NCBI GenBank assembly: GCA_964470705.1 | Contig: CAYYDT010000001.1 | Location: forward strand, 28,058-63,320 | Reading direction: 5' to 3' | DNA length: 35,263 bases | Origin: an uncultured Gammaproteobacteria bacterium | GTDB lineage: Bacteria > Patescibacteriota > Microgenomatia > UBA12405 > JAHJSD01 | In this document: piece after piece, positions 1 to 35,263 of the stretch | Position numbering within the stretch: the stretch's first letter is position 1 | Layout: each line of letters starts with the position of its first letter | Notes under the pieces: model-generated | Database searches by the model: none | The model's input: the letters and a program-made list of their open reading frames with translations, nothing else | What the model was told of the DNA's origin: nothing | Program-made: the position numbers and the translations under genes

Positions 1-555
1 GGCGGCAAAGGTACTCAAGCAAAATTGCTCGAAGAAAAGTACGGCTGGAAGCATATCTCGGTTGGCGAATTATTCAGGCGACATATTAAGAATAAAACCG
101 ATATCGGTCAAAAAGCAGAAAAGTTTGTTTTAAACGGCGAATGGGTTCCGGCAGAATTGACTTTTAAAATGATCAGGCCGGAACTAGAAAAATTAACTAA
201 CGTTGGTTTTATTCTTGACGGGTTTCCTCGTTTGCCAGAACAGATTGACGTCTTTGAGCGTTTTTTAGAAAAAAGCCAATATAACCTTGATCTGGCGATT
301 CATATTGATATCCGGCCGGAAGTAATTATGGAGCGCCGGCAGAAAGCATGGCAAAAAGGCAAAAGTTTTTATGACCAAAAAAGAAAAGATGAGACAAAAG
401 AGGCAATTGAGTCAAGAATTAATGAGTATTTAAGTACAATTGGCCCGATTTTAGATTTTTACCAGCAAAAAGGAATTCTTTACCGCGTTGACGGCGAGCG
501 GCCGATTGATGAAATTCATCGGGATATAGTTGACAAAATAGAAACAATCAGATGA
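1..555 (+). CDS. adk: adenylate kinase, 5' end cut by window edge
   Basis: Frame 1 is open from base 1 (GGKGTQAKLL... is the Adk P-loop). ILDGFPR motif present. Position before map-infA-rpmJ is typical of the spc/alpha cluster. Confidence 0.9.
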   Translation, partial: GGKGTQAKLLEEKYGWKHISVGELFRRHIKNKTDIGQKAEKFVLNGEWVPAELTFKMIRPELEKLTNVGFILDGFPRLPEQIDVFERFLEKSQYNLDLAIHIDIRPEVIMERRQKAWQKGKSFYDQKRKDETKEAIESRINEYLSTIGPILDFYQQKGILYRVDGERPIDEIHRDIVDKIETIR

Positions 556-1307
556 ATAATAACTTTTTTCAGGCGGGCGAAAAACTAAGCCGGGCGTTTG
601 CCAAAACTTTAAACGAAATTAAACCGGGAATTAGTTTGGCAGAAATTGAAAAAAAAGCGGTTCGGTTTATTGAAGCGGAAAACGGCCAGCCGGGTTTTAA
701 AACAGTAGATAATTATCATTGGGCCACTTGCATCAACGTTAATAATGGCGTTGTCCACGGTGTGCCAAATGACACTGAAATTAAAACCGGAGATTTGGTT
801 AGTTTAGATATGGGACTAATTTATAAAGGTTGGCATGGAGATATGGCATACACTAAGTTGGTTGATAGCCAAAAGTCGATAGTGAAAAGTGATAAAGAAG
901 AAATAATCGAGTTTTTGGAGGCAGGGGAGAGGGCGCTGGAGAAAGCGATAAAACAGGTAAAATCAGGGAACCGGATTGGTGATATTTCCCGAGTGATTGA
1001 AGAAGTGATTACTGGTGCTGGTTATCAGGTTGTTAAACGTTTAACCGGCCACGGAATTGGCCGTAAATTGCATCAACAGCCGCTAATTCCAGGCTTTTTG
1101 TCTGGCCCGGTTGAAAGTACGCCGTTAATTAAAAAAAACATGGGTTTAGCAATTGAAGTGATTTACACTAAGGGCAAAGGCAAAATAAAGACAGCTGATG
1201 ACGGCTGGACAATCACTACTCAGGATGGTAAAATATCAGCATTGTTTGAAAAGACTGTTTTAGCAAGTGAAAACGGAGTTAAAATAATAACCCCCTATTT
1301 GTTTTAA
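552..1307 (+). CDS. map: methionine aminopeptidase, type I
   Basis: 251-aa ORF with MetAP metal-ligand contexts ([33 protein letters not shown]). ATGA overlap with the adk stop. Confidence 0.9.
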
Positions 1308-1332
1308 GGGGGTCTTAATTGTAAGAATATTT

Positions 1333-1551
1333 ATGTCAAAAAAAGACATTCAAGAATTTGAAGGCATTGTTACTGAAGCACTGCCTGACACAAAGTTTCG
1401 AGTTAAATTAAAAGAAAGCGAAAAAGAAATTATTGCTTATTTATCTGGAAAAATGAGGATGAATTACATTCGCGTTGTTCCCGGGGATGAAGTGGTTGTC
1501 GCTATGACGCCGTATGACAAAGACAGGGGGAGAATAGTTTATCGATTGTAA
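1333..1551 (+). CDS. infA: translation initiation factor IF-1
   Basis: 72 aa. The S1-like sequence [16 protein letters not shown]...[16 protein letters not shown] is characteristic of IF-1. Confidence 0.95.
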
Positions 1552-1555
1552 TTAT

Positions 1556-1591
1556 ACTCGACCCTTTCGAGTCTATCGAACGTTTCGAGGT
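1556..1591. repeat. four tandem 9-nt units with TCGA core (actcgaccc tttcgagtc tatcgaacg tttcgaggt)
   Basis: TCGA at 1558, 1567, 1576 and 1585, an exact 9-nt period. Same unit family as the arrays at 11038 and 21432. Confidence 0.8.
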
Positions 1592-1599
1592 TTAATAAA

Positions 1600-1713
1600 A
1601 TGAAAGTAACATCAAGTATTAAAAAACTGTGTCCGAAATGCAAAATAGTTTACCGGAGAGGTAAAAAGTTTGTTATTTGTGATAATCCCAAACACAAACA
1701 AAGGCAGAAATGA
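1600..1713 (+). CDS. rpmJ: 50S ribosomal protein L36 (absent from ORF track, 37 aa)
   Basis: Hand translation gives [37 protein letters not shown], the CxxC...CxxxxH zinc-ribbon pattern of L36. GAGG lies 9 nt upstream. The TGA stop overlaps the rpsM ATG (ATGA). Confidence 0.9.
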
Positions 1714-2123
1714 AAATTATTGGAGTCAATATACCAGATGATCAGCGTGTTGCTTACGGTTTAACTGCTATTTATGGCATTGGCCGGAACAATGTTGGAG
1801 AGGTATTGGAAAGAGCTAATATTAAAGGTGATAAACGAGTTAATAAACTCTCCAAAGAAGAGGTAAGCCGGATAATTAAGGCTTTGGAGGACTTCAAGAT
1901 TGAAGGGGATTTGCGTAAAGAAGTTAAGGACAATATTGCCCGATTGCAAAAAATCAGGTCATACCGAGGAATAAGGCACTTGGTTGGATTGCCTGTCCAT
2001 GGCCAGAGAACAAAATCTAATGCCCGTACAGTTAAAGGGGCTCCGAAAACAGTTGGCGCCTTGAAAAAAGAAGATTGGGCAAAACTTGAAGACCAGCAAC
2101 GCAAAGCAGGAGGAGAAAAATAA
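1710..2123 (+). CDS. rpsM: 30S ribosomal protein S13
   Basis: 137 aa: [15 protein letters not shown] ... SYRGIRH ... [10 protein letters not shown]. Canonical order rpmJ-rpsM-rpsK-rpsD-rpoA-rplQ. Confidence 0.95.
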
Positions 2124-2483
2124 ATGCCAAAATCAACTAGTTTGGGCAGAATGCATGTCCATTCTACATTTAATAATACTGTTGTAACCTTAGCAAATCA
2201 TAAAGGGGAAGTTCTTGATTGGACTTCCTGCGGTCGGATGGGTTTTAAAGGGACGAGAAAGTCTACACCATTTGCCGCTACTTCAACCCTTCAGGATGCA
2301 ATTAGCCGGATAAATAATTTTGGTATCAAAAAACTTCAGGTTTACATCAAAGGTCCAGGTCCAGGTAGAGATGCGGCTCTAAGGGTTTTAAGAAGTGCTC
2401 CTCAGATACAAGTAACCATGTTATCAGATGTTACGCCTCTGCCTCATAACGGGCCGCGGCCGCCGAAGCAGAGGAGAGGATGA
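2124..2483 (+). CDS. rpsK: 30S ribosomal protein S11
   Basis: 119 aa: HVHSTFNNTVVTLAN, GFKGTRKSTPFAA, TPLPHNGPRPPKQRR. Confidence 0.95.
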   Translation: MPKSTSLGRMHVHSTFNNTVVTLANHKGEVLDWTSCGRMGFKGTRKSTPFAATSTLQDAISRINNFGIKKLQVYIKGPGPGRDAALRVLRSAPQIQVTMLSDVTPLPHNGPRPPKQRRG

Positions 2484-2487
2484 GAAA

Positions 2488-3102
2488 ATGATCCAAGATA
2501 AAAAGTGTCGGCTTTGTCGACGAGAAGGCGAGAAACTGTTTTTAAAAGGTGCTAGATGTCATTCTCCTAAGTGTCCGATTGATCAAAAGGGAGCGGTTGC
2601 TCCCGGTGATCACGGTTTATCTTCCGGCTACCGGTTGTCTGAATACGGTCACCAGTTAAGAGAAAAACAGAAGGCAAAAAGAATATTTGGCATTAATGAA
2701 AGGCAGTTTAAAAGATATTTCGAAAAAGCTGAAAAGGGAGGAAATATATCTGAAGAGCTGATCAGGTTGTTGGAAACCAGATTGGACAACGCCCTTTACC
2801 GGATGGGTTTAGTGCCTTCAAGGGCAACGGCAAAACAATTAATTAGTCATGGTCACGTCCTAGTTAATGGGAAAAAAACAACAATTCCTTCCTATCAAGT
2901 GAAGGTGGGAGATGAAATTGAATTAAGTGAAAAGGCAACTAAAATGACTAAAATTGAACAGTGGGTTAAAGATGGTCAAATAAAACCAGCTGAGTGGTTG
3001 CAAAGAAAGGGATTTATTGGTAAAGTCAAAAGGCAGCCAGAGAAAGAAGAAATGGTTTCGAATATTGACGAATCATTAATTATTGAGTTTTATTCAAGGT
3101 AA
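2488..3102 (+). CDS. rpsD: 30S ribosomal protein S4 (Cys4 zinc-ribbon form)
   Basis: CRLCRREGEKLFLKGARCHSPKCP N-terminus and an S4 RNA-binding domain (LDNALYRMGLVPSRATAKQLISHGHVLVNG). ATG at 2488 chosen because the 2428 ORF start lies inside rpsK. Confidence 0.9.
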   Translation: MIQDKKCRLCRREGEKLFLKGARCHSPKCPIDQKGAVAPGDHGLSSGYRLSEYGHQLREKQKAKRIFGINERQFKRYFEKAEKGGNISEELIRLLETRLDNALYRMGLVPSRATAKQLISHGHVLVNGKKTTIPSYQVKVGDEIELSEKATKMTKIEQWVKDGQIKPAEWLQRKGFIGKVKRQPEKEEMVSNIDESLIIEFYSR

Positions 3103-3118
3103 TCCCGCAGCTGCGGGA
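3103..3118 (+). promoter_or_regulatory. perfect 16-nt palindrome TCCCGCAGCTGCGGGA between rpsD and rpoA
   Basis: GC-rich hairpin directly after the rpsD stop and 18 nt before the rpoA start. No T-run follows, so it is more likely an intra-operon processing or attenuation hairpin than a full terminator. Confidence 0.4.
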
Positions 3119-3136
3119 CGATAAAAGGAGGAGAAA

Positions 3137-4057
3137 ATGTTAGATCAAATAGGATTTTCAGTTGAAGCAATAGAGGAGAAAGGAGCAAAAGGCAAGTATG
3201 TTATTTCGCCTTTACCGTCTGGTTTTGGTCATACTGTTGGCCATAGTTTGAGAAGGACATTATTAGGGGATTTTCCTGGAGCGGCGGCAACAACAATTAA
3301 GGTAAAAGGCGCCAGCCACCCTTTTTCAACTCTCGATGGGGTTAAGGAAGACCTGGTCGAGATTATTCTTAACATTAAGCAGATTAAATTTAAGTACGAC
3401 GGTGAAAAGCCGGTAAAACTGGAATTAACCAAAAAGGGTAAAGGAAAAGTAACTGCCGGCGATATTTCTCTTCAGCCCAAAGTTGAAATTGCTAATCCTG
3501 ATTTGGTTTTAGCAACTTTAACCAGAGATAAAGCCTCTCTTAAAATGGAATTAACTGTATCTTCTGGTATTGGATACCAATCGGCTGACAACCATGATCC
3601 GGATAAACACGGGGTGATTGCTGTTGATGCTATTTTTACTCCGGTTGAAAAAGTAAATTACCGGGTTGAACAGACCCGAAGAGGAAAAAAATCCGATTTG
3701 GATCAGTTGGAAATTGAGATTGAGACTGATGGGACAATTAAACCGGAAGAAGCGATGTTGACAGCGGCAGAAGCAATAGCTGAGGTCTTTAGTCAGATTG
3801 TTGACCCGAAAGGAGAAGCCGAAAAAGAGCCAAAGAAAAAGATTAAAACCAATAAAAACTATGACCTGACGATTGAGGAAATAGAAGAGGTTCCTCTAAG
3901 GCTTTCTAATGCCTTAAAAAAGGCCGGCTATAGAACGGTAAGCGATTTGGTTGATGCCTCACCTGATGAAATCAAGGAGGTAAAAAACGTCGGTAAGAAA
4001 TCGATTCAATTGCTTAAAGAGGTCCTGGATGAAATGGGAGTCAAATTTGAAGGTTAA
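3137..4057 (+). CDS. rpoA: DNA-directed RNA polymerase alpha subunit
   Basis: 306 aa. N-terminal assembly domain (GFGHTVGHSLRRTLL) and C-terminal helix-hairpin-helix domain (LRLSNALKKAGYRTVSDL). AAGGAGGAG SD upstream. Confidence 0.95.
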   Translation: MLDQIGFSVEAIEEKGAKGKYVISPLPSGFGHTVGHSLRRTLLGDFPGAAATTIKVKGASHPFSTLDGVKEDLVEIILNIKQIKFKYDGEKPVKLELTKKGKGKVTAGDISLQPKVEIANPDLVLATLTRDKASLKMELTVSSGIGYQSADNHDPDKHGVIAVDAIFTPVEKVNYRVEQTRRGKKSDLDQLEIEIETDGTIKPEEAMLTAAEAIAEVFSQIVDPKGEAEKEPKKKIKTNKNYDLTIEEIEEVPLRLSNALKKAGYRTVSDLVDASPDEIKEVKNVGKKSIQLLKEVLDEMGVKFEG

Positions 4058-4071
4058 CAAGGGGCAATTTG

Positions 4072-4458
4072 ATGAGACATAGAAAAAAAGGCAAAAAACT
4101 AAGTCGGGACACTGGGCAGAGGAAGGCTTTGTTTAAAAATTTGAGCCGGAGTTTTTTTCTTAATCAAGGTAAAATTGAAACTACCCTCGCCAAAGTAAAA
4201 GCAGTTCAGCCGAGAATTGAGAAAATGATTACCCGGGCTAAGAAGGGTGATTTATCTTCTCGAAGATGGCTTTACCGTTATTTCCAGGATCAGGACTTTG
4301 TTAATCAAATAGTAAAAGATTTTGGCAGTAAATTAAAAGAAAAACCAGGCGGTTATACGAAGATTATAAAATTAAAAAAGCGCCGGGGCGACAATGCAAC
4401 TATTGCCCGCCTTGAGTTGGTTGTTAATAAAGGTGAGGAAGCAGGGAGCGACTCCTGA
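4072..4458 (+). CDS. rplQ: 50S ribosomal protein L17
   Basis: MRHRKKGKKLSRDTGQRKAL start typical of L17. ATG at 4072, one codon inside the TTG ORF start. Confidence 0.9.
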   Translation: MRHRKKGKKLSRDTGQRKALFKNLSRSFFLNQGKIETTLAKVKAVQPRIEKMITRAKKGDLSSRRWLYRYFQDQDFVNQIVKDFGSKLKEKPGGYTKIIKLKKRRGDNATIARLELVVNKGEEAGSDS

Positions 4459-4485
4459 GAGGTGTCGCCAAGCTAAGGAGCAAAA

Positions 4486-4905
4486 ATGCAAAAAACAAAA
4501 CAATTAAAAAAAGAAGAAATTGAAAGAGAATGGCACCGTATAGATTTAGCCGGCCAAGTTCTTGGTCGGGTTGCCGTAAAGATAGCTGGTTTGTTAATCG
4601 GTAAGCATAAGCCTAATTATACGCCGCATTTAGATTGCGGCGATTATGTTGTTGCTGTAAATTCCAAGCAAATTGGTGTTACCGGAAAAAAACGACAGGA
4701 CAAAATTTACCACCACCACACTGGCTATATGGGGGGTTTAAAATCAATTAGTTTTCAGAAACTGATAGAGAAAGACCCAAACAAAATTATTCACCTAGCA
4801 GTTAAAAATATGCTGCCGAAAAATAAACTCCGAAAAAAAAGATTAGCACGTTTAAAAGTTTACCCGGACGCGGACCATCCATACGAAGATAAAATACATG
4901 GTTAA
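4486..4905 (+). CDS. rplM: 50S ribosomal protein L13
   Basis: 139 aa: REWHRIDLAGQVLGRVA, HKPNYTPHLDCGDYVV, GYMGGLK. AAGGAG SD upstream. Confidence 0.95.
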   Translation: MQKTKQLKKEEIEREWHRIDLAGQVLGRVAVKIAGLLIGKHKPNYTPHLDCGDYVVAVNSKQIGVTGKKRQDKIYHHHTGYMGGLKSISFQKLIEKDPNKIIHLAVKNMLPKNKLRKKRLARLKVYPDADHPYEDKIHG

Positions 4906-4951
4906 ATTGCTAGATTGTTAAATTGTTAATATTATAATTATATTGTTTTAG

Positions 4952-4983
4952 CCATCTAACCATTTAACCATTTAACCATTTGT
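4952..4983. repeat. four tandem 8-nt units (ccatctaa ccatttaa ccatttaa ccatttgt)
   Basis: CCAT at 4952, 4960, 4968 and 4976. Lies in an unusually long (117 nt) rplM-rpsI spacer that also holds GTTAAATTG twice (4901, 4917). Confidence 0.8.
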
Positions 4984-5022
4984 AAACAATAAAAATTAAT
5001 TTATAAAAAGCAAATCAATTCA

Positions 5023-5436
5023 ATGACATCTAAAAATTCAAAAAATAAGTACACTTATGCTCTTGGCAGACGAAAAGAAGCAACTGCTACCGTTAGGTTG
5101 TTTTCTGGCAAAGGTGATTTAAAAGTAAACGGATTGTCAATAGCTGATTATTTTCCGGGTAAAGTTAATAAATATTTTTACAACCAGCCGTTTGAAATTA
5201 CTGGTACTGAAACTAAATACCAGGGTACAGTTTTGGTTAGAGGCGGCGGTAAAAAAAGTCAACTTGAGGCAGTTGTCTTGGCCTTAAGCCGGGCTCTACA
5301 GAAAATTGACCGAGAAAAATACCGTCCCGGGCTTAAAGAAGCGGGATTACTGACTGTTGACGACCGGGTAAAAGAAAGAAGCAAACCGGGTCAGGCTGGC
5401 CGAGCCCGAGCCAAAAAACAATCCCCAAAACGCTAA
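5023..5436 (+). CDS. rpsI: 30S ribosomal protein S9
   Basis: 137 aa: GRRKEATATVRL, VRGGGKKSQLEAV, C-terminal ...KKQSPKR. Confidence 0.95.
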   Translation: MTSKNSKNKYTYALGRRKEATATVRLFSGKGDLKVNGLSIADYFPGKVNKYFYNQPFEITGTETKYQGTVLVRGGGKKSQLEAVVLALSRALQKIDREKYRPGLKEAGLLTVDDRVKERSKPGQAGRARAKKQSPKR

Positions 5437-5441
5437 CTACT

Positions 5442-5483
5442 ACCTGCACCTTAGAGGTGGGTTTATACCTGCACCTTAGGGTA
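5442..5483 (+). repeat. copy A of a conserved ~42-nt intergenic element (hairpin CACCT-TAG-AGGTG followed by TTTATACCTGCACCT)
   Basis: ACCTGCACCTTAGAGGTGGGTTTATACCTGCACCTTAGGGTA. Near-identical copy in the same orientation at 28155-28195. Confidence 0.75.
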
Positions 5484-5536
5484 TGTTTCTTTCTTCAGGA
5501 GGTTTCTTGTGATAGCACGCTACAGCGTGCGGTTAT

Positions 5537-5731
5537 TTACTTGTTCTCTTCAATAAATTTCGCAAATGACCGATCGTAGGTTGACTCTGTCTGGTTGGTA
5601 AAACAACATGCTGGCAGTTCTTGCCGGGACAAATGATATTGAAGACATTGACAACAGAGACCCTTCCGGGGGCAAGGTTCATAAGTACAGTTGCAATTGG
5701 TCTTATTTTGTTTTTGGTTTGGGCAATCCAT
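5537..5731 (-). CDS. small Cys-rich protein (resembles the DUF6485 family)
   Basis: 64 aa with 8 Cys in [22 protein letters not shown]...LPACCF. TAATG one-base overlap with the upstream half-ferritin gene. Confidence 0.6.
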
Positions 5732-5985
5732 TAACTGCTTATTTCTTCAACTTCTTTTTTTCCTTCTTCCATTTCCTCGAGCTGTTCAGGATCCCTTTCC
5801 AGTAACAAAGCTTGAAATTCACCGACATGCTCTTTTTCTTCTTTAGCAACATCCATTAGAACTTTCTTAACTTTCTCATCAGTGGCTATTTCAGCTAATT
5901 GTTCATAAAGACTAATTGCGTCTAATTCCGCCATTAATCCTAAACGTAAAACCTGTAGATCATTTTTGGGAAAATTTGCGAGCAT
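5731..5985 (-). CDS. two-helix half-ferritin / rubrerythrin-like protein (EncFtn-like E...EExxH pattern)
   Basis: 84 aa: [14 protein letters not shown] ... [17 protein letters not shown]. Strong GGAGGTGA SD upstream. Confidence 0.6.
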
Positions 5986-6024
5986 AATTGGTCACCTCCT
6001 TCCTAATGTATAATAATACCAAAG

Positions 6025-7182
6025 ATGACTAAGAAAAAAAATATCTATTTTGACTATGCCTCAACAACACCGGTGGCTGAAGAAGTGGAATCGGCAATGG
6101 AGGTTTATCTGGACAGAAAATTTGGCAACAGCGCTTCTTTACACTCTTTTGGCCGTCAGGCAAAACAAGCGCTGGAAAAAAGCCGGCAACAAATTGCCGG
6201 TTACTTAAATAGTTCACCAGAAAATCTGATTTTTACTGCTTCTGCCAGTGAAAGCAACAATTTAGCCCTTAAAGGTCTTGCCTGGGCCAATAAACAAAAA
6301 AAGCATCTTCTTATCTCTGCGATTGAACATGATTGTTTAATGAATACCGGCCGGTGGTTGGAAGGCCAGGGTTATCAATTGCAATTGATACCGGTAGATG
6401 AACATGGTTTAGTTGACCTGAATCAAGTCAAAAAAATGATTAGACCGGATACGTTGGTTGTTTCAGTGATGCACGCTAACAATGAGGTCGGCACTATCCA
6501 GCCGATCGCAGAAATTGGTCGTCTTTGCCGTGAAAAAGGTGTTTTATTTCATACCGATGCCGCTCAGACATTTGGCAAACTGCCTGTTGATGTCGAAAAA
6601 ATGAATTTAGATATGGTTACTCTTTCTTCCCATAAGATGTACGGTCCCAAAGGCGCCGCTGCCCTTTATGTTAAAGACGGCATTAATTTAACACCTTTAA
6701 TTCATGGCGGAGGACATGAAAAAAATATCCGGTCTTCTACTGTTAATGTTGCTGCTATAGTTGGTTTTAGCCGGGCAGTGGAACTATTTTTCCAAGGTAG
6801 GGAAGATTTTCAACGAATTGAAGAGTTACGGGATAAGTTAATTAAGGGTGTTTTGGAAAAAATTCCTAATTCGCGGTTAAACGGCCATCCCAAACAGCGT
6901 TTATATAACAACGCTAATTTTAGTTTTGCTTATGTAGAAGGGGAATCAATTATTTTAAAACTAGACCAAAAAGGAATTGCCGCTTCGACGGGATCGGCCT
7001 GCTCAGCACCTGACTTAAAGCCAAGCCATGTTTTACTTGCCCTTGGTTTAGCCCCAGAATTAGCTCATGGGTCTTTACGTTTGACTTTAGGTCGTTATAA
7101 TAAAGAATCAGACGTCAATTATTTATTGTCAGTTTTACCGGAGATTATTAAAGACTTAAGAAAAATTTCACCTTTTAAATAA
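6025..7182 (+). CDS. iscS: cysteine desulfurase, NifS/IscS type
   Basis: 385 aa. PLP lysine context SSHKMYGPKG and active-site loop STGSACSA. Confidence 0.9.
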   Translation: MTKKKNIYFDYASTTPVAEEVESAMEVYLDRKFGNSASLHSFGRQAKQALEKSRQQIAGYLNSSPENLIFTASASESNNLALKGLAWANKQKKHLLISAIEHDCLMNTGRWLEGQGYQLQLIPVDEHGLVDLNQVKKMIRPDTLVVSVMHANNEVGTIQPIAEIGRLCREKGVLFHTDAAQTFGKLPVDVEKMNLDMVTLSSHKMYGPKGAAALYVKDGINLTPLIHGGGHEKNIRSSTVNVAAIVGFSRAVELFFQGREDFQRIEELRDKLIKGVLEKIPNSRLNGHPKQRLYNNANFSFAYVEGESIILKLDQKGIAASTGSACSAPDLKPSHVLLALGLAPELAHGSLRLTLGRYNKESDVNYLLSVLPEIIKDLRKISPFK

Positions 7183-7679
7183 TGTATACCGATAAAGTTT
7201 TAGACCATTTTCAGAATCCGAAAAATTACGGCGAGATTAAAAGCCCAGATGGTATTGGTAAAGTTGGTAATGTTATTTGTGGCGATGTAATGTGGCTTTA
7301 TATCAAGGTGGACAAAAATCAGTCTGGCGAAGAGATTATTGACGATATTAAATTTAAAACTTTTGGTTGTGCGGCGGCGATTGCTACCAGCAGTATGGTT
7401 ACTGAGTTAGCTAAAGGAATGACTCTGGATCAAGCAGTAAAAATCAATAACCAGGATATAGTATCTGGATTAGGTGATTTGCCGCCGGTAAAAGTTCACT
7501 GTTCTGTGTTGGCGGCTGATGCTTTGGTTGAGGCGGTTTATGATTATTTATCCCAAAATGGTAAAAAGATTGATCAAAATTTAAAAAAACGCCATCAACG
7601 GATAGTTCGTGAAAAAAATATTATTGAAGAAAAGTATGGTCAATGGCAGGAGGGAGGTGAATCTGATGACTCCACTTAA
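7182..7679 (+). CDS. iscU: Fe-S cluster scaffold, IscU / NifU N-terminal type
   Basis: Three ligand Cys contexts (VICGDVM, FGCAAAIATSS, HCSVLA). TAATG overlap with the desulfurase gene. Confidence 0.9.
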   Translation: MYTDKVLDHFQNPKNYGEIKSPDGIGKVGNVICGDVMWLYIKVDKNQSGEEIIDDIKFKTFGCAAAIATSSMVTELAKGMTLDQAVKINNQDIVSGLGDLPPVKVHCSVLAADALVEAVYDYLSQNGKKIDQNLKKRHQRIVREKNIIEEKYGQWQEGGESDDST

Positions 7680-7980
7680 ATTAACAAGCAACAATTTCCA
7701 AGAAGAGGTTTTAGATTCAGAAAAACCTGTTTTGGTTGATTTTTGGGCAATTTGGTGCGGACCCTGCCGGGTGATGGACCCGATAATTAAAGAAGTAGCA
7801 GAGGAGTTGGGGGAAAAAGTAAAAGTTGGCAAATTAAATGTCGATGAAAATCAACAACTAGCAAGTGAATACGAAGTGCAGGCTATTCCAACAGTAATAA
7901 TTTTTAAAGACGGCCAGCCGGTAGAACGGTTGATTGGTATCCAGCCGAAAGAAAAATATCTGCAATCCCTAGAGGGGTAA
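7666..7980 (+). CDS. trxA: thioredoxin
   Basis: VLVDFWAIWCGPC active site and cis-Pro context AIPTV. ATG at 7666 follows AGGGAGGTGA; the 7609 ORF start lies inside iscU. Confidence 0.9.
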   Translation: MTPLKLTSNNFQEEVLDSEKPVLVDFWAIWCGPCRVMDPIIKEVAEELGEKVKVGKLNVDENQQLASEYEVQAIPTVIIFKDGQPVERLIGIQPKEKYLQSLEG

Positions 7981-7981
7981 T

Positions 7982-8078
7982 TGGTTGGGGTGGTCTGCCT
8001 AGCCGTCAAGCCTGGCCGGACTTGCCGCGCCCGCCATCGCCTACGCTCAAGCGTTTTGGGCGGGAACCGGCGGCCTTT
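7982..8078 (-). other. tRNA-like 3' fragment (variable loop, T arm, acceptor 3' strand, ACCA) interrupted by GC-rich insertions
   Basis: Minus strand reads AAGGCCGCCGGTTC[41-nt GC hairpin]AAGTCCGGC[22 nt]CACCCCAACCA. It copies the T arm of the adjacent tRNA-Pro. Its 3' end is complementary to CGGGGTG at 8270-8264. Confidence 0.5.
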
Positions 8079-8082
8079 AACT

Positions 8083-8158
8083 TGGTCGGGGATGCCGGAC
8101 TTGAACCGGCGGCCTTTCGCACCCCATGCGAACGCGCTAGCCTCTGCGCCAATCCCCG
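8083..8158 (-). tRNA. tRNA-Pro (anticodon GGG), CCA encoded
   Basis: Hand-folded cloverleaf: CGGGGAT T G GCGC AGAGGCTA GCGC G TTCGC ATGGGGT GCGAA AGGCC GCCGG TTCAAGT CCGGC ATCCCCG A CCA (76 nt). Confidence 0.85.
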
Positions 8159-8202
8159 TATATTTAAATTTTACTTTTTAAAATGTATGTGTAAAACATT
8201 TT

Positions 8203-8270
8203 GCTAGCCTCTGCCCGCCCGCAACGCCGAGCAAGCTCTGCTTGCATGGCGGGCGCGGCGCCACACCCCG
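8203..8270 (-). other. tRNA-like 5' fragment (acceptor 5' strand, D stem, D loop) interrupted by a GC-rich insertion
   Basis: Minus strand reads CGGGGTGTGGCGC[GC hairpin]CAGAGGCTAGC, copying positions 1-23 of the adjacent tRNA-Pro. There is no anticodon arm. Confidence 0.5.
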
Positions 8271-8315
8271 TTAGTCAAATTTTATCAAGATTTGGTTTAT
8301 ATTGAAAGACAGGAG

Positions 8316-8341
8316 TTTAGAGTTTGGAATTTAGAGTTTGG
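8316..8341. repeat. direct repeat TTTAGAGTTTGG x2 (14-nt period) upstream of recA
   Basis: Copies at 8316-8327 and 8330-8341. A third partial GAGTTTGG lies at 8369-8376. Confidence 0.7.
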
Positions 8342-8429
8342 GATTTCGATCAAGTCAGACTTGGTTTCGAGTTTGGTTTTTTTAGTGGTTGTTTTTTTAT
8401 TTTGATTGTGATTAAATTAAACTAGAATT

Positions 8430-9485
8430 ATGGCAAAGAAAAAGAAAAAAGCTAAAGGCGAAAAGCAGAAGGCGAAAAGCAAAGAACAAAAGCAAAAACT
8501 GGAAGCGGTGAAGAACGCTATGGACCGGATAGAGAAGCAATACGGTAAAGGGGCGATAATGAAAATGGGCGACCGTCAGGGAAAAATGGACGTTGACTCA
8601 ATCTCCACCGGGTGCCTGCCGGTTGACATCGCTTTAGGCGTCGGTGGTGTTCCCAGAGGCCGGATTGTTGAAATTTTTGGCCCCGAGGCCTCAGGAAAAA
8701 CAACTTTAATTCTTCATATTATTGCTGAAGCTCAAAAAGCCGGCGGTGTAGCCGCTTTTGTTGACGCTGAACACGCATTAAATCCGCAGTGGGCAGAAAA
8801 AATCGGCGTAAACTTGGAAGATCTACTTATTTCTCAACCGGATACCGGTGAACAGGCGCTGGAAATTGTTGAAACTTTGGTTCGCTCCGGCGGGCTGGAT
8901 TTGATTTTGGTTGATTCGGTTGCTGCTTTAGTGCCTAAATCAGAAATTGAAGGCGATATGGGCGATGCCCAGGTTGGTGTTCAGGCAAGACTGATGTCGC
9001 AAGCCCTGCGCAAACTTGCCGGAACAATCAACAAAACCAGTACTTGTTTGATTTTTACCAATCAGATCCGCCATAAAATCGGGGTTTTCTTTGGCAATCC
9101 GGAAACAACTTCCGGCGGTTTGGCCTTAAAGTTTTATTCATCGGTACGAATTGACCTGAGGCAGAGGAAAAAAATTAAAGACACAGAAGGCGATATTATT
9201 GGGTCTTTGCACCGGGCAAAAGTAATTAAAAATAAGATTGCCCCGCCTTTTAGAGAAGCGGAGTTTGAAATTTACAACACCAATGGAATATCCTGGGAGG
9301 CCGGTTTGATTGATGCCGGTGAAAAGTACGGTGTAGTTGAACGAAGCGGTGCTTATTATAAATACGGGAAGGAAACTTTAGGACAAGGGAAAGAGGCGGC
9401 TATAAAGTTTTTAGAAGATAATTCTAAAATCAGCAACAAAATAGAAAAAGAGATTTGGCAGGCTGTTCAATCCCGCGCTTCTTAA
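8430..9485 (+). CDS. recA: recombinase RecA with Lys-rich N-terminal extension
   Basis: 351 aa. Walker [20 protein letters not shown] and L2 region. The first ~25 aa ([22 protein letters not shown]) are extra compared with typical RecA. Confidence 0.95.
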
Positions 9486-9507
9486 GTTTAAAGTTTTTAC
9501 CTTCTTG

Positions 9508-9516
9508 TGTTAGAAT
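9508..9516 (+). promoter_or_regulatory. extended -10 box TGTTAGAAT, putative rny promoter
   Basis: TGnTAnAAT match about 80 nt upstream of rny. The leader contains the 12-nt palindrome GGCTGATCAGCC (9566-9577) and a GGAAAGGAG SD. Confidence 0.45.
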
Positions 9517-9596
9517 ATACCGACATAAAGTCAGAAGATTAATTAAATATTAAAATACTTCGGCGGGCTGATCAGCCGGCCGGGAAAGGAGAAAAA

Positions 9597-11012
9597 ATGA
9601 TTAATTTAGGAAATATTTTCGGCCAGCCGAAAACTAAAGATTTAGAAGATAAAAAAGATACCGCTTCTTTAAAGGAATTAAAATTGGCTGAACTGGTTGA
9701 TGAATTAAAACAAAGAGAAAAAGAACTTGACAAACGTTTGGAGTCAATGGACGATCGGGAGCGGTATCTGCGCGAAAAAGAGACCCGGCTGGAAAAACGA
9801 GAGGAAAAAACAGCAGAATTGGAAAAGAAATTAAAGACGCTGATAGACCAAGAAACTAAAAAACTAGAAAGTCTGGCCGATTTAACCAAAGAAGAGGCCA
9901 GGGAGAAACTAAAGCAAGAAACCGAAAAACAATTGGTTGAATGGAAAGCCAAGAAAATTCGAGAAACCAGGGATGTTATTGAGGCAGAAGAGGATCAGTT
10001 GGCCCAGGAAATAGTCCTTAATTCTATAAGGCATGGAGTAGTTGATTGGGTTGCCGAATATACTGTTTCTTCACTGCAATTGGAAAATGAGGATATAAAA
10101 GGGCGAATTATTGGTCGTGAGGGAAGAAATATTCGGGCTTTTGAAAGGGCAACTGGGGTTGATTTAGAGTTAGACGAGACCAATGTTGTTAGGCTTTCTT
10201 CTTTTGATCCTATTCGTCGGGAAATTGCTAAAAGAGCATTGAAAAAATTGATTAAAGACACTCGGATCCAACCGTCGCGTATTGAAGAAGTTGTTGACCA
10301 AACCAAAAAGCAGATGGACAAGACCTTGGTGGAAGAAGGTAAAAAGATTTGTCAAGAGGTTGGTGTTTACCATTTACCCGCGGAATTAGTTTCGCTTATT
10401 GGCCGGTTTAAGTTTCGGTTTTCTCACGGTCAGAATTTAGCCTTGCACACAATTGAGGAGACAAAAATCGGCATAAAAATTGCTCAAGAATTAAACGCCG
10501 ACGTAAAAGTTGTTAGATTAGGTTGTTTGCTTCATGATATTGGCAAAGTTATTGATGAAGAAGGTAGTCACGTGGATGTTGGAGTCGACGCTCTTAAGCG
10601 TTTTAATATTCCCTCGGAAGTAATAAATACGGTTGCTGAGCATCACGAGGACAAGCCTTTTTCCAGCACCGAATCAATTATTGTTTGGGTGGCTGATGCC
10701 GCATCCGGCTCCCGTCCAGGGGCGCGGTATGAGGCCCACGAAAAGTACCTGGAAAGAATGGAAAACATTGAGGAAATTGTCAATTCTTTTCAAGGTGTAG
10801 AGGATGTGGTTTGTTATCAAGCCGGCCGGGAAGTCAGGGTTATAGTTAATCCAGAAAAGATTTCTGACGATGAACTAACTGTTCTTGTTCATGATATTGC
10901 TGTCAAACTTGAAGACGAAACTAAATGGGCCGGTCAAATAAAGGTTACGGCAATCAGAGAAACAAGGGCGGCAGTTAAGGCACCAATTGACAAAGATGAA
11001 TTTTCCCGCTAG
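9597..11012 (+). CDS. rny: ribonuclease Y
   Basis: 471 aa. Coiled-coil Lys/Glu-rich N-terminus, KH domain (GRIIGREGRNIRAFERATGVDL) and HD domain (LLHDIGK ... HHED). Confidence 0.9.
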   Translation: MINLGNIFGQPKTKDLEDKKDTASLKELKLAELVDELKQREKELDKRLESMDDRERYLREKETRLEKREEKTAELEKKLKTLIDQETKKLESLADLTKEEAREKLKQETEKQLVEWKAKKIRETRDVIEAEEDQLAQEIVLNSIRHGVVDWVAEYTVSSLQLENEDIKGRIIGREGRNIRAFERATGVDLELDETNVVRLSSFDPIRREIAKRALKKLIKDTRIQPSRIEEVVDQTKKQMDKTLVEEGKKICQEVGVYHLPAELVSLIGRFKFRFSHGQNLALHTIEETKIGIKIAQELNADVKVVRLGCLLHDIGKVIDEEGSHVDVGVDALKRFNIPSEVINTVAEHHEDKPFSSTESIIVWVADAASGSRPGARYEAHEKYLERMENIEEIVNSFQGVEDVVCYQAGREVRVIVNPEKISDDELTVLVHDIAVKLEDETKWAGQIKVTAIRETRAAVKAPIDKDEFSR

Positions 11013-11037
11013 AATGATGATAATTAAAGTTTGACAA

Positions 11038-11064
11038 GTTCGAGCGTTTCGAGCCTTTCGAACT
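11038..11064. repeat. three tandem 9-nt units with TCGA core (gttcgagcg tttcgagcc tttcgaact)
   Basis: TCGA at 11040, 11049 and 11058. Immediately follows a TTGACA hexamer (11031-11036) and ends 25 nt before the hup start. Confidence 0.8.
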
Positions 11065-11088
11065 TTATTAAGAAAGGGGGTGAAGACG

Positions 11089-11361
11089 ATGACAAAAAGA
11101 GAATTAATCGATATTGTTGCCCAAAAAACAGGTTTGACTAAAAAAGCCTCTCGGGAAGCTTTAGAAACTATTTTCGGTGAAATTACCAAAGCTTTAAAAA
11201 GAGGAGAGAAAGTTAAGATTTTTGGATTCGGTGTATTTTTTACCAAACTCTTTAGTTCCAAGGAAGTTAAGCCAATTGGTGGCGGTCCAAAAAAGAAAAT
11301 TCCGGCAAGAAGAATGCCTAGATTTAGACCGGGTACAACACTTAAACGTCAAGTAAAGTAA
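11089..11361 (+). CDS. hup: HU-type DNA-binding protein
   Basis: MTKRELIDIVAQKTGLTKKASREALE..., a classic HU/IHF N-terminus with arm region RMPRFRPG. ATG at 11089 follows AAAGGGGGTGA. Confidence 0.9.
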   Translation: MTKRELIDIVAQKTGLTKKASREALETIFGEITKALKRGEKVKIFGFGVFFTKLFSSKEVKPIGGGPKKKIPARRMPRFRPGTTLKRQVK

Positions 11362-11376
11362 GAATTTTAGACGAGT

Positions 11377-11424
11377 ACGGCCCTGCAGGCAGGTAGGTTT
11401 ACTTACCGGCGGGGCCGTGTGTTT
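11377..11424 (+). terminator. GC-rich hairpin after hup (ACGGCCC ... GGGCCGT) followed by GTGTGTTT
   Basis: 7-bp outer stem plus an imperfect inner stem. Located 16 nt after the hup stop. Confidence 0.5.
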
Positions 11425-11432
11425 ATCAACAG

Positions 11433-12422
11433 ATGGATAAAAATAATCTATTAGTCAATAATTTAAAAAAGCATTATCGTGTTTATCAAAAAAAAGCCGG
11501 TCTTATCGGCTCTTTATCTTCACTTTTTAAACGTGACTACAAAATAGTTCAAGCGGTTGATGAGATAAGCTTCCAAATTAAGAAAGGCGAATTAGTCGGC
11601 TTCATCGGTCCAAACGGTGCTGGTAAAACAACTACTCTCAAGTGTTTGTCTGGTCTTCTTTATCCAGACGATGGAGAAGTTTCTGTTTTAGGATATAAAC
11701 CTTGGGACAGGCAGCCGAGTTTTTTAAAAAAGATCGCTTTTGTTATGGGGCAGAAAAATCAACTTTGGTGGGATTTGCCACCGATTGAGACTTTTTATCT
11801 TAACAAAGAAATTTACCAGGTTGATGATTCCCAGTTTAAAAAAAATCTTGACGAACTAGTAGATTTACTGGAAGTCAGCGAAATCATCAATACGCAAACC
11901 AGAAAACTGTCTTTGGGTCAAAGAATGAAATGCGAACTGATTGCTTCTTTGCTTCACCAGCCGGAAATTTTGTTTCTTGATGAACCAACCATCGGTCTTG
12001 ACGTGGTAATGCAGAAAAAAATACGCGACTTTATAAAAGTTTATAATCAACGATACCAGGCAACAATTATATTAACATCGCATTATATGGGTGATGTTCA
12101 GGAATTGGCCGATCGGGTAATAATTATTGATAAAGGAAAAATAGTTTTTGACGGCCAGCTGGATAAAATTACCCAAAAATACGCTGACTATAAACTGATT
12201 AGTTTAACACTTGCTAACCAGGTTGACCGGAAAGCACTGGCCGCTGTCGGCGAGATAAAAATGTTTGATTTACCGAAAGCGCAGATTAAAGTTAAAAGAG
12301 AAGTTGCCTCTTTGGTCGCTGCCGAAGTGCTTAAAAAGTTTCCGGTAGAAGATTTAAATATCGAACAGCCGCCGATTGAGGAAATAATTCGCCGACTGTT
12401 TATTGAAAAGGATTATGATTAA
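11433..12422 (+). CDS. ABC transporter ATP-binding protein
   Basis: Walker A GPNGAGKTT, signature LSLGQRMK, Walker B ILFLDEPTIGLD. Confidence 0.9.
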   Translation: MDKNNLLVNNLKKHYRVYQKKAGLIGSLSSLFKRDYKIVQAVDEISFQIKKGELVGFIGPNGAGKTTTLKCLSGLLYPDDGEVSVLGYKPWDRQPSFLKKIAFVMGQKNQLWWDLPPIETFYLNKEIYQVDDSQFKKNLDELVDLLEVSEIINTQTRKLSLGQRMKCELIASLLHQPEILFLDEPTIGLDVVMQKKIRDFIKVYNQRYQATIILTSHYMGDVQELADRVIIIDKGKIVFDGQLDKITQKYADYKLISLTLANQVDRKALAAVGEIKMFDLPKAQIKVKREVASLVAAEVLKKFPVEDLNIEQPPIEEIIRRLFIEKDYD

Positions 12423-12425
12423 CTG

Positions 12426-13226
12426 ATGAAAAAATATTTCCGGGTAATTAAGATTAGTTTTATGGAATATTTTGTTTATCGGTTAAATTTTTTTTTGTGG
12501 CGCTTTCGAAGCATAGTTACCTTTTTAACTTTAATTTTTTTCTGGCAGGCGGTTTACGGCGCCAGGAATGAAGTTTTTGGTTACCAGCGCAGTCAAATGC
12601 TTACCTACGTTGTCGGCATGTCAATACTTAGAGGGATTATTCTTACCAGTCGTACTGCCGACCTATCTGGAATGATTCTCAACGGTGACTTAGTTAGTAA
12701 ATACTTACTTCGACCTTGGAACGTAGTTACTGCTTGGTTTCTCCGTGATTTATCTGCGAAGGGTTTAAATTTTGGGTTTGTTGTAGTTGAAGTGGTCTTA
12801 TTAATTAGAATTTTGAACCTTCCTTTTTATACACCGGAAAAATGGCAAACTTTCCCACTGTTTTTGGCAAGTATTATTCTTGCTTTTTTACTTTATTTTT
12901 TGATCAGTTTTTTTCTGTCAATTACTGCTTTTTGGACAGATAACGTTTGGGCTCCCCGGTGGTTGTTTTCTGCTATTTTTTTAGAATTTATGGCAGGAAC
13001 CCTGTTTCCTCTAGACGTGCTTCCTTCTGGTGTCTATGATTTTATTCATTTTACTCCCTTTCCTTATTTAGTTTATTTGCCGTTGAATATTTATTTAGAA
13101 AAAGTTTCTTTGTTTACTGCTGGCTATCAGTTGTTTATATTGCTTTTCTGGCTTATATTGTTTCAACAGGTAACTTTTTGGGCATGGAAAAAAGGATTAA
13201 AGATTTATACTGCTTATGGGAATTAA
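12426..13226 (+). CDS. ABC-2 type transporter permease
   Basis: 266 aa, multi-pass hydrophobic, immediately downstream of the ATPase. Substrate unknown. Confidence 0.7.
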   Translation: MKKYFRVIKISFMEYFVYRLNFFLWRFRSIVTFLTLIFFWQAVYGARNEVFGYQRSQMLTYVVGMSILRGIILTSRTADLSGMILNGDLVSKYLLRPWNVVTAWFLRDLSAKGLNFGFVVVEVVLLIRILNLPFYTPEKWQTFPLFLASIILAFLLYFLISFFLSITAFWTDNVWAPRWLFSAIFLEFMAGTLFPLDVLPSGVYDFIHFTPFPYLVYLPLNIYLEKVSLFTAGYQLFILLFWLILFQQVTFWAWKKGLKIYTAYGN

Positions 13227-14007
13227 ATATTATCTAAAAGCTTTTTGGCTGATGGCCAAAATGGTTGTTTTGCCGGATTTGGTTCAACCGAGTGCGGCAA
13301 TTTTATTCATTATCGGTAAAGTCGCCCGTTTTCTTTTCTATTTTGTTTTTCTTTTTTACATTGTTTCCGGGATAAATAACTTTGTCGGTTATACCAGAGT
13401 GGAAGTAATTTGGTTTTTTTTGGTTTTCAACCTTGTTGATGTTACAATCCAATTTTTATTCCGCGGCGTCTATCATTTCCGGTATTTGGTCGTTTCCGGT
13501 AATTTTGATTTGGAACTATTAAAACCACTGCCTTCTTTTTTCCGGCCGCTGTTTGGACACGTCGATATTATGGACTTTATTACCTTAATACCTTTGATTG
13601 GTTTTTCAATTTGGTACGTTATCAACCATCAATTGGCCGGAAGTTTGATTAACGTTGTTTACTTTTTACTCCTTTTTACGGCGAGTATCTTTATCGGCTT
13701 TGCTTTTCACTTGTTTGTTTCTTCAATTTGTGTTTTGACAACAGAAATTGACCACTTGGTTTGGGTATACCGCGATGTCACCGCTATGGGGAGGTTTCCA
13801 ACCGATATTTACCGGGGAGCAGTTCGCTTTTTAGTTGTGTTTGTTATTCCGGTTGTTCTGCTGATTACTTTTCCGGCCAAAGCTTTGCTCGGCCGGCTTT
13901 CTGCCTGGCAGGTCGGCTTATCATTGTCAACTAGTTTAATCCTCAGTTTTTTGTCCCTAAAATTCTGGTACTGGTCGCTTAAACGTTATTCCTCCGCCAG
14001 CAGCTGA
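13216..14007 (+). CDS. ABC-2 type transporter permease (second subunit)
   Basis: 263 aa, multi-pass hydrophobic, 11-nt overlap with the preceding permease gene. Confidence 0.7.
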   Translation: MGIKYYLKAFWLMAKMVVLPDLVQPSAAILFIIGKVARFLFYFVFLFYIVSGINNFVGYTRVEVIWFFLVFNLVDVTIQFLFRGVYHFRYLVVSGNFDLELLKPLPSFFRPLFGHVDIMDFITLIPLIGFSIWYVINHQLAGSLINVVYFLLLFTASIFIGFAFHLFVSSICVLTTEIDHLVWVYRDVTAMGRFPTDIYRGAVRFLVVFVIPVVLLITFPAKALLGRLSAWQVGLSLSTSLILSFLSLKFWYWSLKRYSSASS

Positions 14008-14011
14008 TTTT

Positions 14012-14040
14012 TTGCTTGCCTTGCTGGTTGTTTGTATAAT
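14012..14040 (+). promoter_or_regulatory. sigma70-like promoter TTGCTT-N17-TATAAT ending 6 nt before the ychF ATG
   Basis: -35 at 14012-14017, -10 at 14035-14040, ATG at 14047, with no SD in between. Confidence 0.5.
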
Positions 14041-14046
14041 CAGGAC

Positions 14047-15090
14047 ATGAGTTTGTCTATAGGTATTGTTGGATTGCCGAATAGTGGGAAGTCGACGCTT
14101 TTTAACGCTTTGCTCGGCCGGCAGGTGGCAAAAGCGGAAAGCTACCCGTTTTGTACTATAGAACCGAATACTGGCGTTGTTGAAGTACCTGACGATCGGC
14201 TGGAAAAAATTGCTGAAATTGTCGAGCCGAAAAAAAAAGTGCCGTCAGCAATCAAGTTTGTAGACATTGCCGGTTTGGTTGAGGGTGCTCATACAGGTGC
14301 TGGTTTAGGCAATAAGTTTTTAGCGGAAATAAGGGAAGTCAACGCAATTCTTTACCTGCTTCGCGATTTTGACGGTTCCGTTGCTAAAGCCGGGTCTGTC
14401 AGCCCAAGAGTCGATTATGAAGTTTTACAAACGGAATTAGTTTTAAAAGACCTAGAGACGCTTTATCGAATAGTTAAGGAAAAACCTCGGACAGACCAAG
14501 AGAAAGAAAAACAAAAACTAGCTGAAAAACTAATCCCTGGGTTGGAAAAAGGAGCATCAGCAATCGATATACAACTTACTGACGAAGAAAAAAGTCTTTT
14601 AGATCAATTTTTCTTGTTAACCGCTAAACCTTATATCCAGGTGATTAATATTAGCGAAGATGCGGATTTTAAGGTAAAAAAAGCTGAGTATCAAGATTTA
14701 AACCCAATCATTGTCTCGGCAAAGTTTGAAGCTGATTTGGTTAATTTAAGCAGTGAAGAAAAAAAAGATTTGTTGGAAGGGAAATACCAATCTTCATTAG
14801 ATAAAGTAATTTCCGCTGGTTATCAGCTGTTAAATTTGATTACATTTTACACAATTAAAGGCGGTAACGAAGTCCGTGCCTGGCCGATCACCGAGGAATC
14901 GGAAGTGCTAAAAGCGGCTTACCTGGTTCATACTGATTTTGGTGAAAATTTTATTCGGGCAGAAGTAGTTGATTATCAAAGTTTTGTTAAATATAACGGC
15001 TGGCTGGCAGCAAGAGAAGCTGGGAAAATAAGAACAGAGGGAAAAGAATATTTAGTCAACGACGGCGATATTATTGAATTTAGAATATGA
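14047..15090 (+). CDS. ychF: ribosome-binding ATPase YchF
   Basis: GIVGLPNSGKSTLFNAL G1 motif, DIAGLV G3 motif and a TGS-like C-terminus. ATG at 14047 gives the canonical N-terminus. Confidence 0.9.
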   Translation: MSLSIGIVGLPNSGKSTLFNALLGRQVAKAESYPFCTIEPNTGVVEVPDDRLEKIAEIVEPKKKVPSAIKFVDIAGLVEGAHTGAGLGNKFLAEIREVNAILYLLRDFDGSVAKAGSVSPRVDYEVLQTELVLKDLETLYRIVKEKPRTDQEKEKQKLAEKLIPGLEKGASAIDIQLTDEEKSLLDQFFLLTAKPYIQVINISEDADFKVKKAEYQDLNPIIVSAKFEADLVNLSSEEKKDLLEGKYQSSLDKVISAGYQLLNLITFYTIKGGNEVRAWPITEESEVLKAAYLVHTDFGENFIRAEVVDYQSFVKYNGWLAAREAGKIRTEGKEYLVNDGDIIEFRI

Positions 15091-15091
15091 C

Positions 15092-15107
15092 GCAGACTAA
15101 AGTCTGC
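15092..15107 (+). terminator. hairpin GCAGAC-TAAA-GTCTGC directly after the ychF stop
   Basis: Perfect 6-bp stem starting 2 nt after the stop. Overlaps the first copy of the 21-nt repeat. Confidence 0.4.
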
Positions 15108-15123
15108 TATTACAAACGTAGTA
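15103..15123 (+). repeat. 21-nt direct repeat, copy 1 (TCTGCTATTACAAACGTAGTA)
   Basis: Matches 15172-15192 at 20 of 21 positions. Can fold as TATTAC-loop-GTAGTA. Confidence 0.8.
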
Positions 15124-15171
15124 ATATAGAGCAGGCTAACCGCACTACCACGAAGGGTATACGGCAAGAGT

Positions 15172-15192
15172 TCTGCTATTACAATCGTAGTA
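15172..15192 (+). repeat. 21-nt direct repeat, copy 2 (TCTGCTATTACAATCGTAGTA)
   Basis: Extended 8-bp hairpin GCTATTAC-AATC-GTAGTAGC. Confidence 0.8.
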
Positions 15193-15228
15193 GCAAGCTT
15201 AAGTTTGCGGTTTGATGATAAAAAATTG

Positions 15229-16233
15229 ATGATCAATAAACTATTAGTTATCTGCGGGCCGACGGCAGTAGGCAAAACTTCTACGGGAATTAAATTGGCA
15301 AAGAAATTTGACGGTGAAATAATTTCTGCCGATTCCCGCCAGGTTTACAAAGGAATGGACATCGGCACCGGCAAAGACATTAAAAAAAGTTCAAAGTTCA
15401 ATGTTCAAAGTTCAAAAAAACATGATATTGGAAATTATAAAATTAATAGTGTTTCCGTTTGGCTGTTGGATATGGCAGAACCAGACTGCCAGGTGACGGT
15501 TGCTGACTGGCTGGCCGGAGCGAAAAAGGTTGTTGCAATAATCCGAAAAAAAAACAAACTGCCAATAGTTGTCGGCGGCACCGGTTTTTATATCAAGGCC
15601 TTGGTTGATGGAATTGAAACAATCGGGATTCCGCCGGATGAAGAATTACGCCGCCAGTTAAATAAACTGTCTGTAAAAGACCTGCAAAAAAGATTAAAAC
15701 AATTAGCTCCAAAAGTATATCAACAATTAAACAAGTCAGACAGACATAACCCGCACCGGTTAATCCGCAAGATTGAAATAGCAAAAGCAAAAGCCAAAAG
15801 TCAGCACCACGGTTTGAGCCGCAGTACTGGGCTGTTGTCAGACGACGTTTTAAAAGTCGGTTTGAAAGCGCCGCGGAAATTTATTTATCAGCGGATTGAT
15901 CAGCGGGTAGAGAAGCGGTTGAAAAATGGATTACTGGAAGAAGTTAAATTTTTGGCTAATAAATATGGTTGGGACGCTCCAGGGATGAATACCTTGGCGT
16001 ACAAGGAATTTAAGCCGTTGTTTACCGAGGTGTCAATAGGAATACATGGATTCGACAAATGCTCACCACAGGCCCTCCGAGGTGTACTTGAGAGGTGGAA
16101 ATATGATGAGCATGCTTATGCCAGAAGGCAGATGACTTGGTATAAAAAAGATAAGGATATTAACTGGTTTGACATTACTAAAGATCAATGGTTTGACGAT
16201 TTAATAAAAATGGTTAATAATTGGTATAGTTGA
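15229..16233 (+). CDS. miaA: tRNA dimethylallyltransferase
   Basis: ICGPTAVGKTS P-loop and SADSRQVYKGMDIGTGK. ATG at 15229 chosen over the TTG at 15205. Lys/Ser-rich insertion after the DIGTGK motif. Confidence 0.85.
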   Translation: MINKLLVICGPTAVGKTSTGIKLAKKFDGEIISADSRQVYKGMDIGTGKDIKKSSKFNVQSSKKHDIGNYKINSVSVWLLDMAEPDCQVTVADWLAGAKKVVAIIRKKNKLPIVVGGTGFYIKALVDGIETIGIPPDEELRRQLNKLSVKDLQKRLKQLAPKVYQQLNKSDRHNPHRLIRKIEIAKAKAKSQHHGLSRSTGLLSDDVLKVGLKAPRKFIYQRIDQRVEKRLKNGLLEEVKFLANKYGWDAPGMNTLAYKEFKPLFTEVSIGIHGFDKCSPQALRGVLERWKYDEHAYARRQMTWYKKDKDINWFDITKDQWFDDLIKMVNNWYS

Positions 16234-16255
16234 TAAAGGGGCTCGAAATAAAGTT

Positions 16256-17251
16256 ATGTCCGATAAAATAATCAAGGTTGAAGTATCTCACCGAACAATT
16301 GTTTTTACAGTCTTATTTCTGATTTCATTACTGTTTTTGTATGAGATCAGAACGATTCTTCTGGCTTTATTTATATCGATTATTTTGATGGCTGCTTTAA
16401 ATCCCTTAGTTGACCGGATAGAAAAATGGGGTGTTCCAAGGTGGTTAGGGATAATCTTTATTTTTTTACTGATATTAGCCGGGATTATTGGGCCGGTAGC
16501 AAGTTTAATTCCTGCCTTAATTGACCAAACTGAAAAATTAGTTAGTTCAATTTTAGGCCTGGCAGATGAGCTGGCGGTTTTTGGCATATCTTCGGACGTT
16601 GTGCGCCAGCAGTTAAGAGAATTAGGGGGATTACCTTCCCAGATAGTTAAATTGTCGGTTTCAATTGTTTCTAATATCGTTTCAGTAATCGGAATTTTTA
16701 TTATGACTTTTTATTTGCTTCTGGAAAGAACCAATTTAGAAAAAATTATAGTTTACCTTTTTGGCGTAAACGGTAAAGATAGGGCAGAAGCCGTTGTTGA
16801 TAAATTAGAACACCGGTTGGGCGGATGGGTAAGAACTCAATTTTTGCTAATGACAATCATCGGTGTTTTAAGTTATATCGGCTTTATTATTGTCGGCCTT
16901 GATTTTGCTTTACCTTTAGCAATAACTGCTGGTATATTGGAACTATTTATTTACGTTGGACCACTAATTATTGCCCTCTTGTCCTTTTTGGTTGGTCTTA
17001 TCCAATCGCCTTTGATTGGATTTATGGCTCTTGGGTGGAGTGTTTTTATTCAACAATTGGAAAATAATATAATCGTCCCGCAGTTAATGAAAAAAACTTT
17101 GGGGGTTAATCCATTGGTCACTTTAATTGCTCTAGCTATCGGCTTTAAATTAGCGGGGATTGCCGGTGCGATACTTTCCTTACCGGTTTACTTAACGATA
17201 GAAGTTTTAGCTAAAGAATTTCTTCCTTTGAAAAGAAAACAGGGTGAGTAA
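16256..17251 (+). CDS. AI-2E family (PerM/UPF0118) membrane transporter
   Basis: 331 aa, about 8 TM segments, with the family-typical C-terminal block NNIIVPQLMKKTLGVNPLV. Confidence 0.75.
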   Translation: MSDKIIKVEVSHRTIVFTVLFLISLLFLYEIRTILLALFISIILMAALNPLVDRIEKWGVPRWLGIIFIFLLILAGIIGPVASLIPALIDQTEKLVSSILGLADELAVFGISSDVVRQQLRELGGLPSQIVKLSVSIVSNIVSVIGIFIMTFYLLLERTNLEKIIVYLFGVNGKDRAEAVVDKLEHRLGGWVRTQFLLMTIIGVLSYIGFIIVGLDFALPLAITAGILELFIYVGPLIIALLSFLVGLIQSPLIGFMALGWSVFIQQLENNIIVPQLMKKTLGVNPLVTLIALAIGFKLAGIAGAILSLPVYLTIEVLAKEFLPLKRKQGE

Positions 17252-17511
17252 GCCAGATTCTGTTGCCTCAGACTTTGCTTAGGCTAGTTCATTTATCTAT
17301 GCTCTCTACCTGGCCATTATCCTAGTACCTTGCGGTACACGGCTTGGGGAAGGCGCCCTGGCCGATTTGAGATTGCTCAGGGGAGGGTTGCCGCGTTTCA
17401 CATTTCTCGTCTCTGTGGCCCTATCTCTTCCCTGCCTTCGTGAGTCTGGACTTTCCTCCCGCCGCATTTTTCTCAAAAGAGAAGTTTAGGCGGGCGAACT
17501 ATCTCACCCTG
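17240..17511 (-). ncRNA. rnpB: RNase P RNA (bacterial), compact ~272 nt
   Basis: Minus strand has P1 CAGGGTGAG...CTCACCCTG, the universal P4 blocks GGGAGGAAAGTCCAGACTCA and ACAGAATCTGGCTTA, and AGATAAATGA. GC-rich compared with its flanks. Confidence 0.85.
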
Positions 17512-17517
17512 TTGTTT

Positions 17518-17526
17518 ATTATATCA
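17518..17526 (-). promoter_or_regulatory. perfect extended -10 (TGATATAAT on minus strand) 6 nt upstream of the rnpB 5' end
   Basis: Reverse complement of 17518-17526. The predicted start coincides with the first base of P1. Confidence 0.55.
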
Positions 17527-17544
17527 TAATAAAACTTATTATTC

Positions 17545-17694
17545 TTACTCAGCCTTAACAAATTTAAACATCTTTGTTCCGCAATCTGGACAAGATGCCT
17601 TAACGTAAGGTCTTCCGTTTTTAGCTGTTCCGCGTTCGACATTAAAATCTTCAACTTCTTTTTTTTCTCGACACTTAACACAGTAAAAAGTCAT
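17545..17694 (-). CDS. 49-aa zinc-ribbon protein (resembles the DUF5679 family); absent from ORF track
   Basis: MTFYCVKCREKKEVEDFNVERGTAKNGRPYVKASCPDCGTKMFKFVKAE with two CxxC pairs. GGAGGTGA SD 7 nt upstream. Confidence 0.7.
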   Translation of the reverse strand: MTFYCVKCREKKEVEDFNVERGTAKNGRPYVKASCPDCGTKMFKFVKAE

Positions 17695-17786
17695 TTATGT
17701 ATTTCACCTCCTTTCTCCTTGGCAGGAGTAGATAACAGGCACAATATATCACACTTTAGGTACGTAATGCAAGTAGGGACAGGTTA

Positions 17787-17816
17787 TTGACAGGAACCTG
17801 TTATCAACTGTAGAAT
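17787..17816 (+). promoter_or_regulatory. putative promoter TTGACA-N18-TAGAAT with CCTGTTATC half-site in the spacer
   Basis: -35 at 17787-17792 and -10 at 17811-17816. Inverted partner GATAACAGG at 17731-17739. Local hairpin ACAGGTT...AACCTGT. Confidence 0.45.
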
Positions 17817-17825
17817 TAGTCAACA

Positions 17826-18242
17826 GTGGAGACGAGGGTATTTCTGGTAATTATCGCAGTCTGGAATATTAGTATTTCATATTTGATTTGGCGGATAGCA
17901 AGGGAATTTAAAACCTTAACTCATGGATTGGACAAGAAGAACTTGAACAAAACTTTGGGGACTTTAAAAGAACAAGATGTCAAGATAAATCAACTCGAAG
18001 ACAAATATAAAGTTTGTTTCCAGAAGTCGAGTTTAGTAAAATATAATCCCTATTCAGAGTTAGGAGGCGAGCAAAGTTTTTCCTTGGCCTTGCTTGATGA
18101 CCAGAATAAAGGTATAGTAATAACCAGCTTGCATGGAAGACAATCAACGCGGGTATATACAAAAGTGATTGGTAGTGATAAAGTAAAGTTATCAAAAGAG
18201 GAAGAAAAAGCAGTTAAGCAAGCCTCGATAAAAAAATCATGA
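17826..18242 (+). CDS. DUF4446-like membrane-anchored protein
   Basis: N-terminal TM helix and the conserved block YNPYSELGGEQSFSLALLDDQNKGIVITSLHGR. GTG start. Confidence 0.6.
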   Translation: METRVFLVIIAVWNISISYLIWRIAREFKTLTHGLDKKNLNKTLGTLKEQDVKINQLEDKYKVCFQKSSLVKYNPYSELGGEQSFSLALLDDQNKGIVITSLHGRQSTRVYTKVIGSDKVKLSKEEEKAVKQASIKKS

Positions 18243-19441
18243 ACTTAAGTAAAAATTTAAAAATTGGCTTAATCGGTTTCGGCGTATATATGTTGGTTAC
18301 CGGTATTTCGTTTGCTGTTTTTTCTCAGACCAGAGAGGCCAGTCCGATTACTTCACCAGTTATTGTTGATAATGATCCGGACAGACAAACTTCATTTGAG
18401 GGTCCCAAAACGGCGGTTTGTCCAATAAATGGCGCTTTATACACAGAAGACCAGCAGGCGATCTGGCAAACAAGACATCCCTTGTTAGTAATGATTGAAA
18501 ACCACCAAGATTCACGGCCGCAGTCTGGATTGTCACGGGCAGATTTAATTTATGAAGCGGTTGCTGAAGGAGGAATTACTCGTTTAATGGCGGTTTATTA
18601 TTGTCAGGCAACTGAACCTTATGAACGTCAGTATGACCTTGGTCCGGTAAGGTCAGCCAGGACCTATTTTCTTGACTGGGCATCTGAATATAGCGATTAT
18701 CCCCTTTATGTTCATGTTGGCGGCGCTCACTGTAGTCCTGATCCGGCTACTGGTAGATGTTTATCTGATTCCCGTGTTCAAGCTCTGGAGCAAATTAGCC
18801 AGTATGGTTGGCTTGATTCCCAAAACCACAGTGATCTAAACCAATTTGCTTTGTCTTATCAACAGTGTCGGCGGGAGCCGGAAAGAACCGGGGAGGCTAA
18901 AGCAACTGAACACACTATGTATTGTGATTCTAACAATTTATGGCAGGTAGCTGAAGAAAGGGGATTTGAAGGTGGATGGCGTGAACAGTTTGTCTCTTGG
19001 AAATTTAAAGACGATGCAGATGAAAGCAGCCGAGGCGATGTTGAAAAAATTGACTTTAATTTCTGGCAGGGTTACAGCGCATACCAGGTGACCTGGGAGT
19101 ATAATCCGGATACCAATAATTATCTTCGCTACAACGGCGGTGAGCCCCATGTTGATTTTCTTAACAACGAACAATTAGAGGCAAAAGCGGTTATTGTTCA
19201 ATTTACCCAGGAGGTTGGTCCTGTTGATGAACTTAAGCATTTATTTTACCAAACCATTGGTAGTGGTGAGGCGATAATTTTTCAAGACGGTGAAGCAATA
19301 AAGGCTAATTGGTCCAAAGACGATCGCCAATCAAGAACGATTTATACCGATAGTGCCGGTGAGGAGATTGAGTTTAACCGTGGCAAAATTTGGGTTGAAA
19401 TCCTGCCCCTTGGAAATAAAGTTGACTATGAATCCACTTAA
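18239..19441 (+). CDS. DUF3048 (YerB-like) exported protein
   Basis: N-terminal TM/signal anchor and the hallmark block PLLVMIENHQDSRPQSGLSRADLIYEAVAEGGITRLMAVY. ATGA overlap with the upstream gene. Confidence 0.65.
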   Translation: MNLSKNLKIGLIGFGVYMLVTGISFAVFSQTREASPITSPVIVDNDPDRQTSFEGPKTAVCPINGALYTEDQQAIWQTRHPLLVMIENHQDSRPQSGLSRADLIYEAVAEGGITRLMAVYYCQATEPYERQYDLGPVRSARTYFLDWASEYSDYPLYVHVGGAHCSPDPATGRCLSDSRVQALEQISQYGWLDSQNHSDLNQFALSYQQCRREPERTGEAKATEHTMYCDSNNLWQVAEERGFEGGWREQFVSWKFKDDADESSRGDVEKIDFNFWQGYSAYQVTWEYNPDTNNYLRYNGGEPHVDFLNNEQLEAKAVIVQFTQEVGPVDELKHLFYQTIGSGEAIIFQDGEAIKANWSKDDRQSRTIYTDSAGEEIEFNRGKIWVEILPLGNKVDYEST

Positions 19442-20021
19442 TTCCATCAAAAAGATTATTGTTTCTGAGTCAAGGATTAAACTTCTTCAGGAGTTGTATT
19501 ACCAGCCGAATGATATGTTTTATATTCGTCAGTTAACGCGAATGACAGGTGAAAAACTTAATTCGGTTCGCAGGGAACTTAAGAATCTTGACCAGGCAGG
19601 AATTCTGGAAAGTGAATGGCGGGCAAACAAGCGCTTTTATTGGGTAAACCCCAATCACGTATTTTATCAAGAACTGCTTGGTATGGTGATGAAGACTAAA
19701 GGTTTAGGCAAGGACCTTATCAACAATGAAAAAAAATTAGGCCAAATAAAATACGCGATTTTTTCAGGTAAGTTCGGGAGAGACATTGATCCGGAAGGTG
19801 AAGAAATAGAAGTCTTAATTGTCGGTCAGGTGGTTCTGCCTGAGTTAGGCGTTTTAGTAAGAAAAGAGGAAGAACACCGCGGCCGGGAAATTAATTATAC
19901 GGTAATGGAAGTTGACGAGTTTAATTACCGGAAAAAAAACCGAGATCCCTTTTTAACTGAAATTCTTTTGCAAAGCCGGATAATGATTATCGGCGATGAG
20001 CAGAAAATGGCAGCTTCCTAA
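19428..20021 (+). CDS. winged-helix (ArsR-like) transcriptional regulator with C-terminal domain of unknown function
   Basis: The region RIKLLQELYYQP...YIRQLTRMTGEKLNSVRRELKNLDQAGIL fits an HTH plus wing. ATG at 19428 overlaps the end of the DUF3048 gene. Confidence 0.55.
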   Translation: MNPLNSIKKIIVSESRIKLLQELYYQPNDMFYIRQLTRMTGEKLNSVRRELKNLDQAGILESEWRANKRFYWVNPNHVFYQELLGMVMKTKGLGKDLINNEKKLGQIKYAIFSGKFGRDIDPEGEEIEVLIVGQVVLPELGVLVRKEEEHRGREINYTVMEVDEFNYRKKNRDPFLTEILLQSRIMIIGDEQKMAAS

Positions 20022-20027
20022 AATTAT

Positions 20028-21413
20028 TTACTCATTTGCCATTTGGCGTAAGCGCTTAAGTAGGTATTGACGAGTGTTTTTATCTTTTTCATCTTTTACT
20101 TCTTCAAAAAGGGTTTCCAAAATTTGACCAACTTTAGGTCCGGGTGAGATACCCAAAACCTTCATGACATCAGTGCCATTAATTTTTATATCCTTAACAG
20201 AAAACGGTCTTTTTTGAACTTCTTTAAGCCTTTTTTTAAATAATTCTGTCCGCCAGGAAGTAGCTGGGGCCCCGGATCCCAGCCTGTCCCCAGTTCTAAT
20301 ATCAATTATGTCGTCCAAGTTATTTTTACCGACCCTCCTAATAAACCTTCTTATTGCCGAATCAGACAAATTTTCGTCAGGGGCGAATTGATGCCACCTA
20401 ACCAGCCGCCAAAGTTTATCAACTTGGTCGTTGGCCAGCCTCAGCCGGCGGCCGATCTTTTTAGCTATTGCTGCTCCAACAACTTCATGGTTGTAAAAAG
20501 TTCTTTCCTCCCCGGTACCCTTGACCGTAACTGGTTTGCCGACGTCATGCAGCAGGGCGGCTAAACGGACGACCGGATCCTTGGATGGGCAGTAGCGCAG
20601 ACAATCTAAACAGTGTGTCCAGACACTGCTAATGTGGTGCTTCGGCTGGTCAATTCCTTTTCCCTTGATTAACTCCGGCATTATATACTCTAATAAACCG
20701 GCATTGTAAACCAAAATTATCCCGTCTGCCGGACGGTCGCTAGAAATCAGTTTGAGGATTTCGTCCCTTATTCTTTCCCAGGCAATATTCTTTATTAGTC
20801 CGGAATTTTTTTGAATAGATTTAAAAGTTTTATTTTCAATAATAAATCCGAGTTGAGTGGCAATTCTAACTGCTCGAAGCAAGCGGAGGGCGTCTTCCCG
20901 GAAACGCTCATCAGGATCGCCGACCGCCCTGATAATTTTATTTTTTAAATCTTCTAAACCGCCGTGAGGATCAATAATTTTTCGGATTTCGGATTTAGTA
21001 TCTTGGATTTTCATATTAAGGGCAATTGCATTAATAGTAAAATCCCGCCGGGAAAGATCTTCTTCTATTGTTTTACCCCATTCCACTTCACCAGGGTGGC
21101 GAAAATCCTGGTATTCTTTTTCAGTCCGGTAAGTTGTAACTTCAAAAACCTGCTTTTTGCTTTTACCAAGAACAATACTTACTGTTCCAAATTCATTGTT
21201 ATAAAAATGGTTTTTGGGGAACATTGCTTGCATTTGGTTTGGTAAAGCACTGGTAGCGAAATCCCAATCATTTATCGGGTAATCAGTTAATAAACCGCGG
21301 CTGGTGCCGCCAACGATGTAAATTTCAAAATCCTTTTTTTGAAATTTTTCGATAAGTTTGGTAACGTTTTTCGGTAGATTAATAGTATCGCCGATTTGGT
21401 AGTTTATTTTCAC
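20028..21413 (-). CDS. cca: CCA-adding tRNA nucleotidyltransferase with HD domain
   Basis: 461 aa. Pol-beta head (YIVGGTSRGLL, DWDFAT), RRDFTINA, HD motif LLHDVGKP. GTG start. Confidence 0.85.
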   Translation of the reverse strand: MKINYQIGDTINLPKNVTKLIEKFQKKDFEIYIVGGTSRGLLTDYPINDWDFATSALPNQMQAMFPKNHFYNNEFGTVSIVLGKSKKQVFEVTTYRTEKEYQDFRHPGEVEWGKTIEEDLSRRDFTINAIALNMKIQDTKSEIRKIIDPHGGLEDLKNKIIRAVGDPDERFREDALRLLRAVRIATQLGFIIENKTFKSIQKNSGLIKNIAWERIRDEILKLISSDRPADGIILVYNAGLLEYIMPELIKGKGIDQPKHHISSVWTHCLDCLRYCPSKDPVVRLAALLHDVGKPVTVKGTGEERTFYNHEVVGAAIAKKIGRRLRLANDQVDKLWRLVRWHQFAPDENLSDSAIRRFIRRVGKNNLDDIIDIRTGDRLGSGAPATSWRTELFKKRLKEVQKRPFSVKDIKINGTDVMKVLGISPGPKVGQILETLFEEVKDEKDKNTRQYLLKRLRQMANE

Positions 21414-21431
21414 TTCTCTTTCCTTTCTAAT

Positions 21432-21467
21432 CCCTCGAACTTCTCGAGCCTCTCGAGCCTCTCGAAC
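21432..21467. repeat. four tandem 9-nt units with TCGA core (cctcgaact tctcgagcc tctcgagcc tctcgaacc)
   Basis: TCGA at 21434, 21443, 21452 and 21461. Lies in the divergent cca/recJ spacer and ends 3 nt before TGTTAATAT. Confidence 0.85.
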
Positions 21468-21470
21468 CTC

Positions 21471-21479
21471 ATGTTAATA
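21471..21479 (+). promoter_or_regulatory. extended -10 box TGTTAATAT, 10 nt before the recJ ATG
   Basis: TGnTAATAT with no SD before the ATG at 21490. Confidence 0.45.
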
Positions 21480-21489
21480 TATTATAGCA

Positions 21490-23154
21490 ATGAAATATTC
21501 CTGGACCAGAAAATACAACAAAAAAGTAACCAAAGCTGATTCGCCGAGTCGAATTTTAAAAATACTAGCTGCCAACAGGGGGATTGACGCTGATCAAATT
21601 AAACCGTTTATAAAACCTGATCGTCCAAAAAAGTTTTCTGCTTCTCAAGTTGGTATTGACGAAGATGAACTACAAAAAGCAGTTAGATTAATAAAAAAAA
21701 CTGGTAAGAAAAAGAAAATAATTATTTATGGTGATTACGATATAGACGGCTTAACCGGAACAGCTATTCTTTGGGAAGCGCTTTGGCGGAAAGGCTACAA
21801 TGTTTTACCTTATATTCCCAACCGGGATGTCGGTTACGGCTTGAAAAAAGAATCACTTTCAAATTTATTGAAAACCCATCCGGATTTAGAAATGGTTATT
21901 ACTGTTGATAATGGTATTGTTGCTTACCAGGCAGTTAACTTTGCCAAAAAGCAAGGTTTAAAGGTAATTATTACTGATCATCATTTAAGATCCGGCCGAA
22001 AATTAAAATCAGATGCAGTTGTTCATACAACAGCAATCGCCGGTTGTGGAGTGGCTTGGTTTCTGGCTAGAGAGTTTGGTTATCAACTTATTGATTTGGC
22101 GGCAATCGGGACAATCGGGGATTTACTTCCGGTTATTGGTCCAAACAGAAGTTTTGTAAAATTTGGCTTAGATGAACTAGCCAGGTCTAACAGGCCAGGA
22201 ATCAGGGCTTTAAAAAAGGTTTCTGGTCTGGAAATCGGCCGGGAATTAATGACTTGGCAGGTCTCATATTTATTGGGACCAAGGCTGAATGCCGCTGGGC
22301 GCATTTCTGACCCAATGACTGCTTTAAGACTTCTTTGTACTAAGGATGAAAAAAAGGCCTTCCGGTTAGCCCAAAAACTGGATAGTTTAAATAGTCAACG
22401 CCAGGACGTGATGCAGGACGGGGTTGATTTGGCTAAACAAATTTTAGTTCAAAAAAATGGTTTAATTCTTGCCTCCAGTCCAAAATTCCACCCTGGAATC
22501 ATTGGTTTAATCGCTGGTAAGTTGACCGAGGAGTTAAATTGTCCGGCGATAATTATTTCCGAAGGAGAAAAAATATCTAAAGCTTCTGCCCGATCAGTTT
22601 CTGGTGTAGATATAGTTAAACTAATTCGTCAATCTGAAGAAATCTTAATTGACGTTGGCGGTCACCCGATGGCAGCCGGTTTTTCTGTTGAGACCGGAAA
22701 GATAAAAAAACTTTTTCATTGTCTGCAGGTCTCAGCCAAATCGATAATTAAAAAAATTGATTTGATCCCTCGAAAAAGTTATGATTTTGAGATTGATTTT
22801 TCGTTAATAAATAAGCGTTTCTATCGCTTAATTGAAAAGTTTTCACCTTTTGGGGTTGGCAATCCAAGGCCGGTTTTTTGTTTAACAAACGCTCGTGTTG
22901 TTGATTTACAGACGGTAGGGGCTGGCAAAAACCATTTAAAGTTTTGGCTAGATGATCCGCAAACCCCCCAAATTGAACGGATTTTGTCAGAGGCCAAGTC
23001 AGATTTGACCGAGGCAATTGGCTTTCAGTGGGGAAGTTGGGCAAAGAAAATTTTGCCGGGAGATATGATAAAATTGGTTTTTGACCTCAATCTTAATACT
23101 TGGAACGGAAAAGAAAGTCTACAGTTAAAGGTTAAGGACTTGGATTTGTGTTAA
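21490..23154 (+). CDS. recJ: single-stranded-DNA-specific exonuclease RecJ
   Basis: DHH motifs (IYGDYDIDGLTG, ITVDNG, ITDHH) and the DHHA1 block GGHPMAAGF. Confidence 0.9.
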   Translation: MKYSWTRKYNKKVTKADSPSRILKILAANRGIDADQIKPFIKPDRPKKFSASQVGIDEDELQKAVRLIKKTGKKKKIIIYGDYDIDGLTGTAILWEALWRKGYNVLPYIPNRDVGYGLKKESLSNLLKTHPDLEMVITVDNGIVAYQAVNFAKKQGLKVIITDHHLRSGRKLKSDAVVHTTAIAGCGVAWFLAREFGYQLIDLAAIGTIGDLLPVIGPNRSFVKFGLDELARSNRPGIRALKKVSGLEIGRELMTWQVSYLLGPRLNAAGRISDPMTALRLLCTKDEKKAFRLAQKLDSLNSQRQDVMQDGVDLAKQILVQKNGLILASSPKFHPGIIGLIAGKLTEELNCPAIIISEGEKISKASARSVSGVDIVKLIRQSEEILIDVGGHPMAAGFSVETGKIKKLFHCLQVSAKSIIKKIDLIPRKSYDFEIDFSLINKRFYRLIEKFSPFGVGNPRPVFCLTNARVVDLQTVGAGKNHLKFWLDDPQTPQIERILSEAKSDLTEAIGFQWGSWAKKILPGDMIKLVFDLNLNTWNGKESLQLKVKDLDLC

Positions 23155-23164
23155 AATTATTACT

Positions 23165-24547
23165 ATGAAAAGAACACTCTCTTTGGAAACTGCAGATAAA
23201 GTTGGTTCAGAAGTACTTCTTTACGGTTGGGTGCACTCTATCCGCCAGCACGGCAACGTTGTCTTTGTTGATCTCCGCGACCGGTCAGGTATTGTTCAAT
23301 TAGTTGGTGATCAGCAGTTAGCTGATTTATCCAGAGAATCAGTAGTTGAAATTCAGGGTAAAGTGGTTTCAAGAGAAAAAAAGTATTTTAACAACAAGAT
23401 TAAAACCGGCCAAGTAGAAATAAAGGTAAGTCAATGCCAGTTGTTATCAAAGTCAGCCTCTTTGCCCATTGAGGTTCAGGGTGACGGTTATTTAATAAAC
23501 GAGGAATCACGTTTAAAGTACCGTTATTTGGATTTGCGCCGCTTAAGGATGCAGGAAAATATTCGTTTAAGGGCCAAAATCGCCCAAGGTTTTCGCCATG
23601 AGTTGATTAAGCTGGATTTTACTGAAATTGAAACCCCTTTGCTTACCAAATCAACACCGGAAGGAGCAAGAGACTTTTTAGTGCCGTCGAGATTACAGCC
23701 GGGCAAGTTCTATGCATTGCCCCAATCACCTCAGCAGTATAAGCAGTTATTAATGGTTGCTGGGTTTGAACGTTATTTTCAACTTGCCAGGTGTTTAAGA
23801 GATGAAGATTTAAGATCAAACAGGAGCAATGAGTTTACCCAGGTTGATATTGAAATGTCGTTTATGGACCGGGACGAAATTTTAGAATTAATTGAATCAG
23901 TAATTATCAATGTCTATCAAAATTTAGGTTTTGAGTTTAAGCAAATTCCTTTTCCAAGGATAGATTATCACCAGGCGCTGAAAAAATACGGCGATGACAA
24001 GTTTGATTTGCGGACAAAAAGTGAAAAAGAAGAGGGTATTCTTGCGTTTAGCTGGGTAATTGACTTTCCTTTGTTTGAGAAAACCGAAACCAGAAGTTTA
24101 AATCCAATGCACCACCCGTTTACTGCCCCGAATCCTAAAGATATTGATTTACTTAATAAAAGCCCAGAAAAAGTAAGGTCTTGGCAGTATGACTTGATTT
24201 GCAATGGCCAGGAAGTAGGTGGCGGAAGTGTCCGCATTACAGACCAGAAAATTCAAAAAAAGATATTTGAAATTTTAGGCCACAATCAAGATGAAATTGA
24301 GGAAAAGTTTGGTCATTTACTCAATGCCTTTAATTTTGGCGTGCCGCCGCATGGGGGAATAGCCCTCGGACTTTTTCGACTGGTGATGGCGGCCACCGAG
24401 GAAAAGTCTTTAAAAGAAGTGGTTGCTTTTCCTCCTTTGGCGTCGGGAAAAACAGCAGTAATGAATGCACCGAGCATGGTAAGCAAAGAACAACTGCGAG
24501 AATTAGGTATTCAACTTCAACCCGATTTAGAAAAAAATGAGAATTAA
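23165..24547 (+). CDS. aspS: aspartate-tRNA ligase, bacterial-type core lacking the GAD insertion
   Basis: OB anticodon-binding N-terminus. Motif 2 region PEGARDFLVPSR...FYALPQSPQQYKQLLM...FQLARCLRDEDLRSNRSNEFTQVDIEMSF, and motif 3 GGIALGLFRL. Only 460 aa. Confidence 0.9.
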   Translation: MKRTLSLETADKVGSEVLLYGWVHSIRQHGNVVFVDLRDRSGIVQLVGDQQLADLSRESVVEIQGKVVSREKKYFNNKIKTGQVEIKVSQCQLLSKSASLPIEVQGDGYLINEESRLKYRYLDLRRLRMQENIRLRAKIAQGFRHELIKLDFTEIETPLLTKSTPEGARDFLVPSRLQPGKFYALPQSPQQYKQLLMVAGFERYFQLARCLRDEDLRSNRSNEFTQVDIEMSFMDRDEILELIESVIINVYQNLGFEFKQIPFPRIDYHQALKKYGDDKFDLRTKSEKEEGILAFSWVIDFPLFEKTETRSLNPMHHPFTAPNPKDIDLLNKSPEKVRSWQYDLICNGQEVGGGSVRITDQKIQKKIFEILGHNQDEIEEKFGHLLNAFNFGVPPHGGIALGLFRLVMAATEEKSLKEVVAFPPLASGKTAVMNAPSMVSKEQLRELGIQLQPDLEKNEN

Positions 24548-25403
24548 TAAAATAGTATTTAGCTGGTTGGGATTAATTTTATTTTTTGTTTTTTTTATTG
24601 CTCTCCGGCTTGATTTGGAGGGAAGAGATATTTTAAGCCCAGGTTATACTGTCCGGCCAATCATGGGGGTAAGTAGCAACCGTCCACCTGAAATTAATGC
24701 CGACTCGTACTTGGTAATGGATGTTGATACCGGGTCGATACTTTTAGAAAAAAATGCCCATCAGCGGTTAAAGCCGGCCTCAATTACGAAAATGGCAACG
24801 GCAATCAATGCTTTAGAAACTTATCCTTTGGGAGAAGTAATTACCGTACAAGAAAGTTATTCAATTGGTAAGAATATGGAACTGCAGGCTGGTGAAAAAA
24901 TTACCGTAGAAAACTTGATTTACGGATTGCTGGTTCACTCCGCTAACGATGCCGGTTTTGTCCTTGCCGGCCAGTCAGAATACAAAATTAATCAATTTAT
25001 TGCCCAGTTGAATAAACATATTGAACAGTTGGGCTTAAAAAACACTCATTTTGTTAACTTTGACGGTCTTGACGCCGATAACCATTATTCTTCATCATTT
25101 GATTTGGCCCATTTAGCCAGGTCAGTTATAAAGAACAAAGTTTTTGTACGGGCAATCCGGGAGCAAGAAATGATTGTTACTGATTTGACTGGAGAAATTA
25201 GTCATCGATTGGAAACAACAAATGAACTGTTGGTTAATCTTCCCGAAGTGAAGGGGATCAAAACCGGTTGGACTCCGGGAGCAGGCGAGTGTTTTATTGG
25301 CTTGATTGAAATTAAGGGCAGGCAGTTTATAACGGTTATCCTCGGTAGTGAAGACCGGTTTGGTGAAACCGTTAAACTAATAAATTGGCTAAAAGAAAAT
25401 TAG
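24537..25403 (+). CDS. D-alanyl-D-alanine carboxypeptidase (S11 / PBP5-like)
   Basis: N-terminal anchor and the catalytic triad of motifs SITK, SAND, KTGWT. Confidence 0.85.
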   Translation: MRINKIVFSWLGLILFFVFFIALRLDLEGRDILSPGYTVRPIMGVSSNRPPEINADSYLVMDVDTGSILLEKNAHQRLKPASITKMATAINALETYPLGEVITVQESYSIGKNMELQAGEKITVENLIYGLLVHSANDAGFVLAGQSEYKINQFIAQLNKHIEQLGLKNTHFVNFDGLDADNHYSSSFDLAHLARSVIKNKVFVRAIREQEMIVTDLTGEISHRLETTNELLVNLPEVKGIKTGWTPGAGECFIGLIEIKGRQFITVILGSEDRFGETVKLINWLKEN

Positions 25404-25409
25404 CATTTT

Positions 25410-26471
25410 TTACTGAGGTTGAACCCATTCCGGGGGAATTGCCGTATGATAGCCTACAAAGTTGTCATCGCCTTCAAAAACATAAATTGGTTGTAAAAAG
25501 TTGGTTGGTTGAGACGGGTCAAAATAAGCAAGATATATTTTCCTAATTTTAACCCCTTCTTGCGAATTGCCGTCAAAAGAGGCCAGATAGTAATTTCCTT
25601 TTGTAACTTCTTCCCAAGCGGCTTCAATCGGTAACAAAGGATATTCAGAAAACTCTTCCGGGTCTCTTTCAAAGTGAGTGTATTTTGCTTCAACAATATT
25701 GTTTCCTTGCACTCGCCGGCTGGAAATCAAAAAAGAAACTAAGGCTTCAGGGTAAGTTGGTGGCATTATTGGATATTCTTGGTCTACGGGAGTACGAAAA
25801 AAACTAACGCGCACGAAATCAGCTTCAGATGCTGAAATAGCCGGAACGAGTTTTTCTCCTTTAATTGACCAATAACTCACTTCTTTCCCTCCTTCCGCCA
25901 GTTCTTTGCTAAAGAGGTTAAATTGGCGCAGAAAAGTTTCACCCATTCGGACAGCTTCCTCCTTGGTTGGTAAAGGCGGCGGGTTGATTAGTGTTTGGTC
26001 GTATATATAATCGTAGGCATAAACAAAACTTTTTGTCAATACGTTTATTTCTAATTGGGTCCTGGTAATTCGGTTGTTGTATAAATATACATTTTCTGAA
26101 ATTTTTGTCCTGTTAACATTTAATTCTAACCGGTTGGCAATTGCTTGAGCGTCGTCAAGTTTAGAAAATTTTCCGCCGAAACTGGTTAAATAAATTACTT
26201 TCGCCCGGTCACCGAAATTAGTTGGTAATTTCCCTTCTACGGTTTCTAGTTGAAAATTAACCGGTATACTGATTTTTTGTTCAGGAAAGTTAACCGGTGG
26301 CAGTCTTCCGTACGCAGCAGCTGGCGGTGGGTCCTTGGGCGGGTTAAGGTAAAGCCACAAGGCATAAGCGGCAGCGTATCCTGCCCGGAGAACAATAAAA
26401 GTAAGCAGACAGATAGTGCCGATTTTAATTGCTCTTCTTACATAAAAAGAAGTGATTGTTAACTGTGACAT
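25410..26471 (-). CDS. membrane-anchored hypothetical protein
   Basis: 353 aa from the ATG at 26471 (GAGG SD upstream). One N-terminal TM helix followed by a Pro-rich linker. No motif I recognise. The longer ORF start at 26534 would overlap gltX. Confidence 0.6.
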   Translation of the reverse strand: MSQLTITSFYVRRAIKIGTICLLTFIVLRAGYAAAYALWLYLNPPKDPPPAAAYGRLPPVNFPEQKISIPVNFQLETVEGKLPTNFGDRAKVIYLTSFGGKFSKLDDAQAIANRLELNVNRTKISENVYLYNNRITRTQLEINVLTKSFVYAYDYIYDQTLINPPPLPTKEEAVRMGETFLRQFNLFSKELAEGGKEVSYWSIKGEKLVPAISASEADFVRVSFFRTPVDQEYPIMPPTYPEALVSFLISSRRVQGNNIVEAKYTHFERDPEEFSEYPLLPIEAAWEEVTKGNYYLASFDGNSQEGVKIRKIYLAYFDPSQPTNFLQPIYVFEGDDNFVGYHTAIPPEWVQPQ

Positions 26472-26500
26472 TTTCTTAACCTCAGTATAACAGTCATTTA

Positions 26501-26509
26501 TGTTAAAAT
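26501..26509 (+). promoter_or_regulatory. extended -10 box TGTTAAAAT, 6 nt before the gltX ATG
   Basis: The same 9-mer recurs at 28954 (+) and 28122-28130 (-). No SD before 26516. Confidence 0.5.
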
Positions 26510-26515
26510 TCAAAT

Positions 26516-27949
26516 ATGAGTCAAGTGAGAACACGTTTTGCTCCCAGTCCGACTGGATTTGTGCATGTCGGCAATCTTTATGCGGCTTATCTGGGTTACG
26601 CTTACGCCCGCAGTAATCAGGGGAAATTTATTTTACGCATAGAAGATACCGATCAGACCAGGGAAGTGGAAGGAGCGGTTAAGGCAATTTATCAGGCTTT
26701 AGATTGGGCCGGGGTCAGTATTGATGAGGGCCCTCGGGAAGGAGGATCTTATGCGCCTTATGTTCAATCGAAGCGTTTGGATTTGTATCGTCAACATGCT
26801 CAAGAGTTGGTAGCCAAAGGTAAGGCTTATTATTGTTTTTGTTCACCTCAAAGGTTAGCAGAAATACGTCACCAGCAAAAAGAGGCGGGTAAGCCGCCAA
26901 AGTATAACAAAGTTTGTCGGCAAATGCCGGTTGAAGAGGCTAAAAAAAGAATTGACCAGGGCGAGAAAGCAGTAATTAGGATGAAAATTCCTGAGAATCA
27001 AACAATAGTTGTCAACGATATGGTACGGGGCGATATCCAATTTGACTCAAATTTAATTGACGATCAGGTAATCTTAAAAGCTGACGGTTTTCCTACTTAT
27101 CATTTGGCCGTTGTTGTTGATGATCATTTAATGGAAATATCTCACGTTGTCAGGGGAGAGGAATGGCTATCTTCATTTCCAAAACACAAACTTCTTTATC
27201 AATATTTTGGCTGGCAGATGCCAAATTTTTTTCATAATCCCTTGTTCAGAAATCCGGATAAATCTAAAATGAGCAAGCGGCAGGGCGATGTTTCTGTTTC
27301 CTGGTACCGCGACCAAGGTTTTTTGCCGGAAGCGTTAAAAAACTATTTTTCGTTGATGGGCTGGTCTCACCCCGACCAAAAAGAAATATTTTCAGAAGAA
27401 GAATTTCTCAATCATTTTGATTTAAAAGACGTTTCACCGGTGGCACCTGTTTTCGATATTCAAAAACTAGAATGGATGAATGGCGTTTATATCCGCAATA
27501 AATCTGACGCTGACCTGGCCGAAGACTTAAATTCCTACCTTCCTGAAATGACCGAAAGTCAGGTAAGGCAGGCGGTGCCGTTGGTAAAAGACAGAATCAA
27601 GAGGTTATCAGAGGCAAAAGATATGCTTGAATTTGTTTGGTCGTGTCCGCCGTGTAAACCCGATAAACTCATGCCAAAAAATCTTGATAAAAATCAAGCA
27701 AAGCAAATGCTTAAAACGGCAAAAGATATAATTTCCGAAGTCGGCATTGACAGTGTTGATAAGCTTCAAAAAGAAATTATGAAAGTAATCGAGGAAAACG
27801 AGTGGAAAACCGGCGACTTCTTTATGGTTTTAAGAGTAGCAATTTGCACAAAAAAAATAACCCCGCCGATTTTGCCGGCATTAAAACTCATCGGCAAAGA
27901 AGAAGCCTTGCAAAGGATTAAATTAGCCAATGAGAAGTTATTGACTTGA
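26516..27949 (+). CDS. gltX: glutamate-tRNA ligase
   Basis: RFAPSPTGFVHVGN (HIGH variant) and KMSKR (KMSKS). 477 aa. Confidence 0.95.
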   Translation: MSQVRTRFAPSPTGFVHVGNLYAAYLGYAYARSNQGKFILRIEDTDQTREVEGAVKAIYQALDWAGVSIDEGPREGGSYAPYVQSKRLDLYRQHAQELVAKGKAYYCFCSPQRLAEIRHQQKEAGKPPKYNKVCRQMPVEEAKKRIDQGEKAVIRMKIPENQTIVVNDMVRGDIQFDSNLIDDQVILKADGFPTYHLAVVVDDHLMEISHVVRGEEWLSSFPKHKLLYQYFGWQMPNFFHNPLFRNPDKSKMSKRQGDVSVSWYRDQGFLPEALKNYFSLMGWSHPDQKEIFSEEEFLNHFDLKDVSPVAPVFDIQKLEWMNGVYIRNKSDADLAEDLNSYLPEMTESQVRQAVPLVKDRIKRLSEAKDMLEFVWSCPPCKPDKLMPKNLDKNQAKQMLKTAKDIISEVGIDSVDKLQKEIMKVIEENEWKTGDFFMVLRVAICTKKITPPILPALKLIGKEEALQRIKLANEKLLT

Positions 27950-27954
27950 TATCC

Positions 27955-27986
27955 CTTCCTAGATTCCCAGATTCCTAAATTCCTAT
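27955..27986. repeat. four tandem 8-nt units containing TTCC (cttcctag attcccag attcctaa attcctat)
   Basis: TTCC at 27956, 27964, 27972 and 27980. Lies between the gltX stop and the 3' end of the 5S rRNA. Confidence 0.75.
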
Positions 27987-27996
27987 TATTATAAAG

Positions 27997-28116
27997 TGCC
28001 CGGCCTTGACCTATTTTCGCGTACCGTTGCCGATAGACTATCGTCAGCGCTGAGGAGTTTCACTTCTGTGTTCGGAATGGGAACAGGTGGTTCCACCTCG
28101 CTCCAAAGACCGGGCA
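27997..28116 (-). rRNA. rrf: 5S ribosomal RNA, not linked to any 23S within the window
   Basis: Minus strand reads TGCCCGGTC...CACCTGTTCCCATTCCGAACACAGAAGTGAAACTCCTCAGCGCTGACGATAGT...GGCCGGGCA. It matches the universal 5S loop B/C and helix I pattern. Ends are accurate to about 2 nt. Confidence 0.9.
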
Positions 28117-28121
28117 AACAT

Positions 28122-28130
28122 ATTTTAACA
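28122..28130 (-). promoter_or_regulatory. extended -10 (TGTTAAAAT on minus strand) 5-6 nt upstream of the 5S 5' end
   Basis: Reverse complement of 28122-28130. A TTTACA -35-like hexamer lies about 18 nt further upstream. Confidence 0.5.
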
Positions 28131-28154
28131 CTTCTATACCTCATTTGTAAATAA

Positions 28155-28195
28155 ACCCGCACCTCTAAGGTGCATTTATACCTGCACCTCGGGTA
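28155..28195 (+). repeat. copy B of the conserved ~42-nt intergenic element
   Basis: ACCCGCACCTCTAAGGTGCATTTATACCTGCACCTCGGGTA. Shares an identical 15-nt core TTTATACCTGCACCT and the preceding hairpin with 5442-5483. Confidence 0.75.
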
Positions 28196-28222
28196 AATTA
28201 TTTGTGATAAACTAGAAGCAGG

Positions 28223-28564
28223 ATGAAAGTAGTTGATAAAAAAATCTCTTTGGAGGAAATAAACAAATTAGCCCGGGACACGTTTGGCAATTTGGTAAAA
28301 GCGGTTGTTGATGTGGAAAAAGAAATAATGGTTGTTGGCGGCCAGTTGCATTCTGATGAAGAATCACTGCTTATAGAGCATGGGTCAAAACAAGAAAATA
28401 TTTGGGGAATCAATATTTATCCTCAAGAAAGTTCTGACAACTGGATCGAGTTTGATTCAATGATAAATCTACGGCCTTATCAAGAAAATCTAACGCGGAG
28501 CGTTGATAACTCTGAAATTTGCCAAAAAATTGTTGAGATTGTTAACCAATTAGTAGAAAAATGA
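28223..28564 (+). CDS. DUF5674-like protein
   Basis: 113 aa. The block FGNLVKAVVDVEKEIMVVGGQLHSDEESLLIEHGSKQENIWGINIYP matches my memory of the DUF5674 family. Confidence 0.5.
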   Translation: MKVVDKKISLEEINKLARDTFGNLVKAVVDVEKEIMVVGGQLHSDEESLLIEHGSKQENIWGINIYPQESSDNWIEFDSMINLRPYQENLTRSVDNSEICQKIVEIVNQLVEK

Positions 28565-28899
28565 TTTATCAGCATCAAGGATTGGCTGATCGGTGGGGGA
28601 ATTTCAGTCTTTGCGAGCAGTTAGCCAATGTCGGCAGTGAAGTGGAGCGGGCAATTAGCTGGAAAGAAAAAGGCAACCAAGAGTACCGTCGGTTGGCGGC
28701 GGAACGGGCTTTGGAGTTGACTTCGATGACTATTGATCAATATAAATCTTATTCCCGGCTAAAAGAATTAACCAGGTTGTATGAAGTTCTTGTTGACTAT
28801 TTTTGGGGAGATAATATTTACGGCTCTTCTGATAAACTCTGGCAAAACTATTTCCGGCCTTTCAATTACGCCGCCAGACTTACCAAAACCACCACTTAA
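28561..28899 (+). CDS. hypothetical helical protein, translationally coupled to the DUF5674-like gene
   Basis: 112 aa. ATGA overlap with the upstream gene. No motif I recognise. Confidence 0.5.
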   Translation: MIYQHQGLADRWGNFSLCEQLANVGSEVERAISWKEKGNQEYRRLAAERALELTSMTIDQYKSYSRLKELTRLYEVLVDYFWGDNIYGSSDKLWQNYFRPFNYAARLTKTTT

Positions 28900-28921
28900 A
28901 TGACGATCGTCATTTAAGTGG
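28892..28921. repeat. 30-nt perfect palindrome CCACTTAAATGACGATCGTCATTTAAGTGG
   Basis: Two 15-nt arms with no loop. Spans the stop codon of the 28561 gene. Confidence 0.85.
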
Positions 28922-28953
28922 CGCTTATTTAATTTAAGTTTTGGATATTGAAA

Positions 28954-28962
28954 TGTTAAAAT
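28954..28962 (+). promoter_or_regulatory. extended -10 box TGTTAAAAT upstream of tRNA-Gln
   Basis: Identical 9-mer to the gltX and 5S boxes, about 30 nt before the tRNA 5' end. Confidence 0.45.
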
Positions 28963-28991
28963 AAGGTTATTATCGAAGTTGCCTCGATGAT

Positions 28992-29062
28992 TGCCGGGTC
29001 GTTCAACGGTAGGACGGCACGCTCTGAACGTGTTAATCGTGGTTCGAGTCCACGCCCGGCAA
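28992..29062 (+). tRNA. tRNA-Gln (anticodon CTG), no encoded CCA
   Basis: Hand fold: TGCCGGG TC GTTC AACGGTA GGAC G GCACG CTCTGAA CGTGT TAAT CGTGG TTCGAGT CCACG CCCGGCA A. U1-A72 as in bacterial tRNA-Gln. Followed by CTA rather than CCA. Confidence 0.85.
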
Positions 29063-29216
29063 CTAATAACTCGGGAAAGAATATAGATTTGTTTTTTGGT
29101 CCGTAATGTTCTAAAATGAAATTGTATTAAAATGATTAAGAATAAAAAGGTTCGATTGTTTGCTATCGTTTTACTTATCCTTGTTGTTGGTTATATGTTG
29201 TATTCAGTTTTATAAA

Positions 29217-29591
29217 ATGGCTGTTCCTAAATTTAAACCACTAGAAAATTTAAGCGAAAGCGCTAAGAAAAAAATTAAGCCGATTTTGATCGCCTTATTG
29301 GCTTTGCTTTTAGGTGCCTTTGGTCTTGAAGCAACAAATACAGATTGGGATCTGGGTAAATTATTGTCCGGATCTTCTTTTGAAGAGGCAAGAGTGAGGC
29401 GGGATAAAGATGGGAATGTAGTTACTTCTGGAGGCAAGTTTACTGATGAGTACAACTGCGATGACTTTGAAACCCAGGAAGAGGCGCAGCGTTTTTTTAT
29501 CAATGCCGGCGGTCCGAATGAAGACGTAAATCGGCTTGATGGCGACAATGATGGTGTTGCCTGCGAATCTCTTCCAAAAGAAAAATTATGA
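29217..29591 (+). CDS. membrane-anchored Excalibur calcium-binding domain protein
   Basis: TM helix followed by a C-terminal DCDDF...RLDGDNDGVACE (DxDxDGxxCE) motif. ATG at 29217 preferred over the TTG at 29160. Confidence 0.7.
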   Translation: MAVPKFKPLENLSESAKKKIKPILIALLALLLGAFGLEATNTDWDLGKLLSGSSFEEARVRRDKDGNVVTSGGKFTDEYNCDDFETQEEAQRFFINAGGPNEDVNRLDGDNDGVACESLPKEKL

Positions 29592-29923
29592 TAAATATGT
29601 TAATAAAATTATTAATTAGGAGTTTCTCGGTTGTTATTGCTTCTTATATTGTTCCAGGAGTTAATGTTGAGGATTTTTTAACAGCAGTTTTAGTTGCGTT
29701 AACTTTAGCCGTTTTAAACACAATTGTTAAACCGATTTTAGTTTTTTTTACTCTACCGATTAATATTTTAACTTTTGGTTTATTCATTTTAATAATCAAC
29801 GGATTGATCGTTTGGTTAGTTGATTATCTTATTCCGCAGTTTACAGTCAGCACTTTCTTGTCTGGGTTAATCTTTAGTATCATTTTATCGATTGTCAGTT
29901 CAGTTCTTCTCGGTTTGAACTAA
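29588..29923 (+). CDS. DUF360 / YvlD (phage-holin-4-like) small membrane protein
   Basis: 111 aa, 3-4 TM segments, family-like block LNTIVKPILVFFTLPINILTFGLFILIINGL. ATGA overlap with the upstream gene. Confidence 0.6.
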   Translation: MINMLIKLLIRSFSVVIASYIVPGVNVEDFLTAVLVALTLAVLNTIVKPILVFFTLPINILTFGLFILIINGLIVWLVDYLIPQFTVSTFLSGLIFSIILSIVSSVLLGLN

Positions 29924-30003
29924 GTTTTTTTCCTATTTCTTTCTACCAACAAAACTACGACGGTAGAATTACTGGGAAGAATTACTCTAAATGCCGTGGG
30001 GGG

Positions 30004-30031
30004 TTGACAAGAATGGCGAATTTTGTAGTAT
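30004..30031 (+). promoter_or_regulatory. putative promoter TTGACA-N16-TAGTAT
   Basis: -35 at 30004-30009 and -10 at 30026-30031. The same hexamer pair occurs at 30576-30604. Confidence 0.45.
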
Positions 30032-30065
30032 TAAGATTGTAAAGGAAGAAAGAAGGTGAGTATTA

Positions 30066-30563
30066 ATGAATAAAAACACAGTAATTATTATTGCCTTAGT
30101 AGTAGTTTTAGGAATCGGAGGATTAATTTTTATGACTGGGAATAATTCCCAGGAGTTGCCTGAGGATGAATTAACACCCCAGTTTTCAGGGGAATTAGTA
30201 GAAGATGAAATCGAGATCACGGGAAATCCAGAAACGGTAGTCGCTCTTTTTATGGATAATTTTATTGAGACAGCACCGCCAGAATCTGATATCGAGGCCT
30301 TAAATAATGCCCTTGATTTAATTTCAGATGAAGCAAAAATGCAGTTTGGCGATGAACCGACTTCCGGAGATTTAGCCATGTTTGTCGGTGTTCAAGATAT
30401 TCCTGATAACGGTTATCAAGTCAGTGGAGTTAGTTTTAATCAAGACGGTGATCAGGGAACTGCTAATGTTGAGGTAACTTTAAACTATTCTGGAGGCGAA
30501 TCAGTAAAAACGTTTGATTTAATAAAGGTAAATAATAACTGGGTAATAGATAAGATAAATTAA
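30066..30563 (+). CDS. membrane-anchored acidic hypothetical protein
   Basis: 165 aa, N-terminal TM helix, no Cys. GAAGGTGAG SD upstream. Confidence 0.6.
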   Translation: MNKNTVIIIALVVVLGIGGLIFMTGNNSQELPEDELTPQFSGELVEDEIEITGNPETVVALFMDNFIETAPPESDIEALNNALDLISDEAKMQFGDEPTSGDLAMFVGVQDIPDNGYQVSGVSFNQDGDQGTANVEVTLNYSGGESVKTFDLIKVNNNWVIDKIN

Positions 30564-30575
30564 TTTGTTTAGAAC

Positions 30576-30604
30576 TTGACAAATAATTATATCATTATTA
30601 GTAT
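30576..30604 (+). promoter_or_regulatory. putative promoter TTGACA-N17-TAGTAT for the 30623-35263 operon
   Basis: -35 at 30576-30581 and -10 at 30599-30604. Confidence 0.45.
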
Positions 30605-30622
30605 CTATAGACGGTAAGTGAT

Positions 30623-32338
30623 ATGTCTGTTAATAAAAAATTTAAAAACCTTTTTCCTGCGCTGTTGTTTTTTGTGGTTTCTTTTTTAGTTTTTGCCGGC
30701 TCAACAAAAGCACAGAATAAAACAACTATTTATTTCTTCTGGGGTGAGGGCTGTCCCCATTGTGCTAGTCAAAAAGAGTTTATCGACCAATGGGAGGATA
30801 AATATCCAGAATTGGAAGTAAAAAAAATTAATGCTTGGGAAAATGAAGAAAGCGCTCAGTTGTATGAGCAAATGGCAAAGTCGTATGGTATTGAAGCTAG
30901 GGGAGTGCCGGCAACTTTTATCGGCGATCACGATCCGATAATTGGCTTTGCCGAATATATTGCCGGTGACATAGAAGAAAAAATAGTTGATTGTATTGAA
31001 AATGGCTGTATTGATCCTGGAGAAAAAGCCGGGGTTGACACTAATCAGCAATCTCAACAGCAAACCAACGAGGTTTGTCTTCACTTTTTCTATCAAGAAG
31101 ATTGTGACCAGTGCCGGAATGTCGAGAGTTTATTAGCAGATCTGGAAAAAGAGTATCAGATCAATATTAGTAGATATAATGTTGATCAAGACAAAGAGTT
31201 ATACCAGCAGTTTAAAGAAACATACGGTCTAGCTGGCGCCGCTCATCCGATTATTTTTATCGGCGAGCGTTATTTAATTGGAGAATCTGGAATAAAAGAT
31301 TATTTGGAAAGGGAGATCCTCCTTTGTCAGGACCAGAGGTGTCAATGCCCGGTTGAAGAAATTCAGGCCTACACACCGGCACTGCCTAAAAAAGGTGATG
31401 CTGACCCGGAAAAGGAATACCAGGTTAATGTGCCTATTTTGGGAGAAGTTAATATTTCGGAAATGTCTTTACCGGTGATGACGGGTTTAATTTCTTTTGT
31501 TGATGGTTTTAACCCCTGCTCTTTGTGGCTGATTACCTTTTTGCTGGGTATTGTTATTCACACCGGGTCAAGAAAAAAGATTGTTCTAGTCGGCTTAACA
31601 TTTCTTTTAGTCACTTCGTTTATCTACGCCTTATTTATGGTCGGCTTATTAAAAGTCTTTACTTATGTTGGTTACATGGATTGGATTAAAATAGTCATTG
31701 CTTTAGTTGCCCTGATTTTTGCTTCGGTAAATATTAAGGATTATTTTTGGTATAAAAAGGGTGTCTCGTTGACTATTTCCGACAAATTTAAACCCAAAAT
31801 TTTCAGCCAGATTAGGGGTATTATGAATAAAAAATCTGACTTAGGAATGATGGCCGGAACAGTTGTTTTAGCGATTGGGGTTGCTTTGGTTGAACTTCCC
31901 TGCACCGCCGGTTTTCCGGTAATTTGGACAAGTATTCTGGCAGATCGCAATGTTGTCGGCAGTGCTTTTTACGGCTTGTTAATTATTTATATTTTAGTAT
32001 ATTTGCTCGATGAACTAATAGTTTTTGGCAGTATAGCCCTAACTTTAAGGGTCAGTGCTTTTGAAGAGAAGCACGGCCGTACCTTAAAACTGATCGGCGG
32101 GATGATCATGATGTCTCTGGCAGTTACCTTGTTGACAAAGCCGGAATTGATGGAAAGCGTTTCTGGAACATTGGTTGTTTTCGGCGCTGCTCTTGGTTTG
32201 TCGTTTTTGATATTAATTGTCCATCGCAAGTTTTTACCTAATTTGGGTGTGGAAATTGGAACTGAAAACCTTGCTTCAGAAGATGAACAAATAGAGGATC
32301 AGCAATTCAATATTAAAAATCAAACAAAGGAGGAATAA
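30623..32338 (+). CDS. signal peptide + two thioredoxin/glutaredoxin-like domains (CPHC, CDQC) + DsbD/CcdA-like polytopic membrane domain
   Basis: 571 aa. Signal-like N-terminus ending STKAQ. FFWGEGCPHC...GVPATFIG and FFYQEDCDQC...HPIIFIG (CxxC plus cis-Pro contexts). Then about 6-7 TM segments with Pro-Cys motifs in the first and fourth helices (DGFNPCSLW, ELPCTAGFP). Confidence 0.7.
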   Translation: MSVNKKFKNLFPALLFFVVSFLVFAGSTKAQNKTTIYFFWGEGCPHCASQKEFIDQWEDKYPELEVKKINAWENEESAQLYEQMAKSYGIEARGVPATFIGDHDPIIGFAEYIAGDIEEKIVDCIENGCIDPGEKAGVDTNQQSQQQTNEVCLHFFYQEDCDQCRNVESLLADLEKEYQINISRYNVDQDKELYQQFKETYGLAGAAHPIIFIGERYLIGESGIKDYLEREILLCQDQRCQCPVEEIQAYTPALPKKGDADPEKEYQVNVPILGEVNISEMSLPVMTGLISFVDGFNPCSLWLITFLLGIVIHTGSRKKIVLVGLTFLLVTSFIYALFMVGLLKVFTYVGYMDWIKIVIALVALIFASVNIKDYFWYKKGVSLTISDKFKPKIFSQIRGIMNKKSDLGMMAGTVVLAIGVALVELPCTAGFPVIWTSILADRNVVGSAFYGLLIIYILVYLLDELIVFGSIALTLRVSAFEEKHGRTLKLIGGMIMMSLAVTLLTKPELMESVSGTLVVFGAALGLSFLILIVHRKFLPNLGVEIGTENLASEDEQIEDQQFNIKNQTKEE

Positions 32339-32341
32339 AAA

Positions 32342-32761
32342 ATGAATAACCTTAATTTTCCAGACAATTTACTTTATAACCTTGATTTTTCTTGGGTGAA
32401 AATTGATGGAGAAATAGCTACCTTAGGAATTATTAAGCCCGCTGCCGATAAAGTAAAAGAGTTTGTTTTTATAAAGTTGCCGAAAGAAGGGGAAAAGGTT
32501 GCCCGCGGTGAGACTTACACTTCATTAGAAGCGCTGAAATGGAGTGGACAGATTGCTTCCCCCTTATCTGGAGAAATCGTTGAAGTTCACCAAGAACTTT
32601 TTGACCAGCCGGCAATTATTAATCAGGACCCTTATGGTAAGGGGTGGATTGCGAAACTAAAAGTAGGAAATCCAGAGGAAATAAAAGAATTATTAGATTC
32701 AAAGCAAATTGCTCAACAGGCAAGTGGTGATTTGTCAGAGGAGGTGAATAAAAGTGAATGA
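32342..32761 (+). CDS. gcvH: glycine-cleavage H-protein-like lipoyl carrier
   Basis: 139 aa. LEALKWSGQIASPLSGEIVEV matches the H-protein lipoyl-lysine motif (E-x-x-K-x(7)-P-x-SG-x-V-x-E-V). AAGGAGGAA SD inside the end of the upstream gene. Confidence 0.8.
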   Translation: MNNLNFPDNLLYNLDFSWVKIDGEIATLGIIKPAADKVKEFVFIKLPKEGEKVARGETYTSLEALKWSGQIASPLSGEIVEVHQELFDQPAIINQDPYGKGWIAKLKVGNPEEIKELLDSKQIAQQASGDLSEEVNKSE

Positions 32762-33524
32762 CTTGAAAAGTTTACAAAGGAAAATTGACAAGTTAATCAG
32801 CCCAAAAGGTGTGCCGGTAGGGGTGAAGTTGTTGAAATCAAAAAATACTTTGAAAGAAAATGAAATTATTCCCTTGGAAAACAACCGGGCTTTGTGCCAA
32901 CTTTTAAAAATGGTTGCTGTTTATGAAAAAACCAGAGGTGTTTATGTAAATAATATTGATGCCTGTGTTGTCGGCTCATATGTTATGGGGTTTGAATTGC
33001 CTCCGGAAGATCTAAAAGACCGGTGGGTTAAAGGCTTTGGTTATACATCTGAGAAATTTGATCAGTTATCTGATCAAATTGAGGCCATGCCGCAAGATAA
33101 ATACGAAGCGGCTGTTTTCGGCCCGCTTCAAGTGTTTGACCAATTAAATTTAGATCCGGAAGCAGTAATTCTTTTAGTTAATTCCTGCCAGAGTTATCTT
33201 GCTTTGATGGGTTATTTTGATGCTACCGGAAAAAAACCGGAATCTAATTTCAACGGTCATGCCGCTTGCGAAATTATTGCTGCGGTTGCTCAAGGTAAAT
33301 CACCTTGGTTGACAATTCCCTGCGGTGGGGCAAGAAGTATTGCTGATGCTCAAGATGACGAGATTTGGCTTGGGATGACGGTTGATCATCTGAAAACTTC
33401 CATTCAACGTTTGGAAATAATGGGGTTAAAATATCCGCCGGCAATTACCCAAATGCCGGTATCAGATTTAAACCCTGATCACCCATTGACTGATTTATTA
33501 GTCAGGGACGTCGATAAAAAGTAA
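32754..33524 (+). CDS. DUF169 (COG2043) family protein
   Basis: 256 aa. GTG start after GAGGAGGTGA, 8-nt overlap with gcvH. Conserved Cys contexts (DACVVGSY, GHAACE, IPCGGARS). Family call is from memory. Confidence 0.55.
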   Translation: MNDLKSLQRKIDKLISPKGVPVGVKLLKSKNTLKENEIIPLENNRALCQLLKMVAVYEKTRGVYVNNIDACVVGSYVMGFELPPEDLKDRWVKGFGYTSEKFDQLSDQIEAMPQDKYEAAVFGPLQVFDQLNLDPEAVILLVNSCQSYLALMGYFDATGKKPESNFNGHAACEIIAAVAQGKSPWLTIPCGGARSIADAQDDEIWLGMTVDHLKTSIQRLEIMGLKYPPAITQMPVSDLNPDHPLTDLLVRDVDKK

Positions 33525-34375
33525 TGAGCCTAACAAAATGGCCTGATTGGATAAAAATAAAACCATACAATAAATCAAAATATCTAAAAACATTAAAGAT
33601 TATAAACGATAATAAATTAACAACTGTTTGTTTGGAGGCAAATTGCCCGAACAGGTACGAGTGTTTTTCTTCCGGTACGGCAACATTTATGATTTTGGGT
33701 GACACCTGCACCAGAAACTGCCGTTACTGCAATGTCAAAAAAGGTTCCCCGAACCTGGTTGACAAAAATGAGCCGAAAAGGATTGCCCAGGCAGTAAAAA
33801 AATTAAATTTAGACTATGCAGTGATCACTTGTGTTACCCGCGATGATCTGGATGACGGCGGCGCCGGCCAATTTGTTAAAACAGTTGATGAAATAAAAAA
33901 AGTTAAACCAGGTTGTAAAATAGAATTGCTGGTTTCGGACTTAAAAGGAGACAAAAAATCGCTTGCCAAACTGCTGGTTGCAAACCCGGATGTTTTCAAT
34001 CATAATATTGAAGTAGTTGAATACTTATTTTCTTTATTAAGACCGGGAGGCGATTATCAGCGGTCAGTTAATTTGCTGGCTGCGGCGAAAGAAATTCAAC
34101 CTAAGATTGTTTTGAAATCCGGTTTAATGATTGGTCTAGGTGAGACAAAAGAACAAATTATCAGGACTTTTAAGGATCTAAAAGCAGCTGGCTGCCAAGT
34201 ATTAACTGTTGGCCAATATTTACCGCCGACACCGGCACATGTTCCTGTAAAAAAGTTTTACCAGCCGGAAGAGTTCGAAAGTTTAAAAAAGGAAGCAAAT
34301 TCTTTAGGTTTTGCTAAAGTGGAAGCAGGACCATTAGTAAGAAGTTCATATCGAGCGATGGAGGTGATTAATTAA
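33524..34375 (+). CDS. lipA: lipoyl synthase
   Basis: Auxiliary-cluster CLEANCPNRYEC and radical-SAM CTRNCRYC motifs, and C-terminal RSSYRA. TAATG overlaps at both ends. Confidence 0.92.
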   Translation: MSLTKWPDWIKIKPYNKSKYLKTLKIINDNKLTTVCLEANCPNRYECFSSGTATFMILGDTCTRNCRYCNVKKGSPNLVDKNEPKRIAQAVKKLNLDYAVITCVTRDDLDDGGAGQFVKTVDEIKKVKPGCKIELLVSDLKGDKKSLAKLLVANPDVFNHNIEVVEYLFSLLRPGGDYQRSVNLLAAAKEIQPKIVLKSGLMIGLGETKEQIIRTFKDLKAAGCQVLTVGQYLPPTPAHVPVKKFYQPEEFESLKKEANSLGFAKVEAGPLVRSSYRAMEVIN

Positions 34376-34914
34376 TGAAAAAAAACAAACTTTATTTTCT
34401 GATTTTAATAACCGTTTTTCTCGGCTTTTCGGCTATCTATATGGGGTACCTTATTTATATGGAAACCCAATCCGCACCTAAAATTGCCGGCGAAATGGAA
34501 GTAGCCGATCAACCGCTGATAACTGGGTTCCAGTCGGAAGAAGACGCGCTAGTTAAGGCGCCAAAAATTATTGATGCCGGGATCGGGTCTATTGAATTGA
34601 CAATGGACAAGGAGGCTTATATTTCTCATGAAGACGTTGAAATGACTCTTAACTTGGAAGTTGACAATGAGATTGAAAACGCAGAAATAAGAATTACTGG
34701 TATTAAGCCTCACCAAACTGCCTACATTAGGGAGACAAAAGTTGTCGATTTAAAAGAAGGTGAAAATACAATTGTTATTGTTGTAAAAGCTCCTTCATGT
34801 ACTAGCGGCTGCGGTGGTGTGTATCCCGGGCCGTATGACATTGAGGCAGAGGTGTTCGTTGATGAAGGTTTAGCTGGTCAGACGCTAACAACAATAACTT
34901 TAGCGGAAGAATAA
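34375..34914 (+). CDS. membrane-anchored hypothetical protein with SCTSGCGG (CxxxC) motif
   Basis: 179 aa. N-terminal TM helix and an acidic, predicted beta-rich ectodomain. Embedded between lipA and the ligase gene. Confidence 0.6.
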   Translation: MKKNKLYFLILITVFLGFSAIYMGYLIYMETQSAPKIAGEMEVADQPLITGFQSEEDALVKAPKIIDAGIGSIELTMDKEAYISHEDVEMTLNLEVDNEIENAEIRITGIKPHQTAYIRETKVVDLKEGENTIVIVVKAPSCTSGCGGVYPGPYDIEAEVFVDEGLAGQTLTTITLAEE

Positions 34915-35263
34915 ATGGACAGGGTACGACTTTTAAAATTGATAAAAGACAGCGGACCGATGCAGATGGCTGTTGATGAGGCAATAGCTTTAAGTTGTGC
35001 ACAGGGAAAGGTTTTGCCCACCTTGCGCTTTTATATTTTTGACCCTCCGGCAATAACTCTCGGACACAGCCAGTTGATCGATCAGTTTAATTTAAGCGCA
35101 GTTGAGAAAAAAGGTTTTCACTTGGTGAGAAGAATTACCGGCGGGACAGCTGTTTTGCATAAAAACGACTTAGTTTATTCATTGGTCATGCCGGAAAATT
35201 TTTTGCCTGAAAAAGTGGTTGATGCTTACCGGTTTTTAAGCGACGGTTTAGTTGAAGGGTTGA
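34915..35263 (+). CDS. lipoate-protein ligase / octanoyltransferase (LplA-LipM family), 3' end cut by window edge
   Basis: Frame open to the window end: PTLRFYIFDPPAITLGHSQ...VRRITGGTAVLH is the BPL/LplA/LipB catalytic-domain N-terminus. ATG immediately follows the upstream TAA. Confidence 0.8.
   Translation, partial: MDRVRLLKLIKDSGPMQMAVDEAIALSCAQGKVLPTLRFYIFDPPAITLGHSQLIDQFNLSAVEKKGFHLVRRITGGTAVLHKNDLVYSLVMPENFLPEKVVDAYRFLSDGLVEGL

What the first reader, a model, noticed from the sequence alone, without database searches (positions are those of the whole stretch)
7982..8270. Intact tRNA-Pro nested between the two halves of a second tRNA-like sequence that carry inverted GC-rich hairpin insertions
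All sequences below are read on the minus strand.

Upstream of the intact 76-nt tRNA-Pro(GGG) (8158 to 8083) lies CGGGGTGTGGCGC ... CAGAGGCTAGC. This is an acceptor 5' strand, D stem and D loop.

Downstream lies AAGGCCGCCGGTTC ... AAGTCCGGC ... CACCCCAACCA. This is a variable loop, a T arm and an acceptor 3' strand complementary to CGGGGTG (apart from a C1-A72 mismatch), followed by ACCA.

The outer copy has no anticodon arm. That position is occupied by a 44-nt AT-rich spacer (with hairpin AAAATGT/ACATTTT) plus the complete inner tRNA.

Each outer half is split by a very GC-rich insertion of about 41-46 nt, after the D stem and inside the T loop respectively. The two insertions are inverted copies of each other. 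gccgcgcccgccat (8024-8037) is the exact reverse complement of atggcgggcgcggc (8246-8259), and both end in gggcggg/cccgccc. They could therefore pair with themselves or with each other across the tRNA.

The region is far more GC-rich than its AT-rich surroundings, as are the other structured RNAs in this window. No integrase or transposase gene is nearby.

Possible readings:
- a decayed tRNA-Pro paralogue invaded by a palindromic GC-rich mini-element and by a replacement tRNA;
- a processed multi-part or intron-containing tRNA-like RNA;
- a structured precursor that controls tRNA-Pro maturation.
Basis: seen in the sequence. Interest (0 to 1): 0.7.

Follow-up and report, generated by a model that had tools for sequence, protein, structure and literature searches.

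The report
Dead nuclease element splitting tRNA-Pro gene
The "tRNA inside a tRNA" is the wreck of a small selfish DNA element (a 78-amino-acid GIY-YIG nuclease gene plus GC-rich palindromes) that colonises tRNA genes across the ultra-small Patescibacteria while leaving a working tRNA copy in place, and this tRNA-linked family does not seem to have been described.

Summary
An intact tRNA-Pro(GGG) (8083-8158, minus strand) lies between the 5' and 3' pieces of a second tRNA-Pro. Each piece is interrupted by one copy of a 40-45 nt GC-rich palindrome, and the two copies are in opposite orientation.

The outer "tRNA" is not a gene or a precursor. The "44-nt AT-rich spacer" is the stub of a 78-aa GIY-YIG nuclease gene (MFYTYILKSK|I*, an in-frame 67-codon deletion). 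That gene is intact at the same place in sister genomes L081, L083 and L166. Other sister genomes (L082, L167) have a plain tRNA-Pro there.

In 80 metagenomic loci carrying this nuclease family, 55 of 88 ORF matches (48 of the 73 with at least 200 nt of downstream sequence) have a same-strand tRNA 0-90 nt downstream, covering at least 15 tRNA identities. 44 of the 82 loci analysed have the same palindrome within 120 nt upstream of the ORF, and 38 ORFs show the full module (hairpin-broken copy of the cognate tRNA's 5' part, ORF, intact tRNA). Elsewhere the ORF sits inside the palindrome, precisely interrupting protein genes, so the short hairpins are ORF-less derivatives.

The window holds a dead copy. 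The element family is the interesting part. It is a new variant of free-standing homing-endonuclease or MITE-like elements, and its mobility mechanism is inferred, not shown.

The parts
8279..8287 (-). Extended -10 promoter-like TGATAAAAT, 8 nt upstream of nt 1 of the outer 5' fragment. It is presumed to be the resident tRNA promoter, which in intact copies would also drive the nuclease ORF.
   Evidence: Direct reading. The same motif and spacing occur before the 5' fragment in L083 and L081 and before the plain tRNA genes of L082, L001 and L167. Consensus match only; not shown to be active.
8258..8270 (-). Outer 5' fragment, part 1: tRNA-Pro nt 1-13 (CGGGGTGTGGCGC), the GTG acceptor type.
   Evidence: Identical to nt 1-13 of the intact tRNA-Pro of L001, L081, L082 and L083.
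8213..8257 (-). GC-rich palindromic element, copy 1 (ins1), inserted in the D loop of the 5' fragment. Orientation 'F' relative to the tRNA strand.
   Evidence: Covariance-model hit 8214-8257, 58.7 bits. 44/45 identical to L083 and L081. Member of alignment A2.
8203..8212 (-). Outer 5' fragment, part 2: tRNA-Pro nt 14-23 (AGAGGCTAGC).
8164..8199 (-). Stub of the GIY-YIG nuclease ORF: ATG, codons 1-10, the last codon and the stop (MFYTYILKSKI*). This is an in-frame internal deletion of 67 codons relative to the 78-aa ORF of L083 and L081.
   Evidence: Translation. Alignment to L083 and L081. The intact ORF is a Pfam GIY-YIG domain, E 1.6e-18. tblastn finds codons 1-10 only, and no other copy in the window.
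8168..8195 (-). Promoter-like TTTACA-16 nt-TAAAAT inside the ORF stub, ending 10 nt before the inner tRNA.
   Evidence: 10 of 12 consensus positions. Consensus match only.
8083..8158 (-). Intact, presumably functional tRNA-Pro(GGG). Acceptor CGGGGAT/ATCCCCG, CCA encoded.
   Evidence: ARAGORN. Rfam 59.8 bits. Same acceptor type as the plain tRNA-Pro of L167.
8064..8077 (-). Outer 3' fragment, part 1: variable loop, T stem 5' strand and start of the T loop (AAGGCCGCCGGTTC). It follows the 5-nt spacer AGTTA (8078-8082).
8024..8063 (-). GC-rich palindromic element, copy 2 (ins2), in the T loop. Orientation 'R', that is inverted relative to copy 1. A shortened variant lacking the apical helix.
   Evidence: Covariance-model hit 8026-8064, 42.1 bits on the minus strand. 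Homologous element at the same T-loop position in L001, L083 (partial) and L121.
8015..8023 (-). Outer 3' fragment, part 2: rest of the T loop and T stem 3' strand (AAGTCCGGC).
7993..8014 (-). Extra 22-nt insertion (CAGGCTTGACGGCTAGGCAGAC) between the T stem and the acceptor strand. Origin unknown.
   Evidence: Absent from the homologous 3' fragment of L001.
7982..7992 (-). Outer 3' fragment, part 3: acceptor 3' strand CACCCCA (A72 mismatch) plus ACCA. It ends 1 nt from the trxA stop codon, which is the position held by the 3' end of the intact tRNA in plain loci.
   Evidence: Spacing compared with L081, L082, L167 and L001.

Best explanation
Window 7982-8287 is a dead, composite copy of a selfish module found across Patescibacteria (CPR).

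What is there (shown):
- The working gene is the inner tRNA-Pro(GGG).
- The 'outer tRNA' consists of the two ends of another tRNA-Pro(GGG) allele, the CGGGGTG/CACCCC type that is the functional gene in sister genomes.
- These ends still sit in the native positions behind the tRNA promoter and next to the trxA stop codon. They are separated by a cassette made of a 78-aa GIY-YIG nuclease ORF followed by a complete tRNA.
- Each outer end carries one copy of a 40-45 nt GC-rich palindrome. This palindrome is the ORF-less form of the inverted-repeat arms that enclose the same nuclease family at other loci.
- The nuclease ORF has since lost 67 internal codons, leaving the 'AT-rich spacer'.

How active copies most likely work (inferred):
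1. Transcription from the resident tRNA promoter runs through the broken 5' tRNA copy, the nuclease ORF and the intact tRNA. The promoter-less nuclease is therefore expressed, and the tRNA is released by normal processing.
2. The nuclease is a catalytic domain only, related to UPF0213 and Slx1. It makes breaks that lead to copying of the cassette into unoccupied tRNA genes of the same type by repair or recombination.
3. Because the cassette supplies or regenerates a full tRNA, the insertion is harmless.
4. The palindrome splits the duplicated tRNA segment. This would hinder loss of the ORF by recombination between the repeats, and/or destroy a cleavage site.

In this window the element can no longer move and has no evident function.
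For: Shown:
1. The spacer translates to MFYTYILKSKI* and aligns to the start and end of the 78-aa ORF that occupies the same position in L081, L083 and L166. That ORF is a GIY-YIG domain (Pfam E 1.6e-18).
2. The same locus (trxA, tRNA-Pro, recA) is polymorphic in sister genomes with 88-90% RecA identity: plain tRNA in L082 and L167, 5' fragment + hairpin + ORF + tRNA in L081, L083 and L166, tRNA + 3' fragment with hairpin in L001.
3. The 70-nt 5' fragment plus hairpin is 69/70 identical between the window and L083, while the adjacent trxA DNA is 70% identical.
4. Family level: 55 of 88 ORF matches in 80 metagenomic loci (48 of 73 with at least 200 nt downstream) have a same-strand tRNA 0-90 nt downstream, covering at least 15 identities.
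5. A copy of nt 1-9 of the cognate tRNA lies upstream of the ORF in 29 of 51 loci, against 10 of 432 for non-cognate controls. Most of the remainder have the hairpin inserted before nt 9 or a diverged acceptor.
6. 44 of 82 loci have the hairpin within 120 nt upstream of the ORF. 38 ORFs have the full fragment-hairpin-ORF-tRNA arrangement.
7. In 10-13 loci the ORF lies inside the palindrome arms, and precise removal restores host reading frames.
8. The hairpin covariance model gives 2 hits in the window, 0 in 632 kb of unrelated loci and dozens in 231 kb of CPR loci.
9. L121 has a pseudo-tRNA with hairpins at the same D-loop and T-loop sites in opposed orientation.
10. Nuclease subclades follow tRNA identity.
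11. Promoter geometry is conserved before the 5' fragment and before plain tRNAs.
12. The closest solved structures are UPF0213 proteins and, weakly, SLX1.
Against: - No biochemical or transcript data exist. Cleavage specificity, the homing step and the role of the hairpin are all inferred.
- A 78-aa catalytic domain has no obvious way of recognising 15 or more different tRNA genes.
- The intact tRNA copy next to the ORF keeps the same sequence as an unoccupied target, so self-immunity is unexplained.
- The order of events in the window is not resolved. By position the outer pieces are the resident gene. However, the inner acceptor type is the native type of L167, and the five lineages are equidistant.
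- The 3' fragment with a hairpin is rare in the family (6 of 47 loci share any 10-mer of the tRNA 3' half downstream), so it may stem from a separate event.
- The 22-nt insert at 7993-8014 is unexplained.
Confidence: 0.8

Rival explanations
1. The outer halves and their complementary GC inserts form a functional structured precursor. A long-range clamp, like the processing stems that flank rRNAs, would control maturation or stability of tRNA-Pro.
For: The 301-nt transcript is predicted to pair the outer acceptor strands and ins1 with ins2 (MFE -132.4 kcal/mol, z = -3.08). The 5' fragment plus hairpin is far better conserved than neighbouring coding DNA.
Against: Sister genomes manage with a plain tRNA-Pro (L082, L167). 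The 5' and 3' parts occur separately (L081, L166 versus L001), so the clamp cannot form in most carriers. The hairpin occurs in both orientations across the family, roughly 38 to 27. The z-score is modest for a region that contains a tRNA and two GC palindromes.
Confidence: 0.04
2. The outer sequence is a split or multi-intron tRNA gene. Its inserts, including the inner tRNA, are removed at the RNA level to give a second tRNA.
For: The outer acceptor strands are complementary and differ from the inner ones by compensatory changes. ACCA follows the 3' strand.
Against: tRNA nt 24-42 (the 3' strand of the D stem and the anticodon arm) are absent. The outer pieces simply match the L001 allele 53/54. 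No intron family was detected by Rfam even at E<=10. The organism is a bacterium (bacterial recA, rny, rpoA), and bacteria have no known bulge-helix-bulge tRNA splicing. In the family the upstream copy always stops at nt 7-48 and is followed by an ORF.
Confidence: 0.01
3. The fragments are ordinary attL/attR-type scars of integrase-mediated genomic islands that once used tRNA-Pro as an attachment site. The GC hairpins are unrelated REP- or MITE-like repeats that landed there by chance.
For: Displaced 3' tRNA fragments next to an intact tRNA are the classic signature of island integration. L001 and L083 carry extra genes between the tRNA and its neighbours (a PaaX/Cas2-like ORF flanked by 42-nt direct repeats in L001).
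Against: There is no integrase in the window or in the relatives' loci. Island integration does not produce 5' fragments upstream of the tRNA. The hairpin is found inside tRNA copies next to this nuclease family in dozens of independent loci, and it forms the arms around the ORF elsewhere. It has only two copies in 35 kb, both here.
Confidence: 0.07
4. The nuclease is a domesticated housekeeping gene that happens to be co-transcribed with tRNAs. The upstream fragments would then be by-products of tRNA gene duplication, not of mobility.
For: The protein is very conserved (65-75% identity, invariant catalytic residues). It is widespread in CPR (901 hits). Its relatives, the UPF0213 proteins, are not known to be mobile.
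Against: There is presence/absence and decay at a single orthologous locus. Modules occur in tandem (L090, L110, L091). Copies inside palindromes precisely interrupt unrelated protein genes at conserved sites. There can be several copies within 3 kb (L123, L136). Horizontal transfer of GIY-YIG genes out of Patescibacteria has been reported (PMC12455944).
Confidence: 0.08

Closest known systems
Free-standing GIY-YIG homing endonuclease genes in tRNA gene clusters (phage T4 SegB; PMC2330249, PMC13096335)
   Same: A GIY-YIG nuclease gene lies among or next to tRNA genes. It is inherited together with flanking tRNA sequence, and can drive local duplication or amplification.
   Different: SegB is a site-specific enzyme of a phage whose gene lies in a tRNA gene cluster and whose cleavage is demonstrated (PMC2330249). 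From memory, it also has a DNA-binding region beyond the catalytic domain. The CPR protein is 78 aa, catalytic domain only, chromosomal, sits inside a split tRNA gene, and comes with a conserved GC palindrome. No activity has been shown.
Mobile GIY-YIG ORFs of fungal mitochondria that insert into a gene and carry a duplicate of its end, together with GC-rich double-hairpin elements (Allomyces atp6; recalled from memory, not retrieved)
   Same: An AT-rich genome, a GIY-YIG ORF, partial duplication of the invaded gene so that function is kept, and GC-rich hairpin elements at the junctions.
   Different: The host there is an organelle and the target a protein gene with a C-terminal duplication. 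Here the host is a bacterium, the target is a tRNA gene with a 5' duplication, and the hairpin lies inside the redundant copy. The comparison rests on my recollection.
Non-intron insertion sequences encoding GIY-YIG proteins in CPR rRNA genes (Tsurumaki et al. 2024, PMC11270868)
   Same: The same bacterial group. GIY-YIG ORFs are carried by insertions that are neither group I nor group II introns. Many short ORF-less insertions are also present.
   Different: That work covers rRNA genes only. It mentions neither tRNA genes, nor inverted repeats or hairpins, nor partial duplications. Whether those proteins belong to the family studied here was not tested.
MITEs and REP elements with an autonomous partner
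   Same: A short palindromic non-coding element shares its arms with a longer version that encodes an enzyme between the arms.
   Different: No target-site duplication was seen. The presumed enzyme is a GIY-YIG nuclease, not a DDE or HUH transposase. In the window the copy number is two, not dozens. Insertion sites are tRNA copies and specific positions in a few gene families.
Fractured genes with a free-standing homing endonuclease between the halves (Dassa et al. 2009, PMC2677866)
   Same: In the embedded copies a host gene is cut into two ORFs with the nuclease gene between them. An in-frame ATG is supplied for the downstream half.
   Different: No split intein halves are present, so nothing is known that would rejoin the halves. 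This applies to the protein-gene copies, not to the window.

Membership tests
Free-standing GIY-YIG homing endonuclease gene | Encodes a GIY-YIG catalytic domain | tested here: met
   The intact ORF in L083 scores Pfam PF01541 E 1.6e-18, 67 bits against a cut-off of 22.6. Catalytic-motif residues are invariant in 39 members. In the window itself only 11 codons survive, so the window copy is a pseudogene.
Free-standing GIY-YIG homing endonuclease gene | Presence/absence polymorphism of the gene at one orthologous site in related genomes | tested here: met
   L082 and L167 are empty; L081, L083 and L166 are filled; the window is degraded. RecA identity among them is 88-90%.
Free-standing GIY-YIG homing endonuclease gene | A DNA-binding module that gives site specificity | tested here: not met
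   The protein is 78 aa and matches positions 2-74 of the 78-position Pfam catalytic-domain profile. PDB relatives are single-domain UPF0213 proteins.
Free-standing GIY-YIG homing endonuclease gene | Cleavage of the unoccupied allele and gene conversion | not testable with these tools
   This needs enzyme assays or population-level allele data.
MITE-like non-autonomous element | Terminal inverted repeats shared with a longer coding element | tested here: met
   The arms CCCGCCCGC..CGCCTGAGC / GC.CGATGGCGGGC.GG flank the ORF in 10-13 loci, and are directly joined in the solo hairpins.
MITE-like non-autonomous element | Target-site duplication | tested here: not met
   Joining the flanks restores tRNA or protein sequence without duplicated bases. 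Ambiguity is at most 1-3 nt.
MITE-like non-autonomous element | Many dispersed copies per genome | tested here: inconclusive
   There are two copies in the 35-kb window, both at this locus. No complete genome was available.
Structured RNA (hairpin as RNA motif) | Base pairs supported by compensatory changes, with one orientation relative to transcription | tested here: inconclusive
   The apical helix has 4 of 6 pairs with double changes. The outer arms never vary, so they give no information. Both orientations are common, roughly 38 to 27, which argues against a sequence-specific RNA role.
Intron-containing or split tRNA | Exons that join into a complete cloverleaf with an anticodon arm | tested here: not met
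   The outer copy lacks nt 24-42. Only the inner tRNA is detected.
Integrase-type island scar at a tRNA gene | A tyrosine or serine recombinase gene and a 3' tRNA direct repeat | tested here: not met
   No recombinase was found in the ORFs inspected (window 4000-13000) or in the relatives' loci. A 3' repeat is present, but so is a 5' repeat, which integration does not produce.

The most novel reading that the evidence does not exclude
The GC palindrome and the tRNA-derived sequence on either side of it are not passive scars but part of the targeting machinery of a minimal, 78-aa, domain-less nuclease. The nuclease would recognise the extruded hairpin or cruciform, or use the tRNA-like flanks as homology or a guide, to direct breaks and copying into tRNA, rRNA and a few protein genes. 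That would make this a new class of bacterial mobile element: the smallest autonomous one, about 320 bp, bounded by inverted repeats, leaving no target duplication, and splitting host genes into separately translated halves.
Probability: 0.2. Interest if true: 0.85.

Novelty: new variant of a known kind. Interest (0 to 1): 0.62.

Why it matters
For this window the result is mainly a correction: the nested 'tRNA in a tRNA' is a fossil, not a new RNA gene.

The family behind it is of wider interest:
- A very small nuclease gene with a conserved GC palindrome has colonised tRNA genes of at least 15 specificities across Patescibacteria. It always leaves a working tRNA, and it also sits precisely inside protein genes.
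- This offers an explanation for tRNA-like fragments and odd N-terminally extended 'GIY-YIG' gene calls in CPR genome annotations.
- It may link to the unexplained non-intron GIY-YIG insertions reported in CPR rRNA genes.
- It raises a testable question: how does a nuclease with no DNA-binding domain find its targets?
- It is also a practical warning for tRNA annotation and for binning or assembly at repeated tRNA segments.

Tried and rejected
- Rfam at gathering and at E<=10 over 7850-8400 gave only the inner tRNA and a chance-level RT-2 match (13.5 bits against a 40-bit cut-off). There is no tmRNA, intron or known motif.
- I considered an archaeal-style split or multi-intron tRNA, because of the AT-rich genome with GC-rich RNAs. 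I rejected it once the flanking genes proved bacterial and the relatives were read.
- I considered a tmRNA-like tRNA domain lacking an anticodon arm. It was rejected: ARAGORN finds none, and the acceptor register does not fit.
- My first translations of the spacer and of the L081 ORF were out of frame and were redone.
- A loose regular expression for the hairpin was not specific: 56 hits in 632 kb of unrelated, often GC-rich loci. It was replaced by a covariance model.
- A 12-mer probe for 3' fragments missed hairpin-split copies and was replaced by shared 10-mers.
- Phylogeny could not decide which acceptor type is native to the window's lineage, because the lineages are equidistant.
- Two stem models for the hairpin could not be told apart, because the arms do not vary.
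- Nine literature searches found no description of tRNA-linked GIY-YIG and hairpin modules. The Allomyces double-hairpin papers were not in the library.
Full report
**1. The observation**

Read on the minus strand, the region is laid out as follows:
- tRNA-Pro nt 1-13, CGGGGTGTGGCGC (8270-8258)
- a 45-nt GC-rich insert (8257-8213)
- tRNA nt 14-23, AGAGGCTAGC (8212-8203)
- 44 AT-rich nt (8202-8159)
- an intact 76-nt tRNA-Pro(GGG) with encoded CCA (8158-8083)
- AGTTA (8082-8078)
- AAGGCCGCCGGTTC (8077-8064)
- a 40-nt GC-rich insert (8063-8024)
- AAGTCCGGC (8023-8015)
- 22 further nt (8014-7993)
- CACCCCA ACCA (7992-7982), ending 1 nt before the stop codon of the convergent trxA

ARAGORN and Rfam call only the inner tRNA. 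The exact 14-nt inverted repeat and the duplicated tRNA segments are confirmed and are unique in the window.

**2. Context**

The flanking genes are bacterial: rpoA, rplQ, rplM, rpsI, iscS, iscU and trxA on one side, recA, rny, hup and an ABC transporter on the other. The nuclease family described below is annotated almost only in Patescibacteria (CPR). That fits the AT-rich genome with GC-rich structural RNAs.

**3. The same locus in sister genomes**

A RecA scan gave one close relative, L001. Thioredoxin homologues gave L081-L085, L166 and L167. RecA identity among these lineages is 88-90%.

All keep trxA, tRNA-Pro(GGG) and recA, but the tRNA region differs:
- L082 and L167 have a plain tRNA.
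- L081, L166 and L083 have the same 5' fragment with the same GC insert, then an intact 78-codon ORF, then the tRNA.
- L001 has an intact tRNA followed by a 3' fragment whose T loop carries the GC insert.
- L083 also has a partial 3' fragment.

The ORF is a GIY-YIG catalytic domain (Pfam E 1.6e-18).

The window's 'spacer' reads ATG TTT TAC ACA TAC ATT TTA AAA AGT AAA ATT TAA. This is codons 1-10, the last codon and the stop of that ORF, that is an in-frame deletion of 67 codons. The short spacer to the tRNA is retained. No other copy of the gene is in the window.

The 70 nt of 5' fragment plus hairpin are 69/70 identical between the window and L083, although the trxA genes next door are only 70% identical at DNA level.

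An extended -10 box (TGnTAAAAT) lies 8 nt before nt 1 of the 5' fragment. It has the same spacing before the plain tRNA genes. In plain loci the tRNA 3' end is 3-5 nt from the trxA stop, and that slot is held by the 3' fragment in the window and in L001. So the outer pieces sit where a resident tRNA gene would sit, and they are 53/54 identical to the functional allele of L001.

The inner tRNA has the other acceptor type (GAT/ATC), which is the functional type in L167. Which type was ancestral in the window's lineage cannot be decided.

**4. The family**

The 78-aa protein has 901 relatives at E<1e-5. Most are 78 aa and 65-75% identical to the query, and the named ones are from CPR groups. A metagenome scan returned 80 loci.

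*tRNA association.* In 55 of 88 ORF matches a tRNA gene lies on the same strand 0-90 nt after the stop codon (48 of the 73 with at least 200 nt of downstream sequence), and at least 15 tRNA identities are involved.

*Upstream copy.* Upstream of the ORF there is a copy of the 5' part of that same tRNA. An exact or 1-mismatch copy of nt 1-9 is present in 29 of 51 loci, against 10 of 432 for non-cognate controls. Most of the rest have the insert before nt 9 or a diverged acceptor.

*Hairpin.* The copy is interrupted by a 36-51 nt GC palindrome with the same arms as in the window. It ends 0-26 nt before the ATG (leftover nt). The hairpin site is at nt 3-22 and the copy extends to nt 7-33, up to about 48 in L110. 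44 of the 82 loci analysed have the hairpin within 120 nt upstream of the ORF, and 38 ORFs show the complete fragment-hairpin-ORF-tRNA arrangement.

*Other arrangements:*
- In a tRNA-Lys subgroup the hairpin lies between the ORF and the tRNA.
- Tandem modules occur in L090, L110 and L091.
- L121 has a pseudo-tRNA with hairpins in the D loop and T loop, in opposed orientation, as in the window.
- In 10-13 loci without a tRNA, the ORF lies between the two arms of the palindrome, and the whole 321-363 nt unit interrupts a protein gene on the same strand. Precise removal restores the reading frame. Examples are three diverged GxxExxY-type genes cut at the same codon and an IS200/RAYT-like gene cut in its HUH motif.

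The short hairpins are therefore ORF-less derivatives of an inverted-repeat-bounded nuclease element.

*Specificity and orientation.* A covariance model of the hairpin gives no hit in 632 kb of unrelated loci, two in the window, and dozens in the CPR loci. Both orientations relative to the ORF are common. The outer arms are invariant in sequence, and the apical helix shows compensatory changes.

*Protein clustering.* Proteins cluster by arrangement and, among the tRNA-linked ones, by tRNA identity. The nearest solved structures are single-domain UPF0213 proteins and, weakly, SLX1.

**5. Interpretation**

Shown: the window carries a degraded member of this module.

Inferred:
- In live copies the resident tRNA promoter expresses the nuclease as the first part of a fragment-ORF-tRNA transcript.
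- The nuclease promotes copying of the cassette into unoccupied tRNA genes.
- The complete tRNA makes the insertion neutral.
- The hairpin, by splitting the direct repeat of tRNA sequence, protects the ORF from loss by recombination and/or removes a cleavage site.

Weak points:
- There is no way yet to explain target recognition by a domain-less nuclease.
- There is no explanation for immunity of the adjacent intact tRNA.
- The order of events in the window is unresolved.
- 3' fragments are rare in the family.
- The 22-nt insert is unexplained.

**6. Rivals**

- A maturation-controlling precursor is contradicted by plain loci, by separate occurrence of the two halves and by both hairpin orientations.
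- A split or intron-bearing tRNA is contradicted by the missing anticodon arm.
- Integrase scars do not explain 5' fragments or the nuclease link.
- A domesticated housekeeping nuclease does not explain polymorphism, decay, tandem copies and precise insertions in protein genes.

**7. What is known**

- GIY-YIG homing endonuclease genes next to tRNA genes are known from phage T4 (SegB; PMC2330249, PMC13096335).
- GIY-YIG ORFs in non-intron insertions of CPR rRNA genes are reported without mention of tRNAs or hairpins (PMC11270868).
- From memory, fungal mitochondrial GIY-YIG ORFs with partial host-gene duplication and GC-rich double-hairpin elements are the nearest analogue.
- Nine literature searches found no description of the tRNA-linked module. 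The library is limited, so this is absence of evidence only.

**8. Verdict**

- The window feature itself is a fossil of modest interest.
- The element family it points to is a new variant of a known kind and deserves follow-up.
- Confidence that the region is a degraded GIY-YIG and hairpin module: about 0.8.
- Confidence in the proposed life cycle: much lower.

Noticed in passing
L109, L124, L128, L148 (also L153, L140): Copies of the nuclease ORF enclosed by the palindrome arms cut host protein genes into two ORFs. The upstream host frame stops 5-11 codons into the left arm. In 4 of 6 cases the right arm region supplies an ATG in frame with the downstream host half (MLARDGGQ|VEIK.., MAGR|HFHFLL..). 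Element lengths are 327, 327, 327, 321 and 363 nt, all multiples of 3. This resembles 'fractured genes', but without inteins.
   Followed up: partly
L152, L160, L162, L163, L164: More divergent members of the nuclease family (55-59% identity) are flanked by different, AT-richer inverted repeats (for example CCCTGTTAAATA / TATTTAACAGGG). Two of them sit inside four-helix-bundle (23S rRNA IVS protein-like) genes. So arm type changes with nuclease clade.
   Followed up: partly
L123 (about 1885-2250) and L131 (after tRNA-Asn 1800-1874): A second, different GIY-YIG type (MYYTYILRNNE..) lies downstream of the tRNA and is followed by a displaced 3' tRNA fragment. A conserved TCCTTCGCYAARGCTAYGGA sequence follows the tRNA. 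This is a 3'-side counterpart of the module.
   Followed up: no
L001 3005-3905: A 267-aa ORF with a PaaX central Cas2-like domain (Pfam E 6.8e-19) lies between tRNA-Pro and recA. It is bracketed by about 42-nt direct repeats containing the palindrome GCGCGATCGCGC. A related motif lies before recA in L083. It is absent from the window.
   Followed up: partly
L083 3320-3345 and 3386-4718: Next to the trxA stop there is a remnant, CCCCGACCAAAAGTTAAA, matching the window's inner tRNA 3' end plus spacer (CCCCGACCAAGTTAAA). It is followed by two inserted ORFs (57 and 317 aa, no Pfam match). This shows an older layer of rearrangement at this locus.
   Followed up: partly
L104 about 1570-1800: A tRNA-Lys(UUU) following the hairpin appears to be interrupted after the anticodon loop by a long structured insert, possibly a group I intron. 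ARAGORN did not call this tRNA.
   Followed up: no
L110 1800-1890 and about 2380: A second kind of GC-rich insert (CCCCGCCTGAAAGGACGGGGTCCCGTCCAG..GGCGGGA) sits in the anticodon loop of an upstream tRNA-Thr copy and again 650 nt downstream. This is another hairpin family.
   Followed up: no
window 8168-8195 (-): The deletion that killed the nuclease ORF left a good sigma-70-like promoter match (TTTACA, 16 nt, TAAAAT) ending 10 nt before the inner tRNA. It could now serve as that tRNA's own promoter.
   Followed up: no
window 8300-8330 (-): A short tandem repeat, CCAAACTCTAAAYTCC x2, lies in the recA-tRNA spacer.
   Followed up: no
L083, L084, L166 and many proteins: Gene callers extend the nuclease ORF upstream through the hairpin and tRNA fragment, giving 86-125 aa products (for example 114 aa in L083 and 94 aa in L166). 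This is an annotation artefact.
   Followed up: partly

What the first reader, a model, noticed from the sequence alone, without database searches (positions are those of the whole stretch)
30576..35263. Six-gene operon coupling an exported Trx-Trx-DsbD-like membrane protein to a dedicated H-protein lipoylation set
Seen in sequence:
- One promoter-like site (TTGACA-N17-TAGTAT) is followed by six + strand genes with essentially no spacing.
- Junctions are a 3-nt gap, an 8-nt overlap, TAATG, TAATG and TAA-ATG.
- Gene order is (1) the 571-aa Trx-Trx-DsbD-like protein, (2) GcvH-like lipoyl carrier, (3) DUF169, (4) LipA, (5) an anchored protein with CxxxC, (6) an LplA/LipM-family enzyme.
- No GcvT, GcvP, Lpd or 2-oxoacid dehydrogenase E2 gene is visible in the window.

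Established knowledge:
- DsbD/CcdA-type membrane domains move reducing equivalents from a cytoplasmic dithiol, canonically thioredoxin, to exported Trx-fold proteins.
- Dihydrolipoyl proteins can reduce Trx-fold proteins. Examples are mycobacterial SucB-lipoamide to AhpD, and E. coli lpd suppressor strains feeding glutaredoxin.
- GcvH-like proteins outside glycine cleavage act in redox systems, such as LbpA in sHdr and GcvH-L with LplA2.

Inference: the operon may encode a lipoyl-protein-driven transmembrane thiol reduction pathway. The lipoylated H protein would be the cytoplasmic electron donor, and LipA plus the ligase are encoded in the operon to modify it. I am not aware of this gene combination being described.

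Alternative: a Bacillus-type lipoyl relay (LipM to GcvH, LipA, then transfer) that merely sits beside an unrelated envelope redox gene.
Basis: partly seen in the sequence, partly recalled or inferred. Interest (0 to 1): 0.85.

Follow-up and report, generated by a model that had tools for sequence, protein, structure and literature searches.

The report
Lipoyl-protein-linked membrane thiol relay operon
A tightly packed six-gene operon pairs an exported double-thioredoxin membrane protein with its own lipoic-acid-carrying H protein and the enzymes that make the lipoyl group, and this pairing recurs in ultra-small CPR bacteria and DPANN archaea, pointing to an undescribed way of passing redox power across the membrane.

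Summary
In detail: six + strand genes with the stated junctions. They are a 571-aa signal peptide-Trx(CPHC)-Trx(CDQC)-7TM protein, GcvH, DUF169, LipA, an anchored Cys-pair protein and an LplA-type ligase cut by the window end.

The linkage is conserved. TrxTM-GcvH adjacency (median gap 5 nt) occurs in 33 non-redundant loci from CPR bacteria and DPANN archaea. LipA/LplA follow in 15/18 and 17/18 loci with enough sequence. The linked GcvH forms its own subfamily (K-W-[ST]-G-[HQ] after the lipoyl lysine), and all three members tested in reverse had TrxTM upstream.

Relatives carry one of three middle modules:
- a CoADR/Nox-like NAD(P)H flavoprotein (commonest);
- TusA-YeeE-DsrEFH;
- DUF169 (the window's type).

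No GcvT, GcvP or E2 occurs in 2.08 Mb of loci.

The membrane domain has no Pfam, PDB or Foldseek match. It aligns weakly but collinearly with CcdA (hhalign E 1e-3, both invariant Cys matched; unrelated membrane families E 0.15-0.5).

Best reading: a DsbD-like transmembrane thiol-disulfide relay whose cytoplasmic partner is a dedicated lipoyl-H protein. Electron direction, substrates and genome-wide absence of glycine cleavage remain untested. I found no description in the literature searched.

The parts
30576..30604 (+). sigma-70-like site TTGACA-N17-TAGTAT, 19 nt upstream of the g1 start codon
   Evidence: 10 of 12 consensus positions match. The number of such sites in the region equals the shuffled expectation, so this is weak evidence only.
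30623..32338 (+). g1 'TrxTM', 571 aa: signal peptide, Trx1, Trx2 and a 7-helix membrane domain, predicted N-out/C-in
   Evidence: More than 2500 homologues; 718 clusters at 50% identity with E<=1e-30. Positive-inside loop pattern read from the sequence and the AF2 helices.
30719..30997 (+). Trx-fold domain 1 (about residues 33-125), active site C44-P-H-C47 (30752-30763), followed by the motif CIENGC
   Evidence: Thioredoxin_2 1e-8 and GlrX_YruB 5e-10. 42-58% identical to the separate anchored 'sTrx' genes of relatives. WGxGCPHC is conserved.
31064..31357 (+). Trx-fold domain 2 (about residues 148-245), active site C161-D-Q-C164 (31103-31114), with nearly invariant C152, C235, C240 and C242
   Evidence: Glutaredoxin 9e-10, Thioredoxin 2e-7 and TraF 7e-8. 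Nearly invariant columns.
31445..32260 (+). membrane domain (about residues 275-546) with invariant D-G-F-N-P-C299 (31517-31519) in TM1 and E-L-P-C427-T-A-G (31901-31903) in TM4, plus a highly conserved basic cytoplasmic loop NIKDYFWYKKG.S.TISDK.KPKIF between TM3 and TM4
   Evidence: Invariant columns. The AF2 model (pLDDT 72) shows a helix break at each Cys. No Pfam, PDB or Foldseek match. hhalign against a CcdA/DsbD profile gives E 9.8e-4 over 198 columns with both Cys aligned; control membrane families give E 0.15-0.53.
32342..32761 (+). g2, GcvH-type lipoyl carrier, 139 aa; lipoyl-lysine K66 (32537-32539) within the motif EALK-WSGQ
   Evidence: GCV_H 8e-35. Scores 121 against a cut-off of 117 on NF002270, and 100 on TIGR00527, below its 116 cut-off. 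Subfamily motif K-W-[ST]-G-[HQ] in 51 of 52 close homologues, against K[AT]V[SAE][DE] in the others.
32754..33524 (+). g3, DUF169 protein, 256 aa, with four invariant Cys (C48, C71, C172, C190)
   Evidence: PF02596 2e-28. Invariant columns. AF2 pLDDT 92 with no PDB fold match. Same position in relatives L086, L088 and L089.
33524..34375 (+). g4, lipoyl synthase LipA, 283 aa
   Evidence: NCBIfam NF009544 388 bits (cut-off 210) and TIGR00510 350 bits (cut-off 310). CLEANCPNRYEC, CTRNCRYC and RSSY are read from the translation.
34375..34914 (+). g5, 179-aa anchored protein with one N-terminal TM helix and a beta-rich exported domain carrying the conserved motif P-x-C-(T)S-x-C-x-G-x-x-P-G-x-Y
   Evidence: No family. 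Homologues lie between LipA and LplA in L088 and L090, and upstream of the operon in L007, L010 and L015; the alignment is.
34915..35263 (+). g6, lipoate-protein ligase catalytic (large) subunit, truncated by the window end
   Evidence: LplA-B_cat 8e-18 and LplA_large 2e-19. The same gene on Logan contig L082 runs at least 267 aa and scores LplA_large 2e-42, below the curated cut-off.

Best explanation
The operon encodes a self-contained transmembrane thiol-disulfide relay whose cytoplasmic partner is a dedicated lipoylated H protein rather than, or in addition to, thioredoxin.

**Proposed steps**
1. LplA loads octanoate or lipoate onto K66 of the GcvH-like protein. LipA inserts the two sulfurs. 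The gene identities are shown; the reaction is inferred from family knowledge.
2. The dithiolane/dithiol arm exchanges with the buried C299/C427 pair of the 7-TM domain, a very distant CcdA/DsbD relative. This step is inferred.
3. The membrane pair exchanges with the fused exported Trx domains (CDQC, then CPHC). These act on envelope proteins such as the co-encoded anchored Cys-pair protein g5. This step is inferred.

**Direction of flow**
The most likely direction is outward (reducing): dihydrolipoyl (about -290 mV) to the membrane Cys pair, to the Trx domains, to isomerisation or repair of surface-protein cysteines.

**How the lipoyl arm would be recharged**
- In most relatives, by a co-encoded CoADR/Nox-family NAD(P)H flavoprotein.
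- In the window's variant, DUF169 (four invariant Cys) occupies that slot and is the candidate recharging enzyme. This is speculative.
For: - TrxTM-GcvH adjacency on the same strand occurs in 33 non-redundant loci, with a median gap of 5 nt. These loci come from CPR bacteria and DPANN archaea, which are interleaved in the TM-domain tree.
- Reverse test: 3 of 3 contigs found from the GcvH subfamily carry TrxTM immediately upstream. One TM protein among them has no fused Trx.
- At least 22 of 31 longer GcvH-subfamily contigs share their contig length with a TrxTM hit (my manual comparison of the contig-length columns; not computed by a tool).
- LipA, LplA, CoADR and sTrx are enriched only in GcvH-linked loci. 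LipA occurs in 15/18 and LplA in 17/18 loci with more than 6 kb downstream.
- The linked GcvH is a distinct subfamily with an altered motif next to the lipoyl lysine, as expected for a new partner.
- No GcvT, GcvP or E2 occurs in 178 loci totalling 2.08 Mb, or in the window.
- The CoADR-like enzyme keeps the YSPCALPY redox Cys. Its closest matches are CoA-disulfide and CoA-persulfide reductases and NADH oxidases.
- Both membrane Cys are invariant and sit at predicted helix breaks.
- The TM domain aligns collinearly with CcdA, both Cys matched, at E 1e-3; control membrane families give E>=0.15.
- Fused Trx number is modular (0, 1 or 2 domains), with a separate anchored sTrx gene, as in the CcdA/DsbD/ScsB systems.
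Against: - No experiment exists and no protein-complex prediction was possible.
- The membrane domain fails Pfam, PDB-sequence and Foldseek tests for DsbD/CcdA. An internal 3+3 repeat is not detectable.
- The window's operon lacks any recognisable NAD(P)H reductase.
- The genome has a canonical thioredoxin.
- CPHC is the DsbA-type (oxidising) motif.
- Canonical CcdA or DsbD_2 genes lie next to TrxTM in several loci (L007, L028, L055, L063, L067). That would be redundant for a second reducing pathway.
- The TusA-YeeE-DsrEFH variant has no obvious role as an electron source.
- Most TM-family members (Chloroflexota and others) are not linked to GcvH.
Confidence: 0.5

Rival explanations
1. The same physical relay runs in the opposite direction, as a quinone-independent disulfide-forming (oxidative folding) pathway. 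The CPHC Trx domain oxidises exported proteins. Electrons pass inward through the membrane Cys pair to oxidised lipoyl-GcvH. They are then discharged to a variable sink: NAD+ or O2 through the CoADR/Nox-like flavoprotein, sulfane sulfur through TusA/DsrEFH, or DUF169.
For: - CPHC and the R-G-V-P-A-x-F cis-Pro loop resemble DsbA (sequence; the DSBA Pfam model hits 25 of 37 members).
- The exported part itself carries extra conserved Cys pairs.
- A SurA_N-like chaperone gene and an exported Cys-pair protein accompany the operon.
- Canonical CcdA or DsbD_2 genes lie beside TrxTM in some loci, which suits complementary rather than redundant roles.
- The middle module varies, as terminal sinks often do.
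- Dihydrolipoyl to NAD+ is the normal physiological direction of lipoamide dehydrogenases (established knowledge).
- CPR and DPANN generally lack quinones (my general knowledge, not tested here).
Against: - Lipoamide (about -290 mV) is a poor oxidant for a DsbA-type couple (about -120 mV).
- Every characterised DsbD-superfamily member carries electrons outward.
- No redox potentials or quinone inventory were measured here.
Confidence: 0.15
2. The module handles thiophilic species rather than protein disulfides. These could be sulfane sulfur, polysulfide or thiosulfate, or arsenite and other metalloids. The vicinal dithiol of lipoyl-GcvH and the membrane Cys pair would act as carrier or reductant.
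For: - The TusA-YeeE-DsrE-DsrF-DsrH block replaces the flavoprotein in at least 6 loci.
- The flavoprotein's nearest solved relatives include CoA-persulfide reductase.
- Outside the GcvH clade, the TM family sits in ars-like clusters: ArsR, MTH895/ArsE thioredoxin, ArsP_1 permease, Acr3, LMW-PTP ArsC and a methyltransferase.
- The ArsR-Trx3-ArsP_1 trio directly precedes TrxTM-GcvH in L178, L087 and L090.
- Trx3 lies within 5 kb in 11 of 32 linked loci.
- The sHdr-LbpA precedent couples lipoyl proteins with TusA/DsrE (PMC6067878, PMC11094781).
Against: - No Hdr-like, ArsC or Acr3 gene lies in the window operon or in most linked loci.
- The exported Trx domains and the anchored sTrx are hard to explain by sulfur or arsenic trafficking alone.
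- The TusA block could simply supply sulfur to LipA, which it always precedes.
Confidence: 0.12
3. There is no functional coupling. g2-g6 would be an ordinary lipoate assembly set (LplA to GcvH, then LipA, with later transfer) serving glycine cleavage or 2-oxoacid dehydrogenases encoded elsewhere. That set merely sits next to an unrelated envelope redox gene.
For: - GcvH-first lipoyl relays are known in Bacillus (established knowledge; PMC10332631 introduction).
- The whole genomes could not be scanned.
- The window genome has its own thioredoxin that could serve g1.
Against: - Adjacency with a median gap of 5 nt is kept across two domains of life and three operon variants.
- The GcvH forms a distinct subfamily, found with TrxTM in every context examined.
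- No LipL amidotransferase, E2, GcvT or GcvP occurs in 2.08 Mb of loci.
- TM-family members outside the clade never carry LipA nearby (0 of 128).
Confidence: 0.08

Closest known systems
DsbD / CcdA / ScsB transmembrane reductant conduits (DsbD superfamily, Pfam PF02683/PF13386)
   Same: - Two essential Cys, each in a Pro-Cys motif, lie in TM1 and TM4.
- Exported Trx-fold domains are fused or encoded separately.
- The number of fused domains is modular.
- The TM domain gives a collinear, weak profile match to CcdA with both Cys aligned.
   Different: - There is no HMM, PDB-sequence or fold match.
- The protein has 7 rather than 6 or 8 helices.
- A long, invariant basic loop lies between TM3 and TM4.
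- The conserved neighbour is a lipoyl-H protein with its lipoylation enzymes, not thioredoxin.
Mycobacterial Lpd-DlaT(SucB)-AhpD-AhpC peroxidase relay
   Same: A protein-bound dihydrolipoyl group, recharged by an NAD(P)H flavoprotein, reduces a CxxC protein (established knowledge).
   Different: - That relay is entirely cytoplasmic.
- It borrows the E2 of a dehydrogenase complex and a true Lpd.
- Here the carrier is a stand-alone GcvH, the flavoprotein is CoADR/Nox-type with a single Cys, and the acceptor is a membrane protein.
Staphylococcus/Streptococcus GcvH-L - LplA2 - SirTM - macrodomain operon (PMC4518038, PMC12440151)
   Same: A dedicated GcvH paralogue is encoded with its own lipoate ligase and used in redox defence rather than glycine cleavage.
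   Different: - No sirtuin or macrodomain is present here.
- No membrane or Trx component is present there.
- LipA is absent there.
sHdr-LbpA sulfur-oxidation system with sLpl(AB)/LipS1/LipS2 and TusA/DsrE transferases (PMC6067878, PMC10332631, PMC11094781)
   Same: - GcvH-like lipoyl proteins are encoded with dedicated lipoylation genes.
- In variant B of this operon, TusA and DsrE-family proteins are present as well.
   Different: - No HdrABC-like genes are present.
- The synthase is LipA rather than LipS1/S2.
- An exported Trx-membrane protein is present here.
- The hosts are fermentative ultra-small symbionts, not sulfur oxidisers.
Bacillus LipM-GcvH-LipA-LipL lipoyl relay
   Same: GcvH is the first acceptor, and LipA acts on it.
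   Different: - The ligase is LplA-type (NF053750-like), not LipM.
- No LipL or E2 is nearby.

Membership tests
DsbD/CcdA superfamily (membrane domain of g1) | Match to the family HMMs (Pfam PF02683 DsbD, PF13386 DsbD_2) | tested here: not met
   - No Pfam family matches the membrane region at E<=10.
- None of 37 family members hits DsbD or DsbD_2.
- Two of the 37 hit the LysE-clan family SfLAP at 1e-3.
DsbD/CcdA superfamily (membrane domain of g1) | Two conserved Cys in Pro-Cys motifs in the first helix of each half (TM1, TM4) | tested here: met
   - N-P-C299 and L-P-C427 are invariant in 37 sequences.
- Both lie at predicted helix breaks.
DsbD/CcdA superfamily (membrane domain of g1) | Detectable homology to CcdA/DsbD by profile-profile or structural comparison | tested here: inconclusive
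   - hhalign against a CcdA/DsbD profile: E 9.8e-4, probability 22%, 198 columns, both Cys aligned.
- Control families give E 0.15-0.53.
- Against E. coli DsbD alone, E 0.29.
- No PDB sequence hit and no Foldseek hit (model pLDDT 72).
DsbD/CcdA superfamily (membrane domain of g1) | Internal 3+3 helix inverted repeat | tested here: inconclusive
   hhalign of TM1-3 against TM4-6 aligns only the PC dipeptide.
DsbD/CcdA superfamily (membrane domain of g1) | Electrons received from a cytoplasmic dithiol and delivered to exported Trx-fold proteins | not testable with these tools
   Only the architecture (signal peptide, two exported Trx domains, positive-inside loops) and the gene neighbourhood are available.
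Glycine cleavage H protein (g2) | GCV_H fold and lipoyl-lysine | tested here: met
   PF01597 8e-35. K66 lies in E-A-L-K.
Glycine cleavage H protein (g2) | Equivalog-level score and association with GcvT/GcvP | tested here: not met
   - TIGR00527 scores 100.3, below the 115.85 cut-off. Only the subfamily model NF002270 passes, 121.2 against 117.
- No GcvT or GcvP is found in the window or in 178 loci.
- The motif after the lysine is divergent, KW[ST]G[HQ].
- Whole genomes were not scanned.
Lipoyl synthase LipA (g4) | Curated HMM score plus two Fe-S cluster Cys motifs and RSSY | tested here: met
   NF009544 388 bits (cut-off 210) and TIGR00510 350 bits (cut-off 310). The motifs are read from the translation.
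Lipoate-protein ligase LplA (g6) | LplA/B catalytic domain; separate or fused C-terminal accessory domain (LplB) | tested here: inconclusive
   - The catalytic domain is present, but all scores fall below the curated cut-offs.
- The gene is truncated in the window.
- Relatives of the window type (L088, L089) have no LplB gene. Types A and B do.
DUF169 (g3) | Pfam PF02596 match | tested here: met
   100 bits against a cut-off of 27. The family has no known function.
sHdr-LbpA sulfur oxidation system | HdrA/B/C-like genes and LipS1/LipS2 next to the lipoyl protein | tested here: not met
   None is seen in the window or in the annotated relatives. The synthase is LipA.
GcvH-L/LplA2/SirTM operon | SirTM sirtuin and macrodomain genes beside GcvH-L | tested here: not met
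   They are absent from the window operon and from all annotated relatives.

The most novel reading that the evidence does not exclude
CPR bacteria and DPANN archaea share, through inter-domain transfer, a previously unrecognised envelope redox system. In it a dedicated lipoylated H protein is charged by a CoADR-like NAD(P)H flavoprotein, or by DUF169 or a sulfur relay. That H protein is the obligate cytoplasmic partner of a new two-Cys membrane protein family, which drives exported thioredoxin domains. This would give protein-bound lipoate a transmembrane electron-relay role. It would also explain why organisms without glycine cleavage or 2-oxoacid dehydrogenases keep lipoylation genes.
Probability: 0.45. 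Interest if true: 0.9.

Novelty: new variant of a known kind. Interest (0 to 1): 0.8.

Why it matters
- Lipoyl proteins are known from five or so enzyme systems. A role as the cytoplasmic partner of a transmembrane thiol relay would be a new use of the cofactor and a new donor class for DsbD-like conduits.
- It would give a function to 'orphan' GcvH/LipA/LplA genes in ultra-small symbionts.
- It would define a large membrane protein family with no Pfam model: 718 clusters at 50% identity with E<=1e-30.
- It offers candidate roles for DUF169 and for a CoADR-like subfamily.
- It provides a concrete handle on how CPR and DPANN cells manage cysteines on the surface they use to attach to hosts.
- The hypothesis is directly testable with recombinant proteins and E. 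coli dsb mutants.

Tried and rejected
- **Pfam on the isolated membrane region at E<=10:** nothing.
- **Profile search of PDB sequences:** nothing.
- **AF2 model of the membrane domain (pLDDT 72) against PDB by Foldseek:** only chance-level transporter hits, and CcdA was not recovered.
- **hhalign against single E. coli DsbD:** not significant, although the TM1 Cys aligned.
- **Internal-repeat test:** negative.
- **DUF169:** no PDB sequence hit, and the high-confidence model has no fold match. Its role stays open.
- **Extending the window downstream:**
  - The window's own NCBI contig was not retrievable.
  - The Logan contigs are short.
  - The two closest relatives end inside the operon.
  - The gene order past LplA was therefore inferred from the 57%-identical relatives L088 and L089.
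- **Monophyly of the GcvH-linked clade with midpoint rooting:** uninformative. With outgroup rooting, the linked loci make up 25 of 35 leaves in one clade.
- **True Lpd as the reductase:** considered and rejected. The flavoprotein is CoADR/Nox-type.
- **Promoter site as evidence for one transcript:** rejected. The site count equals chance.
- **Literature:** eight full-text searches found no description of this gene combination.

Full report
**1. The observation**

Six + strand ORFs lie at 30623-32338, 32342-32761, 32754-33524, 33524-34375, 34375-34914 and 34915 to the window end (sequence).

Family searches give the following:
- g1 has two Trx/Grx-fold domains.
- g2 matches GCV_H (8e-35).
- g3 matches DUF169 (2e-28).
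- g4 is lipoyl synthase (388 bits against a cut-off of 210). Its CX4CX5C, CX3CX2C and RSSY motifs are visible.
- g5 matches no family. It has a membrane anchor and a CTSGC motif.
- g6 has an LplA-type catalytic domain.

TTGACA-N17-TAGTAT is at 30576-30604. Sigma-70-like sites are as frequent here as in shuffled sequence (15 found, 14.8 expected), so it is not evidence by itself.

The rest of the window is bacterial housekeeping:
- ribosomal proteins, RpoA, RecA, RNase Y, aminoacyl-tRNA synthetases, RecJ and MiaA;
- IscS and NifU;
- tRNA-Pro, tRNA-Gln and a lone 5S rRNA.

It contains no gcvT, gcvP, lpd or E2. The closest relatives are labelled Patescibacteria (CPR).

**2. Anatomy of g1**

An alignment of 37 homologues shows these parts:
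- a signal peptide;
- Trx1 with W-G-x-G-C-P-H-C;
- Trx2 with C-x-Q-C and further conserved Cys;
- a membrane domain averaging 61% column identity.

In the membrane domain, D-G-F-N-P-C299 and E-L-P-C427-T-A-G are invariant. So is a basic loop, NIKDYFWYKKG..TISDK.KPKIF.

The AF2 model of this domain (pLDDT 72) has seven helices, and TM1 and TM4 each break at their Cys. Loop charges give an N-out/C-in topology, which puts the Trx domains outside and the conserved basic loop inside.

The 'DsbD-like' label is only weakly backed:
- no Pfam hit;
- no PDB sequence hit;
- no Foldseek hit;
- no detectable internal repeat.

I built a small CcdA/DsbD profile from canonical CcdA genes found in the fetched loci plus E. 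coli DsbD. It aligns over 198 columns (TM1-TM6) at E 9.8e-4 with both Cys matched. Profiles of ArsP_1, Acr3 and YeeE give E 0.15-0.53 over 25 columns or fewer (earlier versions). I read this as very distant DsbD-superfamily membership that is not established.

The family is large: 718 clusters at 50% identity with E<=1e-30, and more than 547 species-level genomes.

**3. Is the linkage conserved?**

Yes, within one clade.

- *Genome loci.* Of 80 genome loci, 23 have GcvH immediately downstream of TrxTM. All are CPR or DPANN, and none of the Chloroflexota-type loci do.
- *Metagenome loci.* Of the 80 best metagenome loci, 7 have the adjacency.
- *Pooled set.* Pooled and de-duplicated, there are 33 adjacent pairs with a median gap of 5 nt (range -59 to 186). 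LipA is present in 15/18 and LplA in 17/18 loci with more than 6 kb downstream.
- *Linked against unlinked loci.* LipA occurs in 14/32 against 0/128, LplA in 16 against 1, the secreted Trx in 16 against 1, and the flavoprotein in 15 against 3.
- *Tree.* In a neighbour-joining tree of the membrane domain, the linked loci make up 25 of 35 leaves in one clade, with bacterial and archaeal sequences interleaved. This implies inter-domain transfer of the whole module.
- *Reverse test.* Homologues of the window GcvH fall into a high-scoring group (>=50% identity) carrying K-W-[ST]-G-[HQ] after the lipoyl lysine in 51 of 52 cases. Canonical GcvH proteins carry K[AT]V[SAE][DE]. Three members on contigs not previously seen all have a TrxTM gene directly upstream.
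- *Glycine cleavage and E2.* No GcvT, GcvP or E2 homologue occurs anywhere in 2.08 Mb of loci.

**4. Operon variants**

All variants begin TrxTM-GcvH.

- **Type A (14 of 23 informative loci).** Anchored CPHC Trx (sTrx), then a 440-aa flavoprotein, LipA, LplA and LplB.
  - The flavoprotein is not Lpd. It belongs to the CoADR/Nox/Npsr class: CoA-disulfide reductase model 2e-91, below cut-off.
  - Its best PDB matches are NoxA-3, CoADR and CoA-persulfide reductase.
  - It keeps the single redox Cys in YSPCALPY.
- **Type B.** sTrx, TusA, YeeE, DsrE, DsrF, DsrH, LipA, a g5-like gene, LplA and LplB.
- **Type C (the window, L086, L088, L089).** DUF169, LipA, g5 and LplA, followed in L088/L089 by a SurA_N-like gene and then the end of the operon. 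The window operon is therefore probably complete at LplA and has no NAD(P)H reductase.
- **L005** combines DUF169 with the flavoprotein.

Notes on the accessory genes:
- g5 is a conserved family with an anchor, a beta-rich domain and the motif P-x-C-(T)S-x-C-x-G-x-x-P-G-x-Y. It is a plausible exported client.
- The number of fused Trx domains varies from 0 to 2.
- DUF169 has four invariant Cys and a confident model (pLDDT 92) with no solved structural relative.
- A 61%-identical DUF169 homologue in Thermococcus aggregans lies 2.6 kb from a GcvH gene.

**5. Mechanism**

Shown:
- the gene identities;
- the invariant Cys and lysine;
- the conserved synteny;
- the subfamily-specific GcvH motif;
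- the presence of a disulfide-reductase flavoprotein in most relatives.

Inferred:
- LplA and LipA make lipoyl-GcvH.
- The lipoyl arm exchanges with C299/C427, perhaps docking on the conserved basic loop.
- The membrane pair exchanges with Trx2, then with Trx1 or sTrx, which act on envelope proteins.

I favour outward (reducing) flow for three reasons:
- Lipoamide (-290 mV) is a slightly stronger reductant than thioredoxin.
- Every known DsbD-type conduit works outward.
- An NAD(P)H flavoprotein would supply the charge.

Points that weaken this reading:
- the DsbA-type CPHC motif;
- canonical CcdA or DsbD_2 genes beside TrxTM in several loci;
- a WCGPC thioredoxin in the window;
- the lack of a clear electron source in types B and C.

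These points keep an inward, disulfide-forming version alive. In that version the variable module would be the electron sink.

A third reading is handling of sulfane sulfur or arsenite. It is suggested by type B and by the ars-like neighbourhoods of the wider family:
- ArsR, an MTH895/ArsE thioredoxin and an ArsP_1 permease, which also lie directly upstream of TrxTM-GcvH in L178, L087 and L090;
- ArsC, Acr3 and a methyltransferase in L053.

Chance adjacency to a housekeeping lipoylation set is unlikely, given section 3.

**6. Comparison with known systems**

The module works most like DsbD/CcdA/ScsB, but it fails their HMM definition and has a different conserved partner. It resembles three other systems:
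- the mycobacterial Lpd-DlaT-AhpD relay, in using a protein-bound dihydrolipoyl group to reduce a CxxC protein;
- the staphylococcal GcvH-L/LplA2 operon (PMC4518038, PMC12440151), in having a dedicated H protein with its own ligase for a redox role;
- the sHdr-LbpA system (PMC6067878, PMC10332631, PMC11094781), in the same respect.

It lacks the defining genes of each of these (SirTM and macrodomain; Hdr and LipS1/S2; AhpD and AhpC). The ligase is LplA-type, not LipM, and no LipL is nearby.

Eight full-text searches found no description of this gene combination. A survey of lipoate assembly across prokaryotes does not mention it (PMC10332631).

**7. Verdict**

That inference is functional coupling of the exported Trx-membrane protein to a dedicated, locally lipoylated H protein.
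- Three elements remain unproven: the DsbD assignment, the direction of electron flow, and genome-wide absence of other lipoyl enzymes.
- I rate it a new variant of a known kind, a transmembrane thiol-disulfide relay with a lipoyl-protein partner and an unclassified membrane family. Interest is 0.8.

Noticed in passing
window 6025-7980: A cysteine desulfurase (Aminotran_5, 6025-7182) and a NifU_N scaffold (7182-7679) are followed by a canonical WCGPC thioredoxin (7609-7980; the true start is probably near 7666). The genome therefore has a conventional thioredoxin and an Fe-S assembly set, which LipA needs.
   Followed up: partly
window 27998-28114 (-): A 5S rRNA gene stands alone (80.9 bits), with no 16S or 23S in the 35-kb window. 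tRNA-Gln lies at 28992-29063 and tRNA-Pro at 8083-8158 (-).
   Followed up: no
L053:56-4207; L033:93-2444; L178:3458-6716; L087:7487-9225; L090:6352-8370: Outside the GcvH clade, the TrxTM family sits in ars-like clusters (ArsR, MTH895/ArsE thioredoxin, ArsP_1 permease, Acr3, LMW-PTP ArsC, methyltransferase). The ArsR-Trx3-ArsP_1 trio also lies directly upstream of TrxTM-GcvH in several CPR loci. Several source samples appear, by my reading of the sample labels, to be soda-lake or salt-flat sites (not verified here).
   Followed up: partly
window 32528-32551 (GcvH residues 63-70): The operon-linked GcvH subfamily has Trp at K+1 and His/Gln at K+4 (K-W-[ST]-G-[HQ], 51 of 52). Canonical GcvH has small residues there and an acidic residue at K+4. 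This is a candidate specificity determinant.
   Followed up: yes
window 32754-33524; L091:8001-11753: DUF169 has four invariant Cys and a confident predicted fold with no solved relative. A 61%-identical homologue in cultured Thermococcus aggregans lies 2.6 kb from a GcvH gene. Other homologues occur in DPANN, Nitrososphaeria and Acetothermia.
   Followed up: partly
L088:14970-15629; L007:3676-4332; L086:8770-9438: A roughly 218-aa SurA_N-like (PpiD/SurA N-terminal chaperone domain) gene flanks the operon, upstream or downstream, in 13 of 32 linked loci and 1 of 128 unlinked loci. It is not present next to the window's operon.
   Followed up: partly
L174:5923-6981: One GcvH-linked TM protein (352 aa) has no fused Trx domain at all. 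The Trx is supplied only by the separate downstream gene, a CcdA-like minimal form of the system. That locus and L176 also lack LipA (ligase only).
   Followed up: partly
L007:2963 onward; L055:9232-9924; L028:481-1158; L063:12685-13362; L067:2465-3385: Canonical CcdA or DsbD_2 genes lie beside TrxTM-family genes in several genomes. The two membrane families therefore coexist rather than substitute for one another.
   Followed up: partly
window 29160-29923 and 30066-30563: Upstream of the operon lie an Excalibur-domain secreted protein, a Phage_holin_4_2 family membrane protein and a 165-aa anchored protein of no family. Excalibur (L086) and holin_4_2 (L174) genes also neighbour the operon in relatives. 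A second promoter-like site of equal quality lies at 30004-30031.
   Followed up: no
window end 35263; L086 and L087 ends: The window and the contigs of its two closest relatives all break inside this operon: after LplA codon 116, after LipA, and after GcvH. This could reflect strain-level variation or assembly difficulty at this locus.
   Followed up: no

What the first reader, a model, noticed from the sequence alone, without database searches (positions are those of the whole stretch)
30623..32338. Unusual single-chain architecture: signal peptide, two different CxxC thioredoxin-fold domains, then a two-Cys polytopic domain
Domain 1 (about aa 33-125) has CPHC with a VP cis-Pro context. Domain 2 (about aa 150-235) has CDQC with an HP context. 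Additional Cys pairs sit between and after them (DCIENGC, CQDQRCQC).

The membrane part shows pseudo-symmetry with Pro-Cys in helix 1 (NPCSLW) and helix 4 (LPCTAGFP). That is the layout that defines the DsbD superfamily. With an N-terminal signal sequence, both soluble domains are predicted to be extracytoplasmic.

The result is a DsbD-like relay with the carrier domains arranged differently from DsbD (alpha-beta-gamma) or CcdA (membrane domain only).
Basis: partly seen in the sequence, partly recalled or inferred. Interest (0 to 1): 0.6.

Follow-up and report, generated by a model that had tools for sequence, protein, structure and literature searches.

The report
Exported double-thioredoxin CcdA-like membrane relay
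This gene encodes a membrane protein that probably passes thiol reducing power from inside the cell to two thioredoxin-like domains on the outside, and it sits in an operon with a lipoic-acid carrier protein that has no classical lipoate enzyme to serve, which suggests an undescribed electron source.

Summary
ORF 30623-32338 (+) encodes a 571-aa protein with four parts:
- a cleavable-looking signal peptide;
- two glutaredoxin/thioredoxin-fold domains (CPHC with a VP cis-Pro; CDQC with an HP cis-Pro);
- a 7-helix membrane domain with Pro-Cys in TM1 (C299) and TM4 (C427);
- a short cytoplasmic tail.

All six candidate redox Cys are invariant in 40 of 40 aligned homologues. Both membrane Cys are invariant in 120 of 120.

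The membrane half hits no Pfam or NCBIfam model, and Foldseek did not retrieve CcdA. Profile-profile comparison links it through stand-alone intermediates to canonical CcdA (99.9%, then 98.2%, with both Cys in register). It is therefore a divergent DsbD-superfamily member with a new domain order.

In the closest relatives, labelled CPR bacteria and DPANN archaea, the gene is almost always followed by gcvH, lipA and lplA. All 17 cluster-bearing genomes tested lack GcvT and E2.

Best reading: a CcdA-type trans-membrane thiol relay whose cytoplasmic partner is probably lipoyl-GcvH. Direction and partner are inferred, not shown.

This scan has already noted the same cassette at least 22 times on other DNA. 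I found no paper describing it.

The parts
30576..30604 (+). Promoter-like site (TTGACA-17-TAGTAT) 19 nt upstream of the ATG.
   Evidence: It matches 10 of 12 positions, but the number of such sites in the region is not above the shuffle expectation, so this is weak.
30623..32338 (+). Whole gene: signal peptide, Trx-fold domain 1, Trx-fold domain 2, and a CcdA-like 7-TM domain (571 aa, 12 Cys, pI 4.9).
30623..30712 (+). Signal peptide, aa 1-30 (KKFK start, hydrophobic core, STKA|Q cleavage-like site).
   Evidence: Read directly from the sequence. A30 is at least 90% conserved. Helix at 6-24. Lys+Arg = 3 at the N-terminus.
30719..31027 (+). Domain 1, aa 33-135. Grx/Trx fold with C44-P-H-C47, cis-Pro P96 and a C-terminal C124-x4-C129.
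   Evidence: Pfam Thioredoxin_2. pLDDT about 90. Invariant Cys. Free exported paralogues (44-61% identity) lie in sister operons.
31064..31357 (+). Domain 2, aa 148-245. Grx/Trx fold with C161-D-Q-C164, cis-Pro P209, C152, and C235-x4-C240-x-C242. It is the membrane-proximal domain.
   Evidence: Pfam Glutaredoxin/Thioredoxin. It is retained in one-domain homologues that lack domain 1.
31469..32233 (+). Membrane domain, aa 283-537. It has seven predicted helices. C299 (codon 31517-31519) lies in TM1 and C427 (codon 31901-31903) in TM4.
32234..32338 (+). Acidic, low-confidence C-terminal tail, predicted cytoplasmic, plus the stop codon.
   Evidence: pLDDT below 55. Topology argument.
32342..32761 (+). 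gcvH: lipoyl carrier H-protein (139 aa, no Cys, no signal peptide, lipoyl-Lys in the motif E-A-L-K-W). It starts 3 nt after the stop of the membrane protein gene.
   Evidence: Pfam GCV_H 8.3e-35. NF002270 scores 121 bits against a cutoff of 117. The motif E..KW.G...SP..G is conserved in 26 cluster GcvHs. It lies immediately downstream in 27 of the 31 loci labelled CPR or DPANN.
32754..33524 (+). DUF169 protein (256 aa, 5 Cys). It overlaps both gcvH and lipA.
   Evidence: Pfam DUF169 1.6e-28. No solved relative. Also present in the cluster in L020 and L034, and next to it in L012, L015 and L018.
33524..34375 (+). lipA, lipoyl synthase.
   Evidence: TIGR00510 scores 349.7 bits against a cutoff of 310.
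34375..34914 (+). Anchored or exported acidic beta-rich protein with a single Cys pair (SCTSGC).
   Evidence: Weak Ig-like Pfam hit. Homologues sit between lipA and lplA in L015, L017 and L018.
34915..35263 (+). lplA-type lipoate/octanoate-protein ligase. It is cut by the contig end and continues on contig C12.
   Evidence: Pfam LplA-B_cat 8.4e-18. C12 begins with the same 18 residues.
7609..7980 (+). Canonical cytoplasmic thioredoxin (WCGPC). It is the conventional candidate donor for a CcdA-type relay.
   Evidence: PF00085 1.6e-32 at G000:C1:35732-36025, which maps to window 7675-7968. Sequence.

Best explanation
The protein is a single-chain trans-membrane thiol-disulfide relay of the DsbD/CcdA kind.

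Proposed path:
1. A pair of cysteines buried in the membrane (C299 in TM1, C427 in TM4) alternates between dithiol and disulfide. It carries two electrons across the membrane.
2. The pair passes them to the membrane-proximal Grx-like domain 2 (C161/C164).
3. Domain 2 passes them to the distal domain 1 (C44/C47).
4. Domain 1 acts on exported target proteins. In sister operons the same step is served by free exported copies of domain 1.

The flow is most likely reductive, from cytoplasm to outside.

In this subfamily the cytoplasmic partner is probably the dihydrolipoyl arm of the co-translated orphan H-protein (GcvH). LipA and LplA, encoded in the same operon, make its cofactor. In many sister operons a CoA-disulfide-reductase-like NAD(P)H flavoprotein is also present and could recharge it.

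Shown here: the architecture, the conservation, the outside location of the Trx domains, homology to CcdA, the operon linkage, and the orphan status of GcvH.

Inferred: the order of transfer, the direction of flow, and GcvH as partner.
For: Architecture and conservation:
- All six candidate redox Cys and both cis-Pro are invariant.

Homology of the membrane domain:
- Its profile (A2) matches stand-alone 221-262-aa proteins (A4) at 99.9% probability, E 2.8e-37.
- A4 matches canonical CcdA (A3) at 98.2%, E 5.8e-14, with both Pro-Cys motifs aligned.
- A4 members reach the Pfam DsbD_TM gathering score: 31.3, 29.5 and 27.2 bits against a cutoff of 27.1.

Topology:
- Signal peptide plus a positive-inside pattern.

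Order of the two soluble domains:
- One-domain homologues keep domain 2.
- Domain 1 has free exported paralogues directly after gcvH in at least 16 loci.
- The tandem Trx unit resembles two-domain protein disulfide oxidoreductases, the AhpF N-terminal domain and PDI.

Partner:
- gcvH is immediately downstream in 27 of the 31 closest loci that carry CPR or DPANN labels, usually with lipA and lplA.
- In this window the genes are 3 nt apart, and the downstream genes overlap one another.
- GcvH has no Cys, so its only thiols would be lipoyl thiols.
- GcvT is absent in 0 of 17 and E2 in 0 of 17 cluster-bearing genomes. In this genome GcvP is also absent and GcvH is the only lipoyl domain.
- Sister operons carry a CoADR-like flavoprotein.

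Established knowledge (my own, not tested here):
- Dihydrolipoamide (about -0.29 V) is as reducing as thioredoxin (about -0.27 V).
- In Mycobacterium tuberculosis a lipoyl protein (DlaT) reduces the CxxC protein AhpD.
Against: - No biochemical data exist for any member of this family.
- Direct tests against CcdA fail. There is no Pfam or NCBIfam hit for the membrane half. Direct hhalign against CcdA gives 0.57% probability. Foldseek finds no significant PDB match and no CcdA in the top 50. No internal repeat is detectable.
- A thioredoxin is encoded in this window. Thioredoxin reductase is present in 15 of 17 cluster-bearing genomes. The conventional donor is therefore usually available, and GcvH is not needed simply to replace it.
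- The wider membrane family occurs in 81 of 201 genomes sampled from this phylum, but GcvH occurs in only 8. Chloroflexota members have no gcvH nearby. The GcvH link is therefore a subfamily trait.
- This genome has no homologue of the CoADR-like flavoprotein, so what would reduce lipoyl-GcvH here is unknown.
- CPHC is also the motif of the oxidase DsbA.
Confidence: 0.55

Rival explanations
1. The same CcdA-type reductive relay, but fed by ordinary cytoplasmic thioredoxin. On this reading the gcvH-lipA-lplA neighbours are linked for another reason. For example, lipoyl-GcvH may be a separate cytoplasmic antioxidant or thiol buffer that is co-regulated with envelope thiol maintenance.
For: - Every characterised DsbD, CcdA and ScsB protein takes electrons from thioredoxin (PMC3322552).
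- A WCGPC thioredoxin lies at window 7609-7980.
- Thioredoxin reductase is present in 15 of 17 cluster-bearing genomes.
- Most members of the wider family have no GcvH.
- GcvH-L in Staphylococcus aureus has an oxidative-stress role without any membrane relay (PMC12440151).
Against: - Adjacency is very tight and conserved across loci labelled as bacteria and as archaea. Here the stop-to-start gap is 3 nt.
- No thioredoxin-reductase-like gene was found in this genome, which is 91% complete.
- Nothing else in these genomes can use lipoyl-GcvH.
Confidence: 0.2
2. The relay runs in the oxidising direction. It would be a quinone-independent substitute for DsbA/DsbB. Exported protein thiols are oxidised by domain 1 (the DsbA-like CPHC motif). 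Electrons then pass inward through the membrane Cys pair to oxidised lipoyl-GcvH, and on to NAD+ or another acceptor.
For: - CPHC is the DsbA active-site motif (established knowledge).
- Lipoyl proteins are normally re-oxidised by flavoproteins with NAD+ (established knowledge).
- From general knowledge, not tested here: the carriers are small-genome, mostly anaerobic lineages that generally lack quinones and DsbB/VKOR.
Against: - Thermodynamically uphill. Lipoamide (about -0.29 V) is a much poorer oxidant than typical structural disulfides.
- All known DsbD-superfamily members act reductively (PMC3322552).
- Domain 1 lacks the helical insert of DsbA and has a Grx-like fold.
- The co-encoded flavoprotein in sister loci is of the CoA-disulfide-reductase type, not a lipoamide dehydrogenase.
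Confidence: 0.12
3. The membrane domain moves a thiol-bound cargo rather than only electrons. The cargo could be sulfane sulfur or persulfide, selenium, or a thiophilic metal(loid). The exported Trx domains would capture or release it, and GcvH would act in a sulfur-relay network.
For: - Sister operons insert TusA, a YeeE/YedE-type sulfur transporter and DsrE-DsrE-DsrH between gcvH and lipA.
- Lipoate-binding proteins work with TusA and DsrE in the sHdr-LbpA sulfur-oxidation system (PMC6067878, PMC11094781).
- Chloroflexota members often sit next to an ArsR-type regulator and a Cys-containing permease.
- The DsbD clan also contains transporters (SfLAP and DsbD_2 hits).
Against: - The sulfur-relay genes are optional and are absent from this window.
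- HdrB-type CCG domains are absent in 15 of 17 cluster-bearing genomes.
- Two CxxC/cis-Pro thioredoxin folds in series are the signature of electron relays.
- The closest recognisable relatives of the membrane domain are CcdA proteins.
Confidence: 0.08

Closest known systems
CcdA (stand-alone six-helix DsbD-superfamily electron transporter, Pfam DsbD_TM PF02683; for example Bacillus and Thermus CcdA)
   Same: - Two membrane-embedded Cys, each after Pro, in TM1 and TM4.
- N-terminus outside.
- Full-length collinear profile alignment through intermediates, with both Cys in register.
- Hands electrons to exported thioredoxin-fold proteins (PMC3322552).
   Different: - So divergent that PF02683 does not hit it at E <= 10.
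- Has a seventh helix and a cytoplasmic tail.
- Has a long, conserved, Lys-rich cytoplasmic loop (NIKDYFWYKKG...KPKIF) between TM3 and TM4.
- Carries two exported Trx-fold domains fused at the N-terminus.
- Coexists with canonical CcdA in Chloroflexota genomes, so it is a separate paralogous family.
DsbD and ScsB (alpha-beta-gamma three-domain reductant transporters of proteobacteria)
   Same: A single polypeptide that combines the two-Cys membrane core with exported redox-active carrier domains. There are three Cys pairs in series.
   Different: - DsbD order is Ig-like alpha, then an 8-TM beta domain, then a C-terminal Trx gamma.
- Here both carriers are Grx/Trx folds, both are N-terminal to a 7-TM core, and there is no Ig-like alpha and no C-terminal domain.
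- The known donor of DsbD is thioredoxin. Here the operon partner is lipoyl-GcvH.
Mycobacterium tuberculosis Lpd-DlaT-AhpD-AhpC relay (my own knowledge, not tested here)
   Same: A protein-bound dihydrolipoyl group serves as reductant for a CxxC thiol-disulfide protein outside classical 2-oxoacid metabolism.
   Different: - That relay is entirely cytoplasmic.
- It uses the E2 of pyruvate dehydrogenase and a true lipoamide dehydrogenase.
- It has no membrane step and no dedicated orphan H-protein.
sHdr-LbpA sulfur-oxidation system (PMC6067878, PMC11094781)
   Same: - A GcvH-like lipoyl carrier with its own ligase and lipoyl synthase genes, used outside glycine cleavage.
- Sister operons share TusA, DsrE-type and YeeE-type genes.
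   Different: - No sHdr: CCG domains are absent in 15 of 17 genomes.
- The carrier scores as GcvH.
- LipA is the classical type, not LipS1/S2.
- Neither paper mentions a CcdA-like membrane protein.
Archaeal/Aquifex protein disulfide oxidoreductase (PDO, PDB 1a8l) and the AhpF N-terminal domain
   Same: Two consecutive thioredoxin-fold units, each with a CxxC. These are the top Foldseek matches of the full model.
   Different: - The matches are weak (E about 1e-3, TM-score 0.26-0.34 when normalised to the target).
- Those proteins are soluble and cytoplasmic and are not fused to a membrane relay.

Membership tests
DsbD superfamily (DsbD / CcdA / ScsB membrane core) | Two conserved membrane-embedded cysteines, one in TM1 and one in TM4, each in a Pro-Cys context. 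| tested here: met
   P298-C299 and P426-C427 lie at helix breaks in TM1 and TM4. C299, C427 and P298 are conserved in 120 of 120 and P426 in 111 of 120.
DsbD superfamily (DsbD / CcdA / ScsB membrane core) | Direct match to the curated family model (Pfam DsbD_TM PF02683, or DsbD_2). | tested here: not met
   The membrane half has no Pfam hit at E <= 10. PF02683 finds nothing in this genome. Only 2 of 42 members hit DsbD_2, weakly. Direct hhalign against CcdA gives 0.57% probability.
DsbD superfamily (DsbD / CcdA / ScsB membrane core) | Homology demonstrable through intermediate sequences. | tested here: met
   A2 against A4: 99.9%, E 2.8e-37. A4 against canonical CcdA: 98.2%, E 5.8e-14, with both Cys aligned. 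Three A4 members score above the DsbD_TM gathering cutoff.
DsbD superfamily (DsbD / CcdA / ScsB membrane core) | N-terminus outside, antiparallel Cys-bearing helices, and a 3+3 inverted repeat. | tested here: inconclusive
   The positive-inside pattern fits N-out with TM1 running out-to-in and TM4 running in-to-out. No internal repeat is detectable by hhalign; only the two Cys columns pair, and not significantly.
DsbD superfamily (DsbD / CcdA / ScsB membrane core) | Fold like the solved CcdA structures. | tested here: inconclusive
   Foldseek of the membrane-only model (pLDDT 76, pTM 0.72) against the PDB gave no match at E <= 0.001 and no CcdA in the top 50.
DsbD superfamily (DsbD / CcdA / ScsB membrane core) | Transfers electrons from a cytoplasmic dithiol donor to an exported thioredoxin-fold acceptor. 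| not testable with these tools
   This needs biochemistry or genetics.
DsbD proper (alpha-beta-gamma) | N-terminal Ig-like alpha domain, 8-TM beta domain, C-terminal Trx gamma domain. | tested here: not met
   The N-terminal part is two Grx/Trx folds. Seven helices are predicted, followed by a short disordered tail.
CcdA proper | Membrane domain only, six TM helices, about 220-260 aa. | tested here: not met
   The protein is 571 aa with two fused exported domains and a seventh helix. Stand-alone relatives of 221-262 aa do exist in the phylum.
Thioredoxin-fold oxidoreductases (Grx-like), domains 1 and 2 | CxxC at the start of helix 1, a cis-Pro loop before strand 3, and family-model scores above cutoff. 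| tested here: met
   Thioredoxin_2 scores 35.9 against a cutoff of 27. Glutaredoxin scores 39.1 against 22.9. Thioredoxin scores 31.3 against 23.5. The secondary-structure order and pLDDT of about 90 fit. The CxxC motifs and both cis-Pro are invariant.
Glycine cleavage system (for the neighbouring GcvH) | GcvH accompanied by the T- and P-proteins. | tested here: not met
   GcvT and GcvP are absent from this genome. GcvT is absent in 0 of 17 and E2 in 0 of 17 cluster-bearing genomes.
sHdr-LbpA sulfur oxidation | Heterodisulfide-reductase-like genes (HdrB CCG domains) next to the lipoyl carrier. | tested here: not met
   The CCG domain is absent from this genome and from 15 of 17 cluster-bearing genomes.

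The most novel reading that the evidence does not exclude
Protein-bound lipoate on an orphan H-protein is the dedicated cytoplasmic redox partner of a CcdA-type membrane relay. This would be a thioredoxin-independent way to move thiol reducing power across the membrane, and a new physiological role for lipoate. It would be shared, probably by gene transfer, between ultra-small CPR bacteria and DPANN archaea that have no classical lipoate-dependent enzyme.
Probability: 0.45. Interest if true: 0.8.

Novelty: new variant of a known kind. Interest (0 to 1): 0.62.

Why it matters
DsbD, CcdA and ScsB are the only known routes for delivering reducing power to the cell envelope, and all three are fed by thioredoxin.

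This family adds a fourth, widespread architecture: Trx-Trx-membrane core. It has more than 2,500 sequence clusters and occurs in at least 585 species genomes, yet no curated family model recognises its membrane half.

In its closest subfamily it is genetically locked to an H-protein with its own lipoylation enzymes, in genomes that have no glycine cleavage system and no 2-oxoacid dehydrogenase.

If lipoyl-GcvH really feeds the relay, two things would follow. It would explain why minimal, host-dependent cells keep an expensive cofactor pathway. It would also define a new envelope redox system that can be tested directly with purified proteins.

Tried and rejected
1. Direct family assignment of the membrane half failed. 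Pfam at E <= 10 gave nothing. NCBIfam gave only Trx/Grx hits. PF02683 found nothing in the whole genome.
2. Direct profile-profile comparison with eight canonical CcdA sequences was not significant, at 0.57% probability. It became convincing only after adding stand-alone intermediates.
4. The internal 3+3 repeat test by hhalign was negative.
5. A profile search of PDB sequences found only Trx/Grx/DsbA-like chains.
6. I tested whether GcvH replaces a missing thioredoxin system. This was rejected as a general rule, because thioredoxin reductase is present in 15 of 17 cluster-bearing genomes. It is absent here and in one other genome.
7. I tested whether GcvH is linked to the whole membrane family. 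This was rejected. GcvH occurs in 8 of 201 genomes sampled from the phylum, against 81 with the family, and is absent near Chloroflexota members.
8. I considered an sHdr-type sulfur oxidation system and rejected it.
9. Base composition gives no sign of recent acquisition.
10. Literature searches found no paper that links GcvH with CcdA or DsbD.
12. Model coordinates are not exposed, so I could not measure Cys-Cys distances or do a direct superposition on CcdA.
Full report
**Observation**

The ORF is at exactly 30623-32338 on the + strand and encodes 571 aa. The reverse strand is full of stops.
- C44/C47 (CPHC) with V95-P96.
- C161/C164 (CDQC) with H208-P209.
- C124/C129 (DCIENGC), C152, and C235/C240/C242 (CQDQRCQC).
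- P298-C299 (NPCSLW) and P426-C427 (LPCTAGFP).

The gene is real and conserved. A protein search returned more than 2,584 relatives at E <= 0.001, the nearest at 77% identity. A scan of one genome per species found at least 585 species with a relative.

**Soluble part**

Pfam places Thioredoxin_2 at aa 29-104 and Glutaredoxin/Thioredoxin at aa 146-217, all above their curated cutoffs. NCBIfam gives only sub-threshold Grx/Trx hits.

AlphaFold2, run with a 40-sequence alignment, predicts two beta-alpha-beta-alpha-beta-beta-alpha units at pLDDT of about 90. They are separated by a disordered Gln-rich linker (aa 142-148).

Foldseek against the PDB ranks two-domain disulfide oxidoreductases highest: ERp72 a0a, Pyrococcus and Aquifex PDO, the AhpF N-terminal domain, and PDI. 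The scores are weak.

Conservation is strong. In a 40-sequence alignment C44, C47, C161, C164, C235, C240, P96 and P209 are invariant. C124, C129, C152 and C242 are at least 92% conserved.

The two domains are not equivalent. Of 120 homologues, 24 lack domain 1 entirely but keep domain 2 with its extra Cys. Domain 1 also has free, exported paralogues of 145-175 aa at 44-61% identity, and these are encoded a few genes downstream in sister operons. This fits a model in which domain 2 is the constant, membrane-proximal carrier and domain 1 is a fused copy of the diffusible, substrate-facing thioredoxin.

**Membrane part**

The model has seven helices. TM1 and TM4 are each interrupted next to their cysteine: H283-295|H298-314 and H406-428|H430-441. 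C299, C427 and P298 are invariant in 120 of 120 homologues.

Direct family assignment fails:
- No Pfam model hits the membrane half even at E <= 10.
- PF02683 (DsbD_TM) finds nothing in the genome.
- Of 42 family members, only 2 touch DsbD_2 and 1 touches SfLAP, all weakly.
- hhalign against eight canonical CcdA proteins is not significant at 0.57% probability, although the alignment is collinear and pairs both Pro-Cys motifs.

The link becomes firm through intermediates. Searching 201 genomes of the same phylum with the membrane-domain profile found the family in 81 of them. The hits included many stand-alone proteins of 221-262 aa.
- These intermediates match the query family at 99.9% probability, E 2.8e-37.
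- They match canonical CcdA at 98.2%, E 5.8e-14, over 211 columns with both Cys aligned.
- Three of them exceed the DsbD_TM gathering score.

The membrane domain is therefore a divergent member of the DsbD/CcdA superfamily. Two tests gave no support. Foldseek of the membrane-only model returned no significant PDB match and no CcdA. No internal repeat is detectable at sequence level.

**Topology**

The N-terminus has a Lys-rich start, a hydrophobic core and a nearly invariant Ala at position 30.

Across 40 homologues, the loops predicted to face the cytoplasm carry on average 3.2, 9.4 and 2.7 Lys+Arg. The loops predicted to face outside carry 0.1, 0.3 and 0.5.

This gives N-out, seven TM helices, C-in. 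TM1 enters from outside and TM4 runs the other way, as in CcdA. The mature soluble part is strongly acidic (pI 4.3). The refutation condition "CxxC domains in the cytoplasm" is not met.

**Distribution**

Source names and record titles for relatives include Patescibacteria/CPR groups, DPANN archaea (Woesearchaeota, Nanoarchaeota, Pacearchaeota, Undinarchaeota), Altiarchaeota, Bipolaricaulota and many Chloroflexota. Several titles are plainly unreliable bin labels.

Chloroflexota genomes carry canonical CcdA as well. The family is therefore a separate paralogue and not just the local CcdA.

This genome is 632 kb in 91 contigs and 91% complete. It has a second, one-Trx member on contig C87.

**Context**

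I found this from the sequence before consulting the scan's notes. Downstream, with a 3-nt gap and then overlapping starts, lie the following genes:
- gcvH;
- a DUF169 gene;
- lipA;
- an anchored Cys-pair protein;
- an lplA-type ligase.

The ligase is cut by the contig end and continues on contig C12.

Among the 80 best loci from species genomes, 31 carry CPR or DPANN record labels. In 27 of these gcvH lies directly downstream, and lipA and lplA usually follow where the contig is long enough.

Between gcvH and lipA the operons vary. They hold one or more of:
- a free exported Trx;
- a CoA-disulfide-reductase-like flavoprotein;
- a TusA-YeeE-DsrE-DsrE-DsrH set;
- DUF169.

The Chloroflexota members show none of this.

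The cluster GcvH has no signal peptide, no cysteine, and a conserved E..KW.G...SP..G lipoyl-lysine motif.

GcvH is an orphan:
- This genome has no GcvT and no GcvP, and no other lipoyl domain.
- Of 17 cluster-bearing genomes, none has GcvT and none has a 2-oxoacid dehydrogenase E2.
- HdrB-type domains are absent in 15 of 17, so this is not the sHdr-LbpA system.

**Limits of the GcvH link**

- Thioredoxin reductase is present in 15 of the 17 genomes. It is absent here and in the genome of L020.
- A canonical WCGPC thioredoxin lies at window 7609-7980.
- In a 201-genome sample of the phylum, GcvH occurs in only 8 genomes, against 81 with the membrane family.

GcvH is therefore a partner of one subfamily. 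It is not a general feature of the family, and it is not a simple replacement for a lost thioredoxin system.

**Mechanism**

The best-supported reading is a CcdA-type relay: cytoplasmic dithiol donor, then C299/C427, then C161/C164, then C44/C47, then exported targets.

The reductive direction is favoured for three reasons. All characterised superfamily members work that way (PMC3322552). Dihydrolipoamide is as reducing as thioredoxin (established values). Sister operons also encode an NAD(P)H disulfide-reductase-type flavoprotein.

GcvH as donor is inferred from gene order and from the absence of any other use for it.

Rivals are:
- thioredoxin as the true donor;
- an oxidising, DsbB-like role (the CPHC motif);
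- transfer of sulfur or another thiol-bound cargo (the TusA/YeeE/DsrE variants, and the ArsR/permease neighbours in Chloroflexota).

**Novelty**

Neither Pfam nor NCBIfam models the membrane half. Sources name the proteins inconsistently: TraF, glutaredoxin, CcdA family, or hypothetical.

Full-text searches found no paper joining GcvH with CcdA or DsbD. The sHdr-LbpA papers do not mention such a membrane protein.

The scan's own notes show that the same cassette has been flagged at least 22 times in other genomes, with the same tentative reading. Those are unchecked AI notes and I do not count them as evidence.

I class the protein as a new variant of a known kind. The lipoyl-donor idea is the more novel reading and remains unproven.

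Noticed in passing
window 32754-33524: A DUF169 gene (256 aa, 5 Cys) overlaps both gcvH and lipA. It has no solved relative by sequence. It also sits in or beside the cluster in L020, L034, L012, L015 and L018. Its role is unknown; it may be an adaptor or reductase for lipoyl-GcvH in operons that lack the flavoprotein.
   Followed up: partly
window 34375-34914: An anchored, acidic, beta-rich protein with a single Cys pair (SCTSGC) lies between lipA and lplA. Homologues at 43-47% identity occupy the same position in L015, L017 and L018. It could be an exported acceptor of the relay, by analogy with the Ig-like alpha domain of DsbD.
   Followed up: partly
window 34915-35263 and G000 contig C12:1-510: The lplA-type ligase is cut by the end of contig C1. 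Contig C12 starts with the same 18 residues and carries the rest of the gene, so C1 and C12 are adjacent in the genome.
   Followed up: yes
G000 contig C87:581-1666 (locus L082): A second family member with one CPHC Trx domain plus the membrane core (motifs NPCAMW and ELICSAGLP), about 32% identical. It is truncated by the contig end and is convergent with the C-terminal fragment of an FAD protein.
   Followed up: partly
whole genome G000; window 7609-7980: A canonical WCGPC thioredoxin is present. No thioredoxin-reductase-like gene was found in the 91%-complete assembly (PF07992 and TIGR01292 searches). The genome of L020, which shares the DUF169 operon variant, also lacks it.
   Followed up: partly
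loci L002, L003, L005, L007, L011, L015, L017, L018, L024, L034: Sister operons carry TusA, a YeeE/YedE-type sulfur transporter, two DsrE-like genes and one DsrH-like gene, usually between gcvH and lipA (upstream of the gene in L034). Some also carry a DGC-domain protein. This resembles the accessory genes of sHdr-LbpA clusters but lacks sHdr.
   Followed up: partly
loci L094-L105 (12 genomes of the same phylum): Stand-alone membrane proteins of 221-262 aa with DSxNPCAI and E(L/F)PC(T/S)G motifs and the same NIKDYFW loop. They bridge this family to Pfam DsbD_TM and SfLAP and may be the ancestral unfused form.
   Followed up: yes
loci L025, L028, L030, L031, L033 and L035-L080 (excluding L079): The one-Trx members in this group, mostly labelled Chloroflexota, have no gcvH nearby. 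In 12 of the 50 loci in this group an ArsR-type regulator is adjacent, and in 9 of 50 a roughly 440-aa Cys-containing permease. These genomes also have canonical CcdA elsewhere.
   Followed up: partly
window 30576-30604: A TTGACA-17-TAGTAT promoter-like site lies in the 59-nt gap before the gene, so the operon may start here. The count of such sites in the region is not above chance.
   Followed up: no

What the first reader, a model, noticed from the sequence alone, without database searches (positions are those of the whole stretch)
32754..33524. DUF169 gene wedged between gcvH and lipA with overlapping stop/start codons
DUF169 has no assigned function. Here it overlaps gcvH by 8 nt and lipA by 1 nt, so its synthesis is coupled to a lipoyl carrier and the lipoyl synthase. 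It has three Cys-containing conserved-looking blocks.

Candidate roles, all inference:
- a reductase or partner that recycles the lipoyl-H protein;
- an amidotransferase equivalent to LipL;
- an adaptor to the membrane protein.

This context could give a functional handle on an orphan family.
Basis: inference. Interest (0 to 1): 0.6.

Follow-up and report, generated by a model that had tools for sequence, protein, structure and literature searches.

The report
DUF169 partner of lipoyl carrier protein
A gene of unknown function (DUF169) really is wedged between the lipoic-acid carrier gene and the lipoic-acid synthase gene of this ultra-small bacterium. The same link to lipoic-acid proteins recurs in distant bacteria and archaea, which for the first time points this orphan family toward a thiol-redox job on the lipoyl arm.

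Summary
ORF 32754-33524 (+) is a DUF169 (PF02596) protein that overlaps gcvH by 8 nt and lipA by 1 nt.

It belongs to a compact, highly conserved DUF169 subfamily. Four cysteines are invariant, not three. The confident predicted fold matches no solved structure.

The adjacency is not unique to this genome:
- All 18 relatives found in ultra-small bacteria (CPR) and archaea (DPANN) sit in the same module: a membrane protein with thioredoxin domains, GcvH, DUF169 and LplA, with or without LipA.
- In 13 Thermoproteota loci the same subfamily lies beside 2-oxoacid dehydrogenase E1/E2 and LplA genes.

This genome has no glycine-cleavage T protein, E2 or E3, so its GcvH is an orphan lipoyl carrier.

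Searching from the GcvH side changes the picture. Only 2 of at least 22 such modules in a DPANN sample carry DUF169. Its slot after gcvH otherwise holds an AhpD-like CxxC protein or an exported thioredoxin-like lipoprotein. DUF169 and the AhpD-like protein never co-occur.

Genomes with neither LipA nor LipS2 keep DUF169, so it is not a lipoyl-synthase helper.

Best reading (about 45%): an optional cytoplasmic redox partner of the lipoyl arm. The direction of electron flow and the cofactor are unknown.

Earlier notes of this scan saw the same module on other DNA.

The parts
30576..30604 (+). Promoter-like site (TTGACA-17-TAGTAT) ahead of the six-gene operon
   Evidence: Consensus scan, 10 of 12 matches. 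Such matches are no more frequent here than in shuffled sequence, so this is only suggestive.
30623..32338 (+). TrxMem: a 571-aa protein with a signal peptide, two thioredoxin/glutaredoxin-fold domains and a polytopic membrane domain carrying two conserved Cys
   Evidence: Pfam Glutaredoxin/Thioredoxin_2 hits cover residues 29-217. The membrane half has no Pfam hit. C44, C47, C299 and C427 are invariant in 11 orthologues. It lies directly upstream of gcvH in the CPR/DPANN modules.
32342..32761 (+). gcvH: an orphan lipoyl carrier (H-protein fold) with lipoyl-lysine K66 in an invariant E-x-x-K-W motif
   Evidence: PF01597 8e-35. E63, K66 and W67 are invariant in 13 module GcvHs. The genome has no GCV_T, E2 or E3.
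32739..32745 (+). Shine-Dalgarno sequence (GAGGAGG) for DUF169, inside the 3' end of gcvH
   Evidence: Read directly from the sequence. It lies 8 nt before GTG 32754.
32754..33524 (+). DUF169 gene (256 aa), a member of a compact subfamily with four invariant Cys; the subject of this finding
   Evidence: PF02596, 100.4 bits. Homologues share 40-78% identity. Invariant residues are listed. AF2 model pLDDT is 89.8. No structural match in PDB or BFVD.
33524..34375 (+). lipA, lipoyl synthase (radical SAM)
   Evidence: NCBIfam lipoyl synthase 388 bits; TIGR00510 349.7 bits against a cut-off of 310.
34375..34914 (+). p179: an anchored ectodomain protein with a CxxxC pair; an optional module member
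   Evidence: No significant Pfam hit. Orthologues occupy the same position in L003, L021, L176, L178 and L183.
34915..35263 (+). lplA, lipoate-protein ligase catalytic domain. This is the 5' part; the gene runs off the contig and continues on contig C12.
   Evidence: PF21948 8e-18. The continuation is on G000:C12, with overlapping peptide. No LplB (PF10437) was found in the genome.

Best explanation
The gene encodes a cytoplasmic DUF169 protein that works with protein-bound lipoic acid.

The operon (TrxMem, GcvH, DUF169, LipA, p179, LplA) is one version of a gene module found in ultra-small bacteria and archaea. In that module an orphan H protein receives its own lipoyl cofactor and serves as a dithiol/disulfide carrier. 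It is wired to a membrane protein that has four conserved cysteines and exported thioredoxin domains.

DUF169 sits in the slot directly after gcvH. In sister modules that slot holds an AhpD-like CxxC protein or a thioredoxin-like lipoprotein. I therefore infer that DUF169 is an optional redox partner of the lipoyl arm. It would use its conserved cysteines (C48 and C172 family-wide; C71 and C190 as well in this subfamily), either as redox-active thiols or as ligands of an iron-sulfur cluster. It would pass electrons either out of dihydrolipoyl-GcvH to an acceptor, as AhpD does, or into lipoyl-GcvH in genomes such as this one that lack any E3-like or CoADR-like flavoprotein.

Shown: gene identity, operon structure, conserved linkage to lipoyl proteins in two unrelated contexts, slot sharing, and independence from lipoyl synthases.

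Inferred: the redox chemistry, its direction, the cofactor and the ultimate acceptor or donor.
For: 1. Linkage. All 18 CPR/DPANN loci that hold the subfamily carry TrxMem-GcvH-DUF169-LplA or the visible part of it. Thirteen Thermoproteota loci place it next to or within about 6 kb of E1alpha/beta, E2, an AcoX-like gene and LplA, in several different gene orders. In Thermococcus aggregans gcvH lies 2.6 kb away.
2. Independence of the associations. On the tree the gcvH-context sequences fall in at least three clades, with bacteria and archaea interleaved, separate from the OADH clade.
3. Slot sharing. In 20 modules found from the GcvH side, the gene after gcvH is an exported Trx-like lipoprotein (11) or a cytoplasmic AhpD-like CMD/CxxC protein (7), followed by a CoADR/Nox-class flavoprotein. 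The AhpD-like protein occurs in 0 of 19 DUF169 modules against 9 of 22 others (p = 0.0017). The flavoprotein occurs in 6 of 14 against 15 of 18 (p = 0.027).
4. Precedent. AhpD is a known acceptor of electrons from a lipoyl protein: NADH to Lpd to DlaT to AhpD to AhpC (PMC12028322).
5. Orphan carrier. This genome has no E3/Pyr_redox_dim, E2 or GCV_T, so its GcvH cannot serve glycine cleavage. Canonical gcvT-gcvH-gcvP operons in the phylum have no DUF169, and 80 mostly canonical gcvH loci have none.
6. Protein features. There are four invariant Cys, each at the N-terminus of a helix in an alpha/beta fold. C48 and C172 are near-invariant across the wider family. The wider family includes fusions to 2x[4Fe-4S] ferredoxin domains and to CoaE, which fits redox or thiol-cofactor chemistry.
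7. Co-occurrence. An LplA-type ligase is present in 23 of 23 genomes whose DUF169 has no lipoyl neighbour.
Against: - There is no biochemical evidence of any kind.
- No fold relative exists from which to borrow a mechanism.
- There is no CxxC motif and no nucleotide-binding motif.
- I could not inspect model coordinates, so the proximity of the four Cys is inferred from secondary-structure positions only.
- Slot sharing is positional evidence, and the counts are not phylogenetically independent.
- About 20 of 54 loci show no lipoyl gene within 8 kb.
- One Sulfolobales/Desulfurococcales clade couples DUF169 tightly to a LarA-like gene and a Zn-ADH, which a lipoyl-redox role does not explain.
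- In this genome I found no candidate donor or acceptor. There is no peroxiredoxin, no small ferredoxin (only one 330-aa Fer4 protein) and no TrxB, although the assembly is only 91% complete.
- An LplA ligase is common in prokaryotes (13 of 14 control genomes), so point 7 in the evidence for is weak.
Confidence: 0.45

Rival explanations
1. DUF169 helps lipoate salvage or attachment rather than redox cycling. It could be a cysteine-type lipoamidase that frees lipoate from host lipoyl-lysine or peptides for LplA, a LipL-like lipoyl/octanoyl transferase, or an accessory subunit of the short LplA.
For: - DUF169 is immediately followed by LplA or LplA-LplB in L002, L005, L019, L022, L035 and L037, and is adjacent to LplA in L011 and L013.
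- It is kept in genomes that appear to be salvage-only, with no LipA or LipS2.
- The subfamily has an invariant His169-x-x-Cys172 and acidic residues.
- The only weak fold hits are thiolase-type Cys enzymes: probability at most 0.38, TM at most 0.28.
- This genome has a short LplA and no LplB.
Against: - Only 2 of at least 22 orphan-GcvH modules in the DPANN sample have DUF169, so lipoylation of GcvH does not need it.
- LplB is present right after LplA in many DUF169 modules, so DUF169 is not an LplB substitute.
- CPR genomes have no E2 acceptor for an amidotransferase.
- His169 is not conserved in the wider family.
- The slot is otherwise used by redox proteins.
- There is no similarity to PF21948 or PF10437.
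Confidence: 0.17
2. DUF169 supplies sulfur or rebuilds the sacrificial auxiliary Fe-S cluster of the radical-SAM lipoyl synthase LipA, which is why its stop codon overlaps the lipA start.
For: - The 1-nt overlap with lipA is seen here and in L003, L006 and L007.
- Four invariant Cys could hold a cluster.
- The sister locus L002 has YeeE-DsrE-DsrF-DsrH directly upstream of lipA.
- Earlier scan notes, unchecked here, pair other DUF169 subfamilies with SepCysS, radical-SAM and Nfu proteins.
Against: - Nine of nine CPR/DPANN genomes whose module lacks lipA have neither LipA (TIGR00510) nor LipS2 anywhere, yet keep DUF169.
- The same holds for three OADH-context Thermoproteota genomes.
- Most LipA-containing modules in DPANN have no DUF169.
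Confidence: 0.07
3. DUF169 is a cytoplasmic adaptor that docks dihydrolipoyl-GcvH onto the membrane protein TrxMem.
For: TrxMem, GcvH and DUF169 are co-linear and tightly packed in all CPR/DPANN DUF169 loci with enough flank. The four TrxMem cysteines are conserved.
Against: Thermoproteota, Thermococcus and Acetothermia orthologues (45-61% identical) have no TrxMem nearby. At least 20 TrxMem-GcvH modules function without DUF169.
Confidence: 0.05
4. The link to lipoate is indirect. DUF169 acts on another thiol or small molecule, such as CoA, pantetheine or a 2-hydroxy/2-oxo acid derivative, whose metabolism merely neighbours lipoyl enzymes.
For: - The wider family has fusions to CoaE (two cases), MaoC and MtaA/URO-D.
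- The flavoprotein after DUF169 is of the CoA-disulfide-reductase class, with the single-Cys motif YSPCALPY.
- There is a LarA-like / DUF169 / Zn-ADH / DHDPS clade.
- About 20 loci have no lipoyl neighbour.
Against: In tiny CPR/DPANN genomes the subfamily is found only inside the lipoyl-GcvH module (18 of 18). It was found in none of the 400 other genomes sampled from the Patescibacteria and in none of the 399 other DPANN genomes sampled. Proximity to OADH genes persists through several rearrangements.
Confidence: 0.2

Closest known systems
Mycobacterium tuberculosis AhpD in the NADH-Lpd-DlaT(lipoyl)-AhpD-AhpC peroxidase relay (PMC12028322)
   Same: AhpD is a small cytoplasmic cysteine protein that takes electrons from a protein-bound dihydrolipoyl group. 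AhpD-like CMD/CxxC genes occupy exactly the DUF169 slot (gcvH, then X, then flavoprotein) in sister modules and never co-occur with DUF169.
   Different: There is no sequence or fold relationship. DUF169 has no CMD domain and no CxxC; its Cys are dispersed, and it is 256 aa against about 115-175 aa. No AhpC-type peroxiredoxin was found in this genome. The carrier is GcvH, not E2. The function of DUF169 is untested.
Dihydrolipoyl dehydrogenase E3 (Lpd) and CoADR/Nox-class flavoprotein disulfide reductases
   Same: These are the known enzymes that reduce or oxidise the lipoyl dithiolane. A CoADR-class flavoprotein follows DUF169 in L001, L010, L020 and L021, and it is the only Pyr_redox_dim gene in those genomes.
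   Different: DUF169 has no FAD/NAD Rossmann motif and no Pyr_redox HMM hit. In this genome no such flavoprotein exists.
GcvH-L / LplA2 / SirTM operon of Staphylococcus aureus and relatives (PMC12440151, PMC4518038)
   Same: It is a stand-alone H-protein paralogue with its own ligase, used for oxidative-stress defence rather than glycine cleavage.
   Different: The partners are a macrodomain and an ADP-ribosylating sirtuin. It has no DUF169, no membrane thiol relay and no LipA.
sHdr-LbpA sulfur-oxidation system with dedicated sLpl(AB)/LipS1/LipS2 lipoylation (PMC6067878, PMC10332631)
   Same: It has a GcvH-like lipoate-binding protein with a dedicated assembly set, next to DsrE/TusA-type sulfur relay genes. 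The sister locus L002 and module L176 carry YeeE-DsrE-DsrF-DsrH beside lipA.
   Different: No sHdr subunits are present here, and this genome has no DsrE or YeeE. DUF169 is not part of the described sHdr clusters.
DsbD/CcdA-thioredoxin transmembrane reductant relay
   Same: TrxMem has exported CxxC thioredoxin domains plus two conserved membrane-embedded Cys, as expected for moving reducing power outward from a cytoplasmic dithiol.
   Different: The membrane domain hits no DsbD or other Pfam model. The presumed cytoplasmic donor is lipoyl-GcvH rather than thioredoxin. This resemblance was not tested further here.

Membership tests
Pfam PF02596 DUF169 (COG2043) | Full-length match to the family HMM above the gathering score | tested here: met
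   100.4 bits against a cut-off of 27, E 1.6e-28, profile positions 1-206 of 209. Confirmed on the genome.
Pfam PF02596 DUF169 (COG2043) | Family-wide near-invariant residues (Cys-Gln near residue 48, Cys172, G192-x-R194, D201-x-E203, Q146, P135) | tested here: met
   All are present in the window protein in an alignment with 21 distant DUF169 members.
Lipoyl-linked DUF169 subfamily (defined here) | Four invariant Cys plus the GHAACE, PWLTIPCGGAR and QDDE-W blocks; at least 40% identity to other members; a clear score gap from other DUF169 proteins | tested here: met
   Invariant columns are listed. Only 13 of 603 family representatives reach E <= 1e-30; the best scores 363 bits and the remainder score about 111 bits or less.
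AhpD / carboxymuconolactone decarboxylase family (PF02627) | CMD fold with a CxxC active site | tested here: not met
   No CMD hit for DUF169. An HMM built from the slot AhpD-like proteins finds nothing in this genome or in the 54 DUF169 loci. DUF169 has no CxxC motif.
Dihydrolipoyl dehydrogenase / pyridine nucleotide-disulfide oxidoreductases | FAD and NAD Rossmann domains (PF07992) and a dimerisation domain (PF02852) | tested here: not met
   No such hits for DUF169. No PF02852 anywhere in the genome.
LplA/LipB/LipM/LipL lipoyl(octanoyl) transferases (PF21948/PF03099) and LplB (PF10437) | Catalytic domain HMM match, or the small C-terminal-domain subunit | tested here: not met
   No hit for DUF169. 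LplB genes exist separately in many DUF169 modules.
Thioredoxin-fold oxidoreductases | Trx fold with a CxxC (or CxxS) motif | tested here: not met
   No Trx-type Pfam hit. No structural match in the PDB.
Iron-sulfur cluster proteins (generic) | A cluster bound by three or four Cys | not testable with these tools
   Four invariant Cys at helix N-termini are compatible with a cluster.

The most novel reading that the evidence does not exclude
DUF169 is a new, flavin-free class of enzyme acting on protein-bound lipoate. It would be an iron-sulfur or cysteine-based lipoyl/dihydrolipoyl oxidoreductase, not homologous to E3 or AhpD. It would let organisms without any E3-type flavoprotein charge or discharge a lipoyl carrier. 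If so, the whole DUF169 family (about 600 representative clusters) would be thiol/disulfide-cofactor oxidoreductases.
Probability: 0.2. Interest if true: 0.85.

Novelty: new variant of a known kind. Interest (0 to 1): 0.6.

Why it matters
DUF169 is an old orphan family. It has about 600 representative clusters at 50% identity, no solved structure and no functional paper in the searchable literature. This subfamily now has a concrete, testable partner: lipoylated GcvH or E2.

The surrounding module is an orphan lipoyl carrier with its own cofactor assembly, a CoADR-like flavoprotein, interchangeable thiol-redox accessories and a membrane relay with exported thioredoxin domains. I did not find it described in the papers searched. 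It occurs in roughly 5-10% of the DPANN genomes sampled.

If the model is right, lipoate serves as a general thiol reductant in organisms that have no 2-oxoacid dehydrogenases or glycine cleavage system, and DUF169 is a non-homologous stand-in for AhpD or E3.

Tried and rejected
- Structure route. The AF2 model is confident (pLDDT 89.8), but Foldseek against PDB and BFVD gave nothing below E 0.01. The PDB sequence-profile search gave nothing. The weak thiolase-fold hits were treated as noise.
- DsrE-like fold idea. hhalign of the DUF169 profile against the DsrE of L002 gave probability 0.1. Rejected.
- E3-replacement idea for the OADH context. All five Thermoproteota genomes tested have a Pyr_redox_dim gene elsewhere, so replacement is not required there.
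- LplB-substitute idea. LplB lies right after LplA in many DUF169 modules. Rejected.
- LipA-helper idea. Rejected by the absence of LipA and LipS2.
- Idea that the module replaces thioredoxin reductase. TrxB is present in 15 of 17 module genomes and in 196 of 201 genomes sampled from the phylum. Rejected; its absence from this 91%-complete assembly may be a gap.
- Metagenome scan with the module-type GcvH profile. It returned mostly canonical GcvH, useful only as a negative control and for two DUF169-less modules.
- Literature searches (DUF169; COG2043; lipoate/DPANN/GcvH; lipoyl + Patescibacteria; GcvH + DsbD) found no functional description.
Full report
**1. Observation**

The ORF at 32754-33524 (+) is real and sits exactly as described.

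- It starts at GTG 32754. A GAGGAGG ribosome-binding site lies 8 nt upstream, inside the last codons of gcvH.
- gcvH ends at TGA 32759-32761, which gives an 8-nt overlap.
- The DUF169 stop TAA (33522-33524) shares its last A with the lipA ATG, a 1-nt overlap.
- Pfam gives DUF169 (PF02596) at E 1.6e-28, 100.4 bits against a cut-off of 27, covering profile positions 1-206 of 209. NCBIfam has no model for it.
- The flanking genes are a bona fide GcvH (PF01597, 8e-35), LipA (lipoyl synthase models 388 and 350 bits) and an LplA-type ligase.
- Upstream is a 571-aa protein, here called TrxMem. It has two thioredoxin/glutaredoxin-fold domains and a polytopic membrane half that matches no Pfam model.
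- The ligase gene runs off the contig and continues on contig C12 of the same assembly.

**2. The protein**

- A database search found 97 homologues at 40-78% identity. They come from CPR bacteria, DPANN archaea, Thermococcus aggregans (61%), Acetothermia and many Thermoproteota.
- In an alignment of 23 of them, C48, C71, C172 and C190 are invariant. So are the blocks ALCQ, DACVVG, GHAACE, PWLTIPCGGAR and QDDE-W.
- Against 1.84 billion representative proteins, the DUF169 family has 603 representatives at E <= 0.001. Only 13 reach E <= 1e-30, so this is a compact, sharply separated subfamily.
- Aligned with distant DUF169 members, C48, C172, G192, R194, D201, E203, Q146 and P135 remain near-invariant. 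C71 and C190 are usually but not always kept.
- Some distant members are fused to 2x[4Fe-4S] ferredoxin domains, dephospho-CoA kinase, MaoC or an MtaA/URO-D domain.
- The AF2 model is confident (pLDDT 89.8, pTM 0.86). It is an alpha/beta fold, and each of the four Cys sits at the N-terminus of a helix.
- Foldseek found no match in the PDB (best TM 0.28) or in BFVD. A profile search of PDB sequences found nothing. There is no fold relative from which to borrow a mechanism.

**3. The genome**

- The assembly is 632 kb in 91 contigs and 91% complete.
- It has no Pyr_redox_dim/E3, no 2-oxoacid dehydrogenase E2, no glycine-cleavage T protein, no LplB, no peroxiredoxin and no detectable TrxB.
- It does have a classical thioredoxin and a second TrxMem paralogue on contig C87.
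- GcvH is therefore an orphan lipoyl carrier with its own LipA and ligase.

**4. Neighbourhoods, starting from DUF169**

A scan of one genome per species returned 54 loci.

- All 18 CPR/DPANN loci carry TrxMem-GcvH-DUF169-LplA, or the part of it visible on the contig. LipA, p179 and LplB are variably present. In six loci there is also a CoADR/Nox-class flavoprotein; in L001, L010, L020 and L021 it lies immediately after DUF169.
- That flavoprotein has a single active-site Cys (YSPCALPY). In the genomes that carry it in or beside the module, it is the only Pyr_redox_dim gene.
- In 13 Thermoproteota loci DUF169 lies beside or within about 6 kb of E1alpha, E1beta, an AcoX-like gene, E2 and LplA, in several different gene orders.
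- One clade also couples it tightly to a LarA-like gene and a Zn-ADH.
- In Thermococcus aggregans gcvH is 2.6 kb away.
- The remaining loci, roughly 20, show no lipoyl gene within 8 kb. All 23 of their genomes encode an LplA-type ligase. This is weak evidence, because LplA is common.
- On a maximum-likelihood tree the gcvH-context sequences form at least three clades with bacteria and archaea interleaved. That implies inter-domain transfer of the module. They are separate from the Thermoproteota clade.

**5. Neighbourhoods, starting from GcvH**

This changed my reading.

- In 400 other Patescibacteria genomes the DUF169 subfamily was not found. GcvH was found in only five good cases, all in gcvT-gcvH-gcvP operons without DUF169.
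- Eighty metagenomic gcvH loci, mostly canonical, contained no DUF169 of any kind. Two module-type loci among them, L093 and L138, also lack it.
- In a 401-genome sample of the DPANN phylum that holds L006 and L007, a module-type GcvH occurs in 41 genomes. DUF169 occurs only in the two already known.
- I fetched the 20 best-scoring of these modules. The common plan is TrxMem, GcvH, a slot, CoADR-like flavoprotein, then optionally LipA and p179, then LplA, then optionally LplB and p222.
- The slot holds an exported thioredoxin-like lipoprotein in 11 modules. It has a lipobox and the same FFWGDGCPHC motif as TrxMem.
- The slot holds a cytoplasmic AhpD-like CMD protein with a CxxC motif in 7 modules.
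- AhpD-like genes occur in 0 of 19 DUF169 modules against 9 of 22 others (Fisher p = 0.0017).
- The flavoprotein occurs in 6 of 14 complete DUF169 modules against 15 of 18 others (p = 0.027).
- These counts are not phylogenetically independent, so the p-values overstate the case.

The asymmetry is clear. In small genomes DUF169 is found only with the lipoyl-GcvH module, but the module usually does without DUF169. DUF169 is therefore an optional accessory that depends on the lipoyl carrier. It occupies the position otherwise used by thiol-redox partners.

**6. Excluding alternatives**

- *LipA helper.* Nine of nine CPR/DPANN genomes whose module lacks lipA have neither LipA nor LipS2 anywhere, and three OADH-context Thermoproteota genomes likewise. 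All keep DUF169.
- *LplB substitute.* LplB lies directly after LplA in many DUF169 modules.
- *LipL-like amidotransferase.* The CPR genomes have no E2 acceptor, DUF169 has no similarity to that family, and most modules lipoylate without it.
- *Membrane-protein adaptor.* Thermoproteota, Thermococcus and Acetothermia orthologues have no TrxMem nearby, and most TrxMem modules have no DUF169.
- *TrxB replacement by the module.* TrxB is present in 15 of 17 module genomes and in 196 of 201 genomes sampled from the phylum.
- *E3 replacement in OADH contexts.* Not required, because an E3-like gene exists elsewhere in those genomes.

**7. Most likely mechanism**

By position, by dependence on a lipoyl carrier in two unrelated contexts, and by its conserved cysteines, DUF169 is best read as a redox partner of the (dihydro)lipoyl arm.

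The nearest functional precedent is mycobacterial AhpD, which accepts electrons from lipoyl-DlaT in the chain NADH, Lpd, DlaT, AhpD, AhpC (PMC12028322).

The direction of electron flow is open.

- DUF169 may draw electrons from dihydrolipoyl-GcvH for an unknown acceptor.
- In genomes like this one, which lack any flavoprotein disulfide reductase, it may be the input that reduces lipoyl-GcvH. GcvH would then feed TrxMem and the exported thioredoxin domains.
- The partial anticorrelation with the flavoprotein favours the second option slightly.
- The ferredoxin-domain fusions in the wider family would fit an Fe-S enzyme.
- I found no small ferredoxin here.

I put the general redox-partner reading at about 0.45. 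A salvage or attachment role is at about 0.17, an indirect link through another thiol or small molecule at about 0.20, a LipA helper at about 0.07 and a membrane adaptor at about 0.05.

**8. Comparison with what is known, and novelty**

- The searchable literature has no functional statement on DUF169. It has incidental mentions only.
- I found no paper describing this module.
- Known relatives in concept are the Lpd-DlaT-AhpD-AhpC relay, the GcvH-L/LplA2/SirTM operon (PMC12440151), the sHdr-LbpA system (PMC6067878, PMC10332631) and the DsbD-thioredoxin relay.
- DUF169 is a member of none of the protein families involved; see the membership tests.
- Earlier notes of this scan recorded the same module on other DNA (e1-1137343, e1-724445), the LarA-DUF169 pairing (e1-2445981) and the lack of a solved DUF169 fold (e1-4074263). 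I re-derived these points independently here.
- I rate the finding a new variant of a known kind: a lipoyl-carrier thiol relay with a non-homologous accessory protein.

**9. Limits**

- No multimer model was possible, and I had no access to model coordinates.
- MAG incompleteness affects every statement of absence.
- Related genomes inflate the association statistics.

Noticed in passing
L173-L192 (DPANN genomes), L138; compare window 30623-35263: The orphan-GcvH module has a recurrent plan: TrxMem, GcvH, a slot, CoADR-like flavoprotein, (LipA), (p179), LplA, (LplB), (p222). The slot holds an AhpD-like protein, a Trx-lipoprotein or DUF169. A module-type GcvH occurs in 41 of the 401 DPANN genomes sampled. 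I did not find this module described in the papers searched.
   Followed up: partly
window 7609-7980 (TrxA-like, WCGPC); whole genome G000: The genome encodes a classical thioredoxin, but no thioredoxin reductase was found. TrxB is present in 196 of 201 genomes sampled from the phylum. This may be an assembly gap (91% complete) or a real loss.
   Followed up: partly
G000:C87:584-1666 (-): A second, shorter paralogue of the TrxMem protein, with the same FFWGEGCPHC motif, lies on another contig with no gcvH next to it in the 1.7 kb available.
   Followed up: no
L002:8-3575 and L176:3319-5321: In the closest sister locus and in one DPANN module, a YeeE/Sulf_transp transporter and DsrE-DsrF-DsrH sulfur-relay genes lie directly upstream of lipA. 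This links some versions of the module to sulfur trafficking. The window's genome has none of these.
   Followed up: partly
L011:2511-3362 (-), L012:6918-7760 (-): The E2 acyltransferases next to DUF169 in some Desulfurococcales have the E3-binding and catalytic domains but seem to lack an N-terminal lipoyl domain. A separate lipoyl carrier may serve them.
   Followed up: no
L038, L041-L047: A Sulfolobales/Desulfurococcales clade has a LarA-like gene overlapping or abutting DUF169, followed by a Zn-ADH and a DHDPS-family aldolase. The OADH E1beta lies 3.5-5.8 kb away in most of these loci. The lipoyl-redox model does not explain this coupling.
   Followed up: partly
L001-L005, L023 (record titles): MAGs titled Gammaproteobacteria, Pseudomonadales or Bdellovibrionales have 0.7-1.0 Mb genomes and carry the CPR-type module. 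Their DUF169 is 75-79% identical to the window's in L001-L005 and 53% in L023. The taxonomic labels look wrong.
   Followed up: no
L058:589-1275 (G000:C12), directly after lplA: A 228-aa DUF389 membrane protein follows the ligase gene by 79 nt. L003 has a same-sized ORF (230 aa) in the same position. It may be a seventh gene of the unit.
   Followed up: no
window 32342-32761 and 12 orthologues: Module-type GcvH proteins have an invariant Trp right after the lipoyl-lysine (E-A-x-K-W-S-G). This motif picked out module-type copies among 80 mostly canonical GcvH loci.
   Followed up: partly
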